This document shows, in pieces, positions 1 to 20,018 of a stretch of DNA of 20,018 bases (positions within the stretch are counted from its first letter, which is position 1; the number at the start of each line of letters is the position of its first letter). A program made the translations under genes and the position numbers. The DNA is from Cirrosporium novae-zelandiae. Lineage: Eukaryota. The stretch is taken from assembly GCA_026023565.1 (NCBI GenBank), contig JAPETS010000056.1, positions 124,001 through 144,018 on the forward strand, written 5' to 3'. A model generated the notes under the pieces. It saw nothing but the letters and a program-made list of their open reading frames with translations, was not told the DNA's origin and searched no databases.

Positions 1-1184
1 TCTACGGGGAGAACTATTTGGTGAATCTAGTGAACCAGAAAGGGAGAGAAGAGCGGGTAAAGAACGCTTATGAGCAGATGGTTCGGCTTTTGATGACTTC
101 CCCTCAAGAATCGACTGAAGCAGATTCCATGTCGAGGGAGAAGCTCCATGTTGTTCAGCCTGGCGGAAACCCCCAGAAACCGTTGGATCATCTACACTAT
201 GTATATTTCGACTTTCATAACGAAACCAAAGGCCTAAAGTGGCACCGTACCGATCTTCTTCTCGACCAGCTAATGAGTGGACTCAATAAGGGTGGATATT
301 TCCGTGCTGTAGATATGCCGGGCGATACTCAAGGACAGATGGATGTCAAAAAGGTGCAGACATGCGTCGTCCGCACCAACTGCATGGACTGCTTGGATCG
401 CACAAATGTTGTGCAAAGTATGCTTGCGCGCTGGGCCTTGAACCGACAACTCCTTGACCTTGGTATTTTACAGCCAGGCGAATCTGCCACGGATGACGTT
501 ACTTTTGATTTCACCTACCGTAATATTTGGGCCGATAATGCCGATGTAGTCGCAAAATCGTATACAGGCACCGGCGCCTTAAAAACGGACTTTACTCGCA
601 CCGGGAAGCGGACTCGGGCCGGTATGCTACAAGATCTTAACAACTCAATAACTCGATATTTGATGAACAACTTTTCAGATGGCCCTAGACAAGATGCATT
701 CGATCTTCTTCTCGGCACCTATCTTCCCTCGTCTTCTCCTTTCCCTAACGTTCCGCTTTTTGCTGATCGCAGGCCCACCATGGTTCAAGCAATTCCATAT
801 ATTTTCTTCGCAAGCATTTTCATGATTTTAGTTGCCACATTCACTCGGCGTCTTCCTGATGCAACTGTTTGGCCTCTTCGCCTGTTTGTCATCTTCTGGT
901 TCGTGGTCGGGGGTTGGTGTACACAATTCATGCTTTCGAATGGCATGCTCTACGTAAGTGGCTCTTTTTTCCTAATACGGAATCTTCTTGCACATAGACT
1001 TACAATTCATTAGGTAAACTGGCCCAAGCTCAACACGCCCCCATGGGCAAGTGAAGGTTTCCATGAAGCCCTTTCCAACGTCCGCAGGGACAAGGTCCTT
1101 GGACCCTTGATTAATGGACACGAGCGTGGGGTAAGCACCAGCAAACTAAGTCATCTAGAAGAAGGAAAAAAGAGGATTGAGTGA
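1..1184 (+). CDS. SAC1: Phosphoinositide phosphatase Sac1, 3' part (5' end lies outside the window)
   Basis: Frame open from base 3 (YGENYLVNLVNQKGRE). Catalytic CX5R motif RTNCMDCLDRTNVVQ, then WADNAD and YTGTGALKTDFTRTGKRT, and two C-terminal hydrophobic helices. Intron 954-1013 (GTAAGT..TAG); last exon VNWPKL...EEGKKRIE, stop 1182-1184. Confidence 0.96.
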
Positions 1185-1798
1185 TTAGAACCCTCGGTGT
1201 TAGGGGTTCTTGGAGGTTAGAGGCATGTGGGAAAGGCATTTCATTTTATGGGAACCGCGATGGGGGGCAGTTTATAGAGCTCATTCCGGGAAACAATTTT
1301 ATTTCAAGGTACTATGGTGTAATACATTCGAAATTGGTCACTTCACTTTATGTATTTCTTTCGATTGAATCGGTATAGCATGGATGAGTTTCGGCTGGGG
1401 GATACTGCTCACTTCAGGTAGCAGCTTTGACAGACAGTATAATTACCCAACCATCAGATCAAATTAAAATCGAGATAACATTTCGATAAGACTTGAAGTA
1501 AAATGATAACTCTAATAGACACACTTTGTAGCTATTTAGATGGTTCTATATTCAAAAACTTCGTTTTAGGCTTACATAATCATATACTATGGTATACTAT
1601 GGTACATGGACAACTAATGTATGTGATGAATATGACAAAGGTGGTTGATAAATTTATTTCATTTCTATTTTCTAAATCTATATATCTATGACGCTTGAGC
1701 ACAATAACCCTTAGGTAATTAAGGTAATTAAGGGTGGTGTTGAACCATTAAGATGTCCAAGAATAAGTCAATCTTTCGATATGGGTAATATCCATCTT

Positions 1799-3582
1799 TT
1801 AATTCTTAAGTGCTCCTTCCTTCTGGCTTTCCAAAACCTCCATCAGCCCTCCCACCAAATGCAGACTCCCCGTTGCAAGCACCCACGTATCACCATTTTT
1901 CACCTTCTCTTTTTTAGCAATATTTCTCGCCTCCTTAACAGCCTCCTCAATGCTACCGCAAACTCTAACATCAGTCCCCTCACCATTAATTTCCTTCCAT
2001 GTATTTGCAAGTTCTTTTTGTACGCGCAGCGCTTTGACATCTGCAGCAGACGTGTTGAGACTTACGAGATCTGGCGCATAATGCGACGATGAGGAGTTGG
2101 GGGCATATGTAATATTCGTTGTGAAGATTGCGTGTGTAAAGGGATGAAGATTATTTGTTTTGGGGTCCTTTGAAGTTGACGATGCGAGAACTCGATATAA
2201 TTCCCTTGCTAGAGCGGATGGATCTCGCTCTCGTGTTTGCTGATTAAACAACAATATCCTAGGTTGTTTCTGATTTGGATTCCCCGATAGAAGATTCCCG
2301 AACCAAGATGCTGCAACGTCTATACTTTCCACCGTATGCCCACCATCGAGGTGCCAGCGTATTCCCGTCTCAGGCTCAGGCCGGATTTCACAACGTCCGG
2401 GCCAATGTACGGAACTGAGGCCGACGACAAATTCATCGGGAAGAGGTGATGCCGGGGACTCTGATGGCGAGAGAGGTGTTGGAGGTGAGTACTTTAGGGC
2501 TCGGAGATGAGCCATGGATATAGCGATCGCAAGGCTGGCATTTGTTTTCTGGAAGTCTGCTGCAAGTCCTAGAGGGACTGTGGACAGAGCAGGGTGTCGG
2601 GGCACTATCGTCAATTGAGTATTTTTCTCTGCTGCGCGTTGCTTCAGGACCTCGAGAGCTGGTTCAGGCTGGGGAACGGTAAAGCAAGGGGATGATGGCT
2701 TCATAATGCCGGCTTTGTGCCAGGCGATTTCAGGGAGTGTAGACCCTAGCATGGCGACATGGTCGATGCCCAGAGTAGTGATTCCGGTAACCGTAGGGCG
2801 AGTGATGATGTTTGTAGAATCATATTCTCCACCAATACCACATTCGAGTATCACAGTATCAACACCCTCGGAGAGGTACGTATGTAGCGCCATCAATGTG
2901 AGAAAGCGAAAATATATAGGCTTGGTAGCAGGGGTGCTAACATCGAAGCTCGGGTCAGGGTTTTCTTTGCGTGCGGAGGCCTCGAGTCGGTCCCAAACTT
3001 CAAAGAAGTATCTGGCGAATAGAGATTCGGAGAGCGGGGCATTGTTTATTTGAATGCGCTCGCGGACAAAGCGCAGGTGTGGTGAAGTGTAGAGACCAAT
3101 TTTATTGATTGGTGGGGAGGGGTTGGTGGGGGTGGAAGTGAGATATTGGGAAAGAATGGAGGAGATAAAGGCCGAGGTACTGCCTTTCCCTTTGGTGCCA
3201 GCGACGTGAATTATATTCAAGCGATCGAAGTCGGAGGGCTGGAGAAGTCGTTAAGAGGAGGTGGTTTGGGAGGAGAATGGGGAAGTCGCACACCTGATAA
3301 CCAACTTTACTGCACCATTCTATCATTTCAGGTATGGCTTGTTTGTTCATACCACGGCCAGACTTCCGAATAGCATCAACTATAGCAAAGTTGGATTGGA
3401 GAGTATTCAATGCCTTTACAGCATCCTTGATCAACGAAGCAACCGAGTCAGAAGGGATCAAAATATTGGGGAATGACACTCACGGAATATGTTCGCTCCA
3501 TATTGGAAGGTGTACAGGAAAACTGGCGACGAGAGATTAATGGTAGAAGTTTGACATATGTAGATGCCCAGGACAGATTCAT
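1799..3582 (-). CDS. MET7: Folylpolyglutamate synthase (Met7/met-6 type); long form 556 aa from ATG 3582, short form 529 aa from ATG 3501
   Basis: Exons 3582(or 3501)-3484, 3425-3294, 3238-1799, with GT-AG introns 3483-3426 and 3293-3239. N-terminus MERTYSDAVKALNTLQSN, P-loop HVAGTKGKGST, LYTSPHL, LECGIGGEYDSTN, IAWHKAGIMK, WPGRCE, LDGGHT, TGSLHLVGG. Confidence 0.93.
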
Positions 3583-3905
3583 TAGAGTATCATGATGATT
3601 GAAATAAATGTTTAAATAATAATCTTGTCAGATGTACTGTACCTTCATTGGTCTTGTTAAGGTCAGCCTTATCAGATACTTTGGAGGGTTCAACAGCGGG
3701 ATGTCCCGCATTAAGATCGGAGAAGCAACTTGTAACGGGCTGGTCAAATGGGAGGAAAGAAGAAGCGAAAATTTTTAGGGATTGGTATTGATCTTCCCTC
3801 CGATAGCTTTTTTCTCCGGCTCTGAAGAGAGAAATCTCCACAAACACTCCACTCCACTCAATTATATTTAGATCTATTTCTTGACCCAGACCCTTTGCCA
3901 AAATA

Positions 3906-6480
3906 ATGAAGAGGGCGCAAGGAGCAGCCAAAGCGCAATTGCGCTCTATTTCTTTGGCTAGCAAACGTGTCTCATCTCGACCATCTCTGGAACCCTTCAT
4001 CTGCCGGAGATGCGCCTCAACTATTGCCCTTCGGCCTCAGAGGTTACAACAATTATCACTGGACAGAAGGTGGCAGCAACGGAGACTGCAGTCTGGTGCA
4101 GCTGCTCAGGTGTAAGCAAACTGAACAAAAAAAAATAGTCATCTGCCGAAACTAATCATATTTTAGTCTTGAACAAGCTACGGCGGATCCGGAAGCTTTA
4201 TCTCAGCAAACTATCGTTGAGAATTTGTCCCCGGAAGAAGCTGCGCGAATCTCCAAAGTTCGCAATATCGGTATAGCTGTGAGCAGGGTTTCAGTGCTCT
4301 TATACATGTCAAATTTTTGACCTCTTTTAGGCCCATATTGACAGTGGTAAAACTACCGCAACCGAACGTGTTCTCTTCTATACCGGCCGTATAAAAGCCA
4401 TCCATGAAGTCCGAGGGAAAGATGCTGTGGGCGCAAAAATGGATTCTATGGATTTGGAACGTGAAAAAGGTATCACAATTCAATCTGCAGCTACATTTTG
4501 CGATTGGATGAAGAAAGAGAATGGCCAAGAGGAGAAATACCATATCAATCTGATTGATACACCTGGCCATATTGATTTTACAATTGAGGTTGAACGTGCT
4601 TTGCGAGTTCTGGATGGTGCAGTAATGATCCTTTGTGCTGTCTCAGGTGTTCAAAGTCAGACAGTTACTGTGGACAGACAGATGAGGAGATATAATGTTC
4701 CCAGGGTATCATTTATCAACAAGATGGATCGTATGGGGGCGAACCCATTTAAAGCTGTCGACCAGATTAACCAGAAATTAAAGTTACCGGCAGCCGCTAT
4801 CCAAGTACCCATTGGCGGAGAGGATACTTTTAAGGGCGTTGTGGATATTATCAGGATGAAGGCCATATATAACGAGGGAGAAAGTGGGGAAATTATTGTA
4901 GAGAAAGATGAAATTCCTGAGGATGTCAAACCCATAGCGGAGAAAAGAAGGAAGATACTCATTGAGACACTAGCCGATGTCGACGACGAAATAGCGGAGC
5001 TATTTCTAGATGAAAAAACACCCTCCCCTGAACAAATAAAAGCTGCTATCCGTCGAGCCACAATCGCCCTGAAGTTCACACCCGTTCTGATGGGGTCTGC
5101 TTTGGCGGACAAGTCTGTGCAGCCAATGCTTGATGCCGTATGCGATTACCTCCCCAACCCCGCCGAAGTCGAGAACTTGGCATTGGACCAACGACGTAAA
5201 GAGGCCGAAGTGAAGCTCATCCCATACAACTCTCTTCCGTTTGTTGGGCTTGCATTTAAATTGGAGGAAAGCAACTTTGGCCAACTTACATATATCCGTG
5301 TCTACCAAGGTAATATTCGGAAAGGTATGCATGTCTACAATGCTCGTACCAGCAAAAAAGTCAAGATTCCTCGCATCGTACGGATGCACTCCAATGAAAT
5401 GGAAGAAGTTTCCATCATTGGTGCCGGCGAGATCTGTGCTGTCTTTGGTGTCGACTGTGCTTCAGGGGATACATTCACTGACGGTACTCTTGGCTACACC
5501 ATGTCATCCATGTTTGTCCCAGAGCCTGTCATATCTCTCTCAATTAAGCCTAAGAACAACAAAGATACTGCCAACTTCTCCAAGGCCATGAGCCGATTCA
5601 ATCGTGAAGACCCTACATTCCGTGTTCATGTTGATCCCGAATCTCAGGAAACTATTATCTCTGGAATGGGTGAACTCCATCTCGATGTCTATGTTGAGCG
5701 TATGCGTCGTGAATATAAGGTAGACTGCGAGACCGGAAAGCCCCAAGTTGCCTATCGCGAAACCGTTACACAAAAGGTACCATTTGATCACCTTCTTAAG
5801 AAACAGACTGGCGGTGCTGGTGATTTTGCTCGTGTCATGGGATGGATGGAACCTACTGGCTCCCTGGACAAGAATCAGTTCGAGGAACAGATTCATGGTG
5901 GTACCATCTCAGAAAAATTCTTATTTGCCTGCGAGAAAGGATTCAATGCGTCTTGTGAAAAGGGACCTCTTCTTGGACACCGAGTCTTGGGTACAAGGAT
6001 GGTTATCAATGACGGTGCTACGCACATGACGGATTCCTCAGAAATGGCCTTTAGGAATGCCACCCAACAAGCTTTCCGAAAAGCATTTGCGGAAGCAAAA
6101 CCAGCCGTGCTAGAACCACTGATGAAAACAACCATCACCGCTCCCAATGAGTTTCAAGGAAATATTGTTGGTCTGCTAAATAAAAGAAATGCAGTTATTA
6201 ATGACACCGAAATTGGACCTGAGGATTTTACAATTTACGCCGACTGTAGCCTGAACTCCATGTTTGGATTTAGCAGTCACTTGAGAGCAGCCACACAAGG
6301 AAAAGGAGAATTCACCATGGAGTTTTCTCACTATTCTCCTGCACCGATGCAAGTACAGTAAGTCCCCTCGAAGCATTTCAACTTCTCAGCCTAGTTTTTT
6401 GCTAACCCCTTATTTTTACGTTGTATAGAAAGGAGCTCATTGCCGCCCACGAGAAGCAAAGACTTGCCGCTAAGAAATAA
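3906..6480 (+). CDS. MEF1: Mitochondrial translation elongation factor G1, about 798 aa
   Basis: Exons 3906-4111, 4167-4278, 4331-6357, 6429-6480. Arg/Ser-rich presequence; [15 protein letters not shown] joined across intron 2; [58 protein letters not shown]. Confidence 0.97.
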
Positions 6481-7343
6481 CTTTAGTGCTTGGATGATCA
6501 ATAAGTAGTGTATTATTAGACTTTTGGAATGAATACGGTTCTCGAAGGCTGGAAAGCCTTCATTTTCAAAGGTATTATCCAGCTGTACCATTCGTCGGTA
6601 TATGTCCTGGAGATGTTAAATATGCGTACACCTAAAGGTGAATAGAGGAAAGGCTATATGTTGAGCTATTTCTTTGAAGAGCCAGAGCTTGGTGAAAAGC
6701 GCCAAAATGGGGCAAGAAACATGTCGTAGTGGATCACAAAGATGTTTTTACTAATTTCCAAACAACTAGGAGGAAGGAAAAAACGGGCAGGATAAAAAGC
6801 AACATGTCAGTGAGACTGTCCATGGTGATATTCTGCTTAAGGCGGATTGGACGTAATATGTGGAGTTTTCTACATTGTAACAAAGAAAATCCAGGAATAG
6901 TACTTGCTGCTTAGACTATAGCCTGGAACATAATAAGGTCATTACTTATTTTTGTAGTATTAGATAGATTCAAGTTAACTGGCAGCTGAGATGAAAGTAG
7001 TATGATTAATACCAATCTTCAGATAAGGTGAGGAGCCAATACAAATCAAAGGAAAGGGATTCTTCCCCATATAGCCTAATGATGGTGGATTTCTTCAGAG
7101 GATGAGGATTTGTTGGTCCTGTAAAATCTGGGGAACGTTGACCCTGGGGTTCGTTTGGTGCATGAACGGTGCATGAACGATGCCTAAACTTTGTTTTTCT
7201 TCTTCCAAAATCATCAACTCTTCATTTTTACCTTGTAACACCAGATTTCACTCAACGAGACATACAAAATGGATGTTACAAGTATCATTTCTCCTTGATA
7301 ACGTCTATAAACGGTATCCAGTCGATTACCCATCCCCTCCAAC

Positions 7344-8624
7344 ATGGGTGAGAAACGCAAAAACCCTCCACGCCATCGCACCTTCGAACCTTCATCCAAG
7401 AGGCGGGTGTCAGGAACACCGCGACAACAAACTCCCCCTCCCCCAAAGTTAGAGGATCTTCTGCCTACGAAAATTGAGGATGATACCTTGATACCAACGC
7501 TCCCTACTCCTCAATCAAACGACCTTTCGACAAAAAAATATCAGTCTGTGAGAGAGAGGTACGTCTAGAAGCTTTACATATTTTGCAAATAGGAAATTAA
7601 TATTTTATGATTCGATAGTGGTGTCCTTCCTGCGGCGATCAATCGTTCGAAACAAAGGTGGATATTCGATGGCATTCTTGAGCGATACTGGGTTAAGCCT
7701 TCCAGATCTAAGAAAGTACAGCAAAGCCAGCCTGAAGTCAACAATCCTCCAAGGGAATCAATGGTGAAATTTGGAAATTGTACGGTCATTATTGAACCTC
7801 ATATTTTCGAGACGACTCTATACACTGTGAAGGATCCTCAGAGCTTTCAACAGGTTCAATATAACCATAGTCATACTCCACCCGTTCCACAGAAAACTGG
7901 TAGTGGGTATGGCCATGGTCAGCAATATCCCACCCCTAGTCCATATGCGAATGGACCAGCGCAACAGATCCAGCAATACCCGCAGAACCAGAAACCATTT
8001 TCACAGCAGAATCCACAATATCAACCCCCACAAGGTCCACCGAGATCTCAGACCCCTCAACGACCTCCAAGTGGGGCTGGATACCGCCCTCCCCCACCTC
8101 AGCCACTTGAACCTCAAGCTCAAGCAAATCATTACCATCCACCACTTAACCAAGGGGCATCGCCATATCCACATCATCCACAAGCTCATAGACCTGTACA
8201 TCACCCTCCACCAGCGGATCCGGTGCCTCACCCGAAACCAAGCCCTGATCCTGTGATTCAAATGCTCGCTACACGTGCGGCCACAGATCCAGAGTTAAAA
8301 CAACTCATGCGAGTTGTCGCAGCAAGTCAAGCTACGCAAGCACAGTTGAAGCAATTCCAGGCACATATTGATGAGCTAAACGCCATTATAGCTTCACAAC
8401 AAGCAGCCAAGGCCGCAGAACAAGCACCTACATACAGACCTCCTCAATCTCCTCCACCGCCACAGGTGCAGTCCTATTCTCAACAGCTGCCCCAATCACA
8501 TCAGCAACTTCCCCCAATGAATATTGGATACAATCAACCAGGTCCACCACCTCCTCGTTCCTCAACTCCTCAAATGAAGCATGAAAACCCCCCATACACC
8601 CCTAAACCCCCACAACACTTTCAA

Positions 8625-8722
<98 letters not shown>

Positions 8723-9572
8723 ACATCGAAAACAACAACCGCTACCACAAGTCCATCCCCAAATTCAACCCTATCCTCCACCTCCCTCACGTGCGGTGCA
8801 ATCCCGTCCTCCACCCCCACCTCATCCACATAAGTCTGAACTTGCAACGGTGTTGCTGGAATTTGCTTCCGGAAATGGAGACCGTTTCTTGTTCCCTAAA
8901 AATAGTATTTTGGATTATTTGGGAGATAGGACGCAAGTTGTTGTCAGCTTTTTGGTAGTACACGAGGGTCATAAACCAGACATTCCCGTTGGCACTACCA
9001 AGGAGGCCAATTCCAGTGCCAGGAGTACGAAAGAGACAAAAACGCCAAGCAAGTCAGCTACTAGCCACCCACCGTCTTCGTCATCTAAGAAAGAGAAAGA
9101 GCCAGCTACAAAGCAAGGACAGGAAAAAGAAAAGGAAAAAGACAAACATACCCCCTCAAAAGATAGCAAAGCCGCCACCAAGGAAGCACAGAAAGTCGAA
9201 CCTTCAAGCTTTAACAAGCCTCTTTCCACATCCTCCAAATCTTTCTACCAGCCAATAACCATCCGTCTTTCCGCCCCTACTGCCAAAACTCTGGAACCCC
9301 TGGCCAAGGCCGTACACCCTGCCGATGAGGTACGGAAATACATGGAAGATATTATGGATAAGATGGAGCGTGCCGATGGGGAGGGCGTTTTCTTGGCGCC
9401 GCGGTTGCCAAAAGATGAGAGCGGGGAAGGGGGTCCTGTTAATATCGGAAGTCTACAAGATGACGATACGACGAAGGAGAAAGTAGAGGCGTTGAAGGGG
9501 AGGTATGAGGGACCTAGCAGTGTTTTCCCTTTAAAAGAGGGAAGCCATTGGGCAGGGTGGGTTGTTGTATGA
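7344..9572 (+). CDS. SWC3: SWR1 chromatin-remodelling complex subunit Swc3-like protein, about 722 aa, Pro/Gln-rich
   Basis: Exon 1 7344-7558, intron 7559-7618 (GTACGT..TAG), exon 2 7619-9572. Blocks YQSVRESGVL...ERYWVKP...NPPRESMVKFGNCTVIIEPHIFE, PDPVIQMLATRAATDPELKQLMRVVA, DRFLFPKNSIL and YQPITIRL match filamentous-fungal Swc3 as I recall it. Confidence 0.8.
8622..8723 (+). repeat. Coding microsatellite: (CAACAG)15 core at 8625-8714 within a 34-residue polyglutamine tract
   Basis: Read directly: 34 consecutive CAA/CAG codons in the SWC3 frame. Confidence 0.98.
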
Positions 9573-9842
9573 GAGGGCTGGTATCTGCTTGGCTATAGGC
9601 TGTAAAAGCTTGTGTGGCGGTGTTTGGTTTCTGCTTACTATGAATGCGTTATGATGATACCCTACAGAATATGTTTGCTTCCACAATTTCTACTTGGGAA
9701 TTTAACAGCCCACGTTTTCCGTCTTGTTCGTGCTTAAGCCTTTACAAAACCGATGACTACTAGTACGTATAATTGATTATTTACAAGGCCATTATACTTC
9801 ACTCTCCGCACCATCCTTAGGGTCCTATTCATTCAAAGTTTC

Positions 9843-11295
9843 TCAATAACTAGTATCAATCCACCCCTTGTACCCACTACCGAACAATGTCGTTTTAGTA
9901 ACCGCAGAAGTTGTAGATGTTTCGTATTCCCTCTCTGAAGTGTCAGAGCCATCTCCTGAGTTCTCATATTCTTCAAAAGTTCTATCTTCCCTATTAGCAG
10001 TGACTAATAAATGGTTTATGATGTACGATGCAATGACTTACGGAGTAGCACCATCCGCCATTGTCGCCCAGCCTTTCGGGTTGATGATATCGGAAAGAGT
10101 TGAATACTGATATATGACTCGTGCAAGAACTCTCCATGGTCTTCCAAGGTAAACATCCTCTTCAAGATCATAGCCAGATGCCGCTTTCACTGTGCTGTGA
10201 TCAATTACATACCTTCAACGTGCATTAGCTCCACAATATAATGGTTCAATGGAGAGTACGGACCAGGCATCATCTGTTGACAATTGACGGCTATTCGCTG
10301 TGATGTAACCTGCACCATTTGCTGCAATTGTACCTAGGACATGATTAATAATTAAACATAAAAGGGGGACTTGTGGCTTACATTCTCCAAACCAAGCAGC
10401 CGCATCACCAAAGATAAAGTCAACCGCACCTAGAGAAATATTATAAGCATACATCCAAAGTTTGAATGCTAATAAGTACCACCAGCGCCCATTATGGTTG
10501 GACTGATTAATGGTTCTTTTGGAGTCCAGGAGGTCATTAGGGGAGGGACACAGTGTCGGTTCTCACCTTCTATATAGCAATTGGAATAATACTGATTGCC
10601 AGCTTTGGCGTACAATGTATCCTGGTATCCAGAAAAGGAGCAACCATAGTAGCCTTGATAGTCACCGTTTGCAGTCACTGCAACAGCCTAGCAACATGGA
10701 TGCCAGAAGTCAGGGACTGGGGACCAAACTTAAGTGCCAGTGCGTACTCACCTGCGAGCCAGAACCATAACTATTCTCGAAGTTGATGTTGTAGACTTTG
10801 ACATAATCGCCTTTAAATTGAACCGTAGAGCTGGCATCTAGGCTACCGGCTGCTGACGAAGTCTCGCTATGTGTAAAGGTTACTACATTCTTCTTGTAGC
10901 TTGAGGTACTGATTGTTAATGTCAGCGACTGGAATGCGAATAAGTGAAGAATATTAGTCCAACTCTGATGTGTAACCGTAAAGGGTCAAATTTCCACCAT
11001 AGTCAATGATGACTTGTTCTGTATATGTTCCCTAAACCGATCAAATCAGTACAAGTACACTTTTGTTACAATAATAAAAGGGCCAAACCGAGTAAATAAA
11101 GATGCAAGCATCATCAGTTGAACTTCCTAGACTGTCAACGGCATCACCTAAAGAACTATATTCCCCAGTTCCAGTACTAGATCCTCGAACGACTAAACAA
11201 TTGTCAGGATTGCTAGTTCGGCCAGTTCTTTTGATAAGATGCGAAGAACCCCCTAGATTCCACAAAGCGAAGAGGAAGAGATGTTGGATCTTCAT
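9843..11295 (-). CDS. Secreted pectin methylesterase (pectinesterase, CE8), about 326 aa, 8 exons
   Basis: Exons 11295-11089, 11031-10964, 10908-10752, 10687-10567, 10429-10382, 10333-10264, 10212-10042, 9981-9843; all phases fit with GT-AG introns. Signal peptide MKIQHLFLFALWNLGGSS; CE8 motifs GTYTEQV, QAVAV, GYQDTLY, IEGAVDFIFG, YLGRPW. Confidence 0.93.
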
Positions 11296-11600
11296 TGCAT
11301 GCAAAAAAAGACAATAGTATGAGGATAGACTGCAGTACGAGACAATAAAGAAAACAAAATGAGGAACCAATATTATATATATTATTTGTTTCATGGTCTA
11401 ATTGTCGTATCGGCTTTGCATGCATAAACAGCCTAAAGTAAATGGAGATTTGATTGCAGATATCATTATATCCATATTAACAACAACAGCCATCGCTATT
11501 GATATTGTTTCATTAGACAATAATATCTTTATAGAGAATACGGAGGGTATCCAGCCGTACTATAATAAATGGTGGAAAATTCAAGAGGGAAAATGAAGCT

Positions 11601-11766
11601 GCGGGGGTGCCGGTCATGTTTCGAGTAGGACTTTAGTCAAGTGGGGTGGAGTTGCCTCAAACATTGTCTGCGGAGTTTGACACTCCGACGGAGAGTTGGT
11701 CCCTCGCTTAAAACAAGACCTCAGTTATGATCGTTGATGGATTTTTGGTGAGACCAACTTCCGGAG
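11601..11766. promoter_or_regulatory. Candidate regulatory cluster in the divergent pectinase promoter: CGG-N11-CCG Zn2Cys6-type site plus CreA-type SYGGRG sites
   Basis: CGGAGT-TTGAC-ACTCCG at 11671-11687. SYGGRG matches at 11601 (GCGGGG), 11641 (GTGGGG), 11646 (GTGGAG), 11670 (GCGGAG) and 11761 (CCGGAG). Confidence 0.5.
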
Positions 11767-11991
11767 TCCAATTCTGGTAATTTGCGCAACCGACGTTAAT
11801 TAAGCACATCACCAGTTTCATCAATAATATTCCGGTCTGCCGTTTGAATCAAGATGGGACATTGGACTGAGATTAGTGGTATATCCAGACTCAATCATCA
11901 ATCTTTGACGATTATTTAAAAGTTGTTGCCATGCTTTTTTCATGTATGCTTATGCTTGTTGATATTTACTACGGTATGTCCATTTGAGAAG

Positions 11992-13218
11992 ATGGCAATC
12001 CTCGATAGTTTGGCTTGCCTCTTGGTTCTTTTCGGAGCCTTGGTTAATGGTACTGCAACACATGTTGACCATCATCCTTCTCGAGTCGTGAAGCGAGCTA
12101 GCACTTGCACACCGTCTTCAGCACAGAACGCGGGAACCGACGATGTTGCTGCAATCGAGTCAGCCTTCTCCAAGTGCGGTGACGGTGGAGTCATTGTTAT
12201 TCCTTCAGGCATAACCTATGCCATTCGAAGTACTTTGGACTTCACCGGTTGCTCCAACTGTGACTTCCAGATCGAAGGCACGCTCAAAGTCTCGGACGAT
12301 ATCGATTACTGGGATGGTGTCACCGCCATATTTTCCGTGTCTGGCATAACCAAAGCCAAAATTCGTTCTCTGACTGGCTCCGGAGTCATCGATGGCAACG
12401 GTCAGGACTTCTGGGACGAGTTCGCCACAAACAGTGACTTTGATCGCCCAACACTCTTTTACATCACCAAGTCCTCCGGTATCACCGTTGAAAACCTTTA
12501 TTTCAAAAACGCGCCCAACGTATTCCACTCCGCCGTGGGCAGTTCTACCAACATCGTCTACAAAGACATCACCTTGAAGGCGACATCAAAAAGCGACAAC
12601 GACCCTAAAAACACGGATGGCTGGGACATTGGTCCAGCTTCCTATGTAACCATCACCAATGCCACAGTCACAAACGACGATGACTGCGTAGCTTTCAAGC
12701 CCGGTGCCAATTATGTGACTGTCGATACCATCACCTGTAAAGGCTCTCATGGTCTCAGCGTTGGTAGTTTAGGCAAGACAAACACTGACACTGTCAAAAA
12801 TATCTACGTGACGAATGCAAAGATGATTGATTCTACCAAAGCTGTCGGCATAAAACTCTACCCCGGCGGATCTTCTCACGGCACCGGCGTCGTCTCAAAT
12901 GTCACCTGGGACGGTGTTGTCGTCTCTGGTTGCGATTATGCCGCCCAGATTCAGAGCTGCTATGGTGAGGACTCTGACTACTGTTCTTCATACCCATCCA
13001 CTGCTACAGTTACGGATGTTTATTTCAAGGACTTTAGCGGCACCACAAGCAGCAAATATGAGCCTGTTATTGCCAATATCGATTGTCCGGCTGATGGAAC
13101 CTGTGATGTGTACTTTGAGGATTGGACTGTAAAGCCGCCGAGCGGAACAGCGGAATATCTCTGTGCCAATATTGATAGTACGCCAGGAATAACATGTACC
13201 GATGGAGCATCCGGGTAG
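11992..13218 (+). CDS. xghA: Secreted GH28 endo-xylogalacturonan hydrolase, 408 aa, intronless
   Basis: ATG 11992 starts signal peptide MAILDSLACLLVLFGALVNG, with a KR propeptide site. GH28 motifs NTDG, NDDDC, GSHG and GIK (in place of RIK). RSLTGSGVIDGNGQD, QIQSCYGED and the C-terminal CTDGASG closely resemble Aspergillus XghA as recalled. Confidence 0.9.
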   Translation: MAILDSLACLLVLFGALVNGTATHVDHHPSRVVKRASTCTPSSAQNAGTDDVAAIESAFSKCGDGGVIVIPSGITYAIRSTLDFTGCSNCDFQIEGTLKVSDDIDYWDGVTAIFSVSGITKAKIRSLTGSGVIDGNGQDFWDEFATNSDFDRPTLFYITKSSGITVENLYFKNAPNVFHSAVGSSTNIVYKDITLKATSKSDNDPKNTDGWDIGPASYVTITNATVTNDDDCVAFKPGANYVTVDTITCKGSHGLSVGSLGKTNTDTVKNIYVTNAKMIDSTKAVGIKLYPGGSSHGTGVVSNVTWDGVVVSGCDYAAQIQSCYGEDSDYCSSYPSTATVTDVYFKDFSGTTSSKYEPVIANIDCPADGTCDVYFEDWTVKPPSGTAEYLCANIDSTPGITCTDGASG

Positions 13219-13603
13219 GAGTAAGAGAAGGCTATGTTGGGGATATAGAATGATCCATTTAGCCCTTTTGAAAATATGGATCTTATTCTACATTGTGACT
13301 TTAATATATTAAGTACCTATGGTTTAATTATCTTTGGTTTCTAATCAAATGATTGAACCGTACGTAGGATCTATTCAATCCTAGGGACTATTGGTATTGG
13401 CAAGGTAGACTATAAAATAAATTCACAGATAAAGCCTAACTATGTCGAGGCCCACTTTTCCCATTGTTTCTTTCCTCGTTTAGATTTTGCCCATCTACTC
13501 AAACGGGTTATCCCTTCGTAATGTAAATGGTGAGATAGGTGATCTACCCAAACGTTAGTAAAACTAGCAACAGGTGTTATCTCCGACGGACCTTGCTTAC
13601 TGT

Positions 13604-13858
13604 TTAGACGCACGGAGGCCTACCACAATTTCGATTGACTCGTTGTCGAACATGATAAATTGGAGCTGGAACCTTGCAGAATACGGCAAGGGCAGTTGCG
13701 TTATGCCCCCCTCCACATCGAAAAGGATAGATTTTATAAATATGGCCGCAGTTCCCATAGGCGAAATACTTGCCGCAGCCACATTGGGTAATGGGGTTGA
13801 TGTAAAGGTTATTATAGATAGCGAAAGCAAGTTGTCTTGGGGAAACTTGATCTGCCAT
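13604..13858 (-). CDS. Small (84 aa) Cys/His-rich hypothetical protein, possibly zinc-binding
   Basis: ATG 13858 in good context (A at -3, G at +4): MADQVSPRQLAFAIYNNLYINPITQCGCGKYFAYGNCGHIYKIYPFRCGGGHNATALAVFCKVPAPIYHVRQRVNRNCGRPPCV. 7 Cys, a CGH motif, no signal peptide; more GC-rich than its flanks. Confidence 0.6.
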   Translation of the reverse strand: MADQVSPRQLAFAIYNNLYINPITQCGCGKYFAYGNCGHIYKIYPFRCGGGHNATALAVFCKVPAPIYHVRQRVNRNCGRPPCV

Positions 13859-14831
13859 CCTGCAAGAAACAATAGTTGGTCGTAGAGATGAAAAAGACCA
13901 ATCGTTGTAAAACCTTTCGATTGTGTAAGAGGTGATGAAGAAGGCGAAAGCAAATGAAAAATGTTTTGTTGGTTGAGTATAGGTCAATAGAAATGATTTT
14001 TTATCTCAAATGGTGGTAACCTTTTATATACACCTTCTTTCTTATCTCCAATGTATTTATTGTGAGTCAAACCGCCAGCTTGAATCAAATTGCTTGATTC
14101 AAATGCATGGATGTTGATTGGAATAAAGCCAGAAGTTGAAATATTTATGTCATTGGTGTTAGATAGACGCTCAAACCTATGGTGTTTGGATAAATATAAC
14201 AAGCATTAGAATAAGATTTTTAGTATGATTTATTTACTAAGAGTTGACCTGTTTGACTCTAAGACTCTTGAAATTGTTCTATGATGAAATCTTTCTTGAG
14301 ACTTCTTTGTTGCTTCTGAAGCCGTATGTACTCACTGTCTAGCCTTTATCCAACAAGCCCTAAACAAGCCCTAGAAAATTCTAGAGTGTGACTAGAATAA
14401 ATTAGTAGATGCCTTAACCTAATCGAAGGCTTAGACCTCAGGCTAGTTTTGGAAGAGCTTAATATGTATTACAAGTAGATGATATGACTTTCTTTGTATT
14501 GCTTTGTGGTGCTTTATCCTATGTAAAGTAATACTATAAGACGCTTCGGAACTGGTTAGATATATTAAGAGCGGATGAGATTAGCTAACAAACAAAACAA
14601 AGAATAAAATTATCTATTCAAAAGTTAGTTCCTATGTAGTGTAGTAAATAATTGGCTCGAAGCCTTTAATGCCTTAAAACAGAAAAATAATTCTATTAGA
14701 ACAAAGAGTTAACAGCAGCTTTGTTGATATGAAGAATATCTTCTCTGATGGTTATAAGCTTCTAGACAATGTTCAACACATAAGATTCCAACCGGAAAGA
14801 AGTATCTGATATCTTCATAAGGACTGCCGAA

Positions 14832-15998
14832 ATGATTGACCCAAAATTCCGGTTTGCGACTGAATCTGGAGCGTTAAGCCCTGAAGGCCCTCATACTTGG
14901 GTGGTCCTTGATTATGATCAGCGACGTCGGTACCTATTAACTGGATCCGCAGAGATATTCCCCGAACACGATTACACAAAGGCTCCAGAAATTCTTGCTA
15001 AATATATCAACCGTCTTGAACCTGAGGTGCGTTCATTGAATATTTCTGATGATGGTGCGCTTGAAAATACCTCAACCGATGATACAAATGGCTTGCTTGA
15101 AAGCCCTATCTATTATCCTCATTATTCTGGAGAGGACGGCCATATTTTAGAGAGGTCCCAGCTCATAGAGCTTGACCGACTCGCCTCGGGAATTGATCTT
15201 GTGCGCGCTAAGGGCAAACTCGTGGCGTTTAAATACGCTCTCACCAGTCCGTCTGTGATGAGAGTATGGAATGAGATGCATATTATAAAAGCGCTAAAGG
15301 GACATTCATCTTTTGTTCCTTTTCAACAAGCTATAATTGATGAGGTGGAACCTAGGCTCTTAGGGTTCACAACCTTGTTTATGCCCGCTGGAACTCTGCA
15401 AGACAACGAAACCATACCTTTTCATTTCCACTGGCTGCACCAACTCACCTCGGCTGTCGATGACTTGAATCTGAGATTCGGAATCATGCACCGAGACATC
15501 GTCCCAAGAAATGTGGCTATTGACCTAGGGAAAACAAAGCGAGCAGTTCCGAATCTAAAGATTTTTGATTTCAACATCGCCCACCAAATTGGGGTCCTAC
15601 CCGAAGAAAACTCCTTGGACGATATTGATGGGGTGGTTTTGACCGTTTACGAAGCATTAACTCGGGACACCAGGTGCCAAGACATTACAGATAAGAAACC
15701 ATTTATTAAGGAAATAGAAGGTCTAACTCGCTGGAAATCGAAGGCTTCAATCGAATATGGCTTCGGTGGAGTTGCAGGATATCGACGCTTCTTAAGCAAA
15801 TGGGCTATCAATCGGAGAAACATTAGAAGAATTACACATTACTCTCAGGCAACAGAACCTATTGACTGGCCTAAATTTCTCCACTTGAACAAGGTTCCTG
15901 TTGAGAAGTGGCCAACACGCATCATTCCTTGGGAGAGAGAGCCGGCAGCTCAATTGGCTACTTTGGACCGTGGGTCTAACACTGGTCTGAGTGAATAG
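14832..15998 (+). CDS. Atypical fungal protein kinase-like protein, 388 aa, intronless
   Basis: VAFK (subdomain II Lys), WNE (helix C Glu), catalytic loop HRDIVPRN and IFDFN (DFG variant); no Gly-rich loop or APE motif visible. Confidence 0.85.
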   Translation: MIDPKFRFATESGALSPEGPHTWVVLDYDQRRRYLLTGSAEIFPEHDYTKAPEILAKYINRLEPEVRSLNISDDGALENTSTDDTNGLLESPIYYPHYSGEDGHILERSQLIELDRLASGIDLVRAKGKLVAFKYALTSPSVMRVWNEMHIIKALKGHSSFVPFQQAIIDEVEPRLLGFTTLFMPAGTLQDNETIPFHFHWLHQLTSAVDDLNLRFGIMHRDIVPRNVAIDLGKTKRAVPNLKIFDFNIAHQIGVLPEENSLDDIDGVVLTVYEALTRDTRCQDITDKKPFIKEIEGLTRWKSKASIEYGFGGVAGYRRFLSKWAINRRNIRRITHYSQATEPIDWPKFLHLNKVPVEKWPTRIIPWEREPAAQLATLDRGSNTGLSE

Positions 15999-16904
15999 AA
16001 ATTTCTTCAAATGGGAAGCTTTTCCTTTTAATCTTTGACTAATGGTAGTTGATTAGGAAACGTTGACGAAACCCAAAATAAAGGAGGCAGAAAGTACAAA
16101 ATTTTGAACTTATTTATGCTGATGCTAGAAGGAAACGAGCGACTGAATTGGGGTTTCTGAGTATTAATGTAACTGGATGATTTCTAAAATTAATTGGCAA
16201 ACGCGTTTGTTATTTTGAAATTTAATAACATAACTTTCCTTCTGGCCCCTTTAAGAGTGATGGCTCTTATTACCTTTAAAGGCTTATGCGGCTTCTGACC
16301 AGTATACCTAGCATTTCGAACGAGATAACCTGCATTCCAGGTATGACAGGAAGACGATAGATGCAAGATATAGAAATGAAGGTTGTAGCTTTCATAATCA
16401 CCAACCCCAATGATATTGGATCAAGAACAACCTTGATTGAGCAGGTCTACAATCTTGGGATGAGGTTTGGTGTGAGTGGTATTCTTAGGAAATGATAATT
16501 GTAAAGAGAAAGCCTCAATAGCTATGAACAAATTCTGACTATTGTGAGTAGACTCGAATGTAAGTAAAGTTTGAATTTTTTTTTAAGAAAAAATAATAGA
16601 ATAAAACCAGTAATAGTCACAACGGAAGAAAAATCTAAATTAACTAGTCTTAGGACATACATCTCTGGCTGGTAGAGTGAATTTATAATGAAGTTAAGTT
16701 TAAGATACTGACCGTTAACGCCACACCGCTAGAGTCAACGTTCGGAGAGGAATCAAGAAAATATAATTGGATAGGCCTTGAATGTCCTAAAGAACTTTAA
16801 GCTCAACTGTAAAACTTCCCTGCAGGATGAGCATAAAGCCAGACGTCGCTAGTTTGTCACTTGCTCGATCCTCAAACATATTCGATGGAGGTAACAGAAG
16901 CGTC

Positions 16905-17290
16905 TATTTGAAGCATCACGATAATATAATTATTATATTCTGACCGATGATTAAAGCAAAATTACTAGCATTATTAATCCACAATCAACACGTTTCATTC
17001 TAGCCTGCAAGGCATTTGGGCCCTCAGTGATTGTGGATTTCAGTGCATTGATGGAAGATGAATTGGCAGTTATTAACGACCATATAATCATTTCTCAGCT
17101 GCTAGACTAGGCGACAAATGTGCTGCTGGCCGCTTGGTTGAAACTGCAGCGTTAAGTGATGGAGCTCCCTAATTTCATTTTGACATGATAAGTAGTGCAA
17201 CTTGGGAAGATGGGGCTGAGTAACCTGGGCTTGCTGATCGCATCTGGTGTTCATAAAACAAAGATCTAGGAATAGTGGAAAGCAGATAGG
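16905..17290 (+). pseudogene. Decayed fragment of a fungal APH/choline-kinase-like phosphotransferase gene
   Basis: YLKHHDN, frameshift, YILTDD*SKITSIINPQSTRFILACKAFGPS, then FHFD in another frame. Resembles the recalled family motif FLKHVDDKGDHILVDDxxxITGIIDWQxARxVPAxEAFGPS; several stops and frameshifts. Confidence 0.55.
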
Positions 17291-18233
17291 CCGTTCAGAT
17301 CTGCTAGAGACCTAAGGCTTTTGATACAAGAGCAGACATAAATACTAATGACGCTGGTCATGTAAGATCTTGAGTATAATAGACTAGCTATTTCCATTTA
17401 TAACTATTGCCTTTGCAAGCCTTTCCGTAGACTTCCTTATAATATGTATACTCTACAAGCCCAGGCACTGTGGTTAGTTGAGAACTAGATCACACGAAGC
17501 CTCTTTCATCTCAAATGTGGCTTCTAGCAGGGAGATCTCCATGTCGATGTTCCGGAATATTCCGTTCTAAGATTAGATAATAGATGGCATATTTTTCATA
17601 GATTTAATGCTACAGTACATCCCTCCACGGAAAAGAAAACGTTGCGAGGTATCTACAAACTACCATCCAAATCAAGGCAATACCTTCACAGTAGTAGACT
17701 ATATAGTACCTATCCTGGCTGCACTCCCGACAACACCAATAATCCGAACGACCCTTACAAGTCTCTGTGTTGGGTTTCTTATGGAGGATAGCTCTGCTCT
17801 CCACAGAAGAATAGTGCTGGCAATAAGTGCCGTAACGAGCCTTCAGCTAAGTACGAAGTTCCATAATACAGTATTACTATCTAGCCATGGTACAAGATGC
17901 TGCCTTAACTCCAGCACTAAAATAATAATTTAGTGCTTGCTTCTCTGCTGTCGGGGGCTAAGCTGGGGTGGCTGATCTTAGCTGTCCATGTAGGAATGCC
18001 ATGTCGCATCCTGAACTCGACGTCAGGTCATTTGTAGCTGACCTCAATTATTTATTGGTGACGGACCAACTTGTGTGGTATTTGGCAGATGATTTTATGT
18101 GAACTGATGGAAATGAATGTGTAGTTCATTTCGAATTTCAATCTGCACACTTTCGATCCATACACAACCATTCCGATTCTGCCATTTTATCCTACCCCCC
18201 CAAGACCTAAAGTCCTCTCTCAGGAACTCCCGA

Positions 18234-18250
18234 GAAAAATAAAATAAAAA
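18234..18250 (-). terminator. Pol III oligo(dT) terminator of the 5S gene
   Basis: Plus-strand A-runs (AAAAATAAAATAAAAA) abut the 5S 3' end, giving T-runs on the transcribed strand. Confidence 0.8.
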
Positions 18251-18369
18251 ACATACAACAGTCGGGATTCGCTGGTCGTCACCGACCCAACTACTAACCG
18301 GCCGGTCTGGAAGTTATGTATGGCAGAGCGGACGGGATGCCCAGTTCTTTCCAGCCTATGGTCGTATGT
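18251..18369 (-). rRNA. 5S rRNA: Dispersed 5S rRNA gene (119 nt)
   Basis: Minus strand reads ACATACGACCATAGGCTGGAAAGAACTGGGCATCCCGTCCGCTCTGCCATACATAACTTCCAGACCGGCCGGTTAGTAGTTGGGTCGGTGACGACCAGCGAATCCCGACTGTTGTATGT, with terminal stem ACATACGAC/GTTGTATGT. TTATA element about 24-28 nt upstream; oligo-T directly downstream. Confidence 0.96.
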
Positions 18370-19388
18370 ATCCTAATGTGTGAGTAGTAAGGTATAAGAC
18401 TGAGAGAGTGACAGGTATGAAGGTAGGCTCGAAGCGACTGGCAACCTTGCCGAAGAGGCCAGACGTTACTTATTTGAATACACATAACAACCGGAAAAAC
18501 ATATTGAAGGTTAATAGATCTCTTTGCATCGATTAATTAGAGACTCAGTTTCGATCCAAACGATATTTTCTTTGTCCAAGTACTTTTACATGGCTATGTC
18601 TCGTAAAAGGCATATGCTCAAATCCTTGCTATCATGTCTACTGAATGGCAATCCCCACATCACCCCGCGTTGAACATTAGTTGATTATCCCTAGCATCGA
18701 GTCTCCTGAGTGTGGGGGGTTTGGGGAGATCCAGCCTTACTTGGTATAGAATATACCCCATATCGTTAGACTGTTTATTTAGATAGTACGCTAAGTTTTT
18801 TATGGTAACATTACATCATAAGCTAAAGTTATCAGCGAGACCTTTTATTTGAGTATTGTCATAATACTACGCTTGTTCTTTCCAACTCGAGAGTTTTATA
18901 ACAGGTTTTTGCTACGGAATACTATGTACCAATCAGATCAGACTGTCTCGGCATAGCAGTACGACTTCACTTCCTCAAACTAAGTAAGTCCACCACCAAT
19001 CTCTTGACAATATTCCCGAAGTGCTACCACAAGCTAGCGACAATGAATCCCTAGTTCTCTAGTTCTCCATCAGACTTTCCATGAATTACCTAAATTCCAC
19101 ATCCCCGCCCTTTAGTATGGACACTCACGTTAGAAAGTCTACCCGGGATATCTTGACATTATCTCGCCATGCAGAAATCACCATACCGAATAGTGGATAT
19201 GTACGAGCTTGAAACCGGCTCACGCGCCATGATCTCTCTTTCTATCTATTACTTATTGTGCTGTAAAAGCTGTTACCACCTGATAGACATTTCTATACTC
19301 TCGCATTCTGTAAGTATCCTCAAAGAAATAAGTTGCATAATAAATTAGGACTGTTTTTTATTATATTGTGGTCTTCATCAGACTTGCT

Positions 19389-19892
19389 ATGCATTCAGTC
19401 TCGATTCTAGTTGCCTTTGCTGTGGTTACGCAACTCTATCATGTGGATGCCCAGGTAGTGTATGCCCCGGTAAATGGTACTACCACTCGTCCATGCTCGT
19501 CCTATGCGTCAGCGAAACCTACCTATGTCTTTTCTTCATTCGGTTGGACAGTTACAGAGACTGTTAGAACAGCCACATCCGTGTCTGCGCCAACCGGACC
19601 TGCTCAAACCTACGCTCATTCGTATGACCAACTCAGCCACCCTGTTCCAAACATCAGCACGACCACATGGGGTAGCTTTTTCCCAAACAATACCCCCAGT
19701 GCGCCAACGGACACCGCGGACCCGTATGGACAAGCAGCATGGACAGCACTCTGGCAACGAGCAGACATAAAGAACTTTACATCTATTGGCCTATACACCA
19801 CAACTGTTAGTCCTACGCCTGTCCCAAAAACTGACCTAGTATTGCCACCAAGAGATTACTTTGGACCAACTGATTGCTATAACTTTCTTGAT
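19389..19892 (+). pseudogene. 5' fragment (168 codons) of a secreted GH1 beta-glucosidase-like gene, truncated by the telomere
   Basis: ATG 19389; signal peptide MHSVSILVAFAVVTQLYHVDA-Q; then TTTWGS, DPYGQAAWTALW and GLYTTTVSPTPVPKTDLVLPPRDYFGPTDCYNFLDG. This matches the N-terminal extension of fungal secreted GH1 proteins as recalled, ending where the barrel motif FPxxFxFGxA would start. Absent from the ORF track, probably because it has no stop codon. Confidence 0.8.
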
Positions 19893-20018
19893 GGGTTAGG
19901 GTTAGGGTTAGGGTTAGGGTTAGGGTTAGGGTTAGGGTTAGGGTTAGGGTTAGGGTTAGGGTTAGGGTTAGGGTTAGGGTTAGGGTTAGGGTTAGGGTTA
20001 GGGTTAGGGTTAGGGTTA
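19893..20018 (+). repeat. Telomere, (GGGTTA)21 = TTAGGG-type tract with the G-rich strand running 5'->3' to the end
   Basis: 126 nt of perfect hexamer repeat reaching the end of the window, in the orientation expected for a right chromosome end. Confidence 0.97.

Follow-up and report, generated by a model that had tools for sequence, protein, structure and literature searches.

Does the right-hand end of this contig of Cirrosporium novae-zelandiae correspond to the physical end of a chromosome and, if so, how did a telomere come to stand inside the coding sequence of a beta-glucosidase? Here, we address both questions in a window of 20,018 nt, by which we mean the whole stretch of DNA that was analysed. 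Our findings favour a model, to which we give a probability of roughly three in four, where the contig stops at a real chromosome end, left by a terminal deletion and healed by de novo telomere addition. Four parts of this model are what we infer from the data: that the end is physically terminal, that telomerase was the enzyme at work, that a seed was used, and that the distal sequence was lost rather than relocated.

The window closes on 21.0 perfect units of GGGTTA (TTAGGG), 126 bases on the forward strand at 19893-20018, with a period of 6, 100% matches, no indels and a score of 252 (Tandem Repeats Finder). This array matches the repeat reported for other Pezizomycotina, and its G-rich strand runs 5' to 3' toward the right-hand contig end, the orientation of a true right-hand chromosome end. 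A 12-mer probe of two repeat units, allowing at most one mismatch, found 19 matches in the window, all of them on the forward strand at 19896-20015; 100 shuffles led to an expectation of 0.07 matches, and none of them reached 19. Outside the array, the same probe revealed no degenerate or interstitial telomere repeats in the window. T19892 breaks the phase of the repeat and the perfect array begins exactly at 19893, just as the earlier note had described it, including the want of degenerate units. One unique base and then 126 bases of repeat make up the final 127 positions of the contig (19892-20018), and de Bruijn assembly at k=127, as in SPAdes practice, yields such an end when a unique path enters a tandem repeat. 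The last 127-mer of the contig starts at the last unique base, which implies reads that span the junction and reach at least 126 nt into the perfect repeat. The 21 units are a lower bound on the true length, as the contig stops inside the repeat. Native Pyricularia telomeres are described as having 20-30 repeats (PMC8381367), a span in which the array of at least 21 units falls.

What the array adjoins is the 5' fragment of a gene for a secreted GH1 beta-glucosidase (19389-19892, forward strand; P0001), recognised from its open reading frame and its homologues. The frame opens with an ATG at 19389, runs for 168 codons, ends at 19892 and enters the repeat in frame; the codons quoted in the earlier note (GAT TGC TAT AAC TTT CTT GAT GGG TTA GGG, at 19876-19910) are indeed present and open. 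Read on in the gene's frame, the telomere repeats encode (Gly-Leu)n with no stop codon. The fragment has a signal-peptide-like start (MHSVSILVAFAVVTQLYHVDAQ), behind which lies an N-terminal extension of about 145 aa, typical of fungal GH1 enzymes of about 620 aa, and it ends with the residues CYNFLD. A protein similarity search with the fragment gave 239 matches at E<=0.001 among 783 candidates. The domain PF00232 is present in all of the 120 matches listed out of these 239 (E down to 1.1e-46); among the 120 listed, identity is 48-62% over 79-100% of the fragment, and most are proteins of 570-670 aa that their sources call beta-glucosidase or GH1. The closest homologue of the fragment is only 62% identical and no conspecific intact allele occurs in the collections searched, so that the truncation is read from distant homologues, belonging to other classes, rather than from a conspecific allele. 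Within the class Xylobotryomycetes, Cirrosporium forms a family of one genus, and one re-analysis treats Cirrosporium novae-zelandiae as a single, early-branching representative (PMC12238968); this isolated position fits the lack of close homologues.

An alignment of 15 homologues, about 620 codons long in every case (15 of 15), matches the fragment along its whole length, signal peptide and extension included, and runs on past the break as CYNF[P/L]x[D/G/T]FxFGVAGSAxQIEGA. Residue D168 of the fragment aligns with residue 166 of a 621-aa homologue (P0003), whose Pfam GH1 match begins at residue 163, corresponding to profile position 4 of 453. The earlier note had placed the telomere inside a GH1 beta-glucosidase coding sequence, at the start of the barrel, and that is where this alignment sets it: the fragment ends at about profile position 6 of 453, with some four residues of the GH1 domain left. 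It represents the 5' 27% of the conserved gene of about 620 aa; about 455 residues are missing, including both catalytic motifs (the NEP and TEFG segments of the homologues). Pfam, run on the 168-residue fragment itself, returned 0 families even at E<=10. Signal peptide and extension are thus common to the stump and to full fungal enzymes of about 620 aa such as P0003 and P0010, whereas the barrel with NEP and TEFG is absent from the stump. Homology of the remaining part attests descent from a GH1 gene; a GH1 enzyme comprises the barrel with the acid/base (NEP) and nucleophile (TEFG-type) glutamates, and the fragment has none of these. The locus is thus the 5' stump of a GH1 gene and no enzyme. 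Promoter-proximal and without a stop codon, this stump is most likely a non-functional pseudogene.

The stored gene call at this locus (19389-19895; P0242, 169 aa, equal to P0001 plus one G) ends one codon into the repeat, with the residues FLDG, and stops short of the contig end; in the annotation, a gene that is truncated biologically thus passes for an ordinary partial model. It surfaced only in the similarity search, the exact look-up of four possible fragment products in the protein collection having found none. A "partial" gene at a contig edge is, in this case, most likely truncated biologically, and the stump should not be scored as a GH1 enzyme when CAZymes are counted or completeness is estimated from such assemblies.

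Upstream of the stump, Pfam recognised a SacI-homology phosphatase exon (3-1013, forward strand), a gene of the Mur-ligase type, folylpolyglutamate synthase-like (1799-3250, reverse strand), and a long exon of mitochondrial EF-G (4331-6361, forward strand), 87% identical to its closest match beyond that of Cirrosporium novae-zelandiae itself (100%). These housekeeping genes (1-6400) lie 14-20 kb from the repeats, a proximity compatible with a shortened chromosome arm, though no proof of one. They are followed by a Swc3-like protein with a long poly-Q tract (7611-9572, forward strand; Pfam), where a CAACAG repeat at 8625-8725 (16.8 units, 96% matches) encodes the poly-glutamine run. Further on are a weak hint of a pectinesterase (10215-10562, reverse strand; Pfam E 0.0098, below the curated cut-off), a GH28 polygalacturonase (11920-13218, forward strand; Pfam) and a kinase-like ORF, also a weak hint (14784-15998, forward strand; Pfam Pkinase, 26.7 bits, below the curated cut-off). 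The last 10 kb hold plant-cell-wall enzymes, namely GH28, the tentative pectinesterase and the GH1 stump. Between 16 kb and 19.4 kb no convincing gene was found besides a complete 5S rRNA gene (18250-18369, reverse strand; Rfam RF00001, 66.6 bits, model positions 1-120 of 120), and a tRNA scan of the window found none. In agreement with the earlier note, nothing of a subtelomeric kind separates gene and telomere: a repeat search in 16000-19892 gave only short two-copy matches and no subtelomeric repeat family, Pfam matched no helicase family in 20 window ORFs (20 of the 41 ORFs of at least 90 aa plus some shorter ones), and no transposon was seen in the last 4 kb.

The 5S rRNA gene stands 1.5 kb from the telomere. 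In the public run that contains this DNA (X1), the depths of the contigs matching this gene sum to about 46,600, versus about 430-460 in the flanks, which indicates that 5S copies are many and dispersed. Two runs from other organisms of the same study, X2 and X3, match the 5S region as well and, with one exception, nothing else. The exception is X2, which also matches the last bin before the repeats (19813-19904, the last 92 nt), with a contig of depth 18.7 at >=80% likeness; this contig may be a GH1 orthologue of the conserved LPPRDYFGPTDCYNF stretch. A short repeat of about 63 nt (17546-17608) has copies, with 5-6 differences, in two other long contigs of X1. In an X1 contig of depth 360.9, position 17611 is followed at once by 18241, with 629 nt omitted; the joint suggests that the short repeat adjoins a 5S copy elsewhere, and that 17612-18240 was either inserted here or deleted there. 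It may also be a repeat artefact, as its short side is only 25 nt long.

Is the junction real, and is it the main form in the sample? The record from which the window comes is labelled a metagenome-assembled genome, a label that implies short-read assembly. A chimeric join would be one way in which such a record could mislead; another would be healing confined to some nuclei or individuals of the field sample, the intact gene being the main allele. Only a single public run, X1, contains the stretch (0.99 of sampled words) and may be the assembly's own source; since it probably is, contigs from X1 are not independent support, and contigs in general show presence, not absence. With this in mind, the Logan contigs (k=31) of X1 were compared with 17000-19904 of the window at >=80% likeness. 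The junction between unique coding sequence and telomere array (19892-19893, forward strand) is crossed by a single unbranched contig of 1592 nt, which spans 18331-19904 with 0 differences and 0 gaps and extends 18 nt past 19904; it thereby holds 30 nt of repeat, the maximum for a contig at k=31. The depth of this contig is 458.8, no lower than the 388.2 and 427.9 of the flanking single-copy contigs. All bins in 18455-19904 sum to exactly 458.8, so no other X1 contig is present there at >=80% likeness, be it an alternative continuation of the gene or a second copy of the 5' fragment, and the X1 loose ends listed include none at the junction. An identical intact copy elsewhere would double the depth and split the contig at 19892, and neither is indicated. 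An unbranched contig at full depth means that the telomere-joined form is the main form in the sample and that there is one copy of the 5' fragment. Rare variants are dropped from contigs, which also lack local depth, and a minority intact allele would escape this comparison. Two assemblies with different k, that of the window and that of Logan, share the same junction, and the path at k=127 requires reads that hold the junction and 126 nt of repeat together. Continuation of most reads into GH1 coding sequence was the outcome set beforehand as contrary to the proposal of the earlier note, and at contig level, in this one run, no X1 contig continues so. All considered, a chimeric join or a minority state strikes us as very unlikely.

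A genuine junction could still lie inside a chromosome. The contig would then merely stop in an interstitial tract, whether an internalised telomere, a fusion or a repair scar, and other DNA would follow. In fact, any tandem repeat longer than k halts both assemblies, so that the contig end alone is no proof of a chromosome end; moreover, internalised telomeres are known in Pyricularia (PMC8381367). Yet the same source describes internal tracts of more than four repeats as extremely rare, against the at least 21 perfect units seen here, and the array is oriented as at a true right-hand end. The gene also breaks off right where the array begins, and an insertion would account for this only if the remainder of the gene lay beyond the repeats. 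We therefore hold an interstitial location to be improbable, slightly more so than the possibility that the end is real but gained its telomere without telomerase priming. This would have occurred by break-induced replication (BIR), by recombination within the repeats or by the end-joining of a telomeric fragment. The junction alone cannot identify the enzyme, and BIR and NHEJ are described as alternative repairs of naked ends in Pyricularia (PMC7367193). However, BIR that copies another chromosome end usually carries over subtelomeric sequence, and none stands between gene and repeats; strand invasion would need homology, of which at most 5 nt are available at the break; and from the first unit onward the array shows neither imperfection nor shift of phase. 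Telomere capture of this sort is accordingly rated as unlikely.

Terminal deletion followed by de novo telomere addition remains the reading that we prefer. The junction has two marks of a healed end: the organism's own telomere repeat lies at the end of the sequence, with the G-rich strand outward, and the repeats abut sequence that is internal in unbroken homologues, without subtelomeric elements between. A double-strand break, or gradual erosion once a telomere had failed, would have removed the chromosome tip as far as codon 168 of a subtelomeric gene for a secreted GH1 beta-glucosidase, and with it the whole catalytic barrel and everything distal. The exposed 3' end, probably with 1-5 nt pairing to the telomerase RNA template, may then have been extended by telomerase with TTAGGG, and the array would have grown to at least 21 units, a stable new telomere. 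Breakage with de novo TTAGGG telomeres is described in Zymoseptoria tritici (PMC6510446); such repair is already well documented in fungi and no new mechanism is involved here.

The homologue columns next to the break bear on the seed. After the residue aligned with D168, the 15 homologues have D in 10, G in 4 and T in 1, followed by F in all 15. Depending on the codons, the overlap of native text and repeat could have been anywhere between 1 nt (G, with GAY) and 5 nt (GGGTT, with GGG TTY): the D-G-F of 4 of the 15 homologues could give GGGTT, while the commoner D-D-F shares the first G only. GGGTT at 19893-19897 (forward strand) is thus the maximal native sequence that may have served as telomerase seed, and a seed of this kind, as the earlier note proposed, is possible, as would be a shorter one or none at all. 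Of 24 de novo telomeres described in Pyricularia oryzae, 19 extended seeds of 1-4 nt, and even one T could be enough (PMC7367193). By analogy, a D-G-F or a D-D-F seed would each fit the seed lengths of that species.

How does this end compare with known systems? In Pyricularia (Magnaporthe) oryzae (rDNA telomere, MoTeR truncations, AVR-Pita loss), TTAGGG is likewise added directly to non-telomeric sequence after loss of the tip. Nested truncations among Pyricularia strains are read as erosion and healing, with loss of end genes to follow (PMC8381367). Unlike in that species, we deal here with one event, in a field-sample genome from a distant and little-studied lineage; no telomeric retrotransposon or rDNA stands at the end, no progenitor allele is at hand for comparison, and the break lies inside a CAZyme gene. 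Zymoseptoria tritici is alike in being a filamentous ascomycete with TTAGGGn at breakpoints, recognised from short-read data (PMC6510446). Its events are reported from laboratory populations, mostly of a histone methyltransferase mutant, with pulsed-field gels and Southern blots (PMC6510446), whereas the Cirrosporium end is known from short-read contigs alone. In accounts of dnTA and SiRTA in Saccharomyces cerevisiae and fission yeast, telomerase similarly acts at a resected break, on a short TG-rich or template-matching seed, and leaves a terminal deletion. Yeasts differ in repeat type and regulation, and by eye no hotspot-like TG-rich tract is visible upstream of the Cirrosporium junction. 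On balance, the Cirrosporium end is most likely a healed chromosome end as in Pyricularia, Zymoseptoria and the yeasts. It would be a clean natural case, from an uncultured and phylogenetically isolated ascomycete, of a chromosome end that cuts through a gene, and would indicate that terminal truncation and re-capping occur outside the few model and pathogen species where they have been described.

How old is the truncation? Of the alignment columns, 36 are invariant among the 15 homologues and 71 are shared by at least 13 of them; the fragment conforms to all 36 and to 61 of the 71. Its leave-one-out score (0.86) is the lowest of 16, the next being 0.88 (P0010), which is no sign of decay given the isolated lineage. 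Neutral evolution was simulated as substitutions on 504 nt, with indels ignored, the outcome scored being an open frame with all 36 positions kept; the probability of this outcome fell from 0.157 at 0.02 substitutions per site to 0.062 at 0.03 and to 0.027 at 0.04. If the stump has been unconstrained, the simulation would make the truncation younger than roughly 3-4% neutral divergence. The recent event proposed in the earlier note is therefore only loosely sustained: the frame without stops and the 36 intact columns speak for it, but the bound, at about 0.03-0.04 substitutions per site, makes "recent" hold on an evolutionary scale only, and a very recent or somatic event is not implied.

The stump might also not be dead, in that loss of the GH1 enzyme was selected in the wild lineage, or that the N-terminal piece is expressed beside the telomere and kept as a small secreted protein. 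An expressed stump, if true, would account for the open frame and all 36 invariant positions being intact; its transcript and translation would pass into the repeats as (Gly-Leu)n, with no stop. We give this idea very little credence. The predicted structure of the fragment alone (91-row alignment) has a mean pLDDT of 60.0 and a pTM of 0.23, with almost no regular secondary structure besides the signal helix, and lends no support to an autonomous fold, being too weak to weigh for or against one.

The extension itself was also considered as a family of independent small proteins. A search for it as a stand-alone product gave 37 matches at E<=0.001 among 66 candidates, the window's own product included; the matches inspected (4 of 36) continue into the GH1 barrel and look partial, and the idea was rejected. 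By sequence, the PDB gave a single match to the fragment, at E 0.59, which was disregarded. With neither a Pfam family nor a PDB relative by sequence, the extension of about 145 aa is nonetheless kept across many classes in secreted fungal GH1 enzymes, with 17 invariant columns in 91 sequences; it is an unannotated conserved region that probably packs on the barrel.
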